Positions 1-36,250 of a DNA stretch of 36,250 nt are shown piece by piece. The notes under the pieces were generated by a model. It saw only the letters and a program-made list of their open reading frames with translations. It ran no database searches and had not been told where the DNA came from. The translations under genes were made by a program, and so were the position numbers. How positions within the stretch are numbered: the stretch's first letter is position 1; the number at the start of each line of letters is the position of its first letter. The stretch lies in the IMG/VR virus record IMGVR_UViG_2870490042_000002. One strand, 5' to 3'. Source of the stretch: a virus (lineage: Duplodnaviria > Heunggongvirae > Uroviricota > Caudoviricetes).

Positions 1-318
1 ATGAAAAAGATAGCTGCTATATCATTAATTAGTATTTTTATTATGTCTGGTTGTGCTGTGCATAATGATGAGACAAGTATCGGTAAATTTGGTCTTGCAT
101 ATAAAAGTAATATTCAGCGTAAACTCGATAACCAATACTACACCGAAGCCGAAGCTTCTTTAGCCAGGGGTAGAATATCTGGTGCAGAAAATATAGTAAA
201 AAATGATGCAACTCATTTCTGTGTTACTCAGGGCAAAAAAATGCAAATAGTTGAGCTGAAGACAGAAGGTGTAGGATTACATGGTGTCGCTCGTCTGACA
301 TTCAAATGTGGAGAGTGA
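1..318 (+). CDS. Putative small lipoprotein (105 aa), AT-rich, lying just outside attL
   Basis: ORF track 1..318. N-terminus MKKIAAISLISIFIMSGC has a signal peptide and lipobox-like SGC. Position matches the yegR-like gene next to the P2 remnant in E. coli K-12 as recalled from memory, not verified. Confidence 0.5.
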   Translation: MKKIAAISLISIFIMSGCAVHNDETSIGKFGLAYKSNIQRKLDNQYYTEAEASLARGRISGAENIVKNDATHFCVTQGKKMQIVELKTEGVGLHGVARLTFKCGE

Positions 319-470
319 GAATATTTTTTGGTAAGCGTCAAATATGCGCGTTCTGGCTGTGCGTAGCCGGAACCTGTGGGAGCACGATGCCGATAAGTGA
401 AAGGCATCGTGCTATGAAGGAGGATTCTATCGATGTGGTCAATGGAAGACGGTTACCAGAGATAGGGCTT

Positions 471-499
471 ATGCATAAAAAAATAAGCCCGTGTAAGGG
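471..499. repeat. attL core: direct repeat of the cyaR 3' end (AAAAAATAAGCCCGTGTAAGGG)
   Basis: 22-bp exact repeat at 478-499 and 34718-34739, preceded by ATGCA in both copies. Matches the P2 att core as recalled. Two TGTGGACA arm-type repeats lie at 593-610 on the int side. Confidence 0.6.
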
Positions 500-583
500 C
501 GTTTATATACCCTTACAACAGGGGCTTTCAGCGGTGCAATGCGGGTTTGCGCGGCACGCAAGACCACTGAAAGCCATAATAAA

Positions 584-1597
584 CTACCCTACTGTGGACA
601 CTGTGTGGACACTCTGAGAGCCAACACCACCACGTAGAGGATTAAGCGTTATCGCGTCCTGTAGGTACTCAGGGGCGAAGTGCGCATATGTCATTGTCTG
701 CTCAATTCTTGAATGCCCAAGTATTCTCTGAAGCGTGATAATGTTGCCTCCGTTTATCATAAAGTGCGTGGCGAAGCTGTGCCGCAATGCGTGCGTAGCC
801 TGACCCGGTGGTAGGTCGGGTTTCAGCTCCTTCATTAGCCGTCTGAACGCGGGATAGTTAGCATCAGTGAACAGATAGCCACGCTTACCCGTTGTGATCA
901 TTGTTGCCAGTTCCTCGGATATAGGAACGGTTCGCGGCTTGTTGGTTTTTGTCTTAACGAAAGTGACGCGATTTTGAATGATATTTTCCGCTTTCAGTTT
1001 TGCTGCCTCACTCCATCTCGCGCCGGTGCTAAGGCAAAGAATCGCAATTTTTTTATTATCACCGTCCACTTTTGACAGCAGAAGCGCGATCTCCTCTTGC
1101 GTCAGGTAGCCGGTTTCTGGCTTATCCTCTTTGAGTCTTTTAAGACCTCGGAAAGGATGCTCCCCGAAAAATAGCTCCGCATCTATCAACGCGGTAAACA
1201 TCCCGCTAAGACACGTTAAATCACGATTTATACTCGATGGCTTGATGCCTTGAGAACGCCGCACAGTGCTGTATTGGCTTATCAATGACTTAGTAATCTG
1301 AAAGGCACAAGGGTCACTGGTTATCTTTGTGAACAACTCTAACTTGCCCAGGTAATCTCGGCCGTGAGTTTCATACTTGCCTTTCAGCTCCCACCAGATT
1401 TTTGTTAGCTCTGACAGATGCCGCTTATCTGTCGGTTTCGCCAACCATTCTTTGTTGTGATGGTTGTACTGGGTATGCTTCTCGAAAGCGATAGCTTCGC
1501 TTTTCTTGTCAAATTTCCTGCGGATGCGCTTTCCGTTGCGCCCTGCAGGTCTAATGTCCACTTCATAACGACCATCATCGAGCTTTTTAACAGACAT
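584..1597 (-). CDS. int: Tyrosine integrase, P2 Int-like (337 aa)
   Basis: ORF 584..1630 trimmed to the internal start MSVKKLDDGRYEVDIRP. Near-colinear with P2 Int as recalled, including C-terminal HALRHSFATHFM...LGHSRIEQTMTYAHF (catalytic R, H-x-x-R, Y). Confidence 0.9.
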   Translation of the reverse strand: MSVKKLDDGRYEVDIRPAGRNGKRIRRKFDKKSEAIAFEKHTQYNHHNKEWLAKPTDKRHLSELTKIWWELKGKYETHGRDYLGKLELFTKITSDPCAFQITKSLISQYSTVRRSQGIKPSSINRDLTCLSGMFTALIDAELFFGEHPFRGLKRLKEDKPETGYLTQEEIALLLSKVDGDNKKIAILCLSTGARWSEAAKLKAENIIQNRVTFVKTKTNKPRTVPISEELATMITTGKRGYLFTDANYPAFRRLMKELKPDLPPGQATHALRHSFATHFMINGGNIITLQRILGHSRIEQTMTYAHFAPEYLQDAITLNPLRGGVGSQSVHTVSTVG

Positions 1598-1693
1598 AAA
1601 GCCTCCCGATGATGTTACTGCGTACTTCAATTTCCTGATTTAAATAACAAAAACTCACCGTGCATTTACTGCACAGATAAGCACCGTAAATGG

Positions 1694-1990
1694 TTAGCCA
1701 GTTTTCTGGTCTGAGTGGGGTGACGTTGTTGTCTGCTGCCCAAAGTGCGCGAGAGCCGGTGCAATCTGCCCAGCTTCTGGTGATATCGTCTCAGTCATGA
1801 ACCACATGGTATATTTTTTGAACTGTGGATGATTCAAAATCTTCATCACTGCTTGTATGCCCATATCTTTTACTCCCTTCTCATAACTAGAAAGAGAGCT
1901 ATACGGAACTCCAGTTAAGTCACTGAATTCTTTTCTATTCATACGTTCCGACTCACGCATGATGGCCAGCTTCTCGTTGACGGGTATCAT
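1694..1990 (-). CDS. C: Immunity repressor, P2 C-like (99 aa)
   Basis: ORF 1694..2077 trimmed to MIPVNEKLAIMRESE. HTH segment FSDLTGVPYSSLSSYEKG and C-terminus GQIAPALAHFGQQTTTSPHSDQKTG match P2 C as recalled. Divergent from cox. Confidence 0.85.
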   Translation of the reverse strand: MIPVNEKLAIMRESERMNRKEFSDLTGVPYSSLSSYEKGVKDMGIQAVMKILNHPQFKKYTMWFMTETISPEAGQIAPALAHFGQQTTTSPHSDQKTG

Positions 1991-2125
1991 CGTAATTAAC
2001 ACTCCACTATTGATAGAAAAACGATAACGGAGTAATATTCGCTTCGTTACCGCAGATTTATGGCTCCAATATGGCAATTAAAAGCCATTAGGAGCAATTA
2101 AAACACTAACGAGGAATAGTCACAA
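1991..2125. promoter_or_regulatory. Immunity switch region between C and cox (expected Pc/Pe promoters and operators)
   Basis: 135-bp AT-rich gap between divergently oriented C and cox. Assignment by position only; no individual promoter hexamers called. Confidence 0.4.
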
Positions 2126-2401
2126 ATGAATAGGGTCATTGAGAGCGCGAGCGACGCGGTTCCGTATCAGGAGTTTGCGCGTCTTATTGGTAAAACCCCT
2201 GCTGCTGTCAAAGGGATGATTGAGAAAGGCAAACTACCGATAGTTGAGATGACTGATCCGCAGTCTACAAGTGGGAGAGCAGGGGAATACTGGGTATATC
2301 TGCCAGCATGGAACAAAGGCATGAAGATGGCCTATGACAGTCGCCCTAAAGAAATTCGTGATGGTTGGTTGATGTGGTTGGGATTAGGTGAACCAGCATA
2401 A
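2126..2401 (+). CDS. cox: Cox-like regulatory protein/excisionase (91 aa)
   Basis: 91-aa ORF immediately after C in divergent orientation. Same size and position as P2 Cox. Confidence 0.75.
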   Translation: MNRVIESASDAVPYQEFARLIGKTPAAVKGMIEKGKLPIVEMTDPQSTSGRAGEYWVYLPAWNKGMKMAYDSRPKEIRDGWLMWLGLGEPA

Positions 2402-2411
2402 GGAGCCAGAA

Positions 2412-2582
2412 ATGAAAGAGCCACGTTGTATAGCTCAGTTACTGCGTAACGAAAGTCCACGCCCGATGAAGTTCAACATCACTCATGGTAAAGGGCGTAA
2501 AGGCATCATCATCCGCACTCGCAAGCCTGGATTTATTGCTATGGCTAAACGCTTTATGAAATCCCGAGGGATATCGTTATGA
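2412..2582 (+). CDS. Small hypothetical protein (P2 orf78 position)
   Basis: ORF 2388..2582 trimmed to the ATG at 2412, which has an AGGAG Shine-Dalgarno at 2401-2405. Basic 56-aa product. Confidence 0.45.
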   Translation: MKEPRCIAQLLRNESPRPMKFNITHGKGRKGIIIRTRKPGFIAMAKRFMKSRGISL

Positions 2583-3079
2583 CGGTTATGACTCTTGCAT
2601 TAGTTCAAAAACAACCTGCAGCTCTACGCGTCGTTATAGGAAAGCATCTTGCGGAACCTCGCTGGCACGATACCTGTGATTTTTATAATCAGATGATGGA
2701 GCGTGACCGCTTGACTGTCTGTTTTCATGCTCGGTTAAAACAGCGTCACGCAGTAATGCACTTTGAAGAAATGAATGATGTCGACCGCGAACGTCTGGCT
2801 TGTGCTATCGATGAGCTGCGCGCTGCTTTTTCAAAACGTCGTCAGGTTGGCGCAAGTGAATCTGCATATATTAGTTTTCTAACGGTGGGTCAGCGCCGCT
2901 CTTTATTTCTACACGCGGGATTGAGTGAGGTCGAGTTCAATCAGCCTTACTGGCGCATTGACGAAGATGCTTGTTATTGGCGAGAGAAACTATTCCGCGC
3001 TTTGCGTGAGCTTTTTGGGTTATTTGAACACGCGCCAACGATATTAACCTCGGTAAAGCCTGAGCAGTATTTACATTAA
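2579..3079 (+). CDS. B: Replication protein B-like (166 aa)
   Basis: 166 aa, same length and position as P2 gpB. Start overlaps the upstream stop. Confidence 0.8.
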   Translation: MTVMTLALVQKQPAALRVVIGKHLAEPRWHDTCDFYNQMMERDRLTVCFHARLKQRHAVMHFEEMNDVDRERLACAIDELRAAFSKRRQVGASESAYISFLTVGQRRSLFLHAGLSEVEFNQPYWRIDEDACYWREKLFRALRELFGLFEHAPTILTSVKPEQYLH

Positions 3080-3145
3080 TTAATCTGGATTCGTTTTATT
3101 ACACGCCTTACTGCGTGGGGATTCCTTTTGTCTGGAGATAGGCAA

Positions 3146-3364
3146 ATGCATAAACAAAATAAAGTGCCGACGTGTGTGCTCTCGGTACATCTGGCGCAAG
3201 CGTTGCGCGATGCGCAGCTCGATACCGCGACCCGTTTATCCTCTCATTTTGATCGCCTAATTGCGCACATCAGTAAGTTAGAACTCAACCGCACCGAGAT
3301 CATCGAGCTATTGGGGCAAGAGTCCGAAAAATTGCACAACTCAATTTTTCATTGTGCTTGCTAA
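3146..3364 (+). CDS. Hypothetical early-region protein
   Basis: ORF 3128..3364 starts on TTG; the internal ATG at 3146 is preceded by GGAGATAGG. Position equals P2 orf80-82. Confidence 0.45.
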   Translation: MHKQNKVPTCVLSVHLAQALRDAQLDTATRLSSHFDRLIAHISKLELNRTEIIELLGQESEKLHNSIFHCAC

Positions 3365-3386
3365 TCAATTTTAGAAGGAGACAAAA

Positions 3387-3662
3387 ATGAGTATCCGTAT
3401 CGAGATAAATCATCAGTATGTAGTTACAAGCGATCGCTACCAGTTCATTTTGCAGGAAAAGAAAGTGGCGACTGCTGGAAAAAATAAAGGTAGCGAATGG
3501 CTTGATACTGTCGGGTATTACCCGACGATTCAAAAACTGATTTCTGGTCTGGTGCTACATGACCTTTTAAATGGCGGTGCTGATAGTTTTGCGGCGTTGG
3601 GTGAGCAGGTCGAGCAGTTGGGACTGCAATGTCAGACCGCGTTTTGTGCTGATGGCCGTTGA
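3387..3662 (+). CDS. Hypothetical early-region protein (91 aa)
   Basis: Strong RBS AGAAGGAGA upstream. 3' end overlaps the start of gene A by 11 nt. Confidence 0.55.
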   Translation: MSIRIEINHQYVVTSDRYQFILQEKKVATAGKNKGSEWLDTVGYYPTIQKLISGLVLHDLLNGGADSFAALGEQVEQLGLQCQTAFCADGR

Positions 3663-5943
3663 GACTCGGGGGCGTATTGCCCCCTCGCTAGCCCTGCCAA
3701 TATCTAAGCGCACCGGCGATACTTTCGTTGGTGCTTATCCCTGGAATGCTCCCCGCGCTGCCATTGGCCGTGACAGACCCCTTACACGTGCCGAATTCCG
3801 TCAGGTGCAAGGTGTTTTATACCGGATTGACCGCCTGCCTTTCTTTCTTAAGACGTTGTTTACTTCCCGTTATAACTTCATTCGTCGCACAAAGAGCCCG
3901 CTCGGGGCGCTCTATTTCCTGAAAAACACCTTTGAGCGGAAGCTGTTGCCGCGTCTTGAGCGCGTTAACGAGCTGTGCGGGATGAATGAATCTGCGTCGA
4001 TTGGTTTCTTGTCTGAGCGTGACGAATATGCGCGCTTGCCTGATATGAATGACAAAGAGCTGAAAAAATTTGCGGCCAGAATTGCCGCGCAGCTCTGGCG
4101 TAAATACGAGGAACTCAGCGACGAATGGGCTGAGGCATTCGGCGGTAAAGAGACCCTTTTCACCGATGAGGCGCAGGTGCACATATATGGTCAGGTGGCT
4201 GGTGTTGCACGCGCGTTCAACTTAACCCCGCTCTACTGGAAAAAATACCGTAAGGGTCAGATAACGATCCGCATGGCGTTTTCCGCTATTTCCCGTCTGA
4301 TAAAAGATGATTGGTGGGTTAACCAGCTCAAGGCGCAGCGTATGCGCTGGCGCGAGGCGCTGCTTATCGCTGCCGGTGAAGTCAACAAAGACCGTTCACC
4401 TTACGCCAGCAAAATGGCGATCCGCGAGGTTCACTCGCGCCGGCTGGCTAATCTCGAATACCTGAAATCCTGTGAGCTGGAAAACAAAGTTACCGGCGAA
4501 CGTATCGACCTCATCAGTAAAGTCATGGGGAGTATTTCAAACCCTGAAATACGCCGTATGGAGCTGATGAACACCATTGCCGGAATTGAACGCTATGCGG
4601 CCAGCGTTGGTGATGTGGGAATGTTTATCACGCTGACCACGCCGTCGAAGTATCACCCGACCCGACAGGTCGGCAAAGGTGACAGCAAAACGGTGCAGCT
4701 CAATCACGGCTGGAACGAAACCGCATTCACCCCTAAAAACGGCCAGCGCTATCTGTGCCGAATCTGGAGCCTGATGCGTACCGCTTTCAAAGATAACGAT
4801 TTGGAAGTGTATGGGATGCGCGTTGTCGAGCCGCACCACGACGGCACGCCACACTGGCATATGATGCTTTTTTGCAAACTCAGTCAGCGTAAAGCTATCA
4901 ACGAAATTATGCGTCGTTATGCCCTCAAAGAGGACGGACGCGAAAAGGGCGCGGCAAAACAGCGCTTTGAGTCGCGTCACCTTAATCAGGGGGGCGCGGC
5001 GGGTTATATCGCCAAATACATTGCCAAAAATATCGACGGCTACGCGCTTGACGGTCAGCTCGATCACGATACCGGCAAATCTCTGAAAGATACGGCCGCA
5101 GCCGTAACCGCATGGGCGTCTACATGGCGTATCCCTCAGTTTAAACCGATTGGCCTCCCGACAATGGGCGCTTACCGCGAACTGCGTAAGCTGCCGCGCG
5201 GGGTGAGTATCGCCAGCGAGTTTGACGACCGTGTCGAGGCCGTCCGGGCTGCTGCAGATGAGGGGGAATTTGACCTGTACATCAGCGCGCAGGGTGGGGC
5301 AAACATGCAGCGTGATGCTCAGGCGGTCAGGGTCGCCCGTAAGGTGACGGATGAGGTAAACGAATACGAGGAGGATATCGAGAAAGTGGTCGGTATTTAT
5401 GCCCCTCATCTTGGGGTGAGCCGCGTACATGTAACCCGTACAGCGGAATGGCGCATAGTTCCAAAGGTTTTGGCCGTTGAGCCTTTGACCTTAAAAAGCG
5501 GCTTTGCCGCGCCTCGGAGTCCTGTCAATAACTGTGGAAAGCTTGCCGACGGTGGCGATCCAGTTATGACACCTACACCGTCTGAGCAAGCCGCAGCGGT
5601 GTTAAATTTGATTGAGGCCGGGGTTATCGGCTGGAATGAGCCAGACGTCATGAAGGTTCTTAACGGCGCGTTAAAAGCTGGCGCACCTCGCAATAATCGC
5701 CAGCAAAGAAGCAATGCGCCACTCAAAACGAGCGAGCAAGCTCCATCAGCCAGGATGACAAAACCAGAAAGGGATCGCGTGGCGAAAATTCGTTTCGATT
5801 TGGCTCAGGAGGGCATTACCCCGGAACGGTGGGCGCTCGAAGCGCTGGCGCGTGGGGCAACGGTGATTTATGGCGATAAAAAAATCAAATACGCGGCTGC
5901 TGATGAGTGGCCGGGATTCTCAATTCAAGAGGAGCAGAATTAA
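3652..5943 (+). CDS. A: Rolling-circle replication initiator endonuclease, P2 gpA-like (763 aa)
   Basis: ORF 3571..5943 trimmed to MAVETRGR (P2 A starts MAVKASGR as recalled). Long colinear blocks include EPHHDGTPHWHMM and GGAAGYIAKYIAKNIDGY. Confidence 0.9.
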   Translation: MAVETRGRIAPSLALPISKRTGDTFVGAYPWNAPRAAIGRDRPLTRAEFRQVQGVLYRIDRLPFFLKTLFTSRYNFIRRTKSPLGALYFLKNTFERKLLPRLERVNELCGMNESASIGFLSERDEYARLPDMNDKELKKFAARIAAQLWRKYEELSDEWAEAFGGKETLFTDEAQVHIYGQVAGVARAFNLTPLYWKKYRKGQITIRMAFSAISRLIKDDWWVNQLKAQRMRWREALLIAAGEVNKDRSPYASKMAIREVHSRRLANLEYLKSCELENKVTGERIDLISKVMGSISNPEIRRMELMNTIAGIERYAASVGDVGMFITLTTPSKYHPTRQVGKGDSKTVQLNHGWNETAFTPKNGQRYLCRIWSLMRTAFKDNDLEVYGMRVVEPHHDGTPHWHMMLFCKLSQRKAINEIMRRYALKEDGREKGAAKQRFESRHLNQGGAAGYIAKYIAKNIDGYALDGQLDHDTGKSLKDTAAAVTAWASTWRIPQFKPIGLPTMGAYRELRKLPRGVSIASEFDDRVEAVRAAADEGEFDLYISAQGGANMQRDAQAVRVARKVTDEVNEYEEDIEKVVGIYAPHLGVSRVHVTRTAEWRIVPKVLAVEPLTLKSGFAAPRSPVNNCGKLADGGDPVMTPTPSEQAAAVLNLIEAGVIGWNEPDVMKVLNGALKAGAPRNNRQQRSNAPLKTSEQAPSARMTKPERDRVAKIRFDLAQEGITPERWALEALARGATVIYGDKKIKYAAADEWPGFSIQEEQN

Positions 5944-6401
5944 TGAGCAAAATCCATGAGTTAAAAATTGCACCTGAGTATTTTAACTCTGTGATATCTC
6001 AGGAAAAACGTGCTGAATTTCGTCTCAATGACCGCGATTATTCTAGCGGTGATATTCTCGGGTTGCATGAATGGGAACCGGTAAACAGATATACCGGGAA
6101 ACGTGTATCAGTGAGGGTGACAAACGTTACGGATTTATCTGAATGGGCGGAAAATTATGTGATGCTGAGTTTTCAGTTAATGATGCCAGATGTCCAGTGC
6201 GGTATGTCCCTAATGAACTGGAAAGAGTTAAGCGAGAAGGGGCTTGTTTTCAGAGTTAATCACGAAATTCTACACCCGTTAGGGCTGGCTATTAGATATG
6301 AAACACTTAACAGCGTTTCTGGTAGGGCTTACATCGCTGATGATGGTGTCTGGCAATATTCCGACAAGTTGGTCGCAGATGCTAAAAAAATGGGTGGTTA
6401 A
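5943..6401 (+). CDS. DUF3850/ASCH-like (PUA-fold) protein with an about 80-aa C-terminal extension
   Basis: ATG at 5943 overlaps the gene A stop (TAATG). N-terminus MSKIHELKIAPEYFNSVISQEKRAEFRLNDRDYSSGDILGL matches the DUF3850 pattern as recalled. Confidence 0.6.
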   Translation: MSKIHELKIAPEYFNSVISQEKRAEFRLNDRDYSSGDILGLHEWEPVNRYTGKRVSVRVTNVTDLSEWAENYVMLSFQLMMPDVQCGMSLMNWKELSEKGLVFRVNHEILHPLGLAIRYETLNSVSGRAYIADDGVWQYSDKLVADAKKMGG

Positions 6402-6402
6402 A

Positions 6403-6642
6403 ATGAGTCATATGCGAATGATGCCAGTGCCGCCGATACATTCAACGCAAAACATTAAGCTGATGGCCGTCGTACATCGCCTGCAACAAATTATGATTAA
6501 CGAGAATCTGACCCCTGACGAACTGGTCGGGTGTGCCGGTGTCGTCCGGGATAATCACCGCAAATACAGCGATATCAGCAATCCGAAAATTGAGGCGTTT
6601 CGGCCACCAAATATGGCAAAGCCACCACCGCGTCGACCATAG
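6403..6642 (+). CDS. Possible small ORF (79 aa), hypothetical
   Basis: ATG 2 nt after the upstream stop. No recognisable motif and only a weak RBS; could be non-coding packaging sequence. Confidence 0.2.
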   Translation: MSHMRMMPVPPIHSTQNIKLMAVVHRLQQIMINENLTPDELVGCAGVVRDNHRKYSDISNPKIEAFRPPNMAKPPPRRP

Positions 6643-6924
6643 CAAACGCCGCCGGTGCTGAAACTTGTTTTCAGTGCCAGCGGTGTTGAGCAACGAGCCC
6701 CGCGAGACGTTAGCCTGCACCGTAGAGACCACCCCCAACCGGCACGATTAAAGTCGGTTTTATTATGCAATTTTCCCACAATTTCCCGGTTTTTTAGCCG
6801 TGCATGCAACAGGTGCATTTTTTTGCATGCGTTGGGGATGCCTGTTCTGGCCGCGCGCCGCCAGAGCAGGCGCGGATCCAGAGTGGTCATGCAACTGCAT
6901 TAAAAACGACCCATAAAGCGGGCA

Positions 6925-6943
6925 GGCGAGGCGGGGTAAGCAT
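6925..6943. other. cos site (19-nt cohesive-end sequence GGCGAGGCGGGGTAAGCAT)
   Basis: 17 of 19 identity to the P2 cohesive end GGCGAGGCGGGGAAAGCAC as recalled. Located on the Q side of the packaging genes. Confidence 0.6.
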
Positions 6944-7014
6944 TGCGCGCGCCTGTCAAAGATATTAAGATTGTCTCAAAATCGATTGATTTTATTGAAC
7001 TAATGGAGCTAGGA

Positions 7015-8571
7015 ATGATTAAGGGTATAGGTCTTCAAAACTTCAGGAGCTTTGTCAACAAAACGTTTATTGATTTAAAACCAATTACAGTATTTGTTGG
7101 TAAGAACAGCAGTGGTAAAAGTTCCCTATTGCGCACATTTCCTTTACTTCGTCAATCTGTAGAAGAAAATACTACTGGCCCAATACTATGGTATGGGAGA
7201 TATGTGGATTTTGGCGATTTTACAGATGTACTTTCCCGAAAGTCTGAAAAAAAAGAAATTACGTTTAGTTTTTCACTCTCAATTCCGCCAGAGGTTTCAC
7301 AAAGATATACATATTATCGTTCTACTGATTTAGCAAAGCAACCAACAGATATTGAAGCAGAGTTAACTGTTTACTCTAAAGATAAAAAAACAAAAACGAA
7401 AACGATTAAGCTTATATTGGCTGATTTAACAATATTTATTTCAATGGATGAGAGTAGTAATGTTAAATTACTCATTGAATCAGATGATAAAACAATAGAG
7501 CGTGATGGGATAATAGCTAAAAATCTTGGGCAGTTCATACCAAATCTAATTTTGAAGGGTAAGGAAGACAGTCCTCCTCCAAGCACATCATTCTATTTGA
7601 GACATTCTAGGCATGACAGGGCGTTAGAATTGTCATTTATTGATTCAGCGGCGAAATATATAAAGAAATATTTCCATACTAAATCTGATATAAATCAAGT
7701 GACAGAGGCATTCAAAAGAATTGGCTTTATACCCAAAGCGTACGCTAGTAAATTAGTTGCTTTTCTATTTAAGGAACAAAAAGTTTTTAGTAGAAACTTT
7801 GAATTTCAACATGATGAAATAATGAATGAGTTATATCCATTTATAATTGGATGGAATATTAATAATCTTATAGATATAATAAATACATCCTTGTCAGATT
7901 CATTCAGAAATGTAAAGTACATAGCTCCACTGCGTGCTACATCAGAAAGATTTTATCGTTTTCAAGATTTACAGGTTAATGAGATAGATCATACTGGTTC
8001 CAATCTTGCAATGCTTTTGAATTCATTAAGACCGGCTGATAAATCAAAATTTGAAGATTGGACAAAGTTAAATTTTGATTTCATTATCAAGGTTGAACAA
8101 AGTGGCTCTCACTTTGCAATTTTAATAAATACCGGTGAAAATAGTGAGAACTATAATGTTAGTGATATGGGGTTTGGTTATTCTCAGGTTTTGCCGATAG
8201 TTACAGCCATTTGGCTTGAGACAGAACGTCGTGCTACCACGGTTAGAAAACCTATAACATTTATCATTGAGCAGCCAGAATTGCATTTACATCCGTCATA
8301 TCAGCATAATTTAGCAAGTATTTTTGCAAAAGTAGTAACTAAAGCAAAAGAAAATAATGTAGATTTGAAGATAATTTTTGAGACACATAGCCAGACCATG
8401 ATTGAAGCACTTGGTGAATATATTGAGGAAAATGAAAGTCTTTCACAGGATGATATTTCAATACTGGTATTTGAAAAAGATGATAAGCAGCAGACTATAG
8501 TTAAGAAATCTTATTTTGACGAGAATGGTTTCCTAAAAAATTGGCCGGTTGGCTTTTTCTCGGGTAAGTAG
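7015..8571 (+). CDS. ABC/OLD-type ATPase (AAA_15/AAA_21-like), AriA-like candidate
   Basis: ORF 6943..8571 trimmed to ATG 7015 (RBS GGAG at 7004-7007; the longer ORF would run through cos). Walker A VFVGKNSSGKSS, Walker B-like FIIEQPELHLHP, H-loop FETHS. AT-rich. Confidence 0.8.
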   Translation: MIKGIGLQNFRSFVNKTFIDLKPITVFVGKNSSGKSSLLRTFPLLRQSVEENTTGPILWYGRYVDFGDFTDVLSRKSEKKEITFSFSLSIPPEVSQRYTYYRSTDLAKQPTDIEAELTVYSKDKKTKTKTIKLILADLTIFISMDESSNVKLLIESDDKTIERDGIIAKNLGQFIPNLILKGKEDSPPPSTSFYLRHSRHDRALELSFIDSAAKYIKKYFHTKSDINQVTEAFKRIGFIPKAYASKLVAFLFKEQKVFSRNFEFQHDEIMNELYPFIIGWNINNLIDIINTSLSDSFRNVKYIAPLRATSERFYRFQDLQVNEIDHTGSNLAMLLNSLRPADKSKFEDWTKLNFDFIIKVEQSGSHFAILINTGENSENYNVSDMGFGYSQVLPIVTAIWLETERRATTVRKPITFIIEQPELHLHPSYQHNLASIFAKVVTKAKENNVDLKIIFETHSQTMIEALGEYIEENESLSQDDISILVFEKDDKQQTIVKKSYFDENGFLKNWPVGFFSGK

Positions 8572-8573
8572 TT

Positions 8574-9686
8574 ATGTTGATTAATATCGAAAATGCGACA
8601 CCTGAGAAGGTGCTAAATAACTCATTTGCCATAGCGGTTGAAAATATACTTCGGGCATTCGCTGAACAAAAACACTTGGTTATAGGGGCAAGGGTTTTTT
8701 TTAAAACTATTATCAATGATCAAAGCGGGCTTTATAGCCTTTCATCAAAAAGTTACGCGCAAGAGGCTTTGTCGGGTCTAACAGAGTACTATGCTATCTT
8801 GGATCAGGTCTCATTTTATGTATCTGTCGACTTTAATATTAGTGATAAATCATTTAAATGGGTTCAGATCGGTGAATCTTTTAAATTTGTTTGTGGTCCA
8901 TTGTATTTTAATGACTCGGCACAATTGCAAAAAACGAAAATAGTATGTGAAAATCCTTTGGATTCTGATTTTTTTAAGGTTATAGCGGCTCATTATGCCG
9001 AAGGTATTAACTTATCTCGCTGCGAAATGGGTTTTATCGCTCTAAATGGCGGTGGGGGCAGTACTAAGGATATATTCGAGCGTGCAATTCAAAATAATGA
9101 GATAGTTTTTTGTATTGTGGATAATGACAAAAAACATCCTGGAGCCCCATTCGGAGGTACTTGCTCACATTTTTTGGGCTCACAAATTACTCGCTCAGGT
9201 TTCGTGGAGATTTTAGATGTACATGAAATAGAATCTCTAGTTCCTTTATCGACAATTGAAGATGTATTAAGAAGTCAAAGTCAATTGCAACAAAAAGAAA
9301 AATCTCTCATTTTCTTTAAGCATCTTTGCTCCGTAGATGAATCAGTAAAATTTTATATTGACCATAAAAAAGGTTTTGATTTTAAAACAGCCCTTGAACT
9401 CGATCGAAAACATGGTGCATATTGGCGTCCGATATTAAAGAAGCTTGATATAAAATATGATTGTGAGTATATCGAATCAAAACGTTGTAGCTGCAACGCT
9501 GCTTGTGTAAGTTATGATGGTTTTGGAGAGAATTTGCTCAGCAATACATTGAAATATATACAAAAGGGAAGTTTAAAAAAATATAATCCTCACCTAACAC
9601 CAGTGCTTTCTGATAAATGGTATAAGTTAGGTAAGAATTTCTTTAGTTGGAGTTGTGGTCCATATAAAAAAGCAAGGGTTGGTTAA
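8574..9686 (+). CDS. Partner protein of the ATPase (370 aa), possible Toprim/DUF4435-like nuclease (AriB-like), unconfirmed
   Basis: Starts 2 nt after the ATPase stop, so co-operonic. Contains hydrophobic-E (AIAVEN) and a DxD-type motif (IVFCIVDNDKKH). No HNH or other clear fold recognised by eye. Confidence 0.7.
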   Translation: MLINIENATPEKVLNNSFAIAVENILRAFAEQKHLVIGARVFFKTIINDQSGLYSLSSKSYAQEALSGLTEYYAILDQVSFYVSVDFNISDKSFKWVQIGESFKFVCGPLYFNDSAQLQKTKIVCENPLDSDFFKVIAAHYAEGINLSRCEMGFIALNGGGGSTKDIFERAIQNNEIVFCIVDNDKKHPGAPFGGTCSHFLGSQITRSGFVEILDVHEIESLVPLSTIEDVLRSQSQLQQKEKSLIFFKHLCSVDESVKFYIDHKKGFDFKTALELDRKHGAYWRPILKKLDIKYDCEYIESKRCSCNAACVSYDGFGENLLSNTLKYIQKGSLKKYNPHLTPVLSDKWYKLGKNFFSWSCGPYKKARVG

Positions 9687-9689
9687 ATT

Positions 9690-9716
9690 ATCACAGCCCC
9701 GATAAAGTGGGCTGTG
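9690..9716. terminator. Bidirectional hairpin between convergent cargo operon and Q
   Basis: Perfect 9-bp inverted repeat TCACAGCCC / GGGCTGTGA with a 9-nt loop, followed by a T-rich tract. Confidence 0.5.
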
Positions 9717-9781
9717 ATGTTATTATCTGTGGTTCTTGAGTTACAGGGCTGAATATAATGTTGAGATGTTTATTTTGAAAA

Positions 9782-10789
9782 TCAAAGTGAATATTTTTTA
9801 AATCTTATAACTTCCATTTCTAACCAGTTGTTTAGTTCTTTGAACCGTTCCTGTAAAGGAGTTAACTCATTTCGGACAAACACTTGTGCAGCTTTTACAA
9901 CATCACCAAAACCGCCAACATTGTTAGGCATAATTCCCATCATTTGTGGTGGTACCCTATGAGCACTCAACAAATCTTCTGCACTAACCTTTTTGATATT
10001 GAAAAAATCATCTTTCGTGGCGACTTCACTCAACGGCACAATCTTGATGCCATCCGGTTTGCCGTTGGGCGCGTAGAAAAACAAGTTTTTGAAATTCCCG
10101 AGTCCTTTCGAGTCACGCATCGCGTTGCGGAGCGACTCGACGTCGGTACTGCTTTGCGCGGCGTCGGTGACGTACATGATGTACCCCGCGTGCGCGCCGT
10201 TCTGGTAATACTTGCGGCGAAACAGCGTAGCGGACTCATTCAGCCAGGCAGAATTAAGTGCGCTCAGGTATTCCGGCATCCCGTACAACTCCTGATTGAT
10301 ATCGGGCTCAAGCAGATGGAAAACGGAATCGGGTGCGAACGGGTGCGGCTGGGTGTAGTTCGACACGTACCAGTAAACGCCATCTTCGACACCCCGGCGG
10401 GTGTATTTAGCCGGTGAGGTTTCCAGTTTTAAGAGCTGGCCGGTGACGCTCATGCGCTTCTCAAGATAGCCGTTGGCAAAGACCAGATAATCGAGCACCA
10501 GGCGGCTGAAGTCCTGACGTGACAGCAACGGGTGCGGAATGTAGGTGCTCGCCAGAATGTTACGTTTCACGTAAATCGGCGAGCTGTGATGAACGGAGGC
10601 GCGCAGGCTTTTTGCCAGCCCCGAGAAGTTGACCGGCGGCTCGTACCATTTCCCGTTATTGATACACTCTACGTAGTCGAGAATGTCGCGGCGATCCAGA
10701 ACCGGGGAAGGCACACCAAAGGTGAACGCCTCCATTTTTTGCGGTGTGCTGGCGGTCATGTTGGCGGGTTTCTTCTGTCGTTTTTTCAT
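9782..10789 (-). CDS. Q: Portal protein, P2 gpQ-like
   Basis: 335-aa ORF immediately downstream of P on the reverse strand. Position and size match P2 Q. Confidence 0.85.
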   Translation of the reverse strand: MKKRQKKPANMTASTPQKMEAFTFGVPSPVLDRRDILDYVECINNGKWYEPPVNFSGLAKSLRASVHHSSPIYVKRNILASTYIPHPLLSRQDFSRLVLDYLVFANGYLEKRMSVTGQLLKLETSPAKYTRRGVEDGVYWYVSNYTQPHPFAPDSVFHLLEPDINQELYGMPEYLSALNSAWLNESATLFRRKYYQNGAHAGYIMYVTDAAQSSTDVESLRNAMRDSKGLGNFKNLFFYAPNGKPDGIKIVPLSEVATKDDFFNIKKVSAEDLLSAHRVPPQMMGIMPNNVGGFGDVVKAAQVFVRNELTPLQERFKELNNWLEMEVIRFKKYSL

Positions 10790-10790
10790 C

Positions 10791-12560
10791 TTAGTTAATA
10801 TCCAGAATTGAGGTTGATTGCATGCCGCTACCGGCGGAAAGCGGTTCGTTTAACAGGGCGTGCATGGTCGCCCACGCAATATCCGCGTGGCTGGCCTCTT
10901 CGCTGCGGCTGGCCTCATAGGTGGAGCTGCGCCCGCTGCTGGTCATGGTTTTACGGATAGCCATAAATGACTGTGTGATGTCGGTCGCACCGGCGTCATA
11001 TTCCAGACATCCGCGACGGATGGTGTCTTTCGCTTTCAGCACCATCGCAGTTTTCATTTCCGGCGTGTAGCGAATGGCACGCGCCGCCGGGAAGAAGGAG
11101 CGCACGAGCTGGTAAACCCCCTGGCCGATGCCGGTCGCATCGATGCCGATGTACTCGACGCAATATTTCCCGGTCAGCTCGCGGATAGCCTCGGCCTGTG
11201 TCGCAAAATCCATCCCTTTCCACTGGTGACGCTCAAGGATGCGGAACTTGCCACCGGGAACCAGTGGTGGAGCCAGTACCGCACAGCCAGCGCTGTCGCC
11301 GGTGTGCGACGGGTCATAGCCAATCCAGACCGGGCGCCAGTTAAACGGACGGTCAGAGAACGGCGCAAAGTCCTCCCATTCTTCCATCGCATCGACCATG
11401 CAGCGCTGTAGCTCCTCGAACGGGAATACCGACGCTTTATCGTCAACAAACTCGCACATGAAGAGGTTGCGAAAATCGTCGGCGCTGTTTTCCTGTTTCA
11501 GCTGATCCAGATTAAACAGGGTGCATCCCCCGGCGAGTGCGTCCTCGATGGTGACAATCTGCCGCCACTGGCCGTCCGGGCACAGCACGCCACCGGCGAG
11601 CGCTTTGTGGCTGATATCGATGTCGACGCGCTCGCTCGCGTTGCTGCGTCCCCGGTTAAACAGTTCACCTGACCAGAACGGATACGCGCCATGTGCCAGC
11701 GTTGAGGGTGTTGAAAAGTAGGTGGTGCGCAGGTGGGACTGCGACGCCATCCCCGAGGCGACTTTGCGCAGCTTCTGAAAGTTGGGGATCCAGAAGATTT
11801 CATCGACATACAGGTCGCCGTTATGGCTCTGCGCAGTGTTTGAGTTTGTCCCGAGAAAAATCAGCTCTGCGCCGTTGTTGCCGATGACAATCGGGTCTCC
11901 TGACAGGTCGACGTCGACCATGCGCGCAAAGGCGATGATGTACTTTCGGAACACGTAAGCCTGCGTCTTACTGGCTGACAAAAATATCTGGTTTTGCCCG
12001 GTCTTAAGCGCACGCAGGAGGGACTCACGCGCAAAGTAGAACGTCGCGCCAATCTGGCGTGATTTGAGGATGTGGCGAATACGGTGCGCGATACCGGCCT
12101 TGTGCCAGTTGAGCTGATACTCAAAGGACTGATCGAAGAAAATCTCTTCCAGCTTTTCGATGGCCTCGTCGCTGAAATAATTGCGTTTCGGCTTTTTGCG
12201 ATCCCCTTTATTGCGGCTCGCAATGTTGGGGTTTAAATCCACTTCATTACCGGTCTGGCCGTAGCGGTTGATGCGTGCGAATCGCTCCATCTGGCGTGAC
12301 AGAAAATCAGCGACCTTGAAGTCATGCGGCGTCAGGTCAGGCTTTGCATAAAGCTGGATCAGGCGCGCCTCGAGCGTCGTTTCCACGCGATTAAGCGGGG
12401 CGGTTTCCTCCCACCCGTCGCGCTGTTTCCAGCTCTGCACGGTCGGGCGCTTTACCTGCAGTGTGTCGGCGATTTGTGGTACGGAAAATCCCTGCCAGAA
12501 CAACAGCCGCGCCTGTCGTCGCGGGTCATGCAAAAGGGAGAGGTCAGTCGAAATGGTCAT
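10791..12560 (-). CDS. P: Terminase large (ATPase) subunit, P2 gpP-like (589 aa)
   Basis: ORF 10791..12590 trimmed to MTISTDLSLLHDPRRQARLLFWQGFSVPQIA, which matches the P2 P N-terminus as recalled and has a GAGG RBS. Confidence 0.9.
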   Translation of the reverse strand: MTISTDLSLLHDPRRQARLLFWQGFSVPQIADTLQVKRPTVQSWKQRDGWEETAPLNRVETTLEARLIQLYAKPDLTPHDFKVADFLSRQMERFARINRYGQTGNEVDLNPNIASRNKGDRKKPKRNYFSDEAIEKLEEIFFDQSFEYQLNWHKAGIAHRIRHILKSRQIGATFYFARESLLRALKTGQNQIFLSASKTQAYVFRKYIIAFARMVDVDLSGDPIVIGNNGAELIFLGTNSNTAQSHNGDLYVDEIFWIPNFQKLRKVASGMASQSHLRTTYFSTPSTLAHGAYPFWSGELFNRGRSNASERVDIDISHKALAGGVLCPDGQWRQIVTIEDALAGGCTLFNLDQLKQENSADDFRNLFMCEFVDDKASVFPFEELQRCMVDAMEEWEDFAPFSDRPFNWRPVWIGYDPSHTGDSAGCAVLAPPLVPGGKFRILERHQWKGMDFATQAEAIRELTGKYCVEYIGIDATGIGQGVYQLVRSFFPAARAIRYTPEMKTAMVLKAKDTIRRGCLEYDAGATDITQSFMAIRKTMTSSGRSSTYEASRSEEASHADIAWATMHALLNEPLSAGSGMQSTSILDIN

Positions 12561-12726
12561 GGTTGCCTCGTACTGGTGAATACGGGGCAAGGCTAAGGAA
12601 ATAGCCGGGCATTATCGCTAACCCCCTGTTGTGTCAGGGGTTGCACTTCCGCAAGCGGTGGCTGATGCGGGGCGGAGTCGGGAAACTACCCCCGAACCGA
12701 AAACCCAATATCAGGACACCTGAACA
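12561..12726. promoter_or_regulatory. Divergent late promoter region (P and O operons) with dyad AACCCCCTG-TTGTGT-CAGGGGTT
   Basis: Intergenic region between divergent P and O. Dyad at 12620-12642 contains GTTGTGTCAG, which recurs upstream of FI. Confidence 0.4.
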
Positions 12727-13581
12727 ATGGCAAAGAAAGTTTCTAAATGGTTTCGCATCGGCGTCGAGGGTGACACCTGCGATGGCCGTGTCATCAGCGG
12801 TGATGACATTCAGGAAATGGCGGATTCCTTCGACCCGCGCGTCTACGGTTGCCGCATCAACCTCGAACACCTGCGCGGCATTCTGCCCGACAGTGTGCTC
12901 AAACGTTATGGCGACGTGACCGAAGTGAAAGCGGAAATCATCAGCGATGACTCTGCCCTGAATGGCAAAAAGGCGCTGTTTGGCAAAATCGCACCGCTGG
13001 ACGAACTGGTCAGCATGGTGCGCAGCGGTCAGAAAGTTTACACCTCGATGGAGATCCGCCCTAACTTCGCCAACAGCGGCAAATGTTATCTCGTTGGCCT
13101 GGCGGTGACCGATGACCCGGCAAGCCTCGGCACCGAATACCTCGAATTCTGCAGCCGTGCGACCCAGAACCCGTTGGCCGGTAAAAAAGCTCACCCTGAC
13201 GACCTGTTTTCCGTTGCCACGCTGGCTGAGCTGGAATTCGAGGACGTCCCCGATACTGTCCTCAACAGCCTGACCGACAAGGTCAAAGCCATTTTCAGCC
13301 GCAAGCAGGCGAGCGATGACGGGCGTCTGGCAGATGTGCATGAGGCGGTCACTACAGTCACTGAGCAGGTGCAGACCAGCCTGAGCAATAGCGAAAAACG
13401 TTTAACCGAACTCGAAACCGCATTTGCGCAGTTTAAGCAGGATGTGACCCGCCAGACCGAAGAAAACGCGCAGGCGTTTACCACGCTGAAAAGTTCCCTC
13501 GATAACACCGAAAGCCATCGCCAGCCGCGCCGCGAGAAGTCGAAAGGCGGAATGGGCGACGAGCTGCTGACCAACTGCTGA
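12727..13581 (+). CDS. O: Capsid scaffolding protein, P2 gpO-like (284 aa)
   Basis: 284 aa, same as P2 O. First gene of the rightward capsid operon. Confidence 0.85.
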   Translation: MAKKVSKWFRIGVEGDTCDGRVISGDDIQEMADSFDPRVYGCRINLEHLRGILPDSVLKRYGDVTEVKAEIISDDSALNGKKALFGKIAPLDELVSMVRSGQKVYTSMEIRPNFANSGKCYLVGLAVTDDPASLGTEYLEFCSRATQNPLAGKKAHPDDLFSVATLAELEFEDVPDTVLNSLTDKVKAIFSRKQASDDGRLADVHEAVTTVTEQVQTSLSNSEKRLTELETAFAQFKQDVTRQTEENAQAFTTLKSSLDNTESHRQPRREKSKGGMGDELLTNC

Positions 13582-13641
13582 TAACCCGCCGGGTGCGCGT
13601 CACCCGGCCTGATGCCCCTTTTTAGAGAAACAGGAATAACA

Positions 13642-14709
13642 ATGCGTAAAGATACCCGCTTTAAATTTAATGCTTACCTGTCCCGCGTGGCGGAACTGAA
13701 CGGCGTCGACACCGACGATGTGGCAAAGAAATTCACCGTCGAGCCGTCCGTGACGCAAACCCTGATGACCACTCTGCAGGCGTCATCCGCGTTTCTGACC
13801 AAAGTGAATATCGTGCCGGTCGACGAGCTGAAAGGCGAAAAAGTCGGGGTGGGCGTCAACGGTACGATTGCCAGCACCACCGATACTGCCGCTGATGATG
13901 AACGTAAGACCGCTGATTTTACCGCGCTCGAATCCAACAAATACGAATGCGCGCAAATCAACTTCGATTTCCACATCCGTTACAAACAGCTCGACCTGTG
14001 GGCGCGATTCCAGGACTTTCAGACCCGTATCCGTGACGCGATTATCAAGCGCCAGTCGCTCGATTTCATTATGGCCGGTTTCAACGGTATCACCCGTGCG
14101 GCGACCTCCAGCCGTAAAAACAATCCGATGCTGCAGGATGTGGCGGTGGGCTGGCTGCAGAAGTACCGCAATGAAGCTGCAGCGCGCGTGATGTCAAAAA
14201 TCACCGACGAAGACGGCAAGGTTATTTCCGATGTGATCCGCGTGGGTAAAAATGGTGACTATGAAAACCTCGATGCGCTGGTCATGGATGCGACCACCAA
14301 CCTGATTGATGAGATTTATCAGGATGACCCGGAGCTCGTCGTTATCACTGGCCGTAAGCTGATGGCGGATAAATATTTCCCGCTGGTCAACAAGACGCAG
14401 GAAAACAGCGAAACGCTGGCCGCTGACATCATCATCAGCCAGAAGCGGATCGGCAACCTCCCCGCCGTGCGTGTGCCGTACTTCCCGGCGAATGCCCTGA
14501 TGGTGACGCGTCTCGATAACCTGTCGATTTACTTCATGGATGACGCACACCGCCGCGCCATCATTGAAGAGCCGAAAAAAGACCGTATCGAAAACTACGA
14601 GTCAATGAATATTGACTATGTGATCGAGGCTTACGCGGCCGGTTGCCTGATTGAGAACATCAATTTAGGTGACTTCACCGCACCTGCCGCACCGGAAAGC
14701 GGAGAGTAA
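13642..14709 (+). CDS. N: Major capsid protein, P2 gpN-like (355 aa)
   Basis: ORF 13612..14709 trimmed to MRKDTRFKF with RBS CAGGAATAACA. Length and position match P2 N. Confidence 0.9.
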   Translation: MRKDTRFKFNAYLSRVAELNGVDTDDVAKKFTVEPSVTQTLMTTLQASSAFLTKVNIVPVDELKGEKVGVGVNGTIASTTDTAADDERKTADFTALESNKYECAQINFDFHIRYKQLDLWARFQDFQTRIRDAIIKRQSLDFIMAGFNGITRAATSSRKNNPMLQDVAVGWLQKYRNEAAARVMSKITDEDGKVISDVIRVGKNGDYENLDALVMDATTNLIDEIYQDDPELVVITGRKLMADKYFPLVNKTQENSETLAADIIISQKRIGNLPAVRVPYFPANALMVTRLDNLSIYFMDDAHRRAIIEEPKKDRIENYESMNIDYVIEAYAAGCLIENINLGDFTAPAAPESGE

Positions 14710-14712
14710 GCC

Positions 14713-15468
14713 ATGACGAGTCCCGCAGCGCGTCACATGATGCGGGTCTCGGCCTCTGAAACTGCGCGGCGGGCTGCTGCTCCGCTGCGTAATGCAACTG
14801 CCTATGAGCAGATGCTCGTCAAGCTGGCCGCAGACTGTCGCACGTTAAAACAAATCCGCTCCAACGAGCGCAAGGCAGACAAAAAGCGCGAGCTGTTGCC
14901 GTTTTATCTGCCGTGGGTGGGTGGCGTTCTCAGCTCCGGTAAAGGGGCGCAGGATGACATTGTCATGACCGTCATGCTGTGGCGTCTCGATGCGGATGAC
15001 ATCGCCGGTGCGCTGGAGATTGCCCGCTATGCGATGACCTATGGCCTGACCATGCCGACCGGCGGCCACCGGCGCACCACGCCGTATTTGCTGGCCGAAG
15101 AGGTCGCCCTGTCAGCGCAGCGCCTGCTCGATGCGAAACAGCCTGTCGGGCTGCCGCTCCTGCTCGACACCATCGCACTGACCGAACGGGCAGACATGCC
15201 GGATATCGTGCGCGCGAAGCTGCACAAAATTACCGGCTACGTGCTGCGTGAGGCTGGCCGTCTGACTGACGCGCTGACGCACCTGCAGCGTGCGATCCAG
15301 TTAGAGCGGGCTATCGGTGTGAAAAAGGATATTGAACAGCTCGAGCGCGCGCTGAAACCCAAAGCAGAACCTGCACCCAAACAGAATAAACCGCGCACGC
15401 GCAAACCTGCCGCTAAACCGGCGGCACGGCGCGGGCGTCCCCCGAAAGCGGCAAAAGCCGCAGGTTAA
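14713..15468 (+). CDS. M: Terminase endonuclease (small) subunit, P2 gpM-like
   Basis: 251 aa directly after N, with a basic C-terminal tail. Position and size match P2 M. Confidence 0.8.
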   Translation: MTSPAARHMMRVSASETARRAAAPLRNATAYEQMLVKLAADCRTLKQIRSNERKADKKRELLPFYLPWVGGVLSSGKGAQDDIVMTVMLWRLDADDIAGALEIARYAMTYGLTMPTGGHRRTTPYLLAEEVALSAQRLLDAKQPVGLPLLLDTIALTERADMPDIVRAKLHKITGYVLREAGRLTDALTHLQRAIQLERAIGVKKDIEQLERALKPKAEPAPKQNKPRTRKPAAKPAARRGRPPKAAKAAG

Positions 15469-15567
15469 CAGAGCGCTCCCCGAGCCGGGCGGCACGCCGG
15501 TCAATGCGGGCATTGATTGCCCTGACTGCGACCGGCGTCCACCGCCCACCCATTACCCGAGGTTGTC

Positions 15568-16074
15568 ATGACGACAGTGATTATTGAGCCAAAAAAAGAG
15601 CCGCAGGACGTGCCGGGCGTGGTCATTCCGCCACCGGGCGTGAGTGAACCTGTAATAAAAAACACCTTCTTTTTTCCTGATGTGGATCCGAAGCGTGTGC
15701 GTGAGCTGATGCGTCTGGAGCAGACCGTTTCCGCGCTGCGCCTGAATGATGCGATTAAAGCCGGTATGGCTGAAACCAATGCGGAGCTTGCTCTGTGGCG
15801 GGTTGAGCAGATGGCCGCAGGGCATGACACGCTGGCTGATGTGCCTGCCGATGATATCGATGGCGAAAGCGTGCGCTGTTTTCACTATTTCCGCGCCGTC
15901 TGCGCCATGACCAGCGCCACGCTGTTTGAGCGTTATCGCGGCATCGATGCGACGGCGAAAGGCGACCGTAAAGCGGAAAGCACTGAGGCGGTTATCGATG
16001 AACTGTGGCGGGATATGCGCTGGTCTGTGGCGCGTATTCAGGACAAGCCGCGCTGTATTGTCGGTCAAATCTGA
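15568..16074 (+). CDS. L: Head completion/stabilisation protein, P2 gpL-like
   Basis: 168 aa; size and synteny match P2 L. Confidence 0.8.
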   Translation: MTTVIIEPKKEPQDVPGVVIPPPGVSEPVIKNTFFFPDVDPKRVRELMRLEQTVSALRLNDAIKAGMAETNAELALWRVEQMAAGHDTLADVPADDIDGESVRCFHYFRAVCAMTSATLFERYRGIDATAKGDRKAESTEAVIDELWRDMRWSVARIQDKPRCIVGQI

Positions 16075-16277
16075 TGAAGGTCCGGGCGATGCAGGGTGAC
16101 ACCCTCGATGCGATTTGCGCCCGGTATTACGGGCGCACTGAGGGCGTCGTTGAAACGGTGCTGTGGGCGAATCCGGGGCTGTCGGAGCTGGGCGTTATTC
16201 TGCCGCACGGCACGACAATAGAACTGCCCGAAACCGACAGCGCCCCGAAAACTGAAACGGTGAATTTATGGGACTGA
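16074..16277 (+). CDS. X: Tail protein X (67 aa, LysM-like)
   Basis: ATG at 16074 overlaps the L stop. MKVRAMQGDTLDAICARYYGRTEGVVETVL...TETVNLWD is near-identical in pattern to P2 X as recalled. Confidence 0.85.
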   Translation: MKVRAMQGDTLDAICARYYGRTEGVVETVLWANPGLSELGVILPHGTTIELPETDSAPKTETVNLWD

Positions 16278-16489
16278 GTGTGGAAAAAATCACGACGTTT
16301 TTCGCTTACTGGCTGGCCGTGGGGCTGGCGTATTTCGGGGCTATGTCCCCCGAAAAGCTGGCGCTCTATGTGGGGAGTGCCTGCGCCATTTTTACCGCGC
16401 TGACGAATTACTGGTTTAAGCGTAAAACCTACCGCTACCTGACCTCACTTGGACCCGATAAGGGGGCTGCCCGTGAGCTCAATCATTAA
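16268..16489 (+). CDS. Putative holin/pinholin (73 aa, two predicted TM helices)
   Basis: Two hydrophobic segments (ITTFFAYWLAVGLAYFGAM and LALYVGSACAIFTALTNYWF) and a charged C-terminus. Sits directly upstream of the endolysin. Confidence 0.6.
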   Translation: MGLSVEKITTFFAYWLAVGLAYFGAMSPEKLALYVGSACAIFTALTNYWFKRKTYRYLTSLGPDKGAARELNH

Positions 16490-16982
16490 ACGCTGCAGTG
16501 TGGCCGCCGTGCTGGCGCTGGCGGCACTGGTGCCTGATTTTCGTCTGCTTAACACCTCGCCCGAGGGGCTGGCACTGATTGCCGACCTCGAAGGATGTCG
16601 CCTGACACCTTACCAGTGCAGCGCGGGAGTGTGGACGTCGGGCATCGGCCACACTGCCGGGGTGGTCCCGAAAGGGGATATTACCGAACAGCGCGCGGCG
16701 GAGAATCTCATTGCCGATGTGCTCAACGTCGAGCAACGGCTCGCGGTCTGTGTGCCGGTGGATATGCCACCGCGCGTCTATAACTCGCTGGTCAGTTTTG
16801 CGTTTAACGTCGGAACCGGTGCGGCCTGTCGGTCGACTCTGGTCTCTTATATCAAGCGTCACCAGTGGTGGCAGGCATGCGACCAGCTCACCCGCTGGGT
16901 GTATGTCAACGGCACAAAAAATAAAGGGCTGGAGAACCGCCGTGCGCGGGAGCGGGCTTACTGCGTAAAGGGGATGCAATGA
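16473..16982 (+). CDS. SAR-type endolysin, GH24 phage lysozyme
   Basis: GTG at 16473 follows RBS AAGGGGG (the ORF track ATG at 16449 is also possible). N-terminal hydrophobic SAR segment CSVAAVLALAALV, then lysozyme signature LIADLEGCRLTPYQCSAGVWTSGIGHT. Confidence 0.8.
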   Translation: MSSIIKRCSVAAVLALAALVPDFRLLNTSPEGLALIADLEGCRLTPYQCSAGVWTSGIGHTAGVVPKGDITEQRAAENLIADVLNVEQRLAVCVPVDMPPRVYNSLVSFAFNVGTGAACRSTLVSYIKRHQWWQACDQLTRWVYVNGTKNKGLENRRARERAYCVKGMQ

Positions 16983-17404
16983 AAGTGCTGATGATTCTGC
17001 TGGCAGGGTTGCTCGCCATGGTGCTGTGGCTGCGCCACGATAACGTGAACTTATCCCGGTCTTTTGAGAAAGCGAGCCGCGTTGCCAGCGAGCAAAAGAC
17101 GACGATTGGCATGCTGAAAAATCAGCTTGCCGTATCGCAGCGAATCGCAAGTGCGAATGAGGATGCGCAGGTCAGGCTCGGTGATGAGCTGGCCGTTGCC
17201 GGTGAGCAGGCGGTAAAGCGGGAAGAAACCATAACGAGGTTGATGAATGAAAACGAGACGTTACGCCGCTGGTACAGCGATAAGCTGCCTGATGCTGTGC
17301 GTCGGTTGCACATCCGAACGGGCTGCGCCTCCGCCGCCCGTTGTTTACAACGCCTGCCCGAAGGTGAGTCTCTGCCCGATGCCGGGAAGCGACCCCGTCA
17401 ATAA
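16979..17404 (+). CDS. i-spanin (Rz/LysB-like)
   Basis: N-terminal TM segment VLMILLAGLLAMVLWL followed by a coiled-coil-like region. Start overlaps the endolysin stop. Confidence 0.7.
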   Translation: MKVLMILLAGLLAMVLWLRHDNVNLSRSFEKASRVASEQKTTIGMLKNQLAVSQRIASANEDAQVRLGDELAVAGEQAVKREETITRLMNENETLRRWYSDKLPDAVRRLHIRTGCASAARCLQRLPEGESLPDAGKRPRQ

Positions 17405-17537
17405 CGGTGATCTGAGTGCCGATATTCGGAGGCTTGAGCACGCGCTCACCGCCTGTGCAATTAAGGTCGAAACCATCAAAGACTGTCAGGATAAAATCGA
17501 TGCAGAAAATGAAAAGCCTGCGCAAAGCGCTGAATGA
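17247..17537 (+). CDS. o-spanin (Rz1/LysC-like lipoprotein), overlapping the i-spanin in the +1 frame
   Basis: Signal peptide with lipobox-like LCVGC, then a proline-rich segment APPPPVV. Embedded in and extending past the i-spanin gene. Confidence 0.6.
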   Translation: MKTRRYAAGTAISCLMLCVGCTSERAAPPPPVVYNACPKVSLCPMPGSDPVNNGDLSADIRRLEHALTACAIKVETIKDCQDKIDAENEKPAQSAE

Positions 17538-17967
17538 CGCCGTCCCTCAGATCCTGAATAACCCCGAGATGATGCGCATCTTTGCCGATGAGGGGAATAT
17601 CGATGCGCGTCTCGCAGACTCGCTGTCTCATGAAAAGAATTACACCCTGAATGTGATTGTCTGCGATTTTGTGGGCGACCCTGACCTGATTTTCGTGCCG
17701 GTGGCGGTGTGGCTGCGTGAGAACCAGCCGGATATCTGCACGCTGGATGAGGGGCGCAAAAAGGGCTATCGATTCCAGATGGATTTAAACGACGGTGATA
17801 ATGTGGATATCAGTATCAGCCTGCAACTCACCGAGCGCACCCTCGTCAGAGATGAAAACGGCGCGTTACACGTCAGCTATGCGCCTGAACCGCCATTACC
17901 TGAGCCTGTCACGCGACCGACTGAGCTGTATATCAATGGCGAGCTGGTGAGTAAGTGGGATGAATGA
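17500..17967 (+). CDS. R: Tail completion protein R (155 aa)
   Basis: ORF 17416..17967 trimmed to MQKMKSLRKAL. Colinear with P2 R as recalled, including C-terminal EPVTRPTELYINGELVSKWDE. Confidence 0.85.
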   Translation: MQKMKSLRKALNDAVPQILNNPEMMRIFADEGNIDARLADSLSHEKNYTLNVIVCDFVGDPDLIFVPVAVWLRENQPDICTLDEGRKKGYRFQMDLNDGDNVDISISLQLTERTLVRDENGALHVSYAPEPPLPEPVTRPTELYINGELVSKWDE

Positions 17968-18406
17968 ATTTAAGCCTTTTGATGACAAACTTGCGGGGTT
18001 GATTGCGGCAATATCACCGGCGGGTCGGCGTAAGCTGGCCGCTGAAATAGCAAAGCAACTGCGCAGATCGCAACAGCAACGCATCAAACAGCAAAAAGCG
18101 CCTGATGGCACGCCGTATCAGGCGCGAAAACGCCAGCCGCTCAGAGCGAAGAAAGGGCGTATTAAGCGGACGATGTTTCAGAAGTTGCGAACGAACCGCT
18201 ACATGAAAGCCAGAGGCCGCGATGATGCAGCGGTGGTCGAGTTTACCGGCAAGGTGCAACGTATTGCTCAGATTCATCAGCTCGGACTTAAAGACCGGCC
18301 AAACCCACATGCTCAGGACGTGCAATACCCAGAACGGCAGTTGCTTGGTGTTGACTTTGGAGACAATTTGTTGATTGAAAAATTGGTTATTGAACATCTA
18401 AATTGA
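17960..18406 (+). CDS. S: Tail completion protein S (148 aa)
   Basis: Size and position match P2 S. Overlaps the R stop. Confidence 0.85.
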   Translation: MNEFKPFDDKLAGLIAAISPAGRRKLAAEIAKQLRRSQQQRIKQQKAPDGTPYQARKRQPLRAKKGRIKRTMFQKLRTNRYMKARGRDDAAVVEFTGKVQRIAQIHQLGLKDRPNPHAQDVQYPERQLLGVDFGDNLLIEKLVIEHLN

Positions 18407-18455
18407 CTATTTACGGTTGCAAGTCTCATAAGACGAATCCTAGCTTACCGACCTT

Positions 18456-18484
18456 TTGACCTTAATCATAAAAAATGGTAAATA
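18456..18484 (+). promoter_or_regulatory. Sigma70-like promoter of the S-V cargo cassette
   Basis: -35 TTGACC (18456-18461), 17-bp spacer, -10 TAAATA (18479-18484). RBS AAGGA lies 7 nt before the ATG at 18542. Confidence 0.4.
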
Positions 18485-18541
18485 TTGTTGTTGTCTGCTA
18501 CCTCGTTGATTTTTTAAGCTTTTACTTACAAGGATTGAAGC

Positions 18542-19591
18542 ATGTCTAACGATGATAAAACATTGAATTTATTCCCCATAGATTATCCATTTGAGACTTT
18601 ATGTTCTAGGATGAAGTCCAATCCCATCAAACTAAAACTGAATCCAGACTTTCAAAGAAAGTACAAATGGGATCAGGACGGATGGCTGCGATCTTCAAAA
18701 TTCATTGAATCTTGTTTAATGCGTATTCCTCTTCCATCTTGTTACTTTGCAGAAGATGATAGCGGCAATCATATTGTAATTGATGGTGTTCAGCGATTAA
18801 CCACAATACAGAAATTTTTTGATGACGAGTTCGCTTTGGAGGGAATGACTACATTTAAAGAGCTTGAAGGGAAAAAGTTTTCTGAATTAGGATCTCTACG
18901 TTCAGAGTTAGAGTCGACAACAATAAGATGCATTGTTCTAAGAAAAGAAAATCCCAAAAAATTAATAAGAGAGATATTTTCTAGACTCAATCAGGGGGCA
19001 GTTAAACTTTCTGATCAAGAAATAAGACATGCGTTATATCCGGGAGGGTTTGATGAATTATTAGAAGAGTTAGGTAATATTGATGCCATTAAAAATTTTG
19101 GTTTGGCGGAAACAACTACAGTAAAAAGAGATAGTCGTGAGCCAGACGAACAAGTTTTGCGTTTTTTTGCATTTTATGAAGATAACTTTTTTGATTACTT
19201 TGATAGCTCCTTGAAAGAATTCTTGGATGATCATATGGAAAAATTTTCAGACTTAAAAGATGATGAACTGAATATTATGAGGGAGAGATTCAAAACATCA
19301 TTATCTAAGTGTGAAAAAATATTTGGTGAAGATGTATTTACAAACCCTACAGTTAGGAGAAAACGTAAAGGGTTAGTTCATTATGACATTTTAATGCCTA
19401 CAATTGGCAAGTTAAATGATGATATTGTAAATGAAAAGTCCGAACAAATACGGAATGCTTGGTTTACTCTTTGTTCAAGTGCTGAGTTCAAAAAAACTTT
19501 ATCAGGTGGGCTACAGAATAAGAGTTCGGTGATGAAGCGTAGGGCTAGTTGGGTGGCACTTCTTAAGGAAGTTATTGATGGAAAATACTGA
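18542..19591 (+). CDS. DUF262 (ParB/Srx-like nuclease/NTPase fold) protein, 349 aa
   Basis: Hallmark N-terminal block FQRKYKWDQDGWLRSSKFIESCLMRIPLPSCYF...IVIDGVQRLTTIQKFF (DGQQR-type motif). No DUF1524/HNH tail recognised. AT-rich. Confidence 0.8.
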   Translation: MSNDDKTLNLFPIDYPFETLCSRMKSNPIKLKLNPDFQRKYKWDQDGWLRSSKFIESCLMRIPLPSCYFAEDDSGNHIVIDGVQRLTTIQKFFDDEFALEGMTTFKELEGKKFSELGSLRSELESTTIRCIVLRKENPKKLIREIFSRLNQGAVKLSDQEIRHALYPGGFDELLEELGNIDAIKNFGLAETTTVKRDSREPDEQVLRFFAFYEDNFFDYFDSSLKEFLDDHMEKFSDLKDDELNIMRERFKTSLSKCEKIFGEDVFTNPTVRRKRKGLVHYDILMPTIGKLNDDIVNEKSEQIRNAWFTLCSSAEFKKTLSGGLQNKSSVMKRRASWVALLKEVIDGKY

Positions 19592-20156
19592 ATACTATGA
19601 TGGATATCGTTCATTATTTTTATCCTTAAAAGAAATTATTAAGGAGACGGAGCAACAGGCTATCCTTGAGGAAAATGAATTCTTCAATAAGAACATTAAT
19701 TTTTTTGTTAAATCGTATCTTATTACACTCTGCACTTATTTAGAGTCGTATTTGACTGAGGTTGCAACATGGCACTGCGATACCATCAATCGCAGGCTCA
19801 AAGCAGCCTGCTTGCCACACAATTTTTTGCTTTGGCGAGTCAAAAAAGATGTTAAAGATAAGGAGTTGAAATATATAGATGCTGATTTAAAGGTTGAGAA
19901 AAGTGAGGTGTCGGATAGCCTGTCTGGTAATCCTTACAAGACGATTAAGGCATTTTCTTATTTGGGTGTTAATCTTTTGAATTCGGCGGAATTTAATGCG
20001 AATAAGGATGTTGTGAATGCAGTGGTTGTAAAGAGAAATAACATTATTCATCATAACGACAATGCAAATGATATTAGTCTCACTGACGTAAGTGGTTATG
20101 TAGATCTGTTTGTATCCTATATGGCTGCGATAGATAATATGGTTTGTGGAAAATAA
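19578..20156 (+). CDS. HEPN-like protein with Rx4H motif (candidate RNase), 192 aa
   Basis: ATG at 19578 has RBS AAGGAAG and overlaps the upstream gene by 14 nt. Candidate catalytic motif in VVVKRNNIIHHNDN (R-x4-H). Family assignment from memory of HEPN-like families, unverified. Confidence 0.65.
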   Translation: MENTEYYDGYRSLFLSLKEIIKETEQQAILEENEFFNKNINFFVKSYLITLCTYLESYLTEVATWHCDTINRRLKAACLPHNFLLWRVKKDVKDKELKYIDADLKVEKSEVSDSLSGNPYKTIKAFSYLGVNLLNSAEFNANKDVVNAVVVKRNNIIHHNDNANDISLTDVSGYVDLFVSYMAAIDNMVCGK

Positions 20157-20171
20157 TGTTTTAATATTCGT

Positions 20172-20195
20172 GGGGCTGTTTGATAATTTAGCCCC
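20172..20195 (+). terminator. Weak hairpin downstream of the cargo cassette
   Basis: GGGGCT / AGCCCC stem with a 12-nt loop and no strong T-run. Confidence 0.3.
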
Positions 20196-20419
20196 ATATC
20201 TGCTTTGGTAAGGGTTCGGAAAATAATTTTATATCATGATGAAATGTCTATGAGATTTATTTCATTTCTAAGTTTTGCTATTTGATAAATCCTTTATGTG
20301 GCTCTCATTAATCTAATGGGATGAATTATACTGATATTTTAAAGCTGATAATTGTTGTTTCATCTCCCATAAAACTCCACTTGATTGCCACTAGCCTTTC
20401 CAGTCGGCATCCTTTCCAC

Positions 20420-21061
20420 ATGAATAATTTAAATTCTTTACAGGAAATCGCTCGGGCGATCCGCAACCTTATCCGCACCGGCATTGTGACCGACGTCGAC
20501 CCCGTCGAGGGGCTTTGTCGTGTACAGACCGGCGGGATGCAAACCACCTGGCTTAACTGGCTGACCTGCCGCGCCGGCCGCTCGCGGGTGTGGTGGGCTC
20601 CTTCTGTTGGCGAGCAGGTGCTCATTCTTGCCATTGGTGGCGAGCTGGACACAGCCTTTGTGCTGCCCGGCATTTTCTCTGATGACCATCCTGCGCCGTC
20701 GGCCTCGTCCGATGCGTTTCACGTCACTTTTCCTGACGGGGCGGTTATCGAGTACGAACCCGAAAACGGGGCGCTCACCGTATCCGGTATTAAAACCGCC
20801 GACGTTACCGCGTCGGAGTCCATTACCGCCATCGTGCCGGTGGTGCTAGTGAAAGCCGAAACCCGCATTACCCTCGATACTCCCGAGGTGGTGTGTACCA
20901 ACAAGCTCATCACCGGCACGCTCGAGGTGAAAAAAGGCGGGACGATGTCGGGGAACATCGAGCACACCGAAGGGAAATTTACCTCAAACGGCGTGCAGGT
21001 CGATGCCCACGATCATGGTGGCGTGGAGCCGGGCGGAAACTGGACGAAGGGGGTCAAATGA
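20420..21061 (+). CDS. V: Baseplate assembly/spike protein V (213 aa)
   Basis: ORF 20321..21061 trimmed to MNNLNSLQEIARAIRNL. Size and position match P2 V. Confidence 0.85.
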   Translation: MNNLNSLQEIARAIRNLIRTGIVTDVDPVEGLCRVQTGGMQTTWLNWLTCRAGRSRVWWAPSVGEQVLILAIGGELDTAFVLPGIFSDDHPAPSASSDAFHVTFPDGAVIEYEPENGALTVSGIKTADVTASESITAIVPVVLVKAETRITLDTPEVVCTNKLITGTLEVKKGGTMSGNIEHTEGKFTSNGVQVDAHDHGGVEPGGNWTKGVK

Positions 21062-21408
21062 CGGTGCGTTATCTGGGAATGAACAGCCAGACCGGCCTCA
21101 GTATTTCTGAAGTTGAGCACATCAGGCAAAGCGTGCGCGACATTCTGGTCACGCCAGTGGGCTCGCGCGTCATGCGCCGCGAATATGGCTCGCTGTTGTC
21201 TGCACTGATTGACCAGCCGCAGACCCCGGCGCTGCGTCTGCAGATTATGGCCGCGTGCTACTCCGCGATCCAGAGGTGGGAACCGCGCGTCAGTTTGTCG
21301 ACCATCACCGTTGAACGCGGAGAGGATGACGGCGCGATGTACGTCGATATGACCGGCACGCGTTCGGCATCAGGCCAGCCTTTTTCTATCACCCTTCCAC
21401 TGAGTTAA
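21058..21408 (+). CDS. W: Baseplate protein W (gp25-like), 116 aa
   Basis: ATG at 21058 overlaps the V stop (ATGA). MTVRYLGMNSQTGLSISEVEHIRQS. Size matches P2 W. Confidence 0.85.
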   Translation: MTVRYLGMNSQTGLSISEVEHIRQSVRDILVTPVGSRVMRREYGSLLSALIDQPQTPALRLQIMAACYSAIQRWEPRVSLSTITVERGEDDGAMYVDMTGTRSASGQPFSITLPLS

Positions 21409-21413
21409 ACGTT

Positions 21414-22322
21414 ATGGCTATTGTTGACCTGAGCCAGCTCGCCGCACCTGATGTTGTGGAAGAGTTGGATTATGAAACCATCCTGACAGAGCGAAAGGTG
21501 ACGCTCGTCTCACTCTATCCCGAAGAGCAACAGGACGCGGTAGCGCGTACGCTGACGCTTGAATCTGAGCCGATTGTGAAGCTGTTGCAGGAAAATGCTT
21601 ATCGGGAGATTATCTGGCGTCAGCGGGTGAATGAGTCGGCACGGGCGGTGATGCTGGCTTACGCTGCCGGTCATGACCTTGATAACCTCGGCGCAAATTA
21701 CAATGTTGAGCGTCTCGTTATTACGCCTGCTGATGAGACCACGCTGCCGCCAACGCCTGCCGTCATGGAATCGGACACCGATTACCGTCTGCGAATTCAA
21801 CAGGCTTTTGAGGGAATGAGCGTGGCCGGGTCGACCGGTGCGTATCAGTTTCATGGCCGCAGTGCTGACGGGCGGGTCGCCGATATTTCTGTTATCAGCC
21901 CGCAGCCTGCCTGCGTGACCGTGTCGGTACTGTCCCGGGAGAATAACGGCGCGGCATCCGGGGAACTGCTCGCCGTGGTGCGTAATGCTCTCAACGATGA
22001 GGATGTGAGGCCGGTTGCTGACCGCGTGACCGTGCAGTCGGCGGTCATTGTCGACTACACCATCGATGCCGCGCTTTATCTTTATCCCGGCCCCGAAAGC
22101 GAGCCGGTGCTCAGTGCGGCAAAAGCGAAGCTGCAGGCTTATATCAACGCGCAGCACCGGCTCGGGCGCGATATCCGCAAGTCTGCCATCTATGCCGCGC
22201 TTTACGTCGAGGGGGTGCAGCGTGTCGAACTTGTCGCGCCGGTCGCTGACATCGTACTCAATGAGACACAGGCGTCATATTGCACTGCTTACAGCGTAAA
22301 CATCGGGGGCAACGATGAGTGA
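21414..22322 (+). CDS. J: Baseplate assembly protein J (302 aa)
   Basis: 302 aa, same as P2 J; syntenic. Confidence 0.9.
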   Translation: MAIVDLSQLAAPDVVEELDYETILTERKVTLVSLYPEEQQDAVARTLTLESEPIVKLLQENAYREIIWRQRVNESARAVMLAYAAGHDLDNLGANYNVERLVITPADETTLPPTPAVMESDTDYRLRIQQAFEGMSVAGSTGAYQFHGRSADGRVADISVISPQPACVTVSVLSRENNGAASGELLAVVRNALNDEDVRPVADRVTVQSAVIVDYTIDAALYLYPGPESEPVLSAAKAKLQAYINAQHRLGRDIRKSAIYAALYVEGVQRVELVAPVADIVLNETQASYCTAYSVNIGGNDE

Positions 22323-22845
22323 TACCCGTCTGCTGCCGGTGGGCTCGTCGCCGCTTGAGGTGGCGGCGGCGCGCGCCTGCGCGGATATCGAAAATACGCC
22401 CGTCCCGCTGCGTCGTCTATGGAACCCTGACAACTGCCCCGCGAATCTGCTGCCGTGGCTGGCCTGGGCGTTTTCGGTTGATCGCTGGGATGAGAGCTGG
22501 CCGGAAGAAACCAAACGCGAGGTTATCCGCAGCACGTGGTTTATCCATGCGCATAAAGGGACGATAGGTGCGGTGCGTCGTGTGGTCGAGCCGCTCGGGT
22601 ATCTGATTAACGTGACGGAGTGGTGGGAGACGAACGACCCCCCGGGCACGTTTCGCCTTGATATCGGCGTGCTGGAGACCGGTATCACCGAGGAAATGTA
22701 TTACGAAATGGAAAGGCTGATTGCCGATGCAAAGCCAGCCAGCCGCCATCTTATTGGCCTGAATATTATCCAGGACATACCGGGTTATCTCTTCACCGGA
22801 GCCCTGACCTGGGACGGCGACATCATCACGGTTTACCCCGGATAA
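22315..22845 (+). CDS. I: Baseplate/tail protein I (176 aa)
   Basis: 176 aa, same as P2 I. Overlaps the J stop. Confidence 0.85.
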
Positions 22846-22856
22846 GTGAGAACACA

Positions 22857-24542
22857 ATGACAGTGAAATATAAAACCGTTATCACCCGAGCCGGTGCGGA
22901 AAAACTGGCGGCGGCGACGCTCCCGAACGGGAAGAAAGTCAATTTTGCTGTGATGGCCGTCGGGGACGGCGGCGGAAAACTGCCCGAACCGGACGCCAGC
23001 CAGACAAAACTCGTCAATGAGGTCTGGCGTCATGTCCTGAACAAAATCAGCCAGGACAAAAAACATAAAAATTATGTCGTGGCGGAGCTGGTGATCCCCC
23101 CGGAGACCGGCGGTTTCTGGCTGCGTGAAATGGGGCTTTACGATGACACCGGCACGCTGATTGCGGTCGGCAATATGGCCGAAAGCTACAAACCCGAGCT
23201 GGCGGAAGGATCAGGTCGTGCGCAGACGCTGCGTATGGTGATCATGGTGAGTGATATCGACACGGTCGAGTTGTCCATCGATACCACGCTGGTGATGGCG
23301 ACGCAGGATTATGTCGACGACAAACTCGCAGAGCATGAGCAGTCCCGCCGCCATCCTGACGCCACGCTGAAAGAAAAAGGGTTCACGCAGTTAAGCAGTG
23401 CGACCGACAGCACGTCTGAGGCGCTCGCCGCGACACCGAAAGCGGTTAAGGCGGCGTATGACCTTGCGAAAGGTAAATACTCGGCTCAGGATGCGACCAC
23501 GGCGCAGAAAGGGATTGTTCAGCTCAGTAGCGCCATCGACAGCGTGTCTGAGACGCTCGCCGCAACGCCAAAAGCGGTGAAAGCGGCGAATGATAATGCT
23601 GATGGCCGCGTTCCTTCCTCGCGCAAAATTAACGGACACTCCCTGAATGCTGACACCAGTGTTACCTCGCAGGATATTTTCGACGACCAGGCTATTGGGC
23701 TGGTAACGGAGGATTTAGACACCCTTAAAACGCCGGGTATTTACTTTCAGCCAGCGAATTCTAATACCTCAGCCGCCAGACATTACCCTGAAAATAACGC
23801 CGGGACGCTGGTCATTTATAAAAATGCCGGAGTGACTCAGGTATACCGGGTTTATAACAGCTCCCGGAGCTACTCGCGCAGTCAGTATTCAACAGGCGCA
23901 TGGACACCGTGGACGCCTGATGATGTTTTTCCGGTAGGCGCTCCCGTTGCGTGGCCGTCTGACAGTGTTCCTGCTGGCTATGCCGTCATGCAGGGACAAA
24001 CTTTTGATAAAGCCGCGTATCCGCTGCTTGCTGTGGTGTACCCATCGGGTGTTATTCCTGATATGCGGGGCTGGACAATCAAAGGTAAACCCGCAAGTGG
24101 GCGCGCTATTTTGTCTCAGGAGCAGGACGGCATTAAATCGCACGCCCACGGTGCCAGCGCATCGAGCACCGATTTAGGGACGAAAACCACCAGTGCTTTT
24201 GACCACGGAACGAAAACCACCACGACCTTTGACTACGGGACAAAAACCACTAATGCAACCGGCAACCATGCGCACACTTTTACCGTACACCGGGGAGATC
24301 AGGCCGGGGGACAGGCCGCCGACGGTAACGAAATAGCGACGGGAACGAAAACAACATCAACTGCAGGTAATCACGCGCATACCGTGGCGATTGGTGCCCA
24401 CAATCATAATGTCGGGATTGGCGCACACTCGCACTCCGTTGCTATTGGCGCACACGGTCACACCATTACGATCGCCGCGTCGGGTAATGCAGAAAACACC
24501 ATCAAAAACATCGCATTTAACTATATCGTGAGACTCGCATAA
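22857..24542 (+). CDS. H: Tail fiber protein H (561 aa) with repetitive His-rich C-terminal domain
   Basis: Conserved N-terminus [28 protein letters not shown]...AVGDGGG. C-terminus carries tandem repeats and HxH motifs. Confidence 0.85.
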
Positions 24543-25120
24543 TGACGTTTAAAATGACCGGAGAAAGCCGGACTATCACTGTGTATAACTTTCGTGCAGA
24601 CACCTGTGAATTTATTGGAAAAGGTGACGCCCTGATACCGGCATTTACCGGATTGCCCGCCTGCTGCACCAGTGAAAAGCCCCCGGAAACCCGAGACGGA
24701 TTTATTCCGGTTTATGACACTGAAAATGGTTGCTGGGCTATCACTGAAGACCACCGGGGTGAGGTTGTCTATGACACCGAAACAGGTCATGAGAGGGAGA
24801 TAACCGAGCCGGGTCAGTATCCGGCAGGAACAACACCGGTTGTGCCGGAAAACCCGTGGCAGAAATGGGATGGTAAAACATGGGTTGATGATGCTGATGC
24901 TGCACGTAATGCATTGACAGAGGCTGCGAAAAACAACAAAAACAGGCTTCTTAAACAGGCCAATACTGCGGTTGCGACATTACAGGACTCCGTTGATCTG
25001 GAGATGGCAACCGACGATGAAAAAACGCACCTCATTGCATGGAAAAAATACCGTGTTTTACTGAGCCGCATCCAGCCGGAGGATGCTCCGGATATTGAAT
25101 GGCCGCCGCTGCCAGTCTGA
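24542..25120 (+). CDS. G: Tail fiber assembly chaperone G
   Basis: 192 aa directly after H with a start/stop overlap. C-terminus THLIAWKKYRVLLSRIQPEDAPDIEWPPLPV is typical of Tfa proteins. Confidence 0.8.
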   Translation: MTFKMTGESRTITVYNFRADTCEFIGKGDALIPAFTGLPACCTSEKPPETRDGFIPVYDTENGCWAITEDHRGEVVYDTETGHEREITEPGQYPAGTTPVVPENPWQKWDGKTWVDDADAARNALTEAAKNNKNRLLKQANTAVATLQDSVDLEMATDDEKTHLIAWKKYRVLLSRIQPEDAPDIEWPPLPV

Positions 25121-25130
25121 TCCGACATCT

Positions 25131-25156
25131 GGCGGGCAGTTGCCCGCCTTTTCCTT
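25131..25156 (+). terminator. Rho-independent terminator after G
   Basis: GGCGGG-cagttg-CCCGCC hairpin followed by TTTTCCTTT. Confidence 0.5.
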
Positions 25157-25255
25157 TCCCGTCGTTGTGTCAGACCTTAGCCAACCCTGACAAATAGCCC
25201 GCACCCGCCACACAACAGAAAATATCACTCACCCCTTAACCACGGAGTTAAACGG

Positions 25256-26449
25256 ATGAGTGACTATCATCACGGCGTGCAGGTCATCGAGATTAACGAT
25301 GGCGTGCGCACCATTTCCACCGTTTCGACGGCCATCATCGGCATGGTCTGCACGGCCAGCGATGCTGACGAAAAAACATTTCTCCTCAATGAGCCGGTGC
25401 TCATTACGAACGTGCAGAGCGCTATCGGTAAGGCCGGTAAACAGGGCTCGCTGTCGGCGTCCCTGCAGGCTATCGCTGACCAGTGCAAGCCGGTCATCGT
25501 GGCCGTGCGTGTGGCCGAAGGTATTGAAGATCCGGAGAACCCCGAGGCGGCGCACAAACAGACCATTTCTAATATCATCGGCACCACCGACGAAAACGGC
25601 AAATATACCGGGCTGAAAGCCCTGCTGACGGCGAAAACCGTCACCGGCGTTAAGCCACGGATTCTCGGCGTGCCGGGGCTGGATTCACAGGAGGTGGCGA
25701 CCGCACTCGCGTCCACCTGTCAGAGCCTGCGCGCCTTTGGCTATGTCAGCGCATGGGGCTGTAAAACCATTTCCGAGGCCATCGACTACCGCGAGAATTT
25801 CAGCCAGCGTGAGCTGATGGTCATCTTCCCTGATTTTCTGGCATGGGACACCACGGCGAACGCGACTGCGACAGCCTGGGCGACGGCGCGCGCGCTCGGC
25901 CTGCGTGCCAAAATCGACCAGACGGTCGGCTGGCATAAAACCCTGTCTAACGTTGGCGTTAACGGTGTGACCGGCGTCAGTGCCTCAGTATCGTGGGATT
26001 TGCAGGAACCGGCGACCGACGCCAACCTGCTGAATCAGGCCGGTGTCACCACGCTTATCCGCAATGATGGTTTCAAGTTTTGGGGAAACCGTACCTGCTC
26101 GGATGATCCGCTTTTCCTGTTTGAGAACTACACCCGCACCGCGCAGGTACTGGCCGACACGATGGCGGAGGCGCACGCGTGGGCGATGGATAAACCCATT
26201 ACCCCGACCCTCATTCGCGACATCGTTTCCGGTATCAATGCCAAATTCCGCGAGCTGAAAACCAGTGGTTATATCGTTGACGGCTTCTGCTGGTACGACC
26301 CGGAGTCGAACGACACCGCGACCCTGAAAGTGGGGAAACTGTATATCGATTACGACTATACCCCCGTCCCGCCGCTGGAAAACCTGACCCTGCGCCAGCG
26401 CATCACCGATACCTATCTGGCGAACCTGTCGGACTCGGTCAACAGCTAA
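25256..26449 (+). CDS. FI: Tail sheath protein FI (397 aa)
   Basis: Size and synteny match P2 FI. Confidence 0.9.
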   Translation: MSDYHHGVQVIEINDGVRTISTVSTAIIGMVCTASDADEKTFLLNEPVLITNVQSAIGKAGKQGSLSASLQAIADQCKPVIVAVRVAEGIEDPENPEAAHKQTISNIIGTTDENGKYTGLKALLTAKTVTGVKPRILGVPGLDSQEVATALASTCQSLRAFGYVSAWGCKTISEAIDYRENFSQRELMVIFPDFLAWDTTANATATAWATARALGLRAKIDQTVGWHKTLSNVGVNGVTGVSASVSWDLQEPATDANLLNQAGVTTLIRNDGFKFWGNRTCSDDPLFLFENYTRTAQVLADTMAEAHAWAMDKPITPTLIRDIVSGINAKFRELKTSGYIVDGFCWYDPESNDTATLKVGKLYIDYDYTPVPPLENLTLRQRITDTYLANLSDSVNS

Positions 26450-26461
26450 GGAGCTCTGAGC

Positions 26462-26980
26462 ATGGCGTTACCCCGCAAACTGAAATACCTGAATATGTTC
26501 AACGATGGCCTCAGCTATATGGGCGTTGTTGAATCCGTCACCCTGCCAAAACTGACCCGCAAGCTGGAGAAATATCGCGGCGGCGGGATGCCGGGGGCGG
26601 TGTCGGTTGACCTTGGCCTCGATGACGATGCGCTGTCGCTTGAGTGGACGCTCGGCGGTCTGCCTGACATTGAATTGTGGGCGCAGTACGCCTCACCGGG
26701 TGCTGACAGCGTGCCGCTGCGTTTTACCGGCTCTTATCAGCGTGACGACACCGGCGCGATTTCTGCCGTCGAGGTGGTGATGCGTGGCCGTCATAAAGAA
26801 TACGACGGCGGTGAAAACAAGCAGGGCGAAAGCGGTACAACCAAAATGGCGACCGAGTGCGCCTATTACCAGCTCACGATCGACGGCAAAGAAGTCATCG
26901 AGATTGACGTGATCAACATGGTGCTGAAAGTCGACGGTGTCGACCGTATGGCAGAGCACCGCAAGGTGATTGGCCTGTAA
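26462..26980 (+). CDS. FII: Tail tube protein FII (172 aa)
   Basis: 172 aa, same as P2 FII. Confidence 0.9.
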   Translation: MALPRKLKYLNMFNDGLSYMGVVESVTLPKLTRKLEKYRGGGMPGAVSVDLGLDDDALSLEWTLGGLPDIELWAQYASPGADSVPLRFTGSYQRDDTGAISAVEVVMRGRHKEYDGGENKQGESGTTKMATECAYYQLTIDGKEVIEIDVINMVLKVDGVDRMAEHRKVIGL

Positions 26981-27034
26981 TCCTTCAACCGGTCAGTGAG
27001 GCTGGCCGGTCATTTACCCTGATGAGAAATTCGC

Positions 27035-27349
27035 ATGAAAAATATCAATGAGACTGCTGTTGCTGACACTGAGAACGTCAATCCGAATGTCGTTATTTTT
27101 GACACCCCGCTGATGCGCGGTGAGCAGAAAGTTGAGCAGGTCACCTTAACCAAACCGAATGCGGGAACCCTGCGCGGGGTGTCGCTGGCGTCGCTGGCAA
27201 ATTCCGACGTTGATGCGCTGATTAAGGTGCTGCCGCGCATGACATATCCGGCACTGACCGAGCACGAGCTCGCGCGTCTGGATGCGTCAGACCTGATTTC
27301 ACTGGCCGGTAAGGTGGTCGGTTTTTTGTCACCAGCTTCGGGTCGCTGA
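27035..27349 (+). CDS. E: Tail assembly chaperone E
   Basis: Position between FII and T. Ends just after the slippery TTTTTTG. Confidence 0.8.
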   Translation: MKNINETAVADTENVNPNVVIFDTPLMRGEQKVEQVTLTKPNAGTLRGVSLASLANSDVDALIKVLPRMTYPALTEHELARLDASDLISLAGKVVGFLSPASGR

Positions 27350-27504
27350 CCTTCCCGGAAAAACTGTCGGTCGATGACCTGATGGCGGATATTGCGGTGA
27401 TCTTCCACTGGCCGCCATCAGAGCTAAATTCCCTGAGTGTGACCGAGCTCCTGACATGGCGCGATAAGGCGCTGCAACGAAGCGGAAGCCATCATGAGCA
27501 ATAA
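27035..27504 (+). CDS. E+E' frameshift-extended tail chaperone (-1 programmed frameshift at TTTTTTG, 27322-27328)
   Basis: After the heptamer the -1 frame reads FFVTSFGSLTFPEKLSVDDLMADIAVIFHWPPSELNSLSVTELLTWRDKALQRSGSHHEQ to the TAA at 27502-27504, overlapping the T start. Confidence 0.6.
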
Positions 27505-29935
27505 CGTCAGAATCGAGGTGCTGCTGAACGCAGTTGACCGGGCAAGCCGCCCGCTTAAAGCGATTCAGAACGCCAGCAAATCCCTGTCTGGTGATATCCG
27601 CAATTCACAAAAAAGCCTGTGCGAACTTAATGTGCAGGCGTCCCGTATTGACGGATTCCGCAAAGCCAGCGCCCAGCTTGCCGTGACCGGTCATTCGCTT
27701 GAGAAAGCGAAACAGGAAGCGCAAGCCCTTGCCACACAATTTAAAAACACCGAGCGCCCGACGCGCGCGCAGGCGCAGGTGCTTGAATCGGCAAAGCGTG
27801 CCGCCAACGGGCTGCAGACGAAATACAACAGCCTCACTGAGTCTGTTAAGCGCCAGCAACGTGAACTCGGTGCAGTCGGTATTAATACCCGTAATCTGGC
27901 AAATGATGAGCGGGGGCTTAAATCGCGCATCAGTGAGACTACCGCGCAGCTTAATCGGCAGCGTGAGGCACTGGCGAAAGTCAGCGCACAGCAGGCGAAG
28001 TTAAGCCGGGTGAAAGCGCGGTATCAGGCCGGTAAATCACTGGCCGGAAACGCGGCGGCGGCTGGCGCAGCCGGTGTTGGTATTGCGACGGCGGGAACCC
28101 TCGCCGGGGTTAAGCTGCTGACGCCTGGTTATGAATTTGCACAGAAAAACTCAGAGCTGCAGGCCGTGCTCGGTGTCGACAAACAGTCGCCTGAAATGCA
28201 GGCGCTGCGTAAACAGGCGCGCCAGCTCGGTGATAATACCGCTGCCTCTGCCGATGATGCGGCGGGTGCGCAGATTATCATTGCCAAAAGCGGCGGCGAT
28301 GCGGCGGCCATTCAGGCGGCGACGCCGGTCACACTGAATATGGCGCTGTCGAACAAGCGCACGATGGAAGAAAACGCTGCGCTGCTGACAGGCATGAAAT
28401 CTGCTTTTCAGCTCTCTAACGATAAAGTCGCGCATATTGGTGATGTTCTCTCGATGACGATGAACAAAACCGCCGCCGACTTTGATGGAATGAGTGATGC
28501 GCTGACCTATGCCGCGCCAGTGGCGAAAAATGCCGGGGTAAGTATCGAAGAAACCGCCGCAATGGTGGGGGCGCTACACGATTCCAAAATCACCGGCTCG
28601 ATGGCGGGTACAGGGAGTCGTGCCGTTCTGAGTCGCCTGCAGGCGCCAACCGGTAAAGCGTACGACGCCATCAAAGAGCTCGGTATTAAAACGTCAGATA
28701 GCAAAGGCAATACGCGCCCGATATTTTCCATCCTGAAAGAAATGCAGCGCAGTTTTGAGAAAAACAATCTCGGAACGGGTCAGAAATCCGAATACATGAA
28801 AACCATTTTCGGTGAAGAGGCCAGCTCGGCGGCCGCCGTGCTGATGGCCGCCGCATCAAGCGGCAAGCTCGACCAGCTCACCGCCGCGTTTAAAGCCTCA
28901 GACGGTAAGACTGAGGAACTGGTTAAGGTTATGCAGGATAACCTCGGCGGCGACTTTAAAGAGTTTCAGTCAGCCTATGAGGCGGTCGGCACTGACCTGT
29001 TTGATCAGCAGGAGGGCTCACTGCGTAAGCTGACGCAGACGGCCACGCAATATGTGCTCAGGCTCGACGGCTGGATCCAGAAAAATAAAGGGCTGGCGAC
29101 CACCCTCGGCGTGGTGGTTGGTGGTGCGCTGGCGCTGATCGGTGTGATGGGCGGGATTGGCCTTGTCGCATGGCCGGTGGTGATGGGGATTAATGCCATC
29201 ATTGCGGCGGCTGGCGTGCTCGGTGTGGTTTTCAGTACGGTCGGCGGCGCGATTGTCACGGCCATTGGCGCAATCAGCCTGCCGGTGCTGGCGGTAGCCG
29301 GTGCAGTGGTGGCCGGTGCATTGCTGATCCGCAAATACTGGGAGCCGCTCGGTGCATTCTTCTCGGGCGTGGTGGAGGGACTGAAAGCCGCCTTTGCACC
29401 GGTGGGGGACATGTTTACCCCGCTCGCGCCGGTGTTTGACGCCATCGCTGAAAAGCTGGGTGTCGTCTGCCAGTGGTTTAAAGACCTGCTTGCGCCGGTG
29501 AAAGCCACGCAGGACACGCTCTCCAGTTGCAAAAATGTCGGCGTTACTTTTGGTCAGGCGCTGGCTGATGCGCTGATGATGCCGCTCAAGATGTTTAACA
29601 GCCTGAGCGGCAAGGTCGGCTGGCTGCTGGAGAAACTCGGCGTTATCAAAAAAGAATCCAGCGACCTCGACCAGACCGCAGCGAAAGCGAATAAGGCGTC
29701 CCCGAATGGCGGGTATATCCCTGCGACCGCAGGTTATGGCGGGTATCAGGCGTATCAGCCGGTCACAGCGCCCGCAGGCCTGTCTTATATCGACCAGAGC
29801 AAAAGCGAATACAACATCAACCTGCAGGGCGGAGTCGCACCGGGCAGTGACCTTGACCGCCAGCTCCGTGACGCGGTCGACAAACTTGACCGCGAGAAAC
29901 GTGCGCGTCAGCGATCCAGTATGAGACTCGACTGA
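27494..29935 (+). CDS. T: Tail tape measure protein T (813 aa)
   Basis: Long alpha-helical, Ala/Gln-rich N-terminus and Gly-rich hydrophobic segment. Size close to P2 T. Confidence 0.9.
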   Translation: MSNNVRIEVLLNAVDRASRPLKAIQNASKSLSGDIRNSQKSLCELNVQASRIDGFRKASAQLAVTGHSLEKAKQEAQALATQFKNTERPTRAQAQVLESAKRAANGLQTKYNSLTESVKRQQRELGAVGINTRNLANDERGLKSRISETTAQLNRQREALAKVSAQQAKLSRVKARYQAGKSLAGNAAAAGAAGVGIATAGTLAGVKLLTPGYEFAQKNSELQAVLGVDKQSPEMQALRKQARQLGDNTAASADDAAGAQIIIAKSGGDAAAIQAATPVTLNMALSNKRTMEENAALLTGMKSAFQLSNDKVAHIGDVLSMTMNKTAADFDGMSDALTYAAPVAKNAGVSIEETAAMVGALHDSKITGSMAGTGSRAVLSRLQAPTGKAYDAIKELGIKTSDSKGNTRPIFSILKEMQRSFEKNNLGTGQKSEYMKTIFGEEASSAAAVLMAAASSGKLDQLTAAFKASDGKTEELVKVMQDNLGGDFKEFQSAYEAVGTDLFDQQEGSLRKLTQTATQYVLRLDGWIQKNKGLATTLGVVVGGALALIGVMGGIGLVAWPVVMGINAIIAAAGVLGVVFSTVGGAIVTAIGAISLPVLAVAGAVVAGALLIRKYWEPLGAFFSGVVEGLKAAFAPVGDMFTPLAPVFDAIAEKLGVVCQWFKDLLAPVKATQDTLSSCKNVGVTFGQALADALMMPLKMFNSLSGKVGWLLEKLGVIKKESSDLDQTAAKANKASPNGGYIPATAGYGGYQAYQPVTAPAGLSYIDQSKSEYNINLQGGVAPGSDLDRQLRDAVDKLDREKRARQRSSMRLD

Positions 29936-29948
29936 GGGAGGGATAAAA

Positions 29949-30413
29949 ATGTTAATGGGGCTGGGCTTTTTCGTGTTTGAACGGCGCACCCTGCCGCATC
30001 AGTCAATGCAGTATTCGAAGGACTACCGCTGGGTGTCAAATGACCGTATCGGAAAACCCCCGGCTTATCAGTATCTCGGGGAGGGGGAAACCTCGCGTAC
30101 CCTGTCGGGCACGCTTTACCCTGAAATCACCGGCGGGCGTCTGTCACTGATGGCCATCGAACTGATGGCCGATGAGGGGCGCGCATGGCCGCTGATTGAC
30201 GGAACCGGCATGATCCACGGGATGTATGTCATCGATAAAGTGACTCACAACCACACCGAGTTATTCAGCGACGGCGCGGCTAAAAAAATCGAGTTTAGCC
30301 TGTCGCTTAAGCGGGTGGATGAATCCCTCGCGGCCATCTACGGCGACCTGAAAACACAGGCTGATAATCTGGTCACGTCTGCCGGTAACTGGCTCGGGGG
30401 GCTGGCGGGATGA
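29949..30413 (+). CDS. U: Tail protein U
   Basis: 154 aa with RBS GGAGGG; syntenic with P2 U. Confidence 0.85.
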   Translation: MLMGLGFFVFERRTLPHQSMQYSKDYRWVSNDRIGKPPAYQYLGEGETSRTLSGTLYPEITGGRLSLMAIELMADEGRAWPLIDGTGMIHGMYVIDKVTHNHTELFSDGAAKKIEFSLSLKRVDESLAAIYGDLKTQADNLVTSAGNWLGGLAG

Positions 30414-31573
30414 TAACGGGAATGACTATTCAGGCCGGGGCGCGCATTGCTCCTGATTTTATGCTCACGCTCGGTGGCGCAGATATCACACAGAATTTCA
30501 GCGACCGGCTTATCGGGCTGACCATGACCGACAATCGCGGATTCGAGGCTGACCAGCTTGATATCGAGCTCGATGATACCGATGGACTGGTCGAGCTGCC
30601 GCCGCGCGGGGCATCGCTGACCCTGTGGCTGGGCTGGCAGGGCTCGGCGCTGATTAACAAAGGGAGTTTTACGGTTGACGAAATCGAGCACCGGGGCGCG
30701 CCTGACAGGCTGACTATCCGGGGACGCAGTGCGGATTTTCGCGGGACGCTGAACTCGCGCCGCGAGCAGTCATGGCACGACACCACGCTCGGGGTGATTG
30801 TCGAGACTATCGCGCAGCGTAACAAACTGACGGCCAGCGTGGCTGATACCCTGAAAGCTGTTGCTGTGCCGCATATTGACCAGTCTCAGGAATCCGACGC
30901 GGCGTTTTTGTCCCGACTGGCGGATCGCAACGGGGCAACGGTTTCGGTCAAGGCCGGGAAATTGTTATTCCTGAAAGCCGGTAGCGCGATGACGGCCAGT
31001 GGTAAGGCCATCCCGCAAATGACCGTCGAACGCGGCGACGGCGACCGGCATCAGTTTGCCATAGCCGACCGCGAGGCATACTCCGGCGTAACCGCTAAAT
31101 GGCTGCACACCAGAGACCCGAAACCGCAAAAGCAAAAGGTGAAGCTCAAGCGCAAACCCAAAGAGCAGCACCTGCGTGCGCTGCAGCACCCGAAGGTTGC
31201 TAAAACATCGGCAAAGGCTAAAAAGAAGAAGGTGCAGGAAGCGCGGGAAGGTGAGTATATGGCCGGTGAGTCCGACAATGTTCTGGAACTCACGACCATC
31301 TACGCGACAAAGGCGCAGGCCATGCGCGCAGCTCAGGCAAAGTGGGACAGGATACAGCGTGGGGTGGCGGAGTTTTCGATCACGCTCGCCACTGGCCGCG
31401 CTGATTTATTTCCTGAAACGCCGGTGGCAGTGAAAGGCTTTAAGCGCGTTATAGACGAGCAGGCGTGGATAATCAGTCGTGTGGTACACAGCCTCAACGG
31501 GAGCGGCTTCACGACGGGCTTAGAGCTTGAGGTTAAGGTTTCTGATGTGGAGTATGAAAGCGAGGAAGTTTAA
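30410..31573 (+). CDS. D: Tail protein D (387 aa)
   Basis: 387 aa, same as P2 D. Overlaps the U stop. Confidence 0.9.
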   Translation: MITGMTIQAGARIAPDFMLTLGGADITQNFSDRLIGLTMTDNRGFEADQLDIELDDTDGLVELPPRGASLTLWLGWQGSALINKGSFTVDEIEHRGAPDRLTIRGRSADFRGTLNSRREQSWHDTTLGVIVETIAQRNKLTASVADTLKAVAVPHIDQSQESDAAFLSRLADRNGATVSVKAGKLLFLKAGSAMTASGKAIPQMTVERGDGDRHQFAIADREAYSGVTAKWLHTRDPKPQKQKVKLKRKPKEQHLRALQHPKVAKTSAKAKKKKVQEAREGEYMAGESDNVLELTTIYATKAQAMRAAQAKWDRIQRGVAEFSITLATGRADLFPETPVAVKGFKRVIDEQAWIISRVVHSLNGSGFTTGLELEVKVSDVEYESEEV

Positions 31574-31653
31574 CGGCGTGTGTTGTTTATGTGTTTGTTT
31601 TATAAGTAAAAATTAGTAAAATTAACACATTGAATACGCCGGAGACCCTCATC

Positions 31654-31875
31654 ATGTTTCATTGTCCGAAATGCCATCATGCCGCCCACGCCCGCACGAG
31701 TCGCTATTTTACTGATACCACAAAAGAGCGGTATCACCAGTGCACAAACATTAACTGCAGCTGCACGTTTGTGACCACTGAAACAGTCGAGCGTTTTATC
31801 GTGTCGCCGGGGGAAGTAGTACCCGCGCCGCCGCATCCGACATCATCAGGTCAGCAACAAATTCACTGGATGTGA
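31654..31875 (+). CDS. ogr: Late gene transcriptional activator Ogr (zinc finger), 73 aa
   Basis: ORF 31630..31875 trimmed to MFHCPKCHHAAHARTSRYFTDTTKERYHQCTNINCSCTF. Cys-x2-Cys...Cys-x4-Cys zinc finger as in P2 Ogr. Confidence 0.85.
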   Translation: MFHCPKCHHAAHARTSRYFTDTTKERYHQCTNINCSCTFVTTETVERFIVSPGEVVPAPPHPTSSGQQQIHWM

Positions 31876-31942
31876 CAAACGAGAAAGCCCCGCGATGTAC
31901 TGCACCCATTTTGTTGGACGATGAAATGGAATAGCCCCTAAT

Positions 31943-32464
31943 ATGTCAAAGCCAAAATACCCTTTTGAAAAGCGCCTTGAAGTCGTGAATCACTACTTCA
32001 CAACTGATGATGGTTACAGGATCATCTCGGCACGTTTTGGTGTCCCCCGAACCCAGGTCAGGACATGGGTTGCCCTCTATGAAAAACATGGAGAAAAAGG
32101 TTTAATTCCCAAACCTAAAGGCGTTAGTGCTGATCCAGAGTTGCGTATTAAGGTCGTGAAAGCTGTGATCGAGCAGCACATGTCCCTTAATCAGGCTGCT
32201 GCTCACTTTATGCTTGCTGGTAGTGGTTCTGTAGCCAGGTGGCTGAAGGTCTATGAAGAGCGCGGAGAAGCTGGTTTACGCGCGCTCAAGATTGGCACCA
32301 AAAGAAACATTGCAATATCAGTTGATCCAGAAAAAGCGGCATCAGCATTGGAGCTGTCAAAAGACCGACGCATTGAGGATCTTGAAAGGCAAGTTCGATT
32401 TCTTGAAACGCGGCTTATGTATCTAAAAAAGCTGAAAGCCTTAGCTCATCCCACGAAAAAGTGA
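31943..32464 (+). CDS. insJ: IS150 OrfA (InsJ, 173 aa, HTH)
   Basis: MSKPKYPFEKRLEVVNHYFTTDDGYRIISARFGVPRTQVRTWV. IS3-family OrfA with C-terminal leucine zipper. Confidence 0.85.
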   Translation: MSKPKYPFEKRLEVVNHYFTTDDGYRIISARFGVPRTQVRTWVALYEKHGEKGLIPKPKGVSADPELRIKVVKAVIEQHMSLNQAAAHFMLAGSGSVARWLKVYEERGEAGLRALKIGTKRNIAISVDPEKAASALELSKDRRIEDLERQVRFLETRLMYLKKLKALAHPTKK

Positions 32465-33312
32465 AAGTACTCAACGAGCTAAGGCAGTTTTATCCTCTTG
32501 ATGAGCTTCTCAGGGCTGCGGAGATACCGCGCAGTACGTTTTATTATCATCTAAAGGCTCTCAGCAAGCCTGACAAGTATGCGGACGTTAAAAAGCGTAT
32601 TAGTGAGATTTATCACGAGAATAGAGGCCGATACGGATACCGTAGGGTAACGCTGTCTCTTCATCGAGAAGGGAAACAGATTAACCATAAAGCTGTTCAG
32701 CGCCTGATGGGAACCCTCTCACTTAAAGCAGCGATTAAGGTCAAGCGATACCGCTCTTACAGAGGAGAGGTAGGGCAAACCGCCCCTAATGTTCTCCAAA
32801 GAGATTTCAAGGCTACGCGGCCAAACGAGAAGTGGGTTACCGATGTTACTGAATTTGCAGTCAATGGGCGCAAGCTGTATTTGTCTCCAGTAATAGATCT
32901 CTTCAACAACGAAGTTATTTCTTACAGCCTTTCGGAAAGACCAGTGATGAACATGGTTGAGAATATGCTCGATCAGGCATTCAAAAAGCTTAATCCTCAC
33001 GAGCATCCTGTTCTGCACTCTGACCAGGGATGGCAGTATCGTATGAGAAGATATCAAAATATCCTTAAAGAACATGGTATTAAACAAAGCATGTCCAGAA
33101 AAGGCAATTGTCTGGATAATGCTGTGGTGGAGTGTTTCTTTGGAACCTTAAAGTCGGAGTGTTTTTATCTTGATGAGTTCAGTAATATAAGCGAACTGAA
33201 GGATGCTGTTACGGAATATATTGAATACTACAACAGCAGAAGAATTAGCCTGAAATTAAAAGGTCTGACTCCAATTGAATATCGGAATCAGACCTATATG
33301 CCTCGTGTTTAA
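32461..33312 (+). CDS. insK: IS150 OrfB (InsK, DDE transposase catalytic domain)
   Basis: 283-aa ORF in the -1 frame relative to OrfA, GTG start at 32461. IS3-family DDE transposase core. Confidence 0.85.
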
Positions 33313-33627
33313 CTGTCCAACTTTTTGGGGTCAGTACACGAATGCGGGGCTTTTTGCAACTTTTAGATCAGTTATGTTAAGTACATTTCCGTCGGCAAAG
33401 TGCCAGGAGCGGGTTCTAGAGAGTGACTAACGTTAGTTATATGTGTAAAATTCCTTAAAAATAAGAAGGATATATATCCATGACAGCAATTGCATATTGG
33501 ATTAACTGAGAATCAATTGAGAAATTTTTGGGGGGGCAAAAAATAAACTAGCTAATTAAATTTTTATAAATAACGAATATAAGACTGCAAGCCATTTAAC
33601 AAAAGTTTATAAATAAAGGAGTCAGTT

Positions 33628-34479
33628 TTGAACAATATCCCCATATCTACTCAATGGACTTTAGACGCTACGGGTGAAGTTGGACGCTCATCAGTAAATT
33701 CTGTTTATATGATTATATGTCCTGCGACCGGCTCGAAAGGATCTGGTTTTTTAATAGATAATGGGTTAATAGTAACGAACGAGCATGTTATCACTGGATG
33801 CTCTACAAATCAGATTTTCGCAATTTCAGCTTATGGACAGAAGATTCCAATTTCTCAAAAATGGATAGATTCTGATCGCGATTTAGCTGTGCTGAGACCT
33901 GCCATTACCCAGACTGGTGGGCTAAGTATTGTTAAGGATAATGATCTTAAAGTTGGTGAATCAGTAACAACTTGGGGATACCCATTAGGATACAACGGTC
34001 CTGCACCGTTACTATCCGTTGGTTATCTAGCAGGATTTAACTCATACCAAACCGCCAAGGGACAAAAAAAACATCTAGTGGTAAATGGGGCATTTAACTC
34101 AGGAAATTCTGGTGGAGCTCTTTTAAAAGCTTCAGATAATAAAGTAATAGGTATTGTAGTGAGTAAGCATGCTCCTATCAGTCAATACCATCAATCAGCT
34201 ATTGAAGCTTTGTCTGAAAATATGAGTGGCGTCACCTATACCGCTACTAATGACGCTGGAGAAACTAAAAGTTTTGTAGAATCTCAAATTGTAGCAGAAT
34301 TATTGATTCATATGAGAAGTCTAACTCAAGTTATGATTGGAGAAGCAATTGCAGCAGAGGAATTACTTTCGATGCTTAGCGAAATTGACTTGAGTCCACC
34401 ACAATCTATGTCAAGAAATGCCTTATGTCATTGCGGGAGTGGAAAACGCTTCAAAGAATGTCATGGAAAGATATCCTAG
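33628..34479 (+). CDS. Trypsin-like (S1) serine protease with C-terminal SEC-C zinc-binding motif; cargo gene
   Basis: TTG start with RBS AAGGAG 5 nt upstream. Triad candidates His in VTNEHV, Asp in DLAVL, Ser in GNSGGAL. C-terminal CHCGSGKRFKECHG. No signal peptide. AT-rich. Confidence 0.75.
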   Translation: MNNIPISTQWTLDATGEVGRSSVNSVYMIICPATGSKGSGFLIDNGLIVTNEHVITGCSTNQIFAISAYGQKIPISQKWIDSDRDLAVLRPAITQTGGLSIVKDNDLKVGESVTTWGYPLGYNGPAPLLSVGYLAGFNSYQTAKGQKKHLVVNGAFNSGNSGGALLKASDNKVIGIVVSKHAPISQYHQSAIEALSENMSGVTYTATNDAGETKSFVESQIVAELLIHMRSLTQVMIGEAIAAEELLSMLSEIDLSPPQSMSRNALCHCGSGKRFKECHGKIS

Positions 34480-34628
34480 TAAGTACTTATATCAGTCTGA
34501 TAATGGCTCTTCAAATACAAAAGACTTCACTTACTCTGCCGTCATCTCTGCTCCTCGCTTATTGCAGACGGTCAAAAGCTTACAAGCTGTTGACTAGATG
34601 TGTTCTTACATTGTCAGTTAAAACAAAA

Positions 34629-34651
34629 GCCCCGCAAATGCGGGGCTTTTT
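34629..34651 (+). terminator. Rho-independent terminator after the protease cargo gene
   Basis: GCCCCGC-aaat-GCGGGGC followed by TTTTT. Near-identical to the terminator after ogr that is split by IS150. Confidence 0.55.
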
Positions 34652-34712
34652 GTATCGATGTGGTCAATGTGTGGACATTGATAGAAATAAATCCATTTAT
34701 TTCAGTAATTTA

Positions 34713-34739
34713 CATGCAAAAAATAAGCCCGTGTAAGGG
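34713..34739. repeat. attR core (22-bp direct repeat of attL core plus ATGCA), also the 3' end of cyaR
   Basis: Exact repeat of 478-499. Preceded by TGTGGACA (34668-34675) and TATCGATGTGGTCAATG arm sequence. Confidence 0.6.
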
Positions 34740-34804
34740 AGATTACACAGGCTAAGGAGGTGGTTCCTGGTACAGCTAGCATTTTATGGGTTATGTTTTT
34801 CAGC
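34718..34804 (-). ncRNA. cyaR: CyaR (RyeE) Hfq-dependent sRNA, 87 nt
   Basis: Reverse complement reads GCUGAAAAACAUAACCCAUAAAAUGCUAGCUGUACCAGGAACCACCUCCUUAGCCUGUGUAAUCUCCCUUACACGGGCUUAUUUUUU, matching E. coli CyaR as recalled, with terminator hairpin and U-tail. Confidence 0.75.
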
Positions 34805-34888
34805 GAAACGGATGATAACCTTAATAAATGCAGCTGTATGTGATCGGTTTCTAAGAATTTTCCATCCGGGAAAAATAATCGAAATTAA

Positions 34889-36250
34889 TCACTTACCGTG
34901 TGGGTTACGCGTGGTTTCCCCGGAGAAATTACGCATCAGCAGAGCGTAATTGAGCTCAAGATCCTGCGGGACCGGGAGCCACACAGTATAACCATCGCCT
35001 GGTGCGACCGGCATCGCTTCACCTTTGGCGTTTTCCATGTGCTCAAGGGTAAAGTTAATGTTGCCTTGCGGCGTCATCAGCTCAAGGCTGTCGCCAACGG
35101 AGAATTTATTTTTCACCGCTACCGCCGCGAGGTCCCCCTTGCGCTCACCGGTAAACTCACCAACAAACTGCTGGCGGTCAGAAACTGAATAACCGTATTC
35201 GTAGTTCTGATAATCGTCGTGAGTATGACGACGCAGGAAACCTTCGGTATAGCCACGATGCGCCAGACCTTCCAGAGTTTCCAGCAGGCTGGTATCGAAC
35301 GGTTTGCCCGCAGCGGCGTCATCGATAGCTTTACGGTAAACCTGTGCGGTGCGTGCGCAATAGTAGAAAGATTTAGTACGGCCTTCGATTTTCAGCGAAT
35401 GCACGCCCATTTTGGTCAGGCGTTCTACATGGGCGATGGCGCGCAGATCTTTCGAGTTCATGATGTAAGTGCCGTGCTCATCTTCAAACGCGGTCATATA
35501 CTCGCCCGGACGCTGGGCTTCTTCGATCATAAACACTTTGTCGGTTGGCGCGCCGATACCCAGCGTCGGCTCAACATTTTGCACCGGAATCGGCTCGTAC
35601 TTGTGTACGATGTTGCCAACGTCATCTTCTTTCCCTTCCTGGACGTTGTACTCCCAGCGGCAGGCGTTGGTGCAGGTACCCTGGTTCGGATCGCGCTTGT
35701 TGATATAGCCAGAGAGCAGGCAGCGACCGGAGTAGGCCATGCACAGTGCGCCGTGAACGAAGATCTCGATCTCCATATCCGGCACCTGATTGCGGATCTC
35801 TTCAATCTCTTCCAGCGACAGCTCGCGAGAGAGGATCACGCGGGTCAGGCCCATTTGCTGCCAGAATTTCACCGTCGCCCAGTTTACGGCGTTAGCCTGC
35901 ACCGAGAGGTGGATCGGCATTTCAGGGAAGTGCTCACGCACCAGCATAATCAGCCCTGGATCGGACATAATCAGCGCATCCGGCCCCATTTCCACCACCG
36001 GTTTCAGGTCACGGATAAAGGTTTTCAGCTTGGCGTTGTGCGGTGCAATGTTGACCACGACATAAAACTTTTTCCCCAGCGCGTGGGCTTCATTGATGCC
36101 GAGCTGAAGATTTTCGTGGTTGAATTCGTTGTTGCGCACACGCAGGGAGTAACGCGGCTGGCCCGCATAAACAGCATCTGCGCCATAAGCGAAAGCGTAA
36201 CGCATATTTTTCAGCGTTCCCGCCGGGGAAAGGAGTTCCGGTTTAAACAT
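34889..36250 (-). CDS. yegQ: U32-family peptidase-like protein YegQ (tRNA hydroxylation protein), 453 aa; host gene
   Basis: Full-length ORF ending at the window edge; MFKPELLSPAGTLKNMRYAFAYGADAVYAGQPRYSLRVRNNEF. Sequence and position next to cyaR match E. coli yegQ as recalled. Confidence 0.85.
   Translation of the reverse strand: MFKPELLSPAGTLKNMRYAFAYGADAVYAGQPRYSLRVRNNEFNHENLQLGINEAHALGKKFYVVVNIAPHNAKLKTFIRDLKPVVEMGPDALIMSDPGLIMLVREHFPEMPIHLSVQANAVNWATVKFWQQMGLTRVILSRELSLEEIEEIRNQVPDMEIEIFVHGALCMAYSGRCLLSGYINKRDPNQGTCTNACRWEYNVQEGKEDDVGNIVHKYEPIPVQNVEPTLGIGAPTDKVFMIEEAQRPGEYMTAFEDEHGTYIMNSKDLRAIAHVERLTKMGVHSLKIEGRTKSFYYCARTAQVYRKAIDDAAAGKPFDTSLLETLEGLAHRGYTEGFLRRHTHDDYQNYEYGYSVSDRQQFVGEFTGERKGDLAAVAVKNKFSVGDSLELMTPQGNINFTLEHMENAKGEAMPVAPGDGYTVWLPVPQDLELNYALLMRNFSGETTRNPHGK

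Follow-up and report, generated by a model that had tools for sequence, protein, structure and literature searches.

A Very Probable Relic of an Ancient P2-Like Prophage Forms the Host-Side Arm of the P2 Attachment Site at cyaR in Escherichia coli

The Locus and Its Present Prophage

The window, by which we mean the whole stretch of 36,250 nt that was analyzed, is bounded on its left by yegR (1-318, + strand), which encodes a predicted lipoprotein of 105 amino acids annotated as YegR in identical genomes, and on its right by the sRNA gene cyaR (34721-34806, - strand; Rfam RF00112, 100.7 bits, full length) and the gene yegQ (- strand, up to the window end). Its first 520 nt are 100% identical to the genome of E. 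coli strain AR_0137. Between yegR and cyaR lies a P2-like prophage of 34.2 kb, inserted at the 3' end of cyaR, where P2-like phages integrate, and flanked by two copies of the att core AAAAAATAAGCCCGTGTAAGGG (478-499 and 34718-34739; repeat family D11) at a spacing of 34,240 nt.

The left junction consists of the attL core (478-504, + strand), of which the first 22 nt are those of the attR core and the last 5 (CGTTT) are phage-derived, and of the P' arm (505-611, + strand), which contains the Int arm-type repeats TGTGGACA at 593-600 and 604-611, overlaps the 3' end of int and corresponds to the features 'Int, P' arm' and Cox binding of the P2 record. The int gene (584-1597, - strand) codes for a tyrosine integrase with the Pfam domains Int_N and Phage_integrase; it is annotated as phage integrase in the matching AR_0137 record, in which genes for a repressor, for cox and for a replication endonuclease come after it.

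The right end of the prophage carries D, ogr, an IS3-family element, a protease gene, a terminator and the P arm. The terminator, an intrinsic-type hairpin with a T run (34627-34651, + strand), stands directly before the live P arm, in the position of the annotated terminator of P2. The live P arm itself (34653-34717, + strand) contains the Int repeats TGTGGTCA (34659-34666) and TGTGGACA (34670-34677), followed by an AT-rich stretch where P2 has its IHF site, and matches the P arms of P2-like phages to 82-84%. It is followed by the attR core (34718-34744, + strand), which is at the same time the 3' half of the cyaR terminator and is the copy kept intact. With int beside attL, a C/cox switch, an A gene, D and ogr near attR, a duplicated core and arm repeats in both P (34659-34677) and P' (593-611), the element has what belongs to an intact P2-like prophage.

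The IS3-family insertion sequence (31943-33312; one ORF with an HTH_28 domain and one with an rve domain) is located between ogr and the right-end cargo gene. The product of this AT-rich cargo gene (33628-34479) is a trypsin-like serine protease bearing a SEC-C motif at its C terminus (Pfam Trypsin_2 and SEC-C), and the slot of the gene relative to the live P arm is that of yegR relative to the arm described in the next section.

Similarity of the Host-Side Arm to the P Arm of P2

A sequence-only reading of the window had pointed to a 17-mer left of both att cores, which at attR belongs to the phage P arm and at attL lies on what should be the B arm of the host. This proved to be correct in both respects. 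The 17-mer, TATCGATGTGGTCAATG, is found exactly twice, both times on the + strand and left of a core, at 428-444 and 34653-34669; the window contains no further match even when up to two mismatches are allowed, and none of 100 dinucleotide shuffles of the window gave two or more matches. In the P2 record (AF063097) the sequence GTCGATGTGGTCAATGTGTGGACGTGAC is labeled as the binding site 'Int, P arm', after which come an IHF site and then the 27-nt core; the 17-mer is identical with the first 17 nt, the first half, of this site.

On the host side the 17-mer (428-444, + strand) contains at 434-441 an intact arm-type repeat, TGTGGTCA, to be compared with the published consensus tgTGGaCa of the arm repeats of P2 Int (PMC3448106). 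It is followed by what appears to be the decayed rest of a P arm (445-477, + strand), with a degraded second Int repeat, GAAGACGG, in the place of TGTGGACG in P2 and of TGTGGAC(A/G) in the phages, and with a shortened counterpart of the IHF site. The comparison with the attP of P2 that the same reading had recommended showed that B arm and P2 P arm are collinear, TCGATGTGGTCAATG-GAAGACGGTTACCAGAGATA aligning with TCGATGTGGTCAATGTGTGGAC-GTGACCAGAAATA, and that the same is true of the B arm and the P arm of a P2 remnant in E. coli K-12. The likeness runs on in register past the 17-mer (GACG..ACCAGA.ATA), and the score of the part downstream of the 17-mer alone was reached by 38-45 of 5,000 shuffles. 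For the whole 75-nt B arm of strain Santai, which has no prophage at this site, z was 8.9 against P2, and for the longer B arm of strain N96 it was 9.3-9.5; in a small-database blastn search the Santai arm matched the P2 P arm with 80% identity over 41 nt (E = 0.004). Arm motif and core are 47 nt apart in the B arms of the window, Santai and K-12, 58 nt in the N96 allele and 62 nt in P2, in attR of the window and in the K-12 remnant.

With about 70% identity in the rest of the arm, uniform decay would predict a perfect run somewhat shorter than 17 nt. The run is best explained by strong constraint on the phage side (TCGATGTGGTCAATG is invariant among the P arms compared), so that only decay on the host side counts, together with chance; the length of the run leaves room for constraint or chance.

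Upstream of the B arm, between it and yegR, there is a perfect 11-bp hairpin, AGCACGATGCC...GGCATCGTGCT (381-413, + strand), roughly where P2-like phages have the terminator preceding their P arm. It has a minimum free energy of -26.1 kcal/mol (z = -5.8), none of 200 shuffles folded equally well, and it is kept in all E. coli alleles read (Santai, K-12, N96 and FDAARGOS_1077). The hairpin is devoid of a T tract on either strand, and a simple terminator scan does not call it a terminator.

The spacer between yegR and the hairpin (319-380; 4319-4385 in the Santai locus, L001, and 4462-4531 in the N96 locus, L135) shows a borderline likeness of about 34 in 49 nt (small-database blastn, E = 0.006-0.03) to positions 6805-6875 of the window, intergenic DNA where the early region of the prophage ends. 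If the likeness is real, this part of the islet may stem from a cargo site of the early region rather than from the slot between ogr and attP.

The Interval Between yegS and cyaR in Relatives

A genome collection was scanned with the invariant blocks of cyaR as anchor, which yielded at least 120 loci from many genera of the Enterobacterales. In about 70 of the 120 loci listed, among them that of Escherichia sp. E1V33, the start codon of yegS is only 90-130 nt away from the cyaR anchor. E. coli has retained this ancestral spacer beside yegS (65/72 identity to E1V33), which is then followed by about 800 extra nt before the core, the insert beginning exactly where the ancestor has its core. The ancestral yegS spacer downstream of cyaR contains no arm-like sequence in the many genera compared.

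The islet thus inserted is absent from the locus in relatives and atypical in base composition, both of which are marks of a prophage remnant: its GC content is 39.1% and that of yegR 36.5%, as compared with 49.8% for yegS and 54.2% for yegQ. Its sole gene is yegR; recognizable phage genes are absent from it, and there are no matches to D, ogr or Int (L065). Since E. fergusonii, E. marmotae and E. ruysiae are missing among the loci listed and the locus of E. albertii (L110) is uninformative, its yegS lying beyond the retrieved stretch, the insertion can be dated only roughly within Escherichia.

The Left Boundary of the Insert and the N96-Type Allele

Extending the view leftward from the window, another check proposed by the sequence-only reading, revealed a fossil attL between yegS and yegR; the D and ogr fragments that had been considered there are absent from the islet. 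The fossil core, TAAAAGTCAGTTCAAGTATGGAGGATT, is situated exactly at the left boundary of the insert and agrees with the att core in 17 of 27 positions without a gap; of the 3,946 27-mers on both strands of the surrounding 2 kb only three reach 16, the true core being among them. In Santai it occupies positions 3683-3709 of L001, the live core being at 4478-4504 (window 478-504). In the strain of the window it lies at 5681-5709 of the retrieved locus (L003), about 292-320 nt left of base 1, and was therefore invisible from the window. The islet is hence bounded by two att cores in direct orientation, as is a prophage remnant, although the fossil core is unannotated.

In the common allele of E. 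coli only a stub of the P' arm follows the fossil core. When the junction was anchored on the core and P' arm of P2, it scored 15 versus 3.3 ± 1.8 for shuffles, of which 1 in 5,000 reached this score. By unanchored local alignment with P2 the stub is marginal (58 of 1,000 shuffles reach its score), and against the window's own P' arm the common allele does poorly (831 of 1,000 shuffles unanchored, 766 of 5,000 anchored). Judged by the P' arm, canonical P2 thus appears to be a closer relative of the ancient phage than the prophage of the window. A null distribution of genomic 70-mers (67/5,000) is inflated, since the pool includes real cores and fossils, and is not used as a p-value.

Much more of the left end is preserved in an allele found in strain N96 and 22 other genomes (23 in all), which is rarer than the common allele but orthologous to it, with 811/897 identity and the same derived changes in the fossil core. 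N96 exceeds the common allele by 60 + 10 nt in the P' stub, by 171 nt behind yegR and by 12 nt in the P arm. Its P' arm is complete, with the region of the Cox sites and with the two Int arm repeats (TACTGTGGAttCaGcGTGG), and is identical to that of P2 in 106 of 152 positions (z = 28); the bearing of this strong P' evidence on the common allele depends on the two alleles being orthologous. In searches restricted to the att region of P2 and the prophage of the window, blastn aligned the left end of N96 with P2 at 74% identity over 132 nt (E = 7e-19), and the nhmmer match (E = 6e-14) ran into the 3' end of int. At the other end the B arm of N96, which is nearly full length, matches the P arm of P2 in 62 of 96 positions (z = 9.5), the P arm reaching E = 0.004-0.006 in the small-database search. 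Phage-homologous DNA is therefore arranged in N96 as it is in a prophage, in the order attL (core, P' arm, 3' end of int) to attR. A database-wide BLAST search of the whole N96 islet against phages did not recover the similarity to P2 at E ≤ 0.01; because the fossil likeness is too weak for searches of that size, its significance was judged from targeted comparisons, anchored and set against shuffles, within a small and defined search space.

The 171-nt segment of N96 (L135 4304-4474) is AT-rich, lies directly downstream of yegR and is absent from the window, Santai and K-12. Some other E. coli genomes match in two pieces across about 170 extra nt, which may be this segment.

Proposed History of the Locus

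We therefore propose that the stretch of about 800 nt between yegS and cyaR, composed of an AT-rich spacer, yegR, the hairpin and the B arm, is very probably the relic of an ancient P2-like prophage. Its right end is homologous to the P arm and its left end to core and P' arm of P2 attP (AF063097), which consists of a P arm with Int and IHF sites, the 27-nt core and a P' arm with Cox and Int sites, and they have the right order and orientation for attL to attR. The relic differs from P2 attP in being only about 70-74% identical, in its internal deletions and in its wrong spacing, and in the common allele one of four arm repeats is intact.

In this history an ancestor of E. coli would have acquired an ancient P2-like phage, inserted by its Int at the 3' end of cyaR with duplication of the core. 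Deletions, whose order and number we infer, would then have stripped away almost all DNA from the 3' end of int to the right-end region, leaving behind a decaying attL (core and P' arm), yegR, the hairpin and a P arm beside the second core. The attL core, presumably under no selection, would have decayed; the attR core, being part of the cyaR terminator, would have stayed intact and so have remained a perfect attB. Into this surviving core the present prophage of 34.2 kb would later have entered site-specifically, with its live P arm at attR and with the fossil arm as B arm of attL. The 17-mer would be an unchanged survivor of the Int site of the old P arm; its agreement with the new prophage would follow from the near-invariance of the segment among the P arms examined.

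Few phage attachment sites have been studied as well as that of P2 at the 3' end of cyaR, whose B arm is itself very probably of phage origin. Three integrations are stacked at this one sRNA gene: the ancient relic, a younger remnant in K-12 and the live prophage of the window. For the prediction of att sites it follows that a host-side repeat extending beyond the core can stem from an earlier occupant of the site. The relic is a further example of a well-known feature, the decayed prophage remnant; it is mechanistically ordinary and reveals no new mechanism.

The Fossil Arm in Present-Day E. coli

Most likely the fossil arm is inert. A functional P arm has two direct Int repeats, an IHF site and a spacing of 62 nt to the core; in the B arm TGTGGTCA is intact, the second repeat is reduced to GAAGACGG, the counterpart of the IHF site is degraded and partly deleted, and the arm motif stands 15 nt too close to the core. 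In the fossil P' arm, moreover, decay of the Int repeats was evidently tolerated, which argues in the same direction.

It is nevertheless conceivable, although we consider it unlikely, that the arm is of fossil origin and that its surviving repeat, a predicted Int binding site, still functions, so that attB and attL would be partly arm-bearing, which would add to the strong preference shown for the site or change how efficiently excision occurs. The repeat TGTGGTCA fits the published consensus, the exact run of 15-17 nt exceeds those of the fossil P' arm, where identical stretches reach about 10 nt, and the 17-mer together with GAAGACGG is invariant in the four divergent E. coli alleles read, in which positions on either side vary, four alleles having no statistical power. 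These points are outweighed by the loss of one of the two direct repeats, by the degraded IHF counterpart, by the 47 nt instead of 62 nt to the core and by the decay or deletion of the Int repeats in the fossil P' arm, from which it follows that Int sites were not generally preserved at this locus. That a repeat 47 nt from the core might still recruit the N-terminal domain of P2-type integrases, making attB a hybrid 'with an arm', is accordingly a doubtful proposition. Were it true, the scar left by an earlier phage would bias later P2-like phages to the site, or would alter the stability of lysogens via an attP-like attL.

Distribution in E. coli and Entry of the Present Prophage

Positions 1-499 of the window are present in 5,417 of 5,426 complete E. 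coli genomes (about 99.8%), the site being uninterrupted in at most 4,203 of the 5,426, an upper bound since very short remnants merge into one match. In Santai the site is empty: yegS, yegR, cyaR and yegQ follow each other without a phage gene, the 17-mer is in the same place, and there is a single uninterrupted core, 28 nt of it identical to P2 attP. E. coli C, also with an empty site, has the same spacer between yegS and yegR. The relic is thus ancient and species-wide, neither strain-specific nor recent, and being carried by 5,417 of 5,426 genomes it is the B arm for every present-day P2-like phage that uses the site. The suggestion of the sequence-only reading that the site already contained a decayed P2-like right end is borne out; that such a remnant would be a peculiarity of this strain, or young, is not, empty sites carrying it as well.

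The same reading had named an observation that would speak against a relic, namely the left flank in prophage-free strains with no phage-like sequence nearby. The flank is indeed there, but nearby is the fossil attL. As this is unannotated, annotation alone would wrongly have led to abandoning the idea of a relic. The occurrence of a sequence in prophage-free strains is hence not proof of its host origin, a caution that applies to annotation in general.

When positions 1-477 of the window are joined to 34718-35300, the empty site of Santai is reproduced with 0 mismatches in 1,060 nt, from which we conclude that the present prophage entered by ordinary site-specific recombination. The sequence-only reading had also considered entry by recombination with a resident remnant; in this version homologous recombination with a P2 remnant peculiar to the strain would have brought in the prophage or its right end. 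Remnants of the K-12 type (D', ogrK, P arm) do exist at the site in other strains and could have supplied the homology; this route is nonetheless very unlikely and the claim has to be given up, because the joined flanks are those of an empty site and because attL has the order core, P' arm, int that results from Int-mediated integration. B arm and core of the window lead directly into P' arm and int, D' or ogr of the K-12 type not being interposed between B arm and cyaR; the left flank is species-wide, and the P arm of the window differs from that of the K-12 remnant and carries its own cargo.

Still less credible is the reverse direction, in which P2-like phages would have acquired E. coli DNA from downstream of cyaR, perhaps through aberrant excision. 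It is true that phages with RNA genes as their targets bring along a copy of the 3' end of the gene, and here the core is common to phage and cyaR. The homology must yet have run from phage to host, since the ancestral DNA downstream of cyaR is in many genera the yegS spacer without arms, whereas the insert has a P' arm and the end of int on one side, which cannot be derived from the host, and a P arm on the other, and since the arms hold binding sites for the phage's own proteins, the P arm with its Int and IHF sites being common to P2-like phages of Yersinia, Klebsiella and Enterobacter. A chance match of the 17-mer in unrelated host DNA, as can happen with a single short repeat, has a negligible probability in view of the 0 of 100 shuffles with two copies and the collinear continuation of the likeness (z about 9), and is ruled out by the matching fossil attL at the other end of the insert.

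yegR

The relic bears on the origin of yegR, an uncharacterised gene that is treated as part of the core genome of E. coli. It lies between the fossil attL and the fossil P arm. Among the 120 Enterobacterales cyaR loci listed, YegR is found only in the locus of the E. coli type, and the protein family is almost confined to E. coli and Shigella. From position, composition and distribution we think it rather probable that yegR was cargo of the ancient P2-like prophage and is now fixed in E. coli; alternatively, it could have entered the relic later. Of the view that yegR is old cargo there stand its place inside the relic, its AT-richness and its absence from the locus in other Enterobacterales, whereas the status of cargo is what these properties suggest. 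A gene regarded as core genome would thus probably have come with a prophage.

Rare homologues with 46-69% identity occur in unrelated contexts: in Enterobacter on an island rich in IS elements, in one lineage next to mug/rpoD and in another next to a bestrophin-like gene. None of the contexts examined is a P2-like prophage or adjoins cyaR; they neither prove nor disprove an origin as cargo. A tblastn search of phage records with YegR gave no copy in an intact phage, the only matches being ON470606 and AY639599, both with host flank.

These two records, ON470606.1 (vB_EcoM-720R8) and AY639599.1 (Phage TP), include the host flank with yegR, so that YegR shows up as a 'phage' protein; they are a trap for annotation transfer.

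In strain FDAARGOS_1077 (L136 3450-3520) yegR is internally deleted, its first codons being fused to the sequence just before the hairpin, while the fossil attL, the hairpin, the 17-mer and the core are kept. The gene is therefore dispensable in at least one strain. A knockout of yegR showed no phenotype in glucose-limited chemostats (PMC3708739).

The K-12 Remnant and Other Occupants of the cyaR Site

In E. coli K-12 (L002 4478-5133) the same B arm is followed by a truncated attL core (...CCCGTGTA) fused directly to a D' fragment, and this by ogrK, a terminator, an intact P arm (16/17 of the 17-mer) and the live core. This cryptic P2 remnant (yegZ/D' fragment, ogrK, attR) was reportedly described by Barreiro and Haggard-Ljungquist in 1992 (J Bacteriol 174:4086; cited in PMC3091744), whose work reportedly also established that P2-like phages use the site at the end of cyaR. 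In the literature searched, neither the B arm nor yegR was described as a P2 relic, but Barreiro and Haggard-Ljungquist (1992) may note some similarity of the arms. The K-12 remnant has in common with the yegR relic the site at the 3' end of cyaR, the type of phage and the decay by deletion from or near attL that spared the right end and the attR core. It differs in being younger and limited to certain strains, with recognizable phage genes and an intact P arm at a spacing of 62 nt, whereas the yegR relic is older, is present in about 99.8% of E. coli and is without phage genes; the younger remnant represents an earlier stage of the same kind of decay. In K-12 two generations of P2 relics thus stand next to each other, the yegR relic on the left.

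A live or fossil P2-type P arm beside the core was found in 11 of the 120 listed species' loci. Some of these (L094, L107 and L119) have D and ogr, which were not found in the retrieved stretches of Citrobacter (L035), Buttiauxella (L075), Salmonella diarizonae (L103) and E. albertii (L110). Several loci of Enterobacter and related genera contain islets of 0.5-2 kb with a second, partly decayed core (up to 23/27) on the yegS side. In several genera, therefore, successive integrations at cyaR have resulted in cargo-bearing islets bounded by decayed cores, like the islets at other RNA-gene hot spots. In Salmonella the sdsR locus has repeatedly taken up foreign DNA and is still a phage attachment site (PMC3333887). 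Islets of the sdsR type likewise arise from reuse of the 3' end of an sRNA gene as attB; unlike these, the yegR relic itself forms an arm beside a live attB, mimicking the arm of the phages that still integrate there.

In the Enterobacter loci L021 and L058, and also in L018 and L032, the islets have a second core and no P2-type arm next to the live core, which suggests that other kinds of integrating elements may use the same cyaR core.

In E. albertii (L110) cdt genes (Pfam CDtoxinA, and an Exo_endo_phos protein resembling CdtB) are found about 3 kb left of the cyaR core, beside a fossil P2-type P arm (z = 9.7); neither D nor ogr is present within about 3 kb. P2-like phages, fiAA91-ss among them, are carriers of Cdt toxins. 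The E. albertii locus, of which the retrieved stretch does not include the left boundary, seems to be a further P2 relic with cargo at the cyaR site. Its cargo, unlike yegR, codes for a toxin of known function; both loci keep their cargo beside a fossil P arm at cyaR.

What the first reader, a model, noticed from the sequence alone, without database searches (positions are those of the whole stretch)
382..412. Perfect 10-bp inverted repeat hairpin between the lipoprotein gene and attL
GCACGATGCC-(11 nt)-GGCATCGTGC forms a stable stem-loop about 65 nt downstream of the lipoprotein stop without a U-tract. It could be a Rho-dependent or protein-assisted terminator, an RNA stability element, or an Int/IHF-associated structure.
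Basis: seen in the sequence. Interest (0 to 1): 0.2.

Follow-up and report, generated by a model that had tools for sequence, protein, structure and literature searches.

The report
Palindrome in an old prophage scar
The hairpin is real, but it is a single-copy palindrome of the E. coli chromosome sitting at the seam of two ancient P2-like prophage leftovers next to the cyaR phage attachment site, with no sign that it is a terminator, a repeat family or an integrase site, so it is ordinary.

Summary
The inverted repeat exists. It is 11 bp, not 10: arms 381-391 and 403-413, an 11-nt loop, about -20 kcal/mol, no U-tract. Shuffles give 0.17 such repeats per window.

It is not part of the resident P2-like prophage. 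It lies in core E. coli DNA between yegR and the cyaR attachment site, in 5414 of 5426 complete genomes, once per genome. That rules out REP-like spread.

The spacer is a layered prophage fossil:
- 322-381 is homologous to the cos-proximal right end of P2/186-type phages.
- 429-475 is a decayed P arm with an intact Int arm-type repeat.
- The palindrome starts exactly where cos-type homology, and homology to a sister Escherichia lineage, stops.

Twenty-five natural haplotypes show no compensatory changes. The stem varies as often as its flanks. It matches no Rfam family, REP consensus, IHF consensus or Int arm-type repeat. Published K-12 Term-seq lists no 3' end there.

The + strand downstream is G-rich, a poor Rho substrate. 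The - strand is C-rich and carries a mapped Rho-termination zone.

Best reading: a relic palindrome at a rearrangement seam. At most it passively blocks 3' exonucleases on read-through RNA. Interest is low.

The parts
1..318 (+). yegR, a 105-aa lipoprotein gene of the E. coli chromosome
   Evidence: ORF. Annotated yegR in RefSeq genomes.
322..381 (.). Fossil of the cos-proximal right end of a P2/186-type phage. It includes a second hairpin (350-358 with 365-373) that is also present next to cos in phage 186 and in the resident prophage (window ~6838-6868).
   Evidence: A 49-nt ungapped alignment to the phage 186 right end scores 50, against a null of 23 +/- 4.1 with a maximum of 41. nhmmer E-values are 0.02, 0.0024 and 5.5e-5 for three alleles in 1.47 Mb. 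A cos profile HMM ends its alignment at 378-385. A 23-mer from phage 186 matches 349-371 with 3 mismatches, with 0 expected.
381..413 (.). The finding: a perfect 11-bp palindrome with an 11-nt loop (arms 381-391 and 403-413).
   Evidence: Single copy in 5414 of 5426 E. coli genomes. It starts where homology to cos and to lineage L007 stops.
414..428 (.). A 15-nt spacer, ATGAAGGAGGATTCT. Its SD-like AAGGAGG (417-423) is not conserved among alleles.
   Evidence: Alleles read AAGGAGG, AAGGGAG or AAGGGGG.
429..475 (.). Fossil P arm of a P2-like attP. ATCGATGTGGTCAATG (429-444) carries one intact Int arm-type repeat (TGTGGTCA); the second repeat has decayed.
   Evidence: The 16-mer is identical to the resident phage P arm at 34654-34669. 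It aligns with the phage P arm and the K-12 remnant P arm. Some strains have a longer variant closer to the phage. All 25 distinct P2-like right-end sequences (27 loci) carrying this P arm have the motif.
478..499 (.). attL core, the duplicated 3' end of cyaR
   Evidence: 22-bp exact repeat with 34718-34739.
584..1630 (-). Integrase of the resident P2-like prophage. The P' arm repeats TGTGGACA lie at 593-600 and 604-611.
   Evidence: Pfam Int_N and Phage_integrase. Repeats. Prophage similarity to Peduoviridae.
34625..34650 (+). Terminator-like hairpin of the resident prophage (11-bp stem, 4-nt loop, then TTTTTGT), directly abutting its P arm. This is the modern structure in the position analogous to the finding.
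34721..34806 (-). cyaR sRNA gene at attR
   Evidence: Rfam RF00112, 100.7 bits.

Best explanation
The hairpin is a single-copy palindrome of the E. coli core chromosome, not of the resident prophage.

Context (shown). It lies in the ~160-bp spacer between the convergent genes yegR and cyaR. That spacer is a layered fossil of earlier P2/186-type prophages: a cos-proximal fragment (322-381) joined to a decayed attP P arm (429-475) and the att core. The palindrome plus 15 nt fill the seam between the two fragments.

Origin (inferred). In the E. coli stem lineage a later prophage was deleted down to its last ~50 nt plus its P arm. The palindrome is either what remains of that phage's right-end sequence, where modern relatives carry a terminator hairpin, or a product of the deletion or template-switch event itself.

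Present effect (inferred, not shown). It cannot act as an intrinsic terminator. In RNA from either strand it forms a -19 to -21 kcal/mol stem-loop. The only plausible consequence is passive: a stop for 3'-to-5' exonucleases, or a pause, on yegR read-through transcripts, or on cyaR or int read-through transcripts on the other strand. It shows no sign of being maintained by selection.
For: - Core-genome, single-copy status: 5417 of 5426 genomes match the region, including empty sites and K-12. The hairpin has a median of 1 and a maximum of 2 places per genome.
- Fossil, left piece: 322-381 is homologous to the cos-proximal right end of phage 186 and of the resident prophage.
- Sister lineage: L007 keeps the same fossil up to the cos cut site (E 3.9e-11). 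It is unalignable with E. coli from exactly position 381 onward.
- Fossil, right piece: the 16-mer at 429-444 is identical to modern P arms. In 24 of 25 distinct modern P2-like right-end sequences a G+C-rich hairpin sits 2-9 nt upstream of that motif.
- No constraint: across 25 haplotypes from 117 copies there are 0 pairs with changes on both sides, and covariation is below the shuffle control. Variable columns are 5 of 22 in the stem and 14 of 65 in the flanks.
- No terminator features. No Rfam family.
- No 3' end in 2167800-2167999 in the curated K-12 Term-seq table.
Against: - A perfect 11-bp stem is improbable by chance.
- It is intact in the two major haplotypes, which differ at about 8 other sites in the spacer. 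This fits weak selection as well as a recent origin.
- The 47 nt at 382-428 have no detectable homologue in any phage record or IMG/VR contig outside this same chromosomal locus. The 'relic of a phage right end' origin is therefore inferred from position only.
- The stem (11 bp), the loop (11 nt) and the 15-nt distance to the P arm all differ from modern phage terminators (stems of about 6-9 bp, loops of about 3-7 nt, 2-9 nt away).
- yegR is H-NS-associated (PMC3946193), so the absence of mapped 3' ends is weak evidence.
- The haplotype sample is partly ascertained by an exact-stem search.
Confidence: 0.5

Rival explanations
1. It is a selected protective stem-loop of the yegR 3' UTR. yegR transcription ends diffusely downstream, exonucleases trim back to the stem, and the stem sets the mature 3' end and mRNA half-life. 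This is the class described by Dar and Sorek 2018.
For: - A stable U-less stem-loop lies 62 nt after the stop codon.
- No intrinsic terminator exists for yegR on the + strand before cyaR.
- The whole 152-nt 3' region is unusually structured (z -5.6).
- PMC6061677 (abstract) describes exactly such structures at Rho-dependent 3' ends.
- The stem is perfect in both major haplotypes.
Against: - In that class the rut site lies just downstream of the stem. Here the + strand downstream is G-rich and C-poor (C/G 0.4-0.6).
- No 3' end is recorded there in K-12 Term-seq.
- There is no covariation, and the stem is as polymorphic as its flanks.
- The structure is absent from the sister lineage that has yegR.
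Confidence: 0.2
2. It acts on the opposite strand, as part of a Rho-dependent insulator. The insulator would stop read-through from cyaR, or from int in lysogens, running antisense into yegR. The stem would serve as a pause or as the protected end.
For: - The - strand RNA across 500 to 260 is C-rich and G-poor.
- PMC7815308 supplementary file 2 lists a bicyclomycin-sensitive termination region on the MG1655 + strand. Its peak at 2167873 corresponds to window ~434 on the - strand, 21 nt before the stem.
- The - strand hairpin folds at -19.3 kcal/mol.
Against: - That Rho score is computed from 800-nt windows, so its position is coarse.
- No precise Term-seq 3' end is listed near the stem.
- Rho termination does not need a hairpin.
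- There is no conservation signal.
Confidence: 0.1
3. It is a DNA operator: a dimeric DNA-binding protein recognises the two 11-bp half-sites, whose centres are 22 bp apart.
For: The dyad symmetry is perfect and the spacing is two helical turns.
Against: - No second site was found in the window or in E. coli genomes at BLAST sensitivity.
- There is no adjacent promoter.
- It lies between two convergent 3' ends.
- Natural alleles break the inner half-site positions.
Confidence: 0.05
4. It is an intrinsic or factor-assisted terminator of yegR.
For: A G+C-rich stem lies downstream of a gene.
Against: - There is no U-tract.
- The 11-nt loop is outside the usual 3-8 nt.
- It is not called by the terminator scan.
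- No 3' end is listed in Term-seq.
Confidence: 0.03
5. It is an accessory site for Int, IHF or Cox in integration or excision at attL.
For: It lies near attL, and the neighbouring 429-444 segment does carry a fossil Int arm-type repeat.
Against: - The hairpin has no arm-type repeat and no IHF consensus.
- It lies on the bacterial side, 64 nt from the core.
- It is identical in unoccupied sites.
- It has no counterpart in any phage attP.
Confidence: 0.03
6. It is a REP/MITE-like dispersed repeat.
For: It is a palindromic extragenic sequence.
Against: - There is one place per genome.
- Similarity to REP consensus sequences is not significant (p 0.27-0.94). The consensus sequences were recalled from memory.
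- All IMG/VR matches are this same locus.
Confidence: 0.01

Closest known systems
U-less protective stem-loops at steady-state 3' ends of Rho-terminated E. coli mRNAs (Dar and Sorek 2018, PMC6061677)
   Same: A stable stem-loop without a U-tract, a short distance after a stop codon. The gene lacks an intrinsic terminator.
   Different: There is no mapped 3' end. The downstream + strand is G-rich rather than rut-like. There is no evidence of selection. The structure lies in prophage-derived DNA.
Right-end terminator hairpin of P2-like phages that abuts the P-arm Int sites (for example window 34625-34650, and the loci)
   Same: The same relative position, immediately upstream of the ATCGATGTGGTCAATG arm-site motif, and the same + orientation of the module.
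   Different: No sequence similarity. The stem is 11 bp with an 11-nt loop, against stems of about 6-9 bp with loops of about 3-7 nt. It lies 15 nt from the motif, against 2-9 nt. It has no T run.
Cryptic P2 remnant ogrK-yegZ (PR-X) at the same locus in E. coli K-12
   Same: A prophage at the cyaR site reduced by deletion to its right end, leaving a usable att core. This shows that the layering process operates at this locus (PMC3032704).
   Different: The K-12 remnant is strain-specific and still has genes. The fossil around the hairpin is far more decayed, has no genes, and is present in essentially all E. coli.
REP/BIME extragenic palindromes
   Same: An intergenic palindrome between convergent genes.
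   Different: It is single-copy and has no consensus similarity.

Membership tests
Intrinsic (Rho-independent) terminator | G+C-rich stem with a short loop (about 3-8 nt) | tested here: not met
   The stem qualifies (11 bp, 7 G-C pairs), but the loop is 11 nt. The terminator scan does not call it.
Intrinsic (Rho-independent) terminator | A U/T run immediately 3' of the stem | tested here: not met
   The + strand tail is ATGAAGGAGG and the - strand tail is CCCACAGGTT.
Intrinsic (Rho-independent) terminator | A transcript 3' end at the stem base | tested here: inconclusive
   There is no entry for 2167800-2167999 in the curated K-12 Term-seq table of PMC7815308, and none in the supplements of PMC10687069. 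yegR may simply be silent.
Protective stem-loop of Rho-terminated transcripts (Dar and Sorek class) | A stable stem-loop without a U-tract downstream of the gene | tested here: met
   -20.8 kcal/mol, 62 nt after the stop codon.
Protective stem-loop of Rho-terminated transcripts (Dar and Sorek class) | A C-rich, G-poor rut region just downstream on the same strand | tested here: not met
   On the + strand, C/G is 0.40-0.56 across 410-499, both in the lysogen and in the empty site. The - strand is C-rich instead.
Protective stem-loop of Rho-terminated transcripts (Dar and Sorek class) | A precise steady-state 3' end at the stem, sensitive to bicyclomycin and to PNPase or RNase II | not testable with these tools
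   The only available datum is a coarse Rho region on the opposite strand at window ~434.
REP/BIME | Many dispersed copies per genome | tested here: not met
   Median 1 and maximum 2 places per genome in 5414 genomes. Only near-identical copies would be detected.
REP/BIME | Similarity to the REP consensus | tested here: not met
   Local alignment gives p of 0.27-0.94 against shuffles. The consensus sequences were recalled from memory.
P2-type att-site protein-binding elements | Int arm-type repeat TGTGGACA, IHF consensus WATCAANNNNTTR, or location in the core or a phage arm | tested here: not met
   None lies in 381-413. The hairpin is 64 nt outside the core, on the bacterial side.
Prophage fossil (P2/186-type) | Significant homology to phage sequence | tested here: inconclusive
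   Met for both flanks: 322-381 matches the cos-proximal region, and 429-444 matches the P arm 16 of 16. Not met for 382-428 itself, which has no phage homologue.
Structured RNA family (Rfam) | A match to a covariance model | tested here: not met
   Only cyaR passes the gathering threshold in the window. Nothing overlaps 381-413 even at E of 10 or less.
Conserved RNA structure | Compensatory base-pair changes | tested here: not met
   0 of 11 pairs show changes on both sides in 25 haplotypes, and the covariation score is below the shuffle control. Power is low at this divergence.

The most novel reading that the evidence does not exclude
The palindrome is an E. coli-specific functional element kept since the species arose. 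It would be a strand-symmetric RNA stem-loop acting as an insulator between the convergent yegR and cyaR genes. On one strand it would protect the 3' end of yegR mRNA. On the other, with Rho, it would mark the end of cyaR read-through or, in lysogens, int read-through. Together with the adjacent fossil Int arm-type repeat, it would make the universal E. coli cyaR attB a rebuilt, phage-derived site that influences how modern P2-like phages integrate or excise.
Probability: 0.12. Interest if true: 0.3.

Novelty: new member of a known kind. Interest (0 to 1): 0.12.

Why it matters
The hairpin itself matters little. It adds one more U-less intergenic stem-loop with no demonstrated role.

The context is mildly useful. 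The 'bacterial' arm of the main P2-type attachment site at cyaR is itself made of prophage remains (a cos-proximal piece, a seam and a P arm) in essentially all E. coli. Prophage-boundary callers and att-site analyses can therefore mistake fossil arm sites and hairpins for parts of the resident phage.

It also illustrates how repeated integration and deletion at one sRNA gene rebuilds the flanking chromosome.

Tried and rejected
- REP-like family: rejected on copy number and consensus similarity.
- Part of the resident prophage or of any known phage: the only 'phage' records that match (AY639599, ON470606) are prophage records that include the yegR flank. All IMG/VR hits are the same chromosomal locus. 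No variant with a 3-10-nt loop exists in IMG/VR.
- Small ORF or leader peptide (AAGGAGG at 417-423, ATG at 433, 10 codons): the SD-like sequence is not conserved among alleles, so it is probably chance.
- Homology of the hairpin to the 3' end of a decayed second lipoprotein gene: MAFFT suggested it, but tblastn supports only the N-terminal and middle remnants in the 168-bp indel, not the hairpin region.
- Homology of 382-428 to the last 49 nt before the cos cut site, or to the cohesive end: by eye it is plausible as three short blocks. It is not significant in local alignment (p 0.2-0.98), and nhmmer alignments stop at 378-385.
- Covariation between E. coli and L007 (an apparent G-C to C-G swap): it depended on an arbitrary alignment, and MAFFT and folding do not support an equivalent hairpin in L007.
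- 3'-end datasets: PMC9023263, PMC11092163, PMC12259150 and PMC6061677 have no supplementary tables held. PMC10687069 has no entry.

Full report
**1. The observation**

The window opens with a 105-aa lipoprotein ORF (1-318). Downstream lies a perfect inverted repeat: AGCACGATGCC (381-391), an 11-nt loop, then GGCATCGTGCT (403-413). No T run follows it on either strand, and a consensus terminator scan calls nothing between 319 and 500.

The isolated hairpin folds at -20.8 kcal/mol as + strand RNA and -19.3 as - strand RNA, and no shuffle folds as well. Perfect inverted repeats of at least 11 bp with loops of 3-20 nt occur 3 times in the window, against 0.17 expected from dinucleotide shuffles.

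**2. Where it is**

The window is E. coli chromosome carrying a P2-like (Peduoviridae) prophage.
- The ORF is yegR.
- cyaR is at 34721-34806 on the - strand (Rfam, 100.7 bits), followed by yegQ/trhP.
- A 22-bp direct repeat, 478-499 and 34718-34739, is the att core. It is the duplicated 3' end of cyaR.
- cyaR is a known P2-like insertion site, and K-12 holds the ogr-D' remnant there (PMC3032704; MG1655 annotation).

Positions 1 to ~499 match 5417 of 5426 complete E. coli genomes. These include strains with an empty site (L001) and K-12 (L002). The hairpin is therefore core chromosomal DNA between two convergent genes, yegR and cyaR. It is not part of the resident phage. A 51-nt query centred on it finds one place per genome (median 1, maximum 2), so it is not a dispersed repeat. 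It has no significant similarity to REP consensus sequences, which I recalled from memory.

**3. The spacer is a layered prophage fossil**

*Right piece.* The 16-mer ATCGATGTGGTCAATG at 429-444 recurs in the resident phage's P arm at 34654-34669. There it is the first of two Int arm-type repeats (TGTGGTCA, ATG, TGTGGACA). The 'bacterial' arm 429-475 aligns with the P arms of the resident phage and of the K-12 remnant. Some strains carry a 15-nt longer form that is closer to the phage sequence.

*Left piece.* A divergent Escherichia lineage (L007; YegR about 90% identical; empty cyaR site) has a different ~136-nt segment in place of 382-475. That segment matches the extreme right end of phage 186 and its relatives.

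Following this lead gave these results:
- Window 322-371 aligns without gaps to the cos-proximal right end of phage 186. The score is 50, against a null of 23 +/- 4.1 with a maximum of 41.
- A 23-mer from phage 186 hits 349-371 with 3 mismatches, with 0 expected.
- nhmmer with the 186 cos junction against all 1.47 Mb fetched finds the true cos regions and L007 (E 3.9e-11). It also finds the E. coli spacer at 322-378/385, with E of 0.02, 0.0024 and 5.5e-5 for three alleles.
- A profile built from the phage 186 query plus 33 distinct cos regions gives the same end points. L007 aligns right up to the cos cut site. Every E. coli allele stops at 378-385.
- The resident prophage's own cos is at 6925-6943, with the homologous upstream sequence.

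The upstream hairpin at 350-373 is part of this conserved cos-proximal sequence.

*The seam.* The spacer therefore reads: cos-proximal fossil (322-381), then the palindrome plus 15 nt (381-428), then the P-arm fossil (429-475), then the core. The palindrome's first base is where homology to phage cos regions and to L007 ends.

The 47 nt at 382-428 have no homologue in the phage collection or in IMG/VR, apart from this same chromosomal locus captured in prophage records.

In 24 of 25 distinct modern P2-like right-end sequences carrying this P arm (27 loci), a G+C-rich terminator hairpin ends 2-9 nt upstream of ATCGATG. The palindrome occupies the analogous position, but it differs in sequence, stem length, loop length and spacing, and it lacks a T run.

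**4. Tests of function**

*Conservation.* I collected 117 copies in 25 haplotypes from genomes and IMG/VR. Part of this sample was ascertained by an exact-stem search, which biases it toward perfect stems.
- The two major haplotypes share the perfect stem but differ in two loop positions and about six flanking positions.
- Minor alleles carry one-sided changes. Three give G-U wobbles on the + strand and three break a pair. That is the roughly even split expected for neutral transitions in G-C pairs.
- No pair shows changes on both sides, and covariation is below the shuffle control.
- Variable columns are 5 of 22 in the stem and 14 of 65 in the flanks.

The weakest common allele still folds at -14.3 kcal/mol. 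There is no detectable constraint, although power is low at this divergence.

*Known families and sites.* No Rfam family matches. No IHF consensus or Int arm-type repeat lies in the hairpin.

*Composition.* The + strand from 260 to 500 is G-rich (C/G 0.4-0.6) in both the lysogen and the empty site. yegR read-through RNA would therefore be a poor Rho substrate, whereas the - strand RNA is C-rich.

*Published data.*
- The curated Term-seq table of Adams et al. 2021 (PMC7815308) has no 3' end in MG1655 2167800-2167999. The hairpin is at 2167894-2167926.
- Their bicyclomycin table lists a Rho-termination region on the MG1655 + strand, which is the window's - strand. Its peak at 2167873 corresponds to window ~434, with 800-nt resolution.
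- Another dataset had no entry. Four others had no supplementary tables held.
- yegR is listed as H-NS-associated and as the operon yegRZ (PMC3946193). Silence in these datasets is therefore weak evidence.

**5. Interpretation**

Shown:
- The palindrome is real, single-copy and core-chromosomal.
- It lies at the seam of two prophage-derived fragments.
- It lacks the features of a terminator, a REP element or an att protein-binding site.
- It has no covariation.

Inferred: the seam arose in the E. coli stem lineage. A later P2-like prophage integrated at the core and was then deleted down to its last tens of nucleotides plus its P arm. The K-12 ogrK-yegZ remnant shows the same process at an earlier stage. 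The palindrome is either the residue of that phage's right-end sequence or a by-product of the deletion, for example a template-switch 'perfecting' of a quasi-palindrome. I could not discriminate between these two origins.

The present-day effect I consider most likely is passive. A -19 to -21 kcal/mol stem-loop in any read-through RNA would stop 3' exonucleases, in the manner described for Rho-terminated mRNAs (PMC6061677). There is no evidence that it is maintained for that role.

I put this combined reading at about 0.5. A selected yegR 3'-UTR stabiliser is at about 0.2, and a - strand Rho-associated insulator at about 0.1. The operator, intrinsic terminator, Int/IHF and REP readings are each at 0.05 or below.

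**6. Comparison and novelty**

It works most like the U-less protective stem-loops of Rho-terminated transcripts, but it fails that class's rut-site criterion on the yegR strand and has no mapped end. By position it corresponds to the right-end terminator of P2-like phages, but it shares no sequence with them. It is one more example of known kinds of thing: an intergenic stem-loop and a prophage scar.

I did not find a description of the universal cos-plus-P-arm fossil at the E. coli cyaR attB in the papers I searched. It is a minor observation.

**7. Verdict**

Interest is low (0.12).

Noticed in passing
window 322-381 and 429-475; L007 3509-3715: The 'bacterial' arm of the cyaR attB is itself a fossil of P2/186-type prophages in essentially all E. 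coli. It consists of a cos-proximal right-end fragment and a decayed P arm that keeps one intact Int arm-type repeat. A sister Escherichia lineage keeps the cos-proximal fossil right up to the cos cut site.
   Followed up: yes
L003 1817-1990 (inserted relative to window ~318-330); L009 3322-3642; L010 998-1330: Some E. coli strains have a ~168-bp extra segment just after the yegR stop codon. It is the decayed remnant of a second, paralogous lipoprotein gene that is intact next to yegR homologues in a Cedecea genome and an Enterobacteriaceae MAG (tblastn E 2.6e-6). The window's allele has lost it.
   Followed up: partly
window 33628-34479 (+): A cargo gene lies at the right end of the prophage, just before the P arm. 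It encodes a 283-aa trypsin-like peptidase with a C-terminal SEC-C motif. Its protease domain resembles that of retron type XI RT-protease and PDC-M35A in PADLOC, so it is a possible defence-type moron.
   Followed up: partly
window ~434 on the - strand (MG1655 2167873, + strand): Published bicyclomycin data (PMC7815308, supplementary file 2) place a Rho-termination region on the strand running from cyaR toward yegR. This fits the strong C-over-G bias of that strand across 260-500.
   Followed up: partly
window 417-465: A perfect SD-like AAGGAGG (417-423) lies 9 nt upstream of an ATG (433) that opens a 10-codon ORF (MWSMEDGYQR). The SD-like sequence varies among alleles (AAGGGAG, AAGGGGG), and the ATG lies inside the fossil Int arm-site motif, so this is probably chance.
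   Followed up: partly
window 465-517: At attL the phage side supplies its own hairpin (TGTAAGGG / CCCTTACA, 492-499 with 510-517). On the - strand, with the retained cyaR tail, it forms a cyaR-terminator-like hairpin followed by a T run. This would terminate int transcripts at the junction.
   Followed up: no
L002 2993-3010 (K-12-type strains), corresponding to window ~495: In K-12 the deletion that left the ogrK-yegZ remnant has its left end inside the attL core. Homology with the window stops at ~495, directly joined to the gpD fragment.
   Followed up: partly
window 8041-8081 and 9690-9718: Two other perfect inverted repeats lie inside the prophage (12 bp with a 17-nt loop; 10 bp with a 9-nt loop). 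They were not examined.
   Followed up: no
window 325-339 with 449-463: The predicted + strand fold of 319-470 closes the three local hairpins with a 14-bp long-range helix (z -5.6 for the region). A common polymorphism at 454 (T/G) breaks one of its pairs. Its significance is unknown.
   Followed up: no

Follow-up and report, generated by a model that had tools for sequence, protein, structure and literature searches.

The window, a stretch of 36,250 nucleotides, is 100% identical to prophages in E. coli chromosomes and encodes a P2-type gpA, the portal, the large and small terminases, the scaffold and the capsid. We propose that positions 6402-6924 very probably form the right end of a P2/186-like E. 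coli prophage, in which four consecutive features, all reading along the + strand, follow one another: a small gene, a stem-loop element, a terminator and the cos site, with the roles suggested below (Table 1). The cos site, which is known biology, the terminator and the small hypothetical gene are routine, and their value lies mainly in correct annotation; the stem-loop element is the sole part of the interval that may be new.

Table 1. Features at the right end of the prophage and its flanking genes, in window coordinates
Feature	Position	Strand	Basis or description
gpA	3571-5943		
Shine-Dalgarno-like GGTGG (putative)	6393-6397	+	5 nt upstream of ATG 6403; read from sequence
Small protein gene, 79 aa	6403-6642	+	phrog_11386 match, homologues, dN/dS
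Stem-loop element, 69 nt	6645-6713	+	43-nt hairpin and 26-nt tail; covariation, conservation
Hairpin of element, 43 nt	6645-6687	+	folding energy, covariation
Tail of element, 26 nt, nearly invariant	6688-6713	+	alignments; consensus GAACAACGAGC-N4-GCGAGGCGTTAG
Putative intrinsic terminator, 186 t95b homologue	6737-6766	+	alignment to 186
Distal block of cos right arm	6799-6831	.	TGCAT repeats at 6801, 6814 and 6824 (spacing 13 and 10 nt)
GC-rich dyad region between cos blocks	6840-6882	.	inverted repeats I2, I6
Proximal block of cos right arm	6888-6924	.	CATGCAACTGCATTAAAAACGACCCATAAAGCGGGCA; fourth TGCAT at 6896-6900
Cohesive end, 19 nt	6925-6943	.	GGCGAGGCGGGGTAAGCAT; then conserved TGCGCGC(G), to 6951
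Portal	9782-10789		
Large terminase	10791-12590		
Small terminase	14713-15468		

An earlier note had described the interval as GC-rich, which its composition does not bear out: GC is 52.6% against 50.5% for the window, the 43rd percentile among 523-nt tiles, and the interval seems GC-rich only beside the island of 33.9% GC that adjoins it on the right. The description as palindrome-rich is weak by count, with 9 perfect stems of at least 6 bp against 5.1 in dinucleotide shuffles (P=0.13), or 8 against 2.6 in the non-coding part only (P=0.04), a number that 10% of window tiles reach; individual elements, among them the hairpin at 6645-6687 and the TGCAT repeats, are nevertheless clearly non-random. 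The palindromes that had been singled out are all present: CTGAAA (6658-6663) and TTTCAG (6669-6674) lie inside an inverted repeat with 19-nt arms (6645-6663/6669-6687), TGCATGC occurs at 6801-6807 and 6824-6830, and CTGGCCGCGCGCC (6846-6859) and GGCGCGGATCCAG (6869-6882) are 79% complementary.

The small gene and the frames that follow it

Comparison with its homologues identifies the small ORF, which had been named only as a gene that might exist, as a real gene under purifying selection. The phrog_11386 profile matches the 79-aa protein at E=1.1e-29, with residues 11-70 on profile positions 9-68 of 69 and hence over most of the family length; PGAP calls a CDS here (WP_001466249), and the homologues form 116 clusters in Enterobacterales. 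The ORF is intact in 26 of 29 IMG/VR loci, with an early stop after codon 4 in two loci, while the median NG86 dN/dS is 0.17 at dS values reaching more than 1 and the variable columns are distributed over the three codon positions as 42/35/65. The protein has the core KLMAVVHRLQQIMxNENLTPxELVGCAxxVRDN and the C-terminus PPPRRP, and its fold is predicted to be a two-helix hairpin, with helices at residues 15-33 and 38-58 in an AF2 model of pLDDT 72.6. Searches of Pfam, NCBIfam and PADLOC, a PDB sequence search and Foldseek against PDB and BFVD all returned no match to it. The DUF3850 gene upstream ends with a stop codon at 6399-6401, leaving 1 nt between the two genes, and the small gene is probably translated directly after it; the gene is presumably expressed. 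Its start codon is ambiguous, as 6412 (the choice of PGAP), 6418 and 6421 are alternatives to 6403. In phage records the small gene is sometimes missed, and several records annotate spurious CDSs across cos.

In the rest of the interval, 6643-6924, the view that no convincing gene is present holds. It is scarcely credible that some ORF there is a real gene, for example the minus-strand frame 6555-6890, whose N-terminus matches phrog_17882 and which phage SW9 has annotated as 'aI protein'. ORFs of this part do match phrog_17882 (E=1e-23) and phrog_33524 (E=1e-13), and CDSs are annotated over them in a few phage records, but these matches stem from the DNA conservation of cos and from the antisense strand of the real gene; moreover, start and open frame are both kept in only 23/65, 22/65 and 17/64 distinct colinear relatives, the variable sites lack codon periodicity (29/27/32), and PGAP places no annotation here in E. 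coli genomes. Both the cos-overlapping ORFs and the antisense ORF were rejected as genes, since their frames are unmaintained and show no 3-base periodicity.

The putative terminator and the cos site

The putative terminator consists of a 7-bp stem, AACCGGC/GTCGGTT, with one G.U pair, and a 9-nt loop, then TTTTATTAT. The annotated t95b terminator of 186 (30436-30463, GACCGGTACTATTAAAGCCGGTTTTTTT) aligns with 6737-6764 of the window; relative to it, the window stem carries the G.U pair and the U run is broken, the hairpin being directly followed by UUUUAUUAU. Relatives have a cleaner stem and 7 U, and the window copy is weak, with a fold of -8 kcal/mol (z=-1.5); a consensus terminator scan of the + strand did not call it. 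Other lineages have a different terminator sequence at the same place, for example AATCACCCCTTCGGGGGTGATTTTTTTTT. We infer that 6737-6766 would stop rightward transcription ahead of cos.

Positions 6799-6951 are the P2-family cos, as identified by alignment, and the homology of both the terminator and cos to 186, P2 and P4 is shown by the same comparisons. The cohesive end begins right after the last base of the interval. TGCAT occurs four times in 6402-6924 against 0.5 expected (P=0.0005), in a geometry common to P2, 186 and P4: three copies, a fourth 72 nt after the third, and the nick 24 nt beyond. The top-strand nick falls between 6924 and 6925, and the records of 186, PSP3, SEN1 and EtG end exactly at the base aligned with 6924. 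The TGCAT geometry is present in 120 IMG/VR loci, and in 115 of these GGCGNGGCGGGG lies exactly 24 nt past the fourth TGCAT; the distal block is conserved also in loci chosen by a protein and not by the TGCAT motif. Information is near maximal over 6888-6951 in 133 unique phage and satellite sequences, a stretch that aligns with P2, 186 and P4, and conservation ends at about 6951, where a variable AT-rich island starts. The 5' cohesive end matches that of P2, GGCGAGGCGGGGAAAGCAC (PMC3931495), at 17 of 19 bases, the window having T at positions 13 and 19 where P2 has A and C. A 55-bp cos core common to P2 and P4 is needed for packaging, according to passages of PMC3931495 and PMC9594776 that cite Ziermann and Calendar 1990 and to a passage of PMC9122126.

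The dyad between the two blocks is less constrained, with a moderately conserved core, CGCCAG-NG-CTGGCGCGG (6859-6875), and moderate information at -66 to -49. It is of the 186/P4 type (CGCCAGAGCTGGCG in 186, CCGCGCC...GGCGCGG in P4), modified in the window by a T>A change that moves the best dyad to 6840-6855/6856-6871; P2 has no equivalent. An analogy with lambda cosB/cosN suggests that terminase would bind at the three phased TGCAT repeats, that a fixed-length spacer would lead to the fourth TGCAT and the nicking region, and that staggered cuts by the terminase would then produce the cohesive end. The bases contacted by terminase in cos would, on this analogy, include the TGCAT repeats.

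The proposal that the interval is a terminase recognition and packaging region is thus sustained for about 6799-6924, with the site running on to about 6951. Extended to the whole of 6402-6924, as non-coding packaging DNA in which ORFs arise by chance, it is barely tenable. The last ~125 bp are a conserved cos arm and the ORFs of 6643-6924 are unmaintained, but the first 240 bp are coding, as the dN/dS, the saturated synonymous sites and the homologue clusters of the small gene indicate; 6643-6766 holds the stem-loop element and the t95b homologue, and left of about 6799 nothing is conserved across P2-like phages as a whole. The element in particular cannot be a fixed part of cos, because its distance to cos in other phages ranges from 124 to >3000 nt. 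For 6403-6766 the packaging reading is already refuted by this pattern of conservation.

A stem-loop element behind accessory genes

The hairpin of the element is closed by invariant pairs between AAC (6645-6647) and GTT (6685-6687), inward of which follow a 1x1 mismatch, a stem of ~15 bp and the loop CUUGU (6664-6668). Folded as RNA it has a minimum free energy of -29.5 kcal/mol (z=-5.3). On 41 sequences pairing is kept in 97.3% of cells, with double changes in 5 pairs, which none of 500 shuffles reaches; on 70 distinct copies aligned by covariance model it is kept in 95.2%, with double changes in 14 of 17 pairs, 81 double-change cells against 18 in shuffles, and the AAC/GTT closing pairs formed in 69-70 of the 70 copies. 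The + strand pairs better than the - strand (95.2% against 84.8%) because G.U pairs make up 12% of the cells. These alignments show that the hairpin covaries and favours the + strand. Where loci were chosen by the tail motif alone, the hairpin was present in 36 of 38, in 32 distinct sequences.

The tail is the more constrained part. Its p-distance is 0.047, against 0.13 for the hairpin, 0.10 for the whole element and 0.47 for the 4-fold sites of the adjacent gene, so that the element changes at a rate ~4-5x below those sites. The 23 specified tail bases occur exactly in 38 species representatives from several Enterobacterales genera; the window copy departs from the consensus by two substitutions, 6690 A>G and 6707 G>A, at positions that are conserved in the other copies. 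Covariance-model searches of the region against Rfam gave nothing beyond hairpin matches to miRNA models at chance level (E=0.68-9.9), far under the gathering scores.

The neighbours of the element vary. An ORF on the same strand precedes it in 86 of 93 contexts and ends 0-17 nt before it, the commonest gap being 2 nt; the element stands directly after the stop of the small gene in all 29 loci that have this gene, behind orf97 in 186, and behind both tumB and gp37 in PSP3. Some phages have two copies flanking one gene. The flanks comprise 22 upstream and 34 downstream classes, which occur in 55 combinations with 10 complete 2x2 squares. An ATG of another gene lies within 12 nt downstream of the element in 13 contexts and none lies within 12 nt in 80 of 93; in some phages an 85-aa ORF (GGGYWLGRTYD family) begins 2-3 nt past the tail. 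P2 itself lacks the element, which is therefore not essential. The element is present in 54 phage records and 394 E. coli genomes, and goes unannotated in most of the former and nearly all of the latter. It is a sharply bounded structure with strong covariation that stands downstream of varying accessory genes in P2-like prophages from at least 38 species of Enterobacterales, and it forms the left edge of a variable cargo region beside cos, a hotspot of anti-phage systems.

Possible roles of the element and comparison with known systems

We propose the following model for the element. The sequence 6645-6713 would be a cis-acting stem-loop, in which a hairpin closed by AAC/GUU precedes a conserved single-stranded tail, and as part of the rightward transcript it would work as an RNA structure, in a 3'-UTR or between cistrons, by protecting or processing the end of the message upstream of it, with the tail as recognition sequence for some factor. 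Because it is conserved, the element would also double as a junction at which accessory genes reassort between phages. Action at the RNA level in the rightward transcript is most likely, as judged from the strand asymmetry and the position behind ORFs. Two considerations pull the other way: the folded + strand of DNA would tolerate G.T pairs too, and the invariant AAC/GTT, the constant 43 nt and the sharp edges of conservation would fit a DNA site recognised by a protein.

In an alternative reading the element works as DNA, as a structure-specific recombination site that folds from the + strand, bounds accessory-gene cassettes in the manner of an integron attC or REP/RAYT system and drives the turnover of the gpA-cos hotspot. 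The start of the element just past stop codons would suit such a site, as would the free stem sequence framed by the invariant AAC...GTTGAAC, the conserved mismatch by the stem base, the constant length, the paired copies around one gene in some phages, and the combinatorial reassortment of flanks, with homology that breaks off sharply at either end of the element; furthermore, a passage of PMC9122126 describes as unknown how genes are exchanged at this hotspot. In the boxes themselves the fit is partial, with GTTGAAC agreeing with the attC R' box (GTTRRRY), but with four variable bases ahead of AAC that misfit the R'' box (RYYYAAC) and are unpaired with GAAC. The conserved 26-nt tail past GTT has no attC counterpart, and no IntI was found among the examined ORFs between gpA and cos. 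Ordinary homologous recombination in any conserved 69 bp would reassort flanks equally, and as the element is always in the sense orientation to a transcribed ORF, the RNA role is the simpler account. We regard the DNA-site reading as unlikely. The broader claim, that the element is a new kind of structure-specific junction site marking the boundaries of accessory-gene cassettes at the gpA-cos hotspot in P2-like phages throughout Enterobacterales, with its folded + strand recognised by a phage or host factor and with the very high gene turnover there as the consequence, we hold to be quite improbable.

It is likewise quite doubtful that 6645-6766 is released as a 3'-UTR-derived sRNA, in the 186-type arrangement of a 5' hairpin, a seed in the tail and a terminator with U tail, and regulates host or phage mRNAs in trans. 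Typical Hfq-type sRNAs have such an architecture, conservation is highest in the single-stranded tail, and in 30 of 93 contexts the terminator follows the element at a constant spacing, cos then lying at +209 to +212. Roughly two thirds of the copies, however, have no terminator past the tail, and the 13 with a nearby ATG lead into another gene; a promoter scan of 5800-7300 found no promoter-like site, and the sRNA would have neither an Rfam family nor an identified target.

Several narrower explanations were tried and set aside. Pairing of the hairpin loop (CUYGY) with the invariant tail GCGAG, as a pseudoknot, looks plausible on close relatives and is ruled out by the divergent loops CUGGU and AAAUU. 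The 7-mer CGAGGCG occurs both in the tail and in the complement of the P2-type ori nick motif (5509-5526); a second site for gpA (HUH nuclease) was dropped, as the 186 ori sequence differs and the tail is invariant in both phage types. A mere ribosome-binding region would hold only before the 85-aa ORF, and the tail is conserved also in the contexts that have no nearby ATG. Finally, the tail read as a sigma-70 promoter (TTGAAC-N17-GTTAGC) has a poor -10, and the promoter scan is negative.

Be it an RNA stabiliser, a processing site or a recombination junction, the element, which we favour as an RNA structure of the rightward transcript, is a concrete testable sequence, and its covariance model (R1) or the tail motif may serve as a search handle for hotspot boundaries in short contigs.

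Among known phages the closest counterpart is 186. An alignment with the right ends of P2 and 186, which the earlier note had suggested as a check, was run, and the 186 right end (30342-30624) is 86% identical over 282 bp, in a colinear alignment that runs from the first base past the upstream stop codon to the end of the genome. The upstream gene differs, being orf97 in 186 and the 79-aa gene in the window, and this stretch of the window has no tum or LexA-controlled p95. The 79-aa protein resembles PSP3 gp37, Wphi gp92 and the proteins of phrog_11386, which are 60-75% identical to it in the core, are encoded between gpA and cos and are always followed by the element; they vary in their first ~16 residues and in how long the C-terminal linker is. 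The cos site is like those of P2, 186 and P4 in the cohesive end, the conserved core, the TGCAT geometry and its location, flanked by the gpA side and the portal gene Q in a genome with genes for a P2-type terminase. The defence-like island, in contrast, lies on the portal side of cos in the window and on the gpA side in P2 (old/tin).

The element is like integron attC and REP sequences in its place just past stop codons, in the free stem sequence with kept structure, in its conserved base motifs (AAC...GTT, with GTTGAAC), in the near-base mismatch and in the reassortment of flanking genes. It differs from them in lacking an RYYYAAC box, in having neither an IntI nor a RAYT identified, and in its conserved 3' tail, its fixed 43 nt and its 1-2 copies per phage. 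The resemblance is one of form only, and membership is not supported. The cos site, for its part, has no sequence similarity to lambda cosB/cosN and carries its repeats at the right end of the mature genome, yet in both, short repeated sites flank the nicking site on a single side and keep a fixed spacing to it.

Setting and composition of the interval

The window is a P2/186-like prophage in which Pfam also identifies a gpO scaffold and a P2-type capsid protein, and at least 22 complete E. coli genomes carry, in chromosomal prophages, a copy with 100% identity to its positions 5900-7100. The window has one P2-type cohesive-end motif, GGCGNGGCGGGG, at 6925, and therefore the last base of the interval 6402-6924 is exactly the right-hand terminus of the mature phage DNA. 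The interval is composite and mostly ordinary: its gene is a conserved hypothetical one, and both the terminator and the packaging site are known; phage-genome BLAST divides it, with 6449-6714 matching P2-like 'hypothetical protein' genes (e.g. PSP3 gp37 and the SW9 gene) and 6643-6940 matching phage 186 and relatives at their right ends. The one item of wider interest is a stem-loop element directly behind the small gene, located at the edge of a defence-gene hotspot.

Features of the window, with TGCAT positions in three other genomes
Feature	Position	Strand	Basis or remark
gpA replication nuclease	3571-5943		Pfam
Small gene	6403-6642	+	79 aa
Element, hairpin	6645-6687	+	43 nt
Element, tail	6688-6713	+	26 nt
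Terminator	6737-6766		186 t95b homologue
cos right arm	6799-6924		continuing to 6951
cos information block 1	6801-6831		high
cos information block 2	6859-6876		moderate; CGCCAG..CTGGCGCGG dyad
cos information block 3	6888-6951		near maximal
TGCAT starts, window	6801, 6814, 6824, 6896		
TGCAT starts, P2	118, 130, 140, 212		
TGCAT starts, 186	136, 149, 159, 231		
TGCAT starts, P4	602, 615, 625, 697		
AAA_15/AAA_21/DUF3696 ATPase	7015-8571		AT-rich island
370-aa partner of ATPase	8574-9686		AT-rich island; without Pfam domain
Portal	9782-10789	-	Pfam
gpP-type large terminase	10791-12590	-	Pfam
Small terminase	14713-15468		Pfam

An earlier note had described the interval as GC-rich and rich in palindromes. 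Its GC content is unremarkable (52.6%, with 50.5% for the window as a whole; among tiles of equal size it ranks at the 43rd percentile), the contrast existing only against the 33.9% GC island that begins after cos. The three palindromes named were all found in place, and the richness is weak as a statistic by stem count: perfect stems of at least 6 bp number 9 versus 5.1 in dinucleotide shuffles over the whole interval (P=0.13) and 8 versus 2.6 in its non-coding part (P=0.04), a number equalled by 10% of window tiles. Single elements are far from chance, namely the hairpin, which folds at -29.5 kcal/mol (z=-5.3), and TGCAT, seen 4 times versus 0.5 expected (P=0.0005).

The AT-rich island occupies 6952-9700, between cos and the portal gene. 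PADLOC best matches are NsnB and PDC-M55A for its ATPase and, weakly, PDC-M55B for the partner, and the two genes together are a candidate anti-phage system located in the P2 cos-Q hotspot. Inside gene A, 5509-5526 (+) exactly matches the origin nick motif of P2 type, GCGCCTCGG/AGTCCTGTC; the annotated ori of 186 reads GCGCCCTCTCGGAGTTCTGTCAA.

A small gene and the ORFs behind it

The same note saw no convincing gene here, while allowing that 6403-6642 might be one, and that caveat was well placed. The ORF is predicted from its conservation to be a real gene, matching phrog_11386 (E=1e-29) and annotated by PGAP as a CDS starting at 6412. Homologues form 116 clusters of 48-129 aa, most of 63-85, in Escherichia, Salmonella, Enterobacter, Lelliottia, Leclercia, Citrobacter and Edwardsiella. 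Of 29 IMG/VR loci, 26 have an intact frame; in two more an early stop follows codon 4, and shortly past it comes an in-frame pair of ATGs. Median dN/dS is 0.17 (Nei-Gojobori, 27 distinct sequences; dS >1 for distant pairs), and variable columns per codon position number 42/35/65. The protein has a conserved core, KLMAVVHRLQQIM(I/V)NENLTP(D/A)ELVGCA..VRDN, and a C-terminus PPPRR(P/R); AlphaFold predicts helices at 15-33 and 38-58 with core pLDDT >89, and no match was found in Pfam, NCBIfam, PADLOC or PDB sequences, or by Foldseek against PDB and BFVD. Most loci have the order gpA, DUF3850, small gene, some are without DUF3850, and in 186/PSP3-type phages the small gene sits downstream of tum. 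The records SEN1, P22H4, S164 and P2-EC67 leave it unannotated. Upstream, PGAP calls the DUF3850/ASCH-like gene a frameshifted pseudogene (5943-6406, 464 nt); yet the 152-aa ORF 5943-6401 is unbroken and matches phrog_1812 over the full length, the disagreement sitting at a seven-A run (6384-6390) near its 3' end.

For 6643-6924 the absence of a convincing gene stands. Only about one third of colinear relatives retain its ORFs with start and frame intact, and variable sites fall 29/27/32 over the three phases, so that poor retention and the lack of phase bias rule them out as genes. One rejected ORF matches phrog_17882, named 'aI protein' in SW9; such PHROG matches reflect DNA conservation and not coding. 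Public records of SW9 (NC_049459 30713-30883) and several Yersinia phages place CDSs ('aI protein', 'hypothetical protein') over the non-coding cos arm.

A conserved stem-loop element

The same ~69 nt stand 0-3 nt past the stop of each copy of the small gene; of these the earlier note covered only the CTGAAA/TTTCAG palindrome. The element consists of AAC, a 1x1 mismatch, a ~15-bp stem, a 4-5 nt loop and GTT, then a tail of consensus GAACAACGAGC-N4-GCGAGGCGTTAG. That it is a selected structure is well supported. With 41 distinct copies aligned by MAFFT, the paired share of cells is 97.3%, falling to 28-49% when the partner is offset by 1-3 columns, and five pairs show double changes; none of 500 shuffles matches any whole-structure measure, except for the number of double-change cells (3/500). 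When 70 distinct copies are aligned to R1, our covariance model of the element, a fit that is biased towards structure, 95.2% of cells pair, 14 of 17 pairs show double changes (81 cells versus 18 +/- 4 in shuffles) and all three AAC/GUU pairs are invariant. An independent test, free of this bias, scanned GTDB species representatives by the tail motif alone. It returned 38 loci, all in Enterobacterales (Citrobacter, Enterobacter, Pantoea, Erwinia, Serratia, Kluyvera, Raoultella, Tatumella and others), and in 36 an AAC...GTT-closed hairpin of 35-45 nt (mostly 43; 32 different sequences) directly precedes the tail, with a P2-type cos downstream in 33 of these 36 within the locus sequence examined. 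For distant pairs the p-distance is 0.10 in the element (hairpin 0.13, tail 0.047) and 0.47 at 4-fold degenerate sites of the gene ending 2 nt upstream.

Copies occur in 54 phage records and in 394 of the 5426 complete E. coli genomes, almost never with an annotation; the element has no Rfam family and appears undescribed in the resources searched. It lies behind orf97 in 186, and PSP3, SW9 and others carry two copies ~405 nt apart, behind tumB (DinI-like) and gp37. The window has one copy, deviating from the tail consensus at two positions. The lineage of the window and the related loci L006 and L220 has changes at 6690, 6707, 6754, 6762 and 6868, positions otherwise nearly invariant: two lie in the element tail, two give the terminator a G.U pair and an interrupted U run, and the last is a T>A in the middle of the cos dyad. 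Each weakens the consensus form.

Of 93 distinct contexts, 86 have an ORF of 50 codons or more on the same strand whose end lies 0-17 nt before AAC, the commonest distance being 2 nt; in 13 an ATG stands within 12 nt past the tail, and 30 run into a terminator of 186 type, cos then lying at +209 to +212. In many phages an 85-87 aa ORF family, M..K...YQ(I/V)(V/I)YR...GG.W.FQRPK..GGG(Y/F)WLG(R/K)TYD.VF, starts 2-3 nt past the tail (loci L098, at 6311-6568, L063, L142, L148, L123 and L140) and in several is the last gene before cos. One phage group (L012, L013, L015, L018, L020, L028, L031) has a LexA-box-like sequence (CTGT-N8-ACAG type, e.g. TACTGTATGTAAATA...) ~25-45 nt past the element, which suggests that the next genes have a putative SOS-controlled promoter, like p95 in 186.

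We favour a model in which the element would work in the rightward transcript as a 3'-end protecting or processing structure, because it is always sense-oriented behind an ORF and its G.U pairs favour that strand. G.U makes up 12% of cells, and therefore the + strand pairs better than its complement (95.2% versus 84.8% standard pairs). A stable hairpin directly past a stop codon is a classic structure of this kind. The invariance of the closing pairs and tail implies recognition by some factor. Positions 6625-6642 encode PPPRRP-stop, where relatives have PPPRRR or PPRQR, and this end lies 2 nt ahead of the hairpin. Termination can be slowed when the C-terminus before the stop codon is rich in proline; a functional link between this and the hairpin is pure speculation.

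Upstream flanks form 22 classes and downstream flanks 34; they meet in 55 combinations that include 10 complete 2x2 squares, and the element is therefore a mosaic junction. These reassorted flanks would fit a DNA-level, structure-specific recombination site delimiting cassettes, attC- or REP-like in form, as would the constant geometry, AAC...GTTGAAC, the sharp homology edges and the duplicated copies flanking one gene. We consider this unlikely, however, as the bases preceding AAC do not match the attC R'' box, the long tail is without attC counterpart, and homologous recombination in the conserved 69 bp would produce equal mosaicism. A 3'-UTR-derived sRNA, for which the window offers hairpin, conserved single-stranded tail and terminator in order, also seems unlikely. 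Before the 85-aa ORF the tail's GAGG sits ~9 nt upstream of the ATG, which cannot account for tail conservation in the remaining ~85% of contexts. Also rejected were a pseudoknot between loop and tail, a role as second gpA site, and a promoter.

Terminator and right arm of cos

The 186 terminator t95b (annotated at 30436-30463), which ends the p95 transcript, aligns with its homologue in the window, AACCGGCACGATTAAAGTCGGTTTTATTAT. The window copy is weak (-8 kcal/mol), relatives have a cleaner form (CCGGC...GCCGG followed by 7 T), and in other lineages this position, ~165 nt before the nick, is taken by terminators with different loops or a wholly different stem. Such differing terminators at one position argue for termination before cos as the selected function.

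The packaging region proposed by the earlier note holds for the last quarter of the interval, the cos arm, and fails for the first half, the small gene. The site is homologous to cos of P2, 186 and P4; the third-to-fourth TGCAT spacing is 72 nt in the window, P2, 186 and P4, whose spacer sequences differ. A pattern scan found the geometry in at least 120 IMG/VR loci, with GGCGNGGCGGGG exactly 24 nt past the fourth TGCAT in 115 of 120 among the matches listed. The information profile of 133 unique sequences shows three blocks, the second overlapping the earlier note's third palindrome, and no conservation beyond 6951; its TGCAT positions are partly fixed by the selection of most sequences, and unbiased support comes from an alignment of 290 nt before the nick in loci picked by the small protein, not by DNA motif, where universal conservation starts at the block GTGCATGCAACAGGTGCATT.TTTTGCATGCG, irrespective of upstream sequence.

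To our knowledge, P4 and P2 have only packaging signals in common. The distal TGCAT block is common to both, which indicates that it is part of the functional cos and that this would extend beyond the ~55-bp core given in the literature (PMC3931495, PMC9594776, PMC9122126). By analogy with lambda cosB, terminase may bind the TGCAT repeats.

Follow-up and report, generated by a model that had tools for sequence, protein, structure and literature searches.

Two genes lying between the cos site and the portal gene Q of a P2-like E. coli prophage probably form an autonomous defence cassette against phages, which the prophage carries as accessory cargo in its gpA-gpQ hotspot, close to cos (probability about 0.72). 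The cassette is 2.7 kb long and is part of the 36,250-nucleotide stretch of viral DNA analysed here (the window). It encodes an ABC ATPase and a nuclease of the Toprim type, and belongs to a widespread, uncharacterised family that is distinct from PARIS. In terms of known systems it is a "Menshen without NsnA" in its ATPase and a "PDC-M55B-like Toprim" in its effector.

The cos-proximal locus and its ABC ATPase

Gene order in this part of the window is replication gene A (3571-5943), cos, the cassette and portal gene Q (9782-10789, minus strand). Rousset et al. 2022 described such an arrangement, with variable accessory genes between A and Q, beside cos, as the gpA-gpQ defence hotspot of P2. 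The cos sequence differs from that of P2 by two mismatches and was matched in none of 100 shuffles, and the placement between cos and the 3' end of Q given by the sequence-only reading is confirmed. The same reading had called the region AT-rich and its genes tightly coupled, and both descriptions hold: GC content is 30-37% over 7000-9800 compared with 52-60% in the flanking phage genes, a composition that suggests foreign origin, and the junction GGT AAG TAG tt ATG leaves a spacer of 2 nt. The two plus-strand ORFs (6943 from TTG or 7015 from ATG to 8571, and 8574-9686) are considered real genes and not chance ORFs, since annotated genes with 100% identical DNA are present in E. coli chromosomes and their homologs reach E=0 (gene 1) and E=1e-247 (gene 2). 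The start of gene 1 is most likely the ATG, as this codon has a GGAG Shine-Dalgarno sequence, is the choice of PGAP and is where every homolog begins; the alternative TTG falls within cos. The stretch from cos to gene 1 yielded no convincing sigma-70 promoter. The hairpin between the convergent gene 2 and Q is a likely terminator; it was read directly from the sequence, and the automated scan covered only loops of up to 8 nt. A neighbouring DUF3850/ASCH gene in the same prophage is annotated as frameshifted.

Table 1. Positions of the cassette genes, their motifs and domains, and the flanking elements within the window
Feature	Position	Strand	Description
P2-type cos cohesive-end sequence	6925-6943	.	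GGCGAGGCGGGGTAAGCAT; left boundary, 72 nt left of cassette start
Gene 1, ABC ATPase of NsnB/DUF3696 type	7015-8571	+	518 aa; a TTG start at 6943 would give 542 aa
Walker A / P-loop GKNSSGKS	7099-7122	+	Residues 29-36 of the 518-aa form
Hypervariable insert of the ATPase	7270-7880	+	About residues 85-290; candidate sensing surface
ABC signature-motif position DMGFGYSQ	8164-8187	+	GxG variant, not canonical SGG
Walker B IEQPELHLHP	8266-8295	+	Gln where the canonical catalytic Glu stands
H-loop ETHS	8380-8391	+	E456, T457, H458 and S459 invariant (7 ATPases)
DUF3696 C-terminal tail	8443-8559	+	Pfam match to residues 501-539 of the 542-aa form
Gene 2, effector	8574-9686	+	370 aa, WP_000906719; translationally coupled to gene 1
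Effector N-terminal Rossmann-like alpha/beta domain	8574-8930	+	Residues 1-119; candidate adaptor docking to the ATPase
Effector OLD-type Toprim core	8931-9278	+	About residues 120-235; E126, D130, G159-G161, D183xD185, E218xE220
Effector C-terminal helical, Cys-rich region	9279-9683	+	Residues 236-370; D263-x-K265-x-G267; family Cys 299, 305, 311, 361
Perfect 10-bp hairpin	9690-9718	.	ATCACAGCCC-N9-GGGCTGTGAT; likely terminator

The gene 1 product is annotated in RefSeq as a DUF3696 domain-containing protein (WP_047149157). Comparison with Pfam gave the matches expected of an ABC ATPase, AAA_15 (1.9e-27) and AAA_21 (1.3e-18), together with DUF3696 (3.8e-07). Among PADLOC models it matches NsnB (6.5e-55, over profile positions 1-332 of 345), PDC-M55A (7.1e-46) and HEC-03B (1.6e-37). 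The motifs quoted from the letters alone, GKNSSGKSS, IIEQPELHLHP and the H-loop ETHS, are all present, and their conservation was followed in an alignment (A5) of seven ATPases sharing 33-80% identity. In Walker A, residues G29, N31, S32, S33, G34, K35 and S36 are invariant and position 30 is K or Q. Walker B is invariant from I418 to P427, Q420 included, and D384, M385, G386, F387, G388, S390 and Q391 are invariant at the signature position. The NsnB proteins of Menshen are recognised by a C-terminal DUF3696, by EN in place of DE in Walker B and by GxG in place of the SGG signature (PMC12065111). The DUF3696 tail of gene 1 ends in NWPxGFF (N509, W510, P511, G513, F514 and F515 invariant) and is predicted, by analogy, to be the docking element for the effector. 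The insert, by contrast with the densely invariant residues 1-70 and 293-518, has almost no conserved columns, and is a candidate sensing surface.

The Toprim effector

At 50% clustering the effector family comprises 1858 representatives; neither Pfam nor PHROG has a model for it, and the cluster that contains the window protein has 134 member sequences. A Pfam search of gene 2 at E up to 1 returned no match. On its sequence and an AlphaFold2 model (pLDDT 88.3, pTM 0.87), the protein is a predicted three-part effector, with a Rossmann-like N-terminal domain, an OLD-type two-metal Toprim core and a Cys-rich helical C-terminal domain. Among 53 diverse family members, E126, D183, D185, E220 and G161 are invariant, and D130, K265, D263 and G267 are conserved in more than 96%; each position of the Toprim two-metal set (E126, D130, D183, D185, E218/E220, K265) is either invariant or more than 88% conserved. 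The residues of this set are located at strand ends in the model. Their spacing of +4/+57/+59 from E126 mirrors E400/E404/D455/D457 of BpOLD (PMC6755086), while E218/E220 and K265 were matched to BpOLD by order and spacing, not by superposition; K265 is a candidate catalytic lysine.

A Toprim-type nuclease had been proposed earlier from the motifs AIAVEN and IVDND, both of which are present. The fold and the DxD of IVDND (D183 and D185) are upheld, but the Glu of AIAVEN is replaced by Ser or Thr in distant homologs (alignment A1), and the conserved Toprim glutamate is E126, in CENPLDSDF. The C-terminal region possibly holds a Zn site. Model confidence falls there to pLDDT 55-60 over residues 290-310, and position 299 is Tyr in the window effector as against Cys in 49 of the 53 family members, a substitution that could affect a metal site.

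Occurrence, proposed function and competing explanations

The association of gene 2 with the ATPase extends to other genomes, the pair being adjacent in all nine contexts examined (partner identity was checked by alignment in eight). These contexts include P2-like phages, a P4-like satellite, a Pf-like inovirus, defence islands and a cyanobacterium. The gap between the genes is at most 3 nt, or they overlap, in most contexts, and reaches 48 nt in Geitlerinema. No DUF262/NsnA neighbour occurs in any of the nine, the eight outside the window having none within 4-8 kb. In Pectobacterium the same cassette occupies the P4-satellite hotspot, and in the Pf-like inovirus it adjoins the repressor and excisionase. 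It is also found beside BrxL, and beside ABC-3C/CBASS-associated (CTD12, MC6/MC8) or SLFN/nSTAND genes; a standalone Vibrio locus carries it as well, and in Thiothrix the ATPase is split by an IS element. Its occurrence in E. coli is sporadic (39 of 5426 complete genomes), with 98-100% conservation across these 39 genomes from diverse sources. The exact cassette proteins correspond to P2 system #36 of Rousset et al. 2022, an unnamed system with 105 occurrences, and their sequences are absent from the table of tested systems in that study. The accessions are likewise absent from the searchable literature, where no phage-challenge data for the pair were found.

A role in defence is supported by the location in the P2 defence hotspot, the defence-island and satellite contexts, the sporadic occurrence and the matches to PDC-M55B. 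HEC-03 (Payne et al. 2024) provides a precedent for a DUF3696-type ATPase that acts without NsnA. A mechanism may be outlined by analogy with PARIS, Septu, Gabija and the predicted NsnB-NsnC complex of Menshen. The ATPase oligomer would keep the nuclease inactive, its N-terminal domain clamped by paired DUF3696 tails, until a phage product is sensed by the hypervariable insert and an ATP-dependent conformational change frees or activates the nuclease. A slow-hydrolysing switch is suggested by the natural Gln at the catalytic-Glu position of Walker B. The nuclease would then cut nucleic acid, which may be tRNA or other RNA, like the target of AriB, or DNA, like that of OLD and GajA, and competing phages would be blocked, probably via abortive infection. 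A bolder proposal, which we consider unlikely as a whole, is that of a large autonomous "sensor-less Menshen" lineage, in which the DUF3696 ATPase is itself the phage sensor by way of its insert and, naturally hydrolysis-impaired by its E-Q Walker B, latches in the ATP-bound state onto a Toprim nuclease of a new, Zn-bearing kind with a substrate unlike those of AriB and OLD. In a bolder sub-reading of the same proposal, the cassette of this prophage would cross-talk with an NsnA-like DUF262 protein encoded at the second hotspot, the two hotspots together making up one divided Menshen.

The presence of the cassette next to cos on both P2-like helpers and P4-like satellites might instead point to a selfish or phage-serving module, that is, an addiction or toxin-antitoxin-like pair, or a weapon in the conflict between P2 helpers and P4 satellites. 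The Pfam entry for AAA_21 reads "putative AbiEii toxin, Type IV TA system", the nuclease could itself be toxic, and hotspot systems can act between P2 relatives (Rousset et al. 2022). We regard this explanation as rather improbable, however. The cassette is not confined to phages and satellites but occurs too in chromosomal defence islands, the standalone Vibrio locus and the cyanobacterium, which argues for a general rather than a P2/P4-specific function. The validated ABC-ATPase/effector pairs PARIS and HEC-03 need both genes for defence, and deletion of either PARIS gene is non-toxic, which excludes the toxin-antitoxin reading in that system. Exclusion between phages is, moreover, defence from the viewpoint of the host, and the explanation partly overlaps with that of an autonomous defence cassette.

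PARIS (AriA/AriB) was the candidate put forward by the sequence-only reading. An architecture of the PARIS kind, with an ABC ATPase and a Toprim effector on separate polypeptides, is indeed present, and PARIS itself came from the corresponding hotspot near cos in P4-like satellites (Rousset et al. 2022). In the hhalign register, E126, D130 and G161 stand opposite E37, D41 and G65 of AriB, and PADLOC AriA models match gene 1 at 3.4e-31. A divergent but genuine PARIS, in which the Toprim effector is freed on the sensing of anti-restriction proteins such as Ocr and cleaves host tRNAs, is nevertheless very unlikely. DUF4435 matched none of the 53 family members (gene 2 and 52 relatives); as a positive control, PF14491 (DUF4435) was found in all 33 AriB homologs listed. 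The hhalign probability between the partner and AriB profiles is 3-5% (3%, P 0.015, with the AriB alignment), and in structural comparison AriB is no closer to the effector than are BpOLD and TsOLD. The AriA models score below NsnB and PDC-M55A on gene 1, which also carries a DUF3696 tail; these matches look generic, because the models (373 and 304 positions) are near the lengths of Pfam AAA_15 and AAA_21 and match the same regions. A search of the PDB with gene 1 or its family profile (E up to 1) did not retrieve AriA. The effector, at 370 aa compared with 308 aa for AriB, has an extra N-terminal domain of 119 residues and the Cys-rich C-terminal domain. With an effector that has no DUF4435, the locus should not be labelled PARIS under current DUF4435-based criteria, and a tempting mislabel is corrected.

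Still less probable is a split Menshen, in which an NsnA-like DUF262 protein encoded at the second hotspot (18542-19591) would serve as a trans sensor for the 7015-9686 pair. This protein matches PADLOC NsnA at 6.6e-80, above PD-T4-2_A (9.5e-43), the best PADLOC model of gene 1 is NsnB, and the cassette is present in 29 of 30 E. coli genomes with the DUF262 island. These 29 co-occurrences are, however, not independent, because they represent one near-identical prophage (about 100% identity, many isolates, one lineage). The cassette is without the island in 10 genomes and the island without the cassette in one; EC11, with the same prophage backbone and cassette, carries other cargo at the S/V hotspot. 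The DUF262 gene lies about 9 kb from the cassette, varies independently and overlaps its own HEPN RiboL-PSP partner gene; the domain combination published for PD-T4-2, a system complete in itself, is DUF262 with PF18735. The other eight contexts, as mentioned, have no nearby DUF262 gene, and the definition of Menshen (Millman 2022; Li et al. 2025) calls for NsnA, NsnB and NsnC to be contiguous.

Finally, there is very little chance of a decaying or inactive remnant that persists by hitch-hiking on the prophage with C299Y or the Walker B Gln as its lesion: the Tyr at position 299, the frameshifted DUF3850/ASCH gene adjoining the cassette and the interrupted Thiothrix ATPase would fit it, but both ORFs are intact with all Toprim, Walker A and H-loop residues kept, the Walker B Gln, being invariant family-wide, is characteristic of the family and no lesion, Cys297 and Cys307 on either side of position 299 could take its place, and neither the near-identity of the 39 E. 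coli copies nor the size of the effector's sequence cluster suggests decay.

Relation to known defence systems

Considered as an autonomous defence cassette, the pair may be compared with several described systems. PDC-M55, a guilt-by-embedding defence candidate of Payne et al. 2024 without experimental support, is likewise a two-gene ATPase and partner system. Gene 1 matches PDC-M55A, although it scores NsnB higher, and PDC-M55B is the sole PADLOC model matched by gene 2. PDC-M55B is matched by 41 of the 53 partner-family members (best E 4.4e-11), and weakly by the window effector (E 2.1e-4, 19 bits; profile positions 100-255 of 315). Since the latter match is confined to effector residues 123-281, that is, the Toprim core and the start of the C-terminal domain, the terminal domains either differ from those of PDC-M55B or are poorly covered. 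HEC-03, an ABC ATPase with a PIN protein, has been validated and requires both genes (Payne et al. 2024). It resembles the cassette in having two genes and no DUF262 component, and the HEC-03B model matches the C-terminal part of gene 1; its partner, however, is a VapC-like PIN ribonuclease and not a Toprim nuclease.

The effector shares the Toprim two-metal catalytic set with the OLD family. In OLD and in GajA of Gabija the ATPase and Toprim are fused, whereas here they are two ORFs separated by a stop codon and a 2-nt spacer, and the ATPase has a DUF3696 tail and an E-Q Walker B. Unlike Gabija and the class 2 OLD systems, which have a gene for a UvrD-like helicase downstream, the cassette has no GajB/UvrD-like helicase gene, Q being the next gene. 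An AbiL-like pair, another of the options raised at the outset, is not supported: AbiLi matches gene 1 weakly (3.8e-14), far below NsnB, and PADLOC AbiLii models gave no match to gene 2 at E up to 0.01. The remaining option, a new ATPase-effector pair, is closest to the findings.

Menshen offers the nearest comparison for the ATPase. Gene 1 is NsnB-like in its DUF3696 tail, its Walker B (E-Q, where NsnB has E-N) and its GxG signature. The N-terminal alpha/beta domain and C-terminal nuclease of the effector resemble the layout of NsnC, in which an N-terminal inactive-PIN domain is joined to a C-terminal effector domain, and some NsnC effectors have a Toprim fold. In AlphaFold 3 models of Menshen, paired DUF3696 tails clamp the N-terminal domain of NsnC; the analogy of docking is unproven here because the effector N-terminal domain, compared with PIN, is not demonstrably PIN-like. 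The cassette differs from Menshen in that an adjacent NsnA (DUF262 + ParBDB) is missing from all nine contexts, in that its Toprim is neither DUF4276 nor RloB, and in the additional Cys-rich C-terminal domain.

ABC-ATPase/effector pairs, as in PARIS, Septu, Gabija and Menshen, are emerging among the main design principles of bacterial immunity, and the present cassette is a compact form that is mobile among P2-like phages, P4-like satellites, Pf-like inoviruses and chromosomal islands. With the same type of ATPase as Menshen but no DUF262 sensor, it provides a natural comparison that could reveal whether NsnB-type ATPases sense phages alone, and what the role of the DUF3696 tail is.

Position and boundaries of the cassette

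The cassette, composed of an ABC ATPase gene (gene 1) and the gene for its 370-aa partner (gene 2), is a real and well-delimited unit. The window represents a P2-like E. coli prophage and, in the cassette region, is 100% identical to NZ_CP028578.2, in which the prophage is integrated beside yegR/yegS. The sequence-only reading had described two ORFs separated by 2 nt; both are present, the junction (GGT AAG TAG tt ATG) agrees with that spacing, and all the motifs quoted in it occur in the window. GC content across 7000-9800 is 30-37%, lower than the 52-60% of the phage genes on either side. The interval between gpA and gpQ has been defined as a P2 defence hotspot (Rousset et al. 2022). A promoter scan found promoter-like sites no commoner than in shuffled sequences and none between cos and gene 1, and a repeat search returned short chance-level repeats only, with no flanking direct repeats marking an insertion.

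Features of the prophage and loci carrying the pair (window coordinates unless another source is named)
Feature	Position	Strand	Remarks
P2-type cos	6925-6943		2 mismatches; none expected by chance
Gene 1 (ATPase)	6943 (TTG)/7015 (ATG)-8571	+	ORF
Gene 2 (effector)	8574-9686	+	ORF
Perfect 10-bp hairpin	9690-9718		between convergent gene 2 and Q
Portal gene Q	3' end at 9782	opposite to cassette	
Second AT-rich island	18542-20156		GC 34-42%; between virion-morphogenesis gene and baseplate gene V
Rahnella P2/186-like prophage			pair at same gpA-portal position
Pectobacterium P4-like satellites			pair between Ogr/Delta and integrase
Frischella island			pair adjoins ABC-3C/CBASS-associated genes (CTD12, MC6/MC8)
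Arcobacter island			pair adjoins SLFN-helicase/nSTAND genes and another AAA_15
Vibrio chromosome			pair present
Pseudomonas phage 62-2 (OR621022.1)	2399-5035 of locus L013		12.6-kb Pf-like inovirus (Tubulavirales); pair at genome end, adjoining repressor and excisionase
Thiothrix unzii CP072793.1	5338-8001 of locus L005		ATPase split into 313-aa and 199-aa parts by IS element (HTH and DDE_3 transposase)

Gene 1 most likely starts at the ATG, giving 518 aa, since this codon has a GGAG Shine-Dalgarno sequence, is chosen by PGAP and is where all homologs begin. The TTG that opens the longest ORF is the last codon-length stretch of cos itself; longest-ORF callers therefore add 24 N-terminal residues that are probably spurious. 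The entry for gene 1 in Rousset's Table S5B is this longer form, with the 24 extra residues (6943-7014).

On the A-gene side of cos (5907-6642), a DUF3850/ASCH gene, for which RefSeq marks a frameshift in this prophage and which is intact in strain EC11, is followed by a small hypothetical gene, and the two fill the hotspot on its classical old/tin side. In a third AT-rich stretch (31943-34736, GC 37-46%), a transposase encoded by two ORFs (31943-32464 and 32461-33312; matches to PHROG transposase families reaching 1.5e-107) precedes an ORF of 283 aa, which has weak PHROG 'protease' matches, and one of 103 aa without match; the stretch is possibly further accessory cargo.

The ATPase and its effector

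Both members of the pair can be assigned domain identities and retain conserved catalytic residues. Gene 1 matches Pfam AAA_15 (1.9e-27), AAA_21 (1.3e-18) and, at its C-terminus, DUF3696 (3.8e-07). In PADLOC it scores best against Menshen NsnB (6.5e-55, over nearly the full length), followed by PDC-M55A (7.1e-46) and HEC-03B (1.6e-37). Two PADLOC 'AriA' models match as well, and are treated as generic because their lengths and matched regions are nearly those of AAA_15 and AAA_21. The best PDB matches of the family profile are Thermus OLD, PtuA, Rad50 and the Eco8 OLD nuclease; AriA and GajA were retrieved from the PDB neither by gene 1 nor by this profile. At an E of 1e-10 or better the family comprises >4,100 clusters at 90% identity. 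Seven aligned ATPases (33-80% identity) share, with little or no variation, the GKNSSGKS P-loop, DMGFG[YF]SQ, IEQPELHLHP, ETHS and an NWPxGFF terminus; residues from about 85 to 290 are hypervariable. The Walker B motif IEQPELHLHP (8266-8295) has Gln at the canonical catalytic-Glu position, invariant in this alignment from E. coli to a cyanobacterium, and this Gln is a family trait. Engineered E-to-Q mutants of ABC ATPases trap ATP, and the natural Walker B Gln resembles these.

Gene 2 has no Pfam match at E up to 1, no PHROG match at E up to 0.001 and nothing meaningful in NCBIfam (one spurious match, E 0.012, far under its cut-off); in PADLOC it matches PDC-M55B alone, and weakly (2.1e-4). 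The PDB, searched with sequences and profiles of the effector family, likewise yielded nothing meaningful. A word-indexed search found homologs in 31 clusters, mostly Enterobacterales; an exhaustive search by profile gave 1,858 representatives at 50% clustering, almost all of which have the full length of about 370 aa. Across 53 diverse family members (identity 19-43%), the invariant residues are E126, G161, D183, D185, E220 and W359, and H34, D130, G159, C180, P189, T196, P224, D263, K265, G267, W284, C299, C305, W349 are >90% conserved. The glutamate of AIAVEN, earlier proposed as that of a Toprim domain, is not conserved in distant homologs; the conserved Toprim glutamate is E126.

Modelled alone, the N-terminal 119 residues of the effector reach a pLDDT of 94.7 and give generic Rossmann-like matches only, with no PIN domain among them. 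Cys residues cluster in the C-terminal region at conserved positions (299, 305, 311 and 361 of the family). Residue 299 (9468-9470) is Tyr in the window protein and Cys in 49 of 53 family members, and Cys297 and Cys307 are near this Tyr in the E. coli effector. Model confidence drops to 55-60 over residues 290-310, which would fit a metal site absent from the model.

Genomic contexts and relation to PARIS, Menshen and AbiL

The two genes are strictly paired, being adjacent in every context examined; most pairs overlap or are separated by no more than 3 nt, against 48 nt in the pair of the cyanobacterium Geitlerinema, near BrxL. Both mobile elements and defence islands carry them, and by alignment all catalytic residues are kept in eight of the partners from these contexts. 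The homologous pair of the Pf-like inovirus (effector with 27% identity over 97% of the query) indicates that the cassette also travels on filamentous phages; depositors named the two inovirus proteins 'Rad50 ATPase' and 'putative OLD family nuclease'. In Thiothrix the effector gene is intact, and a BrnT/BrnA toxin-antitoxin pair lies directly downstream.

The sequence-only reading proposed a PARIS-like system (AriA ATPase and AriB Toprim effector). None of the 53 effector family members matches DUF4435, while all 33 homologs of bona fide AriB (query PARIS-1 from Rousset's Table S2) carry PF14491. Profile-profile comparison (hhalign) of the partner family with the AriB alignment, also run in a single-sequence version, placed the E...D...G motifs in register but without significance (3% probability, P 0.015). 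On this evidence the effector is an OLD-type Toprim protein, to which AriB is no nearer than OLD. Membership of PARIS is rejected on the same grounds and on the failure of PDB searches to retrieve AriA; the ABC ATPase plus Toprim design does stand as PARIS-like, and a PARIS-like way of working is plausible.

By definition Menshen has NsnA (DUF262 and ParBDB), NsnB and NsnC in contiguous genes, and the cassette might be conceived as one part of a Menshen system split across two hotspots, with the sensor in the second island. The 349-aa DUF262/GmrSD_N protein encoded there (18542-19591) does match NsnA (6.6e-80), and also PD-T4-2_A (9.5e-43). Its gene overlaps by 17 nt that of a 193-aa RiboL-PSP HEPN protein, which matched no PADLOC model; the two-gene PD-T4-2 system contains DUF262 and PF18735 (PMC10952713), and the pair is PD-T4-2-like by domain content. 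Of 5426 E. coli genomes, 30 carry the island, which ISKpn26 interrupts in one of them (NZ_CP021175.1). Among complete E. coli genomes, 29 have cassette and island, 10 the cassette only and one the island only, and the 29 joint carriers represent one near-identical prophage. In strain EC11, backbone and cassette are the same and the S/V hotspot holds other cargo. No DUF262 gene was found nearby in the Rahnella, Pectobacterium, Pseudomonas inovirus, Frischella, Arcobacter, Vibrio, Thiothrix and Geitlerinema loci. A split Menshen is therefore unlikely and largely rejected, given the HEPN partner of the DUF262 protein, co-occurrence within one prophage, cassette-only genomes, EC11 and the DUF262-free contexts elsewhere. 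The validated two-gene HEC-03 system (ABC ATPase and PIN; Payne et al. 2024) shows that no DUF262 sensor is needed for ATPases of a related type to work. Identity with AbiL, the other system suggested at first, is rejected on PADLOC model matches.

Proposed function and comparison with known systems

The best description of the cassette is that of an ABC ATPase of NsnB type (DUF3696) paired with a Toprim effector resembling PDC-M55B, and the probability that it is a defence system is put at about 0.8. Exactly these two proteins form curated system #36 ('AAA_15/AAA_21/AAA_23', 105 occurrences, no comment) in Table S5 of Rousset et al. 2022, and their sequences are absent from the table of tested systems in that study. 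PDC systems in PADLOC are guilt-by-embedding candidates without experimental test (Payne et al. 2024). No mention of PDC-M55 or of the pair's protein accessions was found in the searchable literature, in which DUF3696 is named by only 4 papers, and Menshen, DUF3696 and PDC-M55 are all absent from the main text of a 2026 preprint on P2/P4 hotspots. The pair is already catalogued yet unnamed, apparently without a prior test.

In AlphaFold 3 models from the Menshen paper, the N-domain of NsnC is clamped between paired DUF3696 tails of NsnB. By analogy, the N-domain of the effector may dock on the ATPase oligomer via the DUF3696 tails, and the hypervariable insert of the ATPase may sense a phage cue. 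The complex would be switched by ATP binding with slow hydrolysis, the slow hydrolysis being suggested by the Gln that naturally replaces the catalytic Glu, and the Toprim nuclease, released or activated, would cut RNA/tRNA or DNA and so abort infection. This specific sequester-and-release scheme is offered tentatively, as somewhat doubtful in its particulars.

Compared with known systems, the cassette is PARIS-like in design and is not PARIS. The two-metal set of BpOLD consists of E400, E404, D455, D457, T506, E508 and K562 (PMC6755086), and E126, D130, D183, D185, E218, E220 and K265 of gene 2 occur in matching order with similar spacing, the correspondences of E218, E220 and K265 being inferred from order and spacing. 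NsnB has been described with a Walker B EN and a GxG signature (Li et al., PMC12065111), which the E-Q Walker B and GxG signature of gene 1 match.

Follow-up and report, generated by a model that had tools for sequence, protein, structure and literature searches.

What are two AT-rich genes doing in a P2-like E. coli prophage, at the junction of its tail genes S and V? The window in which this question arises is a 36,250-nucleotide stretch of viral DNA, and all the features described here from S through V lie on its plus strand.

An AT-rich island at the S-V junction

The upstream late operon of the prophage ends with the gene for the tail completion protein gpS (17960-18406; PHROG phrog_26, E = 1.8e-46; Pfam Phage_tail_S in identical public loci), and the V operon opens with the gene for the baseplate spike/assembly protein gpV (20420-21061; PHROG phrog_6142, 5.5e-36; Pfam Phage_base_V in identical loci). 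At the junction lies a cargo island, or moron, of 1.95 kb (18407-20351), recognized by its base composition and by the variable content of the same slot in relatives. Specifically, G+C content is 0.32-0.37 over positions 18501-20500, versus 0.52-0.60 in both flanks. The composition and the PHROG matches of the flanking genes bear out the coordinates and content of the AT-rich two-gene insert proposed in the initial annotation. The extent given there (18407-20419) requires a correction, however, in that the last 68 nucleotides (20352-20419) are not cargo. This segment is the conserved late-promoter block of the V operon (TTGTTGT..CATAAAAC..GATTGCC..GGCATCC), and in relatives whose slot is empty, all 71 nt between S and V are collinear with it. 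Because the same block is present in those relatives, we assign it to the phage backbone. The pV activator site of P2 is found at the equivalent place. The island lacks flanking terminal repeats, whether direct or inverted, and thus shows no sign of a transposon, and an Rfam scan of 18300-20500 returned only a sub-threshold chance match. The island contains no third gene; the next gene after the HEPN gene is that for gpV.

The insertion site was originally regarded as unusual, on the understanding that S is followed directly by V in P2. Neither view is correct. In P2, S and V are separated by the nonessential orf30, which has the O-operon terminator on one side and the pV activator site on the other. 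The orf30 locus, with the TO and Z regions, is among the named foreign-gene sites of P2-like phages (PMC3091744; PMC6823313). Like the P2 morons orf30, old/tin and Z/fun, the cassette described here is AT-rich, nonessential cargo at a P2-like inter-operon junction. It shares its slot with orf30 but not its genes, as orf30 is a lone, oppositely oriented gene of no known function.

The comparison of S-V junctions that had been suggested as a search for alternative cargo reveals just such variation, as the gap in 76 relatives can be as short as 71 nt, when the slot is empty, or as long as 4.2 kb. The slot is empty (71-72 nt) in 15 of the relatives and occupied in 61, and 58 of them carry cargo other than that found here. 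In total, the occupied slots hold 51 cargo protein clusters in 36 arrangements. Many of these clusters resemble defence proteins, and the defence-type cargo includes AAA_15/21, SIR2_2, AIPR, PIN, DUF4435 and PtuA/AriA/GajA-like proteins.

A DUF262 protein paired with a HEPN protein

Gene A (18542-19591; RefSeq WP_029392307.1) encodes a 349-amino-acid protein with a DUF262/ParB-like NTPase domain and a C-terminal helical domain, presumably of the ParBDB type. Its sole Pfam match is to GmrSD_N/DUF262 (E = 4e-23), and DUF1524 is not matched, which agrees with the earlier description of a DUF262 protein that lacks an HNH tail. All three DUF262 motifs are present, namely QRxxxW (Q38, R39, W43), DGxQR (D81, G82, Q84, R85) and FxxxN (F146, N150), and they are invariant in an alignment of 54 homologues; the codons of the nucleotide-binding DGxQR motif (D81-G-V-Q-R85; motif defined in PMC12065111) occupy 18782-18796. 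Thus, gene A is a DUF262/ParB-like protein whose NTP-binding motifs are intact and which has no nuclease tail. Its closest folds are BrxU and SspE. The AF2 model is of poor quality in the DUF262 domain, with pLDDT values of 36-65 for residues 1-160. Among PADLOC models, the best match is NsnA (6.6e-80, 267 bits, model positions 51-383 of 385); the PD-T4-2_A model, 363 positions long, is matched from 45 to 354 (9.5e-43), and the SspE and HEC-06 matches are weak and confined to the N-terminal motif.

Gene B (19578-20156; RefSeq WP_029392305.1) encodes a standalone, RNase-type HEPN protein of 192 amino acids that matches Pfam HEPN_RiboL-PSP. It has the four-helix fold and the conserved Rx4-6H motif by which active RNases of the HEPN superfamily are recognized. 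The Rx4H site noted in the initial annotation is intact (R153-N-N-I-I-H158, codons at 20034-20051), and its catalytic R and H are invariant among 69 aligned homologues. The best structural matches are to HEPN toxins from HEPN-MNT toxin-antitoxin pairs. Gene B matches no PADLOC, NCBIfam or PHROGs model. The PADLOC PD-T4-2_B model finds neither gene B at E ≤ 1 nor any of the 69 family members at E ≤ 10, and PADLOC would therefore not call the locus. A phmmer search with gene B against 1.84 billion representatives yields 131 clusters, and E. coli is absent from the five short clusters that were looked up. PDB sequence searches, run with single sequences and with profiles, find no homologue of either protein. 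When the gene B family is aligned by hhalign with HEPN-like proteins that accompany DUF262 in distant pairs, the result is weak (a Klebsiella phage, 74% probability) or null, and these partners have diverged beyond the reach of sequence comparison.

The two genes overlap by 14 nt, as first described, and are translationally coupled. They also stand side by side in Pantoea, P. aeruginosa, Geoalkalibacter and Stenotrophomonas, where the annotated genes overlap by 8-14 nt, and in four viral contigs. At the same loci, gene A is 59-94% identical and gene B 47-89%; between gamma-, beta- and delta-proteobacteria, the A protein retains approximately 60-66% identity. The Pantoea pair resides in a chromosomal, non-phage island together with McrBC-like and SNF2 genes, and the Geoalkalibacter pairs adjoin ParE/ParD and Unstab_antitox genes. 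In several classes of proteobacteria, the DUF262-HEPN pair moves as a unit between slots in prophages and islands in chromosomes, and for this cassette the description of a self-contained module holds.

In 5,426 complete E. coli genomes searched by megablast and distant blastn, there are 30 copies of the cassette, all with at least 99.8% identity, and no other locus with DNA-level similarity. Phage records searched by tblastn contain only relatives with at most 34% identity. The carriers of the cassette include clinical lineages of E. coli, NDM-carrying strains among them. Elsewhere, an identical cassette accompanies other hotspot 1 cargo (a kinase and a PP2C phosphatase), and this pairing indicates that the cassette is independent of the rest of the prophage.

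Does the cassette also carry its own transcription signals? A sigma70-like promoter was proposed from the sequence TTGACC (18456-18461), a 17-nt spacer and TAAATA (18479-18484) with TGn ahead of the -10 element. Although these elements are present, a scan finds 6 promoter-like sites in the AT-rich stretch versus 6.9 expected from shuffled sequences, and so the consensus match by itself proves nothing. More persuasively, the block that contains it (TTTTGA..TCATAAnAAATGGTAAAnATT) is found again ahead of the homologue in Pantoea even though the surrounding DNA differs, and its retention between different flanks supports a real promoter. On the strength of a consensus match and this single instance of conservation across genera, we treat 18456-18484 as a candidate promoter belonging to the cassette. 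Downstream of gene B, the weak hairpin that was initially reported is found at 20170-20197 (9-bp stem, 10-nt loop, -14.7 to -16 kcal/mol, z = -1.9). It has no T-run, and a terminator scan found nothing. The homologous cassettes of Pantoea and P. aeruginosa appear, as read from their sequences, to close with a G+C-rich hairpin and, after it, a T-rich tail.

Named relatives and rival explanations

The initial annotation could not match the pair to a named system. Such a system does exist, as PD-T4-2, listed as 'DUF262, HEPN', has the same architecture, and its recovery by profile search largely removes any claim to novelty. PD-T4-2 was discovered in E. coli ECOR65 and validated against phage T4 (Vassallo et al., 2022; PMC9519451), its deletion from that strain restored T4 plaquing (Vassallo et al., 2022), and its B protein has an HHpred match to HEPN_RiboL-PSP at 97.8% (PMC9519451 supplement). 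Its A protein is RCO39066.1, followed downstream by an unannotated partner (QOYX01000002, 338334-339873). Both systems consist of two co-oriented genes, A then B, in which A is a DUF262 protein of approximately 350 amino acids without DUF1524, matched by the PD-T4-2_A profile over nearly its full length, and B is a small standalone HEPN protein of the RiboL-PSP type. On the B side, the link consists of the shared Pfam family only. The PD-T4-2_B profile misses gene B, and the PD-T4-2 B protein has approximately 168 amino acids (as inferred from published coordinates) versus 192. An older precedent is the 'operon with ParB' tabulated for RiboL-PSP HEPN proteins by Anantharaman et al. (2013; Table 1, PMC3710099), in which, as here, a ParB-superfamily gene adjoins a HEPN gene of this family with a conserved Rx4-6H motif. 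That entry is one line of comparative genomics, and it gives no function, phage context or mechanism.

Other relatives share one half of the pair. GmrSD, BrxU and SspE fuse DUF262 to, or pair it with, a DUF1524 His-Me nuclease, whereas neither cassette protein matches DUF1524 and the effector is a separate HEPN protein of the RNase type in place of a fused DNase. HEPN-MNT toxin-antitoxin pairs employ an MNT nucleotidyltransferase where the cassette has a DUF262, ParB/Srx-fold NTPase. In Menshen (Millman, 2022; Li et al., 2025), NsnA has the same build as gene A, with a ParB-DUF262 domain and a C-terminal helical domain. However, the gene directly downstream of nsnA encodes the ATPase NsnB, where the cassette has its HEPN gene, and the third gene encodes the effector NsnC (inPIN plus nuclease), which the cassette lacks. 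Menshen effectors as described include no HEPN protein.

Taken with this homology, the defence-type cargo of the S-V slot in relatives backs the original suggestion of a defence pair. The island is probably horizontally acquired S-V (orf30) cargo of a P2-like E. coli prophage, and its two genes probably form an anti-phage cassette of the PD-T4-2 type, complete in itself. Could it instead be an addiction module that pairs a constitutive RNase toxin, the HEPN protein, with the DUF262 protein as antitoxin, and whose main role is to stabilize the prophage or island rather than to fend off phage? Overlapping, co-translated genes would fit a toxin-antitoxin system, as would the resemblance of gene B to HEPN-MNT toxins and the ParE/ParD and Unstab_antitox neighbours in Geoalkalibacter. 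But typical antitoxins are small and evolve rapidly, whereas gene A encodes 349 amino acids with invariant NTPase motifs and is better conserved than gene B. In E. coli 5CRE51, moreover, ISKpn26 has severed the promoter and first codons from gene A, and the strain is viable with an intact HEPN gene, although this is weak evidence from a single genome. Given also that the homologous PD-T4-2 architecture scores as phage defence, we consider it unlikely that addiction is the main role, while recognizing that the two roles can coexist.

A DNA-targeting system resembling type IV restriction, in which the DUF262 protein would itself cut phage DNA and the HEPN protein would be only a regulator or adaptor, might be expected from the occurrence of DUF262 as the N-terminal domain of GmrSD, BrxU and SspE, from the fold similarity of gene A to the latter two, and from the presence of ParB-like domains among DNases of the restriction-modification type (PMC3710099). 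This arrangement is improbable, since the DUF1524/HNH domain that performs the cutting in those enzymes (PMC10952713) is absent and the invariant HEPN R and H argue for an active RNase. Even less credible is a split or hybrid Menshen-like system. Approximately 10 kb away in the same prophage, hotspot 1 encodes an NsnB-like ATPase (6943-8571; best PADLOC match NsnB, 6.5e-55) and a 370-amino-acid protein, with which the NsnA-like gene A might conceivably work. In Menshen, however, nsnA, nsnB and nsnC are adjacent, whereas here the genes occupy separate operons. Furthermore, an identical S-V cassette accompanies the kinase and phosphatase cargo elsewhere, and the pair occurs without such an ATPase in Pantoea, Pseudomonas, Geoalkalibacter and Stenotrophomonas. 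We reject the idea on these grounds of linkage. Finally, a morphogenetic or lysis-timing function might be imagined from the position of the genes between late operons and from their orientation, which is that of the late genes. We give this almost no credence, as the composition is foreign, close homologues reside in non-phage chromosomal islands, and most other relatives have unrelated genes in the slot. Far from all relatives carrying the same genes as structural parts, the slot is variable, and the 15 empty-site relatives refute the structural-gene idea.

A possible mechanism and what it would mean

For the probable PD-T4-2-type defence cassette, the most likely mode of action is prophage-encoded exclusion of incoming phage, in which a DUF262 sensor would license a HEPN RNase. 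The lysogen would make both proteins from the sigma70 promoter. The DUF262 protein would serve as sensor and switch, on the model of the DUF262 domains of GmrSD, BrxU and SspE, and a sensor role has been described for DUF262 in related systems (PMC12065111; PMC10952713). It would bind incoming phage DNA, possibly the hypermodified DNA of T-even phages, and NTP binding or hydrolysis would change its state so as to free or activate a HEPN dimer. The dimer would then cut RNA and stop translation, such that the superinfecting phage is blocked, directly or via abortive infection, to the gain of both prophage and host.

At the level of signalling, two couplings can be envisaged, and we put them forward only tentatively. 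In one, a sensor of DNA or its modification in the style of type IV restriction (a DUF262 NTPase plus a DNA-binding domain) would be coupled to an RNA-cutting HEPN protein. In the other, a ParB/Srx-fold protein would regulate the HEPN protein by an NTP-dependent covalent mechanism analogous to that of MNT-HEPN pairs. If the first is true, then recognition of phage DNA is read out as RNA cleavage; if either is true, the signalling logic is one not yet shown for any DUF262 system.

The cassette is a further example of the known PD-T4-2-type architecture, and nothing here will surprise a specialist in phage defence. Nevertheless, PD-T4-2-type systems have been validated, and this compact, highly conserved cassette, candidate promoter included, would offer a convenient model for the control of a HEPN RNase by a DUF262 NTPase. 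Surveys are likely to under-count such cassettes because PADLOC-type models recognize gene A but not gene B. Apart from the signalling readings, the S-V slot would constitute the third defence hotspot in P2-like phages that is rich and for the most part unannotated, and its many defence-like and unknown gene sets make it a useful hunting ground for new systems.

A two-gene cassette between S and V

The window carries a P2-like prophage of E. coli whose genes run in the order int, A, (cargo), Q, P, O, N, M, L, X, Y, K, lysB/C, R, S, (cargo), V, W, J, I, H, G. Between the end of S (18406) and the start of V (20420), GC content is 0.32-0.37 versus 0.52-0.60 in the flanks. This stretch contains gene A (18542-19591, 349 aa) and gene B (19578-20156, 192 aa from an ATG that is also the start in gene callers' output on public genomes), which overlap by 14 nt and are each preceded by a good Shine-Dalgarno sequence. 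No third gene and no Rfam family was found in the island, and no repeats flank it. Of 5,426 complete E. coli genomes, 30 carry the 3.1-kb S-to-V stretch at 100% identity, always on the chromosome, and many of these 30 are NDM-type clinical isolates.

Profile searches bear out the protein families proposed in the initial annotation. Gene A encodes a DUF262/GmrSD_N protein (Pfam, 4e-23) in which DUF1524 is absent. The motifs that define DUF262 in the literature, QRxxxW, DGxQR and FxxxN (PMC12065111), are present as Q38-R39..W43, D81-G82-x-Q84-R85 and F146..N150, and all are invariant across 54 homologues. Gene B encodes a RiboL-PSP-family HEPN protein (Pfam, 1e-17) with a confident, all-helical structure model (pLDDT 92.5), and R153, N154 and H158 of its KRNNIIHH motif are invariant across 69 homologues. 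A single-sequence search of 1.84 billion representatives placed gene B in a small family of 131 clusters (50% identity), most of them standalone proteins about 190-210 aa long. In a public assembly collection, 2,568 indexed blocks contain a protein identical to that of gene A. The RefSeq names of the two proteins are generic ('DUF262 domain-containing protein' and 'HEPN domain-containing protein').

Comparison with other copies supports a candidate promoter belonging to the cassette itself. A block, TTTTGAttTT..TCATAAgAAATGGTAAAgATT, upstream of the Pantoea copy matches the -35/-10 region proposed initially, the other upstream DNA being unrelated, and the Pantoea and Pseudomonas copies have at their ends a T-rich tail after a G+C-rich hairpin. 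A generic promoter scan alone, however, does not exceed chance in DNA this rich in AT. The corresponding hairpin in the window is weak on folding, as had been described.

The S-V slot as a cargo site

The site had been considered unusual on the understanding that S is followed directly by V in P2. Instead, V is preceded in the P2 record by the O-operon terminator, then by orf30, which is nonessential and lies on the opposite strand, and then by the pV activator-binding site. The orf30 locus, the Z region and the TO region are the three foreign-gene sites of P2-like phages (PMC3091744), and phage R18C has a different ORF at the orf30 site (PMC6823313). The cassette thus lies in a known variable slot.

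Among 80 IMG/VR relatives of gpS, 76 have both S and V. The gap between them is 71-72 nt in 15 of the 76 and 759-4,185 nt in the other 61 (median over all 76, 1,516 nt). In the empty sites, a conserved block, TTGTTGT..CATAAAAC..GATTGCCGCTGGCC..GGCGGCATCC..ATG, directly follows the S stop codon. Because this block recurs as window 20352-20419, the cargo can be delimited to 18407-20351, which fits precisely between the stop codon of S and the V promoter. Across the 61 occupied sites, the cargo falls into 51 protein clusters and 36 arrangements; the present cassette occurs in only three of the 76 relatives, and distant DUF262 proteins occur in two others.

Cargo representatives give Pfam-type matches to AAA_15/AAA_21 ATPases, SIR2_2, AIPR, PIN, DUF4435, a Schlafen-type helicase and GmrSD_N, and PADLOC matches to PtuA, AriA, GajA, AbiLi and mad3 models. 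By these matches, the slot is a defence-rich cargo hotspot. The alternative that the cassette genes are structural components is ruled out by the empty sites and by the unrelated cargo of most other sites. Many of the 51 clusters from the relatives' slots (loci L010-L089), the first representative scanned included, have no Pfam or PADLOC match at 1e-5, so the slot also holds unannotated candidates.

In three relatives (L058, L064 and L082, about 7445-9235 in locus coordinates) the V-promoter block is doubled, with one copy after the S stop, one before V and the cargo between them, a pattern that points to cargo exchange through recombination at or beside this block. The slot of L021 (7718-9392) encodes a 351-aa DGQQR-type DUF262 protein (28% identity to gene A; hhalign probability 97.6%), then a 204-aa protein with an RNRAAH motif; that of L081 (7556-9192) encodes a 349-aa DUF262 protein, here preceded by one of 191 aa. 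In E. coli 2024CK-00535 (NZ_CP157243.1, 1724428-1725396), IS903B interrupts the V-promoter block about 40 nt before gpV. This copy of the prophage probably has a defect in baseplate and tail-fibre expression; its defence cassette is intact.

Relationship to PD-T4-2 and distribution of the pair

The initial annotation could not match the pair to a named system, but PD-T4-2 is such a match. This validated two-gene system is described as 'DUF262, HEPN' (PMC9519451), and its deletion from the native strain ECOR65 restored T4 plaquing (Vassallo 2022). Its B protein matches HEPN_RiboL-PSP by HHpred at 97.8% (PMC9519451), reviews place PF18735 HEPN under PD-T4-2 (PMC10952713), and RiboL-PSP-HEPN was tabulated as 'operon with ParB' by Anantharaman et al. 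2013 (PMC3710099). In PADLOC, gene A matches NsnA (6.6e-80) and PD-T4-2_A (9.5e-43), both over nearly the full model length, and gene B matches no model. Although the architecture is shared, the PD-T4-2_B model matches neither gene B nor its 69 relatives, so PADLOC would call no system at this locus. Other DUF262 systems differ: Menshen needs an adjacent NsnB ATPase and NsnC effector, neither of which is present, and GmrSD, BrxU and SspE need the missing DUF1524. We found no differently named DUF262-HEPN system in the literature.

P. aeruginosa, Geoalkalibacter, Stenotrophomonas and viral contigs carry relatives of the pair (A about 60-66%, B about 47-53% identity), as does Pantoea (A 85%, B 74%); further name-bearing matches to A and B come from Burkholderia, Aeromonas, Vibrio and Halomonas. 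A precedes B in every intact case, the gene calls overlap by 8-14 nt in the four bacterial genera with paired relatives, and no ATPase or other fixed partner accompanies the pairs in relatives. In each paired comparison, divergence is faster for B than for A, a pattern that fits, and proves nothing about, an effector or interface under arms-race pressure. The contexts of the pair include the S-V slot in two diverged P2-like lineages, a chromosomal island of Pantoea where McrBC-like, SNF2 and CdiA/CdiI genes lie next to a fragment of an integrase, and a Geoalkalibacter locus with toxin-antitoxin and integrase neighbours. In other P2-like phages, the other two hotspots contain more distant DUF262-HEPN pairs: in P24B2 the pair lies between A and the end of the genome, and in Klebsiella phage ST16-OXA48phi5.4 it follows the tail fibre genes.

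Other islands and proposed function

Hotspot 1, between gpA (3571-5943) and the portal gene (9782-10789, minus strand), carries an AT-rich island (6943-9686, GC 0.32-0.36). It encodes a 542-aa AAA_15/AAA_21/DUF3696 ATPase, with best PADLOC matches to NsnB (6.5e-55), PDC-M55A and AriA, and a 370-aa protein that matches PDC-M55B at 2e-4 and nothing in Pfam or PDB. The island matched no complete known system and is probably another two-gene defence candidate. One prophage carries an NsnB-like ATPase (6943-8571) in hotspot 1 and an NsnA-like DUF262 protein (18542-19591) in the S-V slot. In other E. coli genomes whose S-V cassette is identical, hotspot 1 encodes a protein kinase and a PP2C phosphatase, which indicates that the two islands assort independently. 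Beyond the ogr-side prophage end, an IS3-family element (31943-33312; HTH_28 and rve) is followed by an AT-rich stretch (the region together spanning 31943-34736) with a 103-aa ORF and a gene for a 283-aa Trypsin_2/SEC-C-motif protein (33628-34479; PADLOC RT-Protease_XI C-terminal part 7e-21, PDC-M35A 6e-13), and then by a host U32 peptidase gene (34889-36250, minus strand). This stretch may be further cargo or defence at the prophage edge.

The cassette combines its candidate promoter with two coupled genes whose predicted NTPase and RNase motifs are intact, and the pair is, by sequence comparison, co-inherited, resident in a defence-type slot and homologous to a validated defence architecture. 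The initial proposal of a defence pair is reasonable. In the most likely mechanism, by analogy with the role of DUF262 in GmrSD and SspE (PMC10952713, PMC12065111), the DUF262 protein, with its C-terminal domain, would sense the DNA of an infecting phage, or a modification of that DNA; in NsnA this domain is termed ParBDB and is a proposed DNA binder (PMC12065111). NTP binding or hydrolysis would then license the HEPN dimer to cut RNA and block the superinfecting phage, through either abortive infection or direct immunity.

The pair might instead be a toxin-antitoxin addiction module. In E. coli 5CRE51 (NZ_CP021175.1, 3316069-3318668), an ISKpn26 insertion right at the 5′ end of the DUF262 gene, annotated there as 342 aa, separates that gene from its promoter and leaves the HEPN gene intact; should gene A be silenced in this strain, HEPN on its own is tolerated, which, coming from a single genome, counts weakly against addiction. 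Alternatively, the DUF262 protein could be a DNase and the HEPN protein its regulator. A split Menshen system that uses the hotspot 1 ATPase is unlikely, because in other genomes the identical cassette co-occurs with the kinase/phosphatase pair there.

The original observation is thus confirmed, and both arguments for its exceptionality fail, since the site is not unusual and a named match exists. On sequence grounds, the cassette is a candidate system of the ParB-DUF262 plus RiboL-PSP-HEPN (PD-T4-2-type) kind in a known variable slot. As such, it would offer a clean model for the PD-T4-2-type mechanism and an example of a cassette that a current HMM set misses, and the S-V slot is a place to seek candidate systems.

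Follow-up and report, generated by a model that had tools for sequence, protein, structure and literature searches.

The distal two-thirds of gpH, the tail fibre protein of a P2-like Escherichia coli prophage, very probably represent a modular fibre that ends in a tip of the T4 gp37 type and has been diversified by ordinary homologous recombination. The window, i.e., the whole stretch of 36,250 nucleotides that was analysed, consists of E. coli chromosome in which a P2-like prophage sits beside yegQ/trhP. Annotated copies of an identical prophage are present in strain IH5 and in about 35 other complete E. coli genomes. Pfam searches with the neighbouring genes and the RefSeq annotation of the identical prophage give the P2-type gene order V-W-J-I-H-G-FI-FII, in which H is preceded by the baseplate gene J and the tail protein gene I, and is followed by G and then by the sheath and tube genes. 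By Pfam, H contains the tail-collar fibre domain PF12571 (Phage_tail_fib, aa 1–151), two copies of PF03406, and a Collar domain (PF07484, aa 361–408); NCBIfam gave no matches for H, G, or the knob segment. The PF12571 domain, the P2 gene order, and the position between I and G show that the label "tail fiber H", given in a preliminary description of this DNA, was right.

We propose that gpH would act as the trimeric tail fibre of the prophage and that it would be put together from modules that can be interchanged: a domain at the N-terminus for baseplate attachment, two Pf2 repeats as a spacer in the shaft, a knob-like domain, and the gp37-type tip. The N-terminal domain shares 76 to 93% nucleotide identity with other P2-like H genes, and attachment to the baseplate is inferred for it by analogy with its family. 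Trimer formation, metal binding and the identity of the metal, dependence on the chaperone, and the receptor are likewise features that we infer for gpH. The positions of all features are listed in Table 1.

Table 1. Positions of the modules of gene H, of gene G, and of the exchangeable block in the window
Feature	Position	Strand	Residues of H	Evidence and details
Gene H, P2-type tail fibre	22857..24542	+	561 aa	ORF; RefSeq WP_029392299.1, "phage tail protein"
N-terminal fibre domain	22857..23309	+	1–151	PF12571, E=1.1e-55, full profile length
Fibre repeat unit 1, Phage_fiber_2 ("Pf2")	23361..23492	+	169–212	44 aa
Fibre repeat unit 2	23493..23624	+	213–256	PF03406; repeat comparison
Knob-like domain	23709..23912	+	~285–352	Profile versus PDB 6CL6 / 6CT8, E=3e-5
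Collar domain, N part	23925..24137	+	357–427	Equivalent to gp37 D10 residues 812–881, 77% identical
Ascending stem	24138..24275	+	428–473	HxH #1, 24141–24149; GTK units, 24177–24266; HxH #2, 24267–24275
Tip loop	24276..24353	+	474–499	Hypervariable; equivalent to gp37 932–959, 18% identical
Descending stem	24354..24488	+	500–544	HxH #3 to #6: 24372–24380, 24399–24407, 24426–24434, 24453–24461
C-terminal strand returning to collar	24489..24539	+	545–561	88% identical to gp37 1010–1026
Exchangeable block	24247..25193	+		Third GTK unit, tip, descending stem, G, part of the G-FI spacer; comparison with L008 and L009
Gene G, gp38 / lambda Tfa-type tail-fibre assembly chaperone	24542..25120	+		WP_000143189.1; PF02413 (Caudo_TAP), E=4.6e-36; phrog_105

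The fibre ends in a gp37-type collar, needle, and tip loop

Residues 357–561 of H align with the crystallised tip of T4 gp37 (2XGF, chain residues 28–242) with an E-value of 1.3e-73 and 60% identity over 205 residues. The HxH motifs of H had initially been likened to the metal-coordinating arrays of fibres such as gp37; with this alignment, in which six of the seven iron-binding HxH motifs are matched, the parallel is raised from analogy to homology. For the regional comparison, the limits of gp37 were taken as 811–881 and 1010–1026 for the D10 collar, 882–931 and 960–1009 for the stem, and 932–959 for the tip (PMC6957217). Identity is highest in the two parts of the collar, falls to 54% and 58% in the stem strands, and is lowest in the tip (Table 1).

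In gp37, seven iron ions lie along the axis of the needle, held by seven HxH motifs, and the receptor-binding residues defined by T4 mutagenesis fall within 932–959 (PMC6957217). The octahedral Fe(II) site built by HxH motifs from three chains is found in R-pyocin fibres, gp37, and P2 gpV, and zinc was present at the HxH site in crystals of T4 gp12 (PMC6116203). The HxH motifs of gp37 in the aligned region are at positions 883, 915, 929, 966, 980, 989, and 998, and 12 of the 14 iron-ligand histidines are kept in H. The motif H915/H917 is absent, lost in a 4-residue gap in the ascending strand that is matched by a 5-residue deletion on the descending strand; thus, one of the seven HxH layers of T4 is missing in H. 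The same six-motif layout is shared with the P2-like phages STYP1 and Chuche. Each needle HxH, contributed by three chains, would provide six histidines holding one buried metal ion (iron in T4), and since six of the seven motifs align, six such metal staples are predicted in the H needle versus seven in T4. The metal in H could be other than iron, to judge from the known HxH sites.

The six motifs of H start at residues 429, 471, 506, 515, 524, and 533. Five had been listed in the preliminary description, and all of these are present, but the first, SHAHG (aa 429–431), had been missed. Shuffles of the protein give 0.67 HxH motifs on average and reach at least six only once per 100,000 shuffles (P ~1e-5). 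The last four are periodic at 9 aa (27 nt), with the pattern (A/I)G(N/A)HxHx(V/I)(A/G/T). All 12 HxH histidines are invariant among 12 diverse alleles, and the invariance of these histidines and of the collar across diverse alleles is a signature of purifying selection. The three tandem GTKTT..FD repeats of about 30 bp proposed earlier are real as 30-nt units in the ascending stem, the second and third being 80% and 70% identical to the first (TRF score 93), although only the first two units end in FD and the third runs into an HxH motif. A fourth GTKTT is found at 24342, after the tip loop.

By analogy with gp37 and PhiNP, the tip loop is presumed to be the part of the fibre that contacts a cell-surface receptor (LPS core or porin) and determines specificity. 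Homologues of the tip were detected in 451 phage records, which include T4-like gp37 proteins, lambdoid side tail fibres, the Citrobacter phage PhiNP, and several Peduoviruses. The best match among the sequenced phages in the collection is 74% identical over the whole tip, and the loop sequence of H is absent from every one of them. An RGD tripeptide in the loop (24291–24299, aa 479–481) is not shared with the other alleles examined and probably arose by chance. AlphaFold2 monomer models were unusable, both for the C-terminal 205 residues (pLDDT 48, pTM 0.17) and for the knob segment (pLDDT 37). In the profile comparison with the PDB, the knob segment is related to Knob2 of R-type pyocin fibres.

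The 44-residue repeats belong to the fibre shaft

A direct repeat of 86 nt, 77% identical, is present at 23376–23461 and 23508–23593, with a spacing of 132 nt. The true repeat unit is 44 aa (132 nt), and the two units of H are identical at 27 of 44 residues and 81 of 132 nucleotides. The direct repeats of about 75 bp noted in the preliminary description are therefore real and close to where they had been placed, with a measured length of 86 nt inside the 132-nt units; its heading assigned the repeats to the receptor-binding region, whereas the 44-aa repeats actually lie in the mid-fibre shaft. The PF03406 profile matches H in two stretches with an E-value of 2e-37 and 126.9 bits, against a gathering cut-off of 22, and the repeats also match residues 98–155 in the constant part of Mu gpS (5YVQ). 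This Pf2 repeat was first noted in lambda Stf, and its structure and function have been described as little known (PMC3368898).

Among the best 120 database homologues of H, the Pf2 copy number ranges from one to five, with a spacing of 44 aa in 340 of 345 cases, and the number of HxH motifs from five to eight; the two numbers do not co-vary in this set. Comparison of H alleles among relatives had been suggested as a check on the repeats, and the repeats indeed vary, as this range of copy number shows. The H genes of STYP1, Chuche, ENT4, and one E. coli prophage can be aligned with H in either of two registers, 132 nt apart, and are 132 nt longer, which indicates three units in each. In multi-copy alleles, the internal units are sometimes identical, indicating recent duplication, while the start of the first unit and the end of the last do not vary. 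The 44-aa repeats alter fibre length and mark a module border, without carrying specificity themselves.

Natural alleles differ by repeat number and by a tip and chaperone block

Full-length homologues of H are encoded by the P2-like phages STYP1 (67.5%), Chuche, P24A7b, SEN1, and SEN5. Other P2-like fibres share only the proximal part: 186 K, PSP3, BIS20, and PHB48 align with H only over aa 1–251 or 1–256, i.e., to the end of unit 2, and genes of the P2/L-413C type only until about nt 606–615, the end of unit 1. Among close relatives, the alleles P0002 to P0007 are about 91% identical to H, and nearly all differences fall between HxH #2 and #3, where they carry three unrelated loops that differ in length. 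Across the 12 diverse alleles, there is no conserved column between these two motifs and there are 12 different loops, 13 loops being obtained after clustering. The allele P0005 is 98% identical to H but shorter by exactly one 44-aa unit, and the join falls within the core of the repeat.

Alignment of the window with the prophage loci L008 and L009 gave sharp edges to the variable segment. Both loci are 95 to 100% identical to the window from gene J to nt ~24246, fall to 9 to 90% identity in 60-nt windows inside the block 24247–25193, and return to 98 to 100% identity from ~25194 into the sheath gene. Immediately before the block, a 59-nt stretch over GTK units 1 and 2 (24188–24246) is identical in all four sequences. 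Divergence continues through the rest of H, G, and the spacer; thus, the exchanged unit is the third GTK unit, loop, descending stem, and chaperone rather than the loop alone. In the descending stem, the protein is conserved and the DNA different, indicating different ancestry. From these alignments, the specificity-bearing change is presumed to be a joint swap of the chaperone gene and of the loop that separates HxH #2 from #3.

A third locus, L010, contains an in-register deletion of 132 nt (23448–23579), with the L008 lineage on both sides of it, and switches to the lineage of the window between 23687 and 23759, where the knob begins and the sequence is conserved. For this locus, the fibre repeat was ruled out as the site of the lineage crossover, as the site-by-site comparison places the switch only at 23687–23759. 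The unit deletion and the lineage crossover in L010 are separate events; crossovers are therefore not confined to the repeats and need not favour them. The alignments suggest that the repeats are recombinogenic for copy number and that crossovers also take place in any sufficiently conserved stretch. The earlier expectation that this region is prone to recombination is borne out by natural variation in three forms, namely the copy number, the exact 132-nt deletion, and the sharp-edged block of tip and chaperone. Under the proposed mechanism, unequal crossover would change the number of Pf2 units, hence the length of the fibre, exchange of the block of tip loop, descending stem, and G would change specificity, and the diversity would arise by ordinary homologous recombination within conserved stretches. 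Chi-site-driven exchange was dropped, as there are no Chi sites in the window.

Of 5,426 complete E. coli genomes, 35 contain the tip and G block of the window, and the backbone that bears it is the same in each. Judging by strain names only, many of the 35 to 38 genomes that carry this allele are probably related by clonal descent. Locus L008, an E. coli prophage with allele P0002, has an extra insert of ~0.7 kb between G and the sheath gene that is absent from the window; it contains an ORF of 194 aa (5324–5908 of L008, minus strand) with hexapeptide-repeat-like sequence IGDNVDIGANTCIVG, which by its sequence may be an acetyltransferase moron. In the prophage of E. coli OkiPb01701 (L005, 3001–4707), the N-terminus of H is 93% identical over nt 1–737 and the gene is broken into pseudogene fragments; its C-terminus is a different one, that of a pyocin-knob protein, and represents another distal module on the same backbone.

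Gene G encodes a gp38/Tfa-type chaperone that follows the tip

In T4, gp38 is the chaperone that folds gp37. By blastp, G is 25% identical to gp38 (E=6e-15), and a chaperone of this gp38/Tfa type would be needed for folding of the tip. The identity of G to the window follows that of the tip, being 100% in L010, 85% in L009, and 75% in L008.

Comparison with known fibre systems

The closest structural counterpart is T4 gp37 (D10–D11, 2XGF) with gp38. Like gp37, H has a collar, needle, and tip-loop topology in which the chain returns to the collar, its C-terminal 11 residues are identical to those of gp37, and a gp38-related chaperone gene lies directly downstream. Unlike gp37, H is without the H915/H917 layer and has the compensating 5-residue deletion on the descending strand, its tip loop is unrelated and 2 residues shorter, and its tip is borne by a P2-type fibre body of 356 residues instead of a gp37 shaft of ~800 residues, with no gp34–36 partners. 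The GxHxH "His boxes" of T-even gp37 were reportedly proposed as recombination borders by Tetart, Krisch and colleagues (1996, 1998).

Magaziner and Salmond (2022; PMC9659904) have described a "T4- and lambda-based RBP family", in which more than 200 members are accompanied by a neighbouring gp38-like chaperone. The family takes in Ur-lambda Stf/Tfa, the P2-like Salmonella phage SEN5, and the temperate myophage PhiNP, which uses LPS Glc-II as its receptor, and sequence differences among its members concentrate in the gp37 specificity region (PMC9659904). H resembles this family in having the same tip domain and adjacent chaperone in temperate enteric phages, and PhiNP (ORF6/ORF5) is 73% identical to H over the tip; what sets H apart is the tip loop not seen in the phage collection. 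Judged by its sequence, H is a previously uncharacterised allele of this published tip and chaperone family.

P2 gpH/gpG and 186 K have the same N-terminal domain and Pf2 repeats as H and occupy the same place in the late operon; over aa 1–256, 186 K is 79% identical to H. Past the repeats, 186 K is unrelated to H, as is L-413C gpH to judge by the extent of its megablast match, and neither has a gp37-type collar or needle match. In 186 gene K, a "Mu-like inversion crossover site" is annotated (L006, 3800–3825) 57 nt after the homology with H ends, so that the end of the Pf2 repeats coincides with the border between constant and variable parts in invertible fibres. Horizontal exchange of P2 fibre parts has been noted in the P2 engineering literature (PMC9594776). 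The fibres of R-type pyocins (6CL5 / 6CL6) have a knob-like domain, as H does, and an HxH iron site in their trimeric shaft (PMC6116203); they differ from H in having a single Fe site and a lectin-fold foot at the end rather than a gp37-type needle. Exchange of fibre parts in P2 is also said to have been described by Haggard-Ljungquist et al. in 1992 and by Sandmeier in 1994.

Alternative explanations for the repeats and the variation

The preliminary description implied that the repeats are the site of host-range switching, in which case the 44-aa units, rather than the tip loop, would be the main switch. The range of copy number would fit such a role, as would the fact that homology stops at the end of unit 1 or 2 in the more distantly related P2-like H alleles. 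However, the repeat sequence is highly conserved across fibres with different tips, different tips occur on alleles that are 95 to 100% identical through the repeats, and the same tip is possible with a different copy number (P0005 versus H of the window). The repeats also lie ~100 to 300 residues upstream of the region homologous to the receptor-binding tip of gp37, and we regard a switch located in them as improbable. It is quite unlikely that H is a decaying, non-functional prophage gene in which the HxH motifs and repeats are relics that no longer serve metal binding or adsorption. The fragmented and frameshifted H of the related OkiPb01701 prophage and the IS3-family insertion elsewhere in the prophage of the window point in that direction, yet the frames of H and G are intact, as are the late genes from terminase to D read in the identical prophage, diverse alleles show no change in the 12 HxH histidines or the collar, and the same architecture is found in the isolated plaque-forming phages STYP1, Chuche, and Peduovirus P24A7b.

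Programmed variation, either by an invertase that switches C-terminal cassettes in the manner of Mu, P1, or 186, or by a diversity-generating retroelement that rewrites the tip loop, would account for a loop that is hypervariable among otherwise near-identical alleles, and the crossover site annotated in 186 K just beyond the part shared with H (aa 1–256) is a precedent for the former. We consider it extremely unlikely here, because the gix/186-type crossover consensus is unmatched in the whole window even at 3 mismatches, and the tail-side genes that were read in the identical prophage include none annotated as an invertase. A second copy of the 3′ end of H or of G was not found on either strand, at the DNA or protein level, which leaves neither a template repeat nor a spare cassette. 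A Mu/P1-type invertible fibre segment was therefore rejected for want of a crossover site or second cassette in the window, and a retroelement target was rejected when self-BLAST of the 3′ end of H against the whole window gave no second copy. The loops are moreover unrelated and of unequal length, and the flanking stem and G also differ in DNA; differences in loop, stem, and G together indicate block replacement and not adenine-targeted mutagenesis. Diversification by homologous recombination, with the tip loop as the presumed specificity determinant, is the reading that we retain.

Implications for fibre engineering

For basic biology, these results carry little weight, as tail-fibre mosaicism is textbook knowledge and the tip and chaperone module of temperate and P2-like phages has already been published. 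Their practical value is modest: the natural alleles supply exact junctions, in frame, at which P2-based particles or tailocins could be engineered. Candidate junctions are the end of Pf2 unit 2 (nt 23624), the 59-nt stretch at 24188–24246, and the G-FI spacer near 25193, and the natural alleles suggest that a tip loop is best moved with its descending stem and its chaperone. The alleles also amount to a natural experiment in the numbers of HxH metal layers and of shaft units that a fibre tolerates. A further, rather improbable idea is that this rare allele, in which a six-layer needle is combined with a loop absent from every sequenced phage in the collection, binds a receptor new to the gp37/Stf family and that the Pf2 units (one to five) and HxH layers (five to eight) are independently tuned "length dials"; if true, the reach of the fibre would be adapted to the thickness of the O-antigen or capsule of the host.

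Other features of the prophage

A two-gene insert lies between the tail-completion genes and baseplate gene V (18542–20156, plus strand). Its first gene encodes a GmrSD_N/DUF262 protein that is matched in PADLOC by NsnA (E=7e-80) and PD-T4-2_A (E=1e-42), and it overlaps a gene for a RiboL-PSP HEPN protein. The insert is probably anti-phage defence cargo in a variable slot of P2. An IS3-family insertion at ~31943–33312 (plus strand), between ogr and a peptidase gene, contains ORFs of 173 and 283 aa with an HTH and an rve integrase core. The window aligns with strain IH5 in two pieces at 94% coverage, and the insertion probably accounts for the ~1.4 kb that is unmatched. At the end of the prophage next to yegQ, the peptidase gene (33628–34479, plus strand) encodes a trypsin-like peptidase with a C-terminal SEC-C motif. 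It has weak PADLOC matches to the protease domains of RT-Protease and Lamassu/Hachiman-type proteins, and from its sequence a role as cargo or in defence is possible.

Follow-up and report, generated by a model that had tools for sequence, protein, structure and literature searches.

An IS150 copy in the ogr terminator of a P2-like prophage lies at a probable preferred target site of the element

The window, a stretch of 36,250 nucleotides, contains a P2-like (Peduoviridae) prophage, recognised by a Phage_GPD and Ogr_Delta module beside an attachment site and by matching att cores at both ends (Table 1). The attR core extends into the CyaR sRNA gene at its 3' end, and attL, attR and CyaR together bracket the prophage. 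The Ogr protein is 95.9% identical (tblastn) to that of Enterobacter phage ENT4 and 72.6% identical to those of Wphi, L-413C and the phage records named P2; homologues are present in 222 phage records. Downstream of ogr lies a protease gene which was earlier proposed to be prophage cargo. This assignment is borne out, as the gene sits inside the prophage between ogr and the attR core and its GC content (37-39%) is below that of the prophage (51.5%). It starts 290 bp downstream of IS150 on the same strand, and in PADLOC its product matches RT-Protease_XI (7e-21), PDC-M35A, LmuA and HamA. An Rfam scan of positions 31400-35000 detected CyaR at attR alone and nothing for IS150 or the ogr terminator; sub-threshold leader-like matches in this region came from the second terminator.

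Table 1. Positions of the features of the prophage and its IS150 insertion in the window
Feature	Position	Strand	Basis or remark
attL core, partner of attR	478-504		2 mismatches to attR; 0 matches expected by chance
ogr, late-gene activator of P2-like prophage, 73 aa, intact	31654..31875	+	Pfam Ogr_Delta zinc finger, E = 1.7e-20
ogr intrinsic terminator, 5' half, AAAGCCCCGCGA	31884..31895	+	sequence, folding
Target-site duplication CGA, left copy	31893..31895	.	sequence
IS150, full length, 1443 bp	31896..33338	+	transposase genes co-directional with ogr; ends fixed by exact empty site
IRL, left inverted repeat of IS150	31896..31926	+	repeat search
IS150 orfA, 173 aa, helix-turn-helix DNA-binding protein	31943..32464	+	Pfam HTH_28, E = 4.3e-23
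Slippery heptamer A AAA AAG, predicted -1 frameshift site fusing orfA to orfB	32425..32431	+	position and reading frame correct
IS150 orfB, DDE/integrase-core catalytic part of transposase	32461..33312	+	Pfam rve 3e-29, rve_2, HTH_21
IRR, right inverted repeat of IS150, end toward cargo gene	33308..33338	+	repeat search
Target-site duplication CGA, right copy	33339..33341	.	sequence
ogr terminator, 3' half, ATGCGGGGCTTTTT	33342..33355	+	now 1446 bp away from 5' half
Cargo gene, 283-aa trypsin-like serine peptidase with C-terminal SEC-C zinc motif	33628..34479	+	Pfam Trypsin_2 1e-19, SEC-C 3.6e-07
Second terminator, AAAAGCCCCGCAAATGCGGGGCTTTTT, near-identical to ogr terminator	34625..34651	.	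-20.8 kcal/mol, z = -5.2
attR core, AAAAAATAAGCCCGTGTAAGGGAGATT	34718..34744	+	matches attL
CyaR sRNA gene	34721-34806	minus	Rfam CyaR_RyeE, 100.7 bits

The inserted element is canonical IS150 (IS3 family, copy-out/paste-in transposition) and apparently active. Over its full 1443 bp, the published length of IS150 (PMC11101190), it is 100% identical to loci annotated as 'IS3-like element IS150 family transposase'. In total 3016 records match it at 99% or more, and 14 full-length copies from other loci are identical to it. Its termini read TGTACTG...CAGTACA, and the inverted repeats are imperfect 31-nt arms (71% complementary) with 5'-TG...CA-3' ends. All further features expected of the element are present, namely orfA and orfB with the heptamer, the rve and helix-turn-helix domains, and a 3-bp duplication; the RefSeq annotation of the identical element carries the label 'programmed frameshift'. 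The uninterrupted empty site has a single CGA and the IS150-bearing window has two. The identity, length and duplication stated in the earlier note are therefore upheld by alignment to annotated copies and to the empty site, which also confirmed the boundaries of the element. The span that it gave, 31876-33360, correctly brackets the ogr stop codon, both terminator halves and IS150. The insertion lengthened the prophage from 32.8 to 34.3 kb without touching ogr, attR or the coding sequence of the cargo gene.

The terminator itself is recovered when IS150 and one CGA are removed. The rejoined sequence, AAAGCCCCGCGAATGCGGGGCTTTTT, forms a hairpin of an 11-pair stem and a 4-nt loop (AAAGCCCCGC-GAAT-GCGGGGCTTTTT), which starts 8 nt past the ogr stop codon (TGA, 31873-31875). 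It is a GC-rich stem-loop followed by a U-tract directly 3' of the stop codon, as in an intrinsic terminator. In a 60-nt context its folding energy is -23.9 kcal/mol (z = -5.1) and none of 200 shuffled sequences folded as well, while the two separated halves do not fold (z = +1.75 and +1.53). The CGA duplication corresponds to the final base of the 5' stem and two loop bases. The placement of the insertion in the terminator hairpin by the earlier note stands, the insertion lying at the top. The hairpin folds only with IS150 removed. Among seven related phages, a hairpin with a T-run is found directly behind ogr in six (ENT4, Wphi, fiAA91-ss, SI22, Midge, and SEN8), and no terminator is evident there in the remaining one, a Klebsiella phage. 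The terminator sequences differ between phage lineages though the position is kept.

A reconstructed empty site of 1000 bp has exact counterparts (1000/1000) in about 28 complete E. coli genomes, and counterparts at 99% identity or more in 34. These genomes carry it at the same cyaR/yegQ locus, always in the gene order D - ogr - trypsin-like peptidase - yegQ. The insertion of the window was absent from all 5,426 complete E. coli genomes searched, which contain roughly 6,000 IS150 places. Together these observations point to a recent, private event that followed integration: by sequence comparison, IS150 entered a P2-like prophage which was already resident at cyaR/yegQ. The proposed evolution of the prophage after integration is supported by the same two results.

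A second P2-like prophage, located at fieF, was hit independently. In 72 complete genomes (e.g. NZ_CP029973, NZ_AP019189) it carries IS150 in the loop of the ogrK terminator, with the junction AGAAAGCCCCTCAG[TCG]-IS150-[TCG]AGGGGCTTTCT. The two events share the element, its orientation to ogr, the loop region of an orthologous terminator, a position one base from GGGGCT, and defence-like cargo downstream (in the fieF prophage a PD-T4-10_B-like protein, E = 1.3e-34). They differ in chromosomal site (fieF/pfkA versus cyaR/yegQ), in duplication (TCG versus CGA), and in position, the fieF insertion being displaced by 3 nt in the 3' direction within the hairpin. The motif adjoins IRR in the fieF insertion, the common orientation, and IRL in the window. 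The IS part is identical in the two prophages whereas the D-ogr flank has clearly diverged. An exchange between these two prophages by gene conversion or recombination was rejected because duplication, exact position, and flanks all differ.

Natural IS150 flanks were collected in three scans. A left-end scan of species-representative genomes gave 7 loci, which is too few, and a scan of viral contigs gave 4, of which two were the junction of the fieF-type prophage; the usable sample came from a metagenome scan. In this sample, which consists mostly of paralogous hok/sok loci and is filtered by selection, 17 of 29 distinct right flanks read NNN-N-GRGGCY (duplication, one spacer, hexamer), where 1/1024 is expected per site. 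The mirror form was found in 2 of 56 left flanks, one of which is the window. New insertions that arose in the Lenski long-term evolution experiment (LTEE) were then scored, using positions from Table S1 of PMC11708052 and flanking DNA from REL606. At the exact spacing, 8 of the 27 have an exact GRGGCY and 15 match at least 5/6, against a background in the same DNA of 0.11% and 2.0%, respectively (binomial P ~1e-16 to 1e-18). The other 12 score 4/6 or less. The LTEE sample, too, is partly filtered by selection, and some positions were hit in more than one population.

The window fits this pattern in the rarer orientation, with IRL adjoining the motif: AGCCCC (31886-31891), spacer G (31892), and [CGA] form the mirror of [dup]-N-GGGGCT. 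The element landed at a site that it favours and not by chance, a point absent from the earlier note. Two LTEE insertions struck terminators like this one, behind rpmA (AGCCCCG[CAA]) and behind sfsB (AGCCCCG[CGTA]CGGGGCT). The target preference is very probably real. That it is both real and previously undescribed, in the form of a 3-4-bp duplication one (mostly pyrimidine) base from GRGGCY and usually beside the right end, is a tentative claim with slightly less than an even chance of being right. A literature search found no published IS150 target motif, and one paper states that IS911 and IS150 show 'insertion preferences' and gives no motif. An earlier description may exist in the primary IS150 papers, beyond the literature covered. 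As a separate observation, the inner end of IS150 resembles the target hexamer, IRR containing GGGGTC, a match of just 5/6.

Taken together, the window is very probably explained by a motif-guided insertion of IS150 into the ogr terminator of a resident prophage, with a presumed read-through into the cargo gene. IS150 would place its 3-4-bp duplication one base, usually a pyrimidine, from GRGGCY, and the stem AAAGCCCC...GGGGCTTT offers this hexamer on both strands. Because the stem is so short, a one-base spacing from the hexamer coincides with the loop. GCCCC/GGGGC-stem terminators carry the hexamer and would for that reason be natural hot spots for IS150.

Termination behind ogr has probably been lost, since the split hairpin no longer folds. 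Transcripts that used to end there would enter IS150 in the sense direction. These would originate from the promoter of ogr itself, joined in lytic growth by those of the upstream late operon F-E-T-U-D. The 3' end of IS150 carries an outward-facing promoter (PMC11101190). Read-through together with this promoter may thus transcribe the trypsin-like/SEC-C cargo gene, which would have been insulated before the insertion. A consensus terminator scan detected none on the plus strand within IS150. Transcripts leaving ogr or IS150 would first meet an intrinsic terminator at 34625-34651, so both kinds could reach the cargo gene. Read-through could still be halted by Rho-dependent termination within the untranslated stretches 31876-31942 and 33313-33627. 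A consensus sigma-70 scan gave no match at the IS150 3' end; promoter-like matches in the region equal the shuffle expectation and are therefore uninformative. Among the regions downstream of new IS150 copies, 12 of 55 were reported to gain transcription, modestly and inconsistently (PMC11101190).

These consequences raise the question of whether the allele rose by selection, either through activation of the cargo gene (by the outward promoter or late-operon read-through) or through dampened late functions of the prophage. Such selection is compatible with motif-guided targeting, as it concerns the persistence of the allele. Both P2-like prophages share the orientation of IS150 to ogr with the 3' end facing defence-related cargo, the outward promoter is documented (PMC11101190), and the fieF allele is found in 72 genomes. 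However, the same orientation in two events has a 50% probability by chance, the 72 fieF genomes may represent one clone, and the promoter effect was reported as modest. With the window allele in no other complete genome and no sign of its spread, selected rewiring appears unlikely.

Somewhat less likely still is targeting by structure, in which IS150 would recognise an extruded hairpin or cruciform (or a single-stranded hairpin at a replication fork) and enter the loop without any motif. Four insertions did hit strong hairpins of terminators (in the window, in the fieF prophage, and in the LTEE behind rpmA and sfsB), and the relatives IS1397 and ISKpn1 target palindromic units via their transposases (PMC1525189). 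Many hok-locus targets are imperfect inverted repeats as well (GCCCC...N16-25...GRGGC), but there the loop spans 16-25 nt and the duplication sits at its 3' foot, and in the rpmA terminator the duplication is part of the stem, a single base away from GCCCC, and outside the loop. In addition, exact-motif LTEE insertions at 3015771, 3713694, and 3981782 are in ordinary coding sequence without a hairpin. The hairpin loop was therefore rejected as the positional determinant, the constant feature being the 1-nt spacing from GRGGCY.

A random hit on the region between ogr and the cargo gene, kept because it did no coding damage, is very improbable. The insertion is intergenic, it left ogr, attR and the cargo ORF intact, and IS150 does use many places without the motif, such as the 12 low-scoring LTEE sites. 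The exact motif spacing AGCCCC-G-[CGA], however, is found at 0.1% of positions, the independent fieF event is no more than 3 nt away from the corresponding position in the ogrK terminator, and two more de novo events struck terminators of the same type in the LTEE. Finally, a repeat-induced mis-join can practically be dismissed: mis-assembly at IS elements is common and in several metagenome contigs the flanks of an IS150 copy do not match, but here the 3-bp duplication is perfect, the element is full length with intact ends, and both junctions are exact halves of one sequence which is uninterrupted in 34 genomes.

Motif-guided insertion into a resident prophage thus remains the preferred reading. 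At the locus, the insulator between the late operon with ogr and the defence-like cargo would have been removed and an IS with an outward promoter placed in front of the latter. This would be a simple route by which a prophage accessory gene can change its regulation after lysogeny. If the GRGGCY rule is true, it predicts that IS150 hot spots are terminators with GCCCC stems and hok/sok leaders. Parallel IS150 mutations in evolution experiments would then partly reflect target choice and mutational bias beyond selection alone, and the motif could be avoided in constructs for hosts rich in IS150, E. coli B for instance. The consensus is a side result of modest interest.

Comparison with known systems shows that the element does not differ from IS150 of Escherichia coli; IS150 itself is already known, the insertion event is ordinary, and the insertion site alone is new. 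Identical IS150 insertions recur across independent lineages at hok/sok hot spots and at further sites in experimentally evolved lines, especially beside hokC, hokD, hokE, and mokB (PMC5419217). These sites have the same [dup]-N-GRGGCY geometry as the window, and the literature searched mentions no target motif for them. They have been read as selection for the inactivation of toxin-antitoxin loci, whereas the target in the window is a phage terminator and not a hok leader. IS186, too, is an IS of E. coli whose target pattern consists of G/C runs, GGGG(N6/N7)CCCC, as derived from mutation-accumulation data (PMC5009759). It belongs to the IS4 family, however, and its palindromic pattern lies on both sides of the duplication, while IS150 needs one hexamer on one side. 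Closer relatives within the IS3 family are IS1397 and ISKpn1, which make 3-4-bp duplications in the central part of short GC-rich palindromes, a specificity ascribed to the transposase (PMC1525189). Their targets are REP/BIME units, unlike the phage terminator hit here, which is not a REP or palindromic unit, and unlike the hexamer at fixed spacing which IS150 also uses at non-palindromic sites inside genes. IS150 thus works partly like IS1397 and ISKpn1 and is not one of them.

The inserted element is IS150: over its 1443 bp it is 100% identical to loci annotated as IS150 transposase, and its internal anatomy (orfA, orfB and a slippery heptamer in the correct phase) is canonical. The copy matches 3016 records at at least 99% identity, IS150 is present in 2,864 of 5,426 complete E. 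coli genomes, and 14 further full-length copies in other fetched loci are all identical to the one in the window. Near the 3′ end of orfB there is a 15-bp inverted repeat (33261-33295, 87% complementary), scored as a terminator by the terminator scan on the minus strand only and followed by TTTAATTT; it could act as a stop for transcription entering IS150 from the right side. In four metagenome contigs (L055, L124, L128, L134) the right end of IS150 is joined to the left end via 3 bp (GGGGTCAGTACA-AGG-TGTACTGCACCC), as expected for a head-to-tail tandem or an excised circle intermediate.

An earlier note placed the insertion in the loop of the ogr terminator, with a CGA target duplication. Removal of the IS and one CGA restores AAAGCCCCGCGAATGCGGGGCTTTTT, which starts 8 nt past the ogr stop codon and folds at -23.9 kcal/mol (60-nt context, z = -5.1); neither of the separated halves folds. 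About 28 complete E. coli genomes contain an exact match (1000/1000) to a 1000-bp reconstruction of the empty site (500 bp per side, minus the IS and one CGA), and 34 match it at 99% or better, with the gene order D - ogr - trypsin-like peptidase - yegQ - yegP - baeR at every empty site. The interrupted version was found in 0 of the 5,426 complete E. coli genomes. Exact empty sites, together with the absence of an interrupted complete genome, establish where the IS begins and ends and confirm its 3-bp duplication. They also show the insertion to be derived and private, within a prophage that occupies the identical chromosomal locus in other strains. It is therefore post-integration, as the note had proposed. 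Related phages also have a terminator directly behind ogr: GAAAGCCCCGCAAATGCGGGGCTTTTTT in Enterobacter phage ENT4, ATAGCCCCTCAGTTGAGGGGCTTT in Wphi and fiAA91-ss, and other GC hairpins followed by T-runs in SI22, Midge and SEN8. Among the related phages examined, one Klebsiella phage has none. The note would have been refuted by a lack of terminators at this position in related phages, and six of the seven examined have one. Both the original observation and its structural interpretation are correct; IS150 is a known IS and the insertion event is ordinary.

Features of the IS150 insertion and its prophage surroundings
Feature	Position	Description	Basis
IS150	31896-33338	1443 bp; starts TGTACTGCACCC, ends GGGGTCAGTACA	sequence reading, coordinate extraction
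CGA target duplication	left 31893-31895, right 33339-33341	directly abutting IS150	
IS150 ends		31-nt imperfect inverted repeats	repeat search
orfA	31943-32464	HTH_28	Pfam
orfB	32461-33312	rve, rve_2, HTH_21	Pfam
Slippery heptamer	32425-32431	A AAA AAG	
ogr	31654-31875	Ogr_Delta zinc-finger protein; gpD upstream	
Cargo gene	33628-34479	inside prophage, between ogr and attR; Trypsin_2 + SEC-C motif	
Bracketing terminators	31884-31895 + 33342-33355 (split); 34625-34651		
attR core	34718-34744	AAAAAATAAGCCCGTGTAAGGGAGATT	att search
att partner copy	478-504	2 mismatches vs AAAAAATAAGCCCGTGTAAGGGAGATT	
CyaR (RyeE) sRNA gene	34721-34806	minus strand; overlaps attR core	Rfam, 100.7 bits

The prophage is 34,267 bp long (32,821 bp without IS150). 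The right att copy shares sequence with the 3′ end of the CyaR sRNA gene, and yegQ comes next; the 3′ end of cyaR, together with its terminator, serves as the attachment site and is regenerated by the phage core. The downstream gene had been described as protease cargo, and this description holds: it lies inside the prophage, has a GC content of 39% vs 51.5% for the prophage, and encodes a trypsin-like peptidase of 283 aa that carries a SEC-C zinc motif at its C terminus. The protease domain matches PADLOC defence models (RT-Protease_XI, 7e-21; PDC-M35A; LmuA; HamA) and the tail matches PADLOC E2 models, and the protein may be a single-gene anti-phage effector. The terminators on either side of the cargo segment, AAAGCCCCGCGAATGCGGGGCTTTTT and AAAAGCCCCGCAAATGCGGGGCTTTTT, are nearly identical and differ in one loop base. 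ENT4 has a single terminator with a CAAAT loop, directly followed by TGTGGAC repeats, read here as arm-type sites of P2 Int; these repeats also come after the second terminator of the window. This arrangement suggests that the protease module was gained by an event duplicating, or recombining at, the ogr terminator.

With the hairpin split, transcripts formerly ending behind ogr would be expected to enter IS150 in the sense direction. In P2, ogr has a promoter of its own and is also transcribed late in infection, by read-through from the F-E-T-U-D operon. Downstream of the split hairpin, the terminator scan detected no intrinsic terminator on the same strand before 34625-34651. The 3′ end of IS150 is reported to carry an outward-facing promoter, with a modest gain in transcription behind 12 of the 55 new copies (PMC11101190); in the window this end points towards the protease gene at a distance of 290 bp. 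Because the terminator is split, the next one follows the cargo and the promoter end faces it, ogr read-through and the IS150 promoter could make expression of the cargo gene depend on late transcription of the phage or on the activity of IS150. Such coupling might be blocked by Rho-dependent termination, or if the AT-rich spacer is silenced. The functional interpretation of the insertion is a reasonable prediction.

Natural IS150 left ends were collected from viral, genome and metagenome contigs (134 loci). The pattern NNN-N-G[AG]GGC[CT] occurs right after IS150 in 17 of 29 distinct right flanks (expected: 1/1024 per site), and its mirror, [AG]GCC[CT]C-N-NNN, in 2 of 56 distinct left flanks, those of the window and of locus L106. 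L106 and L117 represent one site and one duplication with opposite IS150 orientations. Most natural (metagenome) sites are hok/sok-type loci, recognized by a Hok reading frame spotted by eye in the reconstructions (L017, L029, L035, L037, L059, L065, L069, L070, L116, L117 and others); the REL606 sites 16990, 1619834 and 1619926 belong to the same class. There the insertions lie in the hok leader, where a GAGG resembling a Shine-Dalgarno sequence and an ATG follow after a few bases. Since their duplications differ (AAG, AAC, CCC, CCA, ACC, ACA, TTC), they are many independent hits. Many copies lack a duplication and have non-matching flanks, the left one from one hok-type site and the right one from a different site (L010, L013, L024, L063, L071, L079, L093, L107, L123), which indicates that IS150 copies have recombined with each other, giving deletions or inversions. 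Exact IS150 ends were also seen on short contigs labelled Moraxella (L009, M. osloensis), Bacillota MAG, Alkalicoccobacillus and Marinobacter (L011, L012, L014); these are probably E. coli contamination, because IS150 in L009 sits in an E. coli hok-type site.

The natural hok sites are paralogous and possibly selected, and therefore 27 de novo insertions from the long-term evolution experiment (LTEE), as unselected as possible, were tested on the REL606 sequence (positions and duplication lengths: Table S1, PMC11708052). Scored irrespective of IS orientation, 8/27 sites have the exact hexamer GRGGCY one base from the duplication and 15/27 match at least 5/6 positions, with the caveat that some positions recur across populations and may be selected. 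Random positions in the same DNA give 0.11% and 2.0%, respectively (binomial P about 1e-16 to 1e-18). The REL606 annotation near two LTEE sites is mokC and hokD. Three exact-motif sites (3015771, 3713694, 3981782) are inside ordinary coding sequence, and two are terminators of the window type, on the 3′ sides of rpmA (aaaAGCCCCG[CAA]cgtgttgCGGGGCTtt) and sfsB (AGCCCCG[CGTA]CGGGGCT). In the rpmA terminator the duplication falls within the stem; the insertion position is set by spacing from the hexamer, not by the loop. In most cases a pyrimidine occupies the spacer position. As 12/27 LTEE sites do not fit, the rule is a preference, not a requirement.

Recurrent IS150 insertions beside hok/sok have previously been taken to inactivate redundant toxin-antitoxin systems (PMC5419217). 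A local "insertional hotspot" is described for IS150 (PMC11101190), and IS911 and IS150 are said to have insertion preferences, without detail (PMC10379815). A large LTEE IS study (PMC7881107) mentions no motif, preference or hotspot. No statement of the GRGGCY consensus was found in the accessible literature, a scope outside which the primary IS150 papers lie, and a simple IS150 target consensus appears to be absent from it.

Using the interrupted region as query also brought up a different P2-like prophage, beside fieF/pfkA (NZ_CP029973, L002, 4262-6708; NZ_AP019189, L003), in which IS150 lies directly behind ogrK and is oriented as in the window. Its junctions are AGAAAGCCCCTCAG[TCG]-IS150-[TCG]AGGGGCTTTCTGTTTT, carried by 72 complete genomes, and the insertion point is the ogrK terminator loop (reconstituted: -28.3 kcal/mol, z = -6.9). 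The cargo behind this IS150 is a 213-aa protein with no Pfam match and a PADLOC hit to PD-T4-10_B (1.3e-34). As both prophages hold defence-like cargo there, the ogr-attR interval looks like a defence-cargo slot. The fieF insertion differs from that in the window in its duplication (TCG, not CGA), its position (3 nt away) and its flanks. IS150 has entered orthologous 4-nt loops twice, in independent events, and chance is no explanation for this. The fieF site ([TCG]-A-GGGGCT) follows the rule in the common orientation, whereas in the window (AGCCCC-G-[CGA]) the rule is followed on the bottom strand and the motif adjoins the left end of IS150, which is the rarer orientation. The insertion site in the window is a preferred IS150 target, and this status, with the parallel event in another P2-like prophage and the target consensus, is what the analysis adds.
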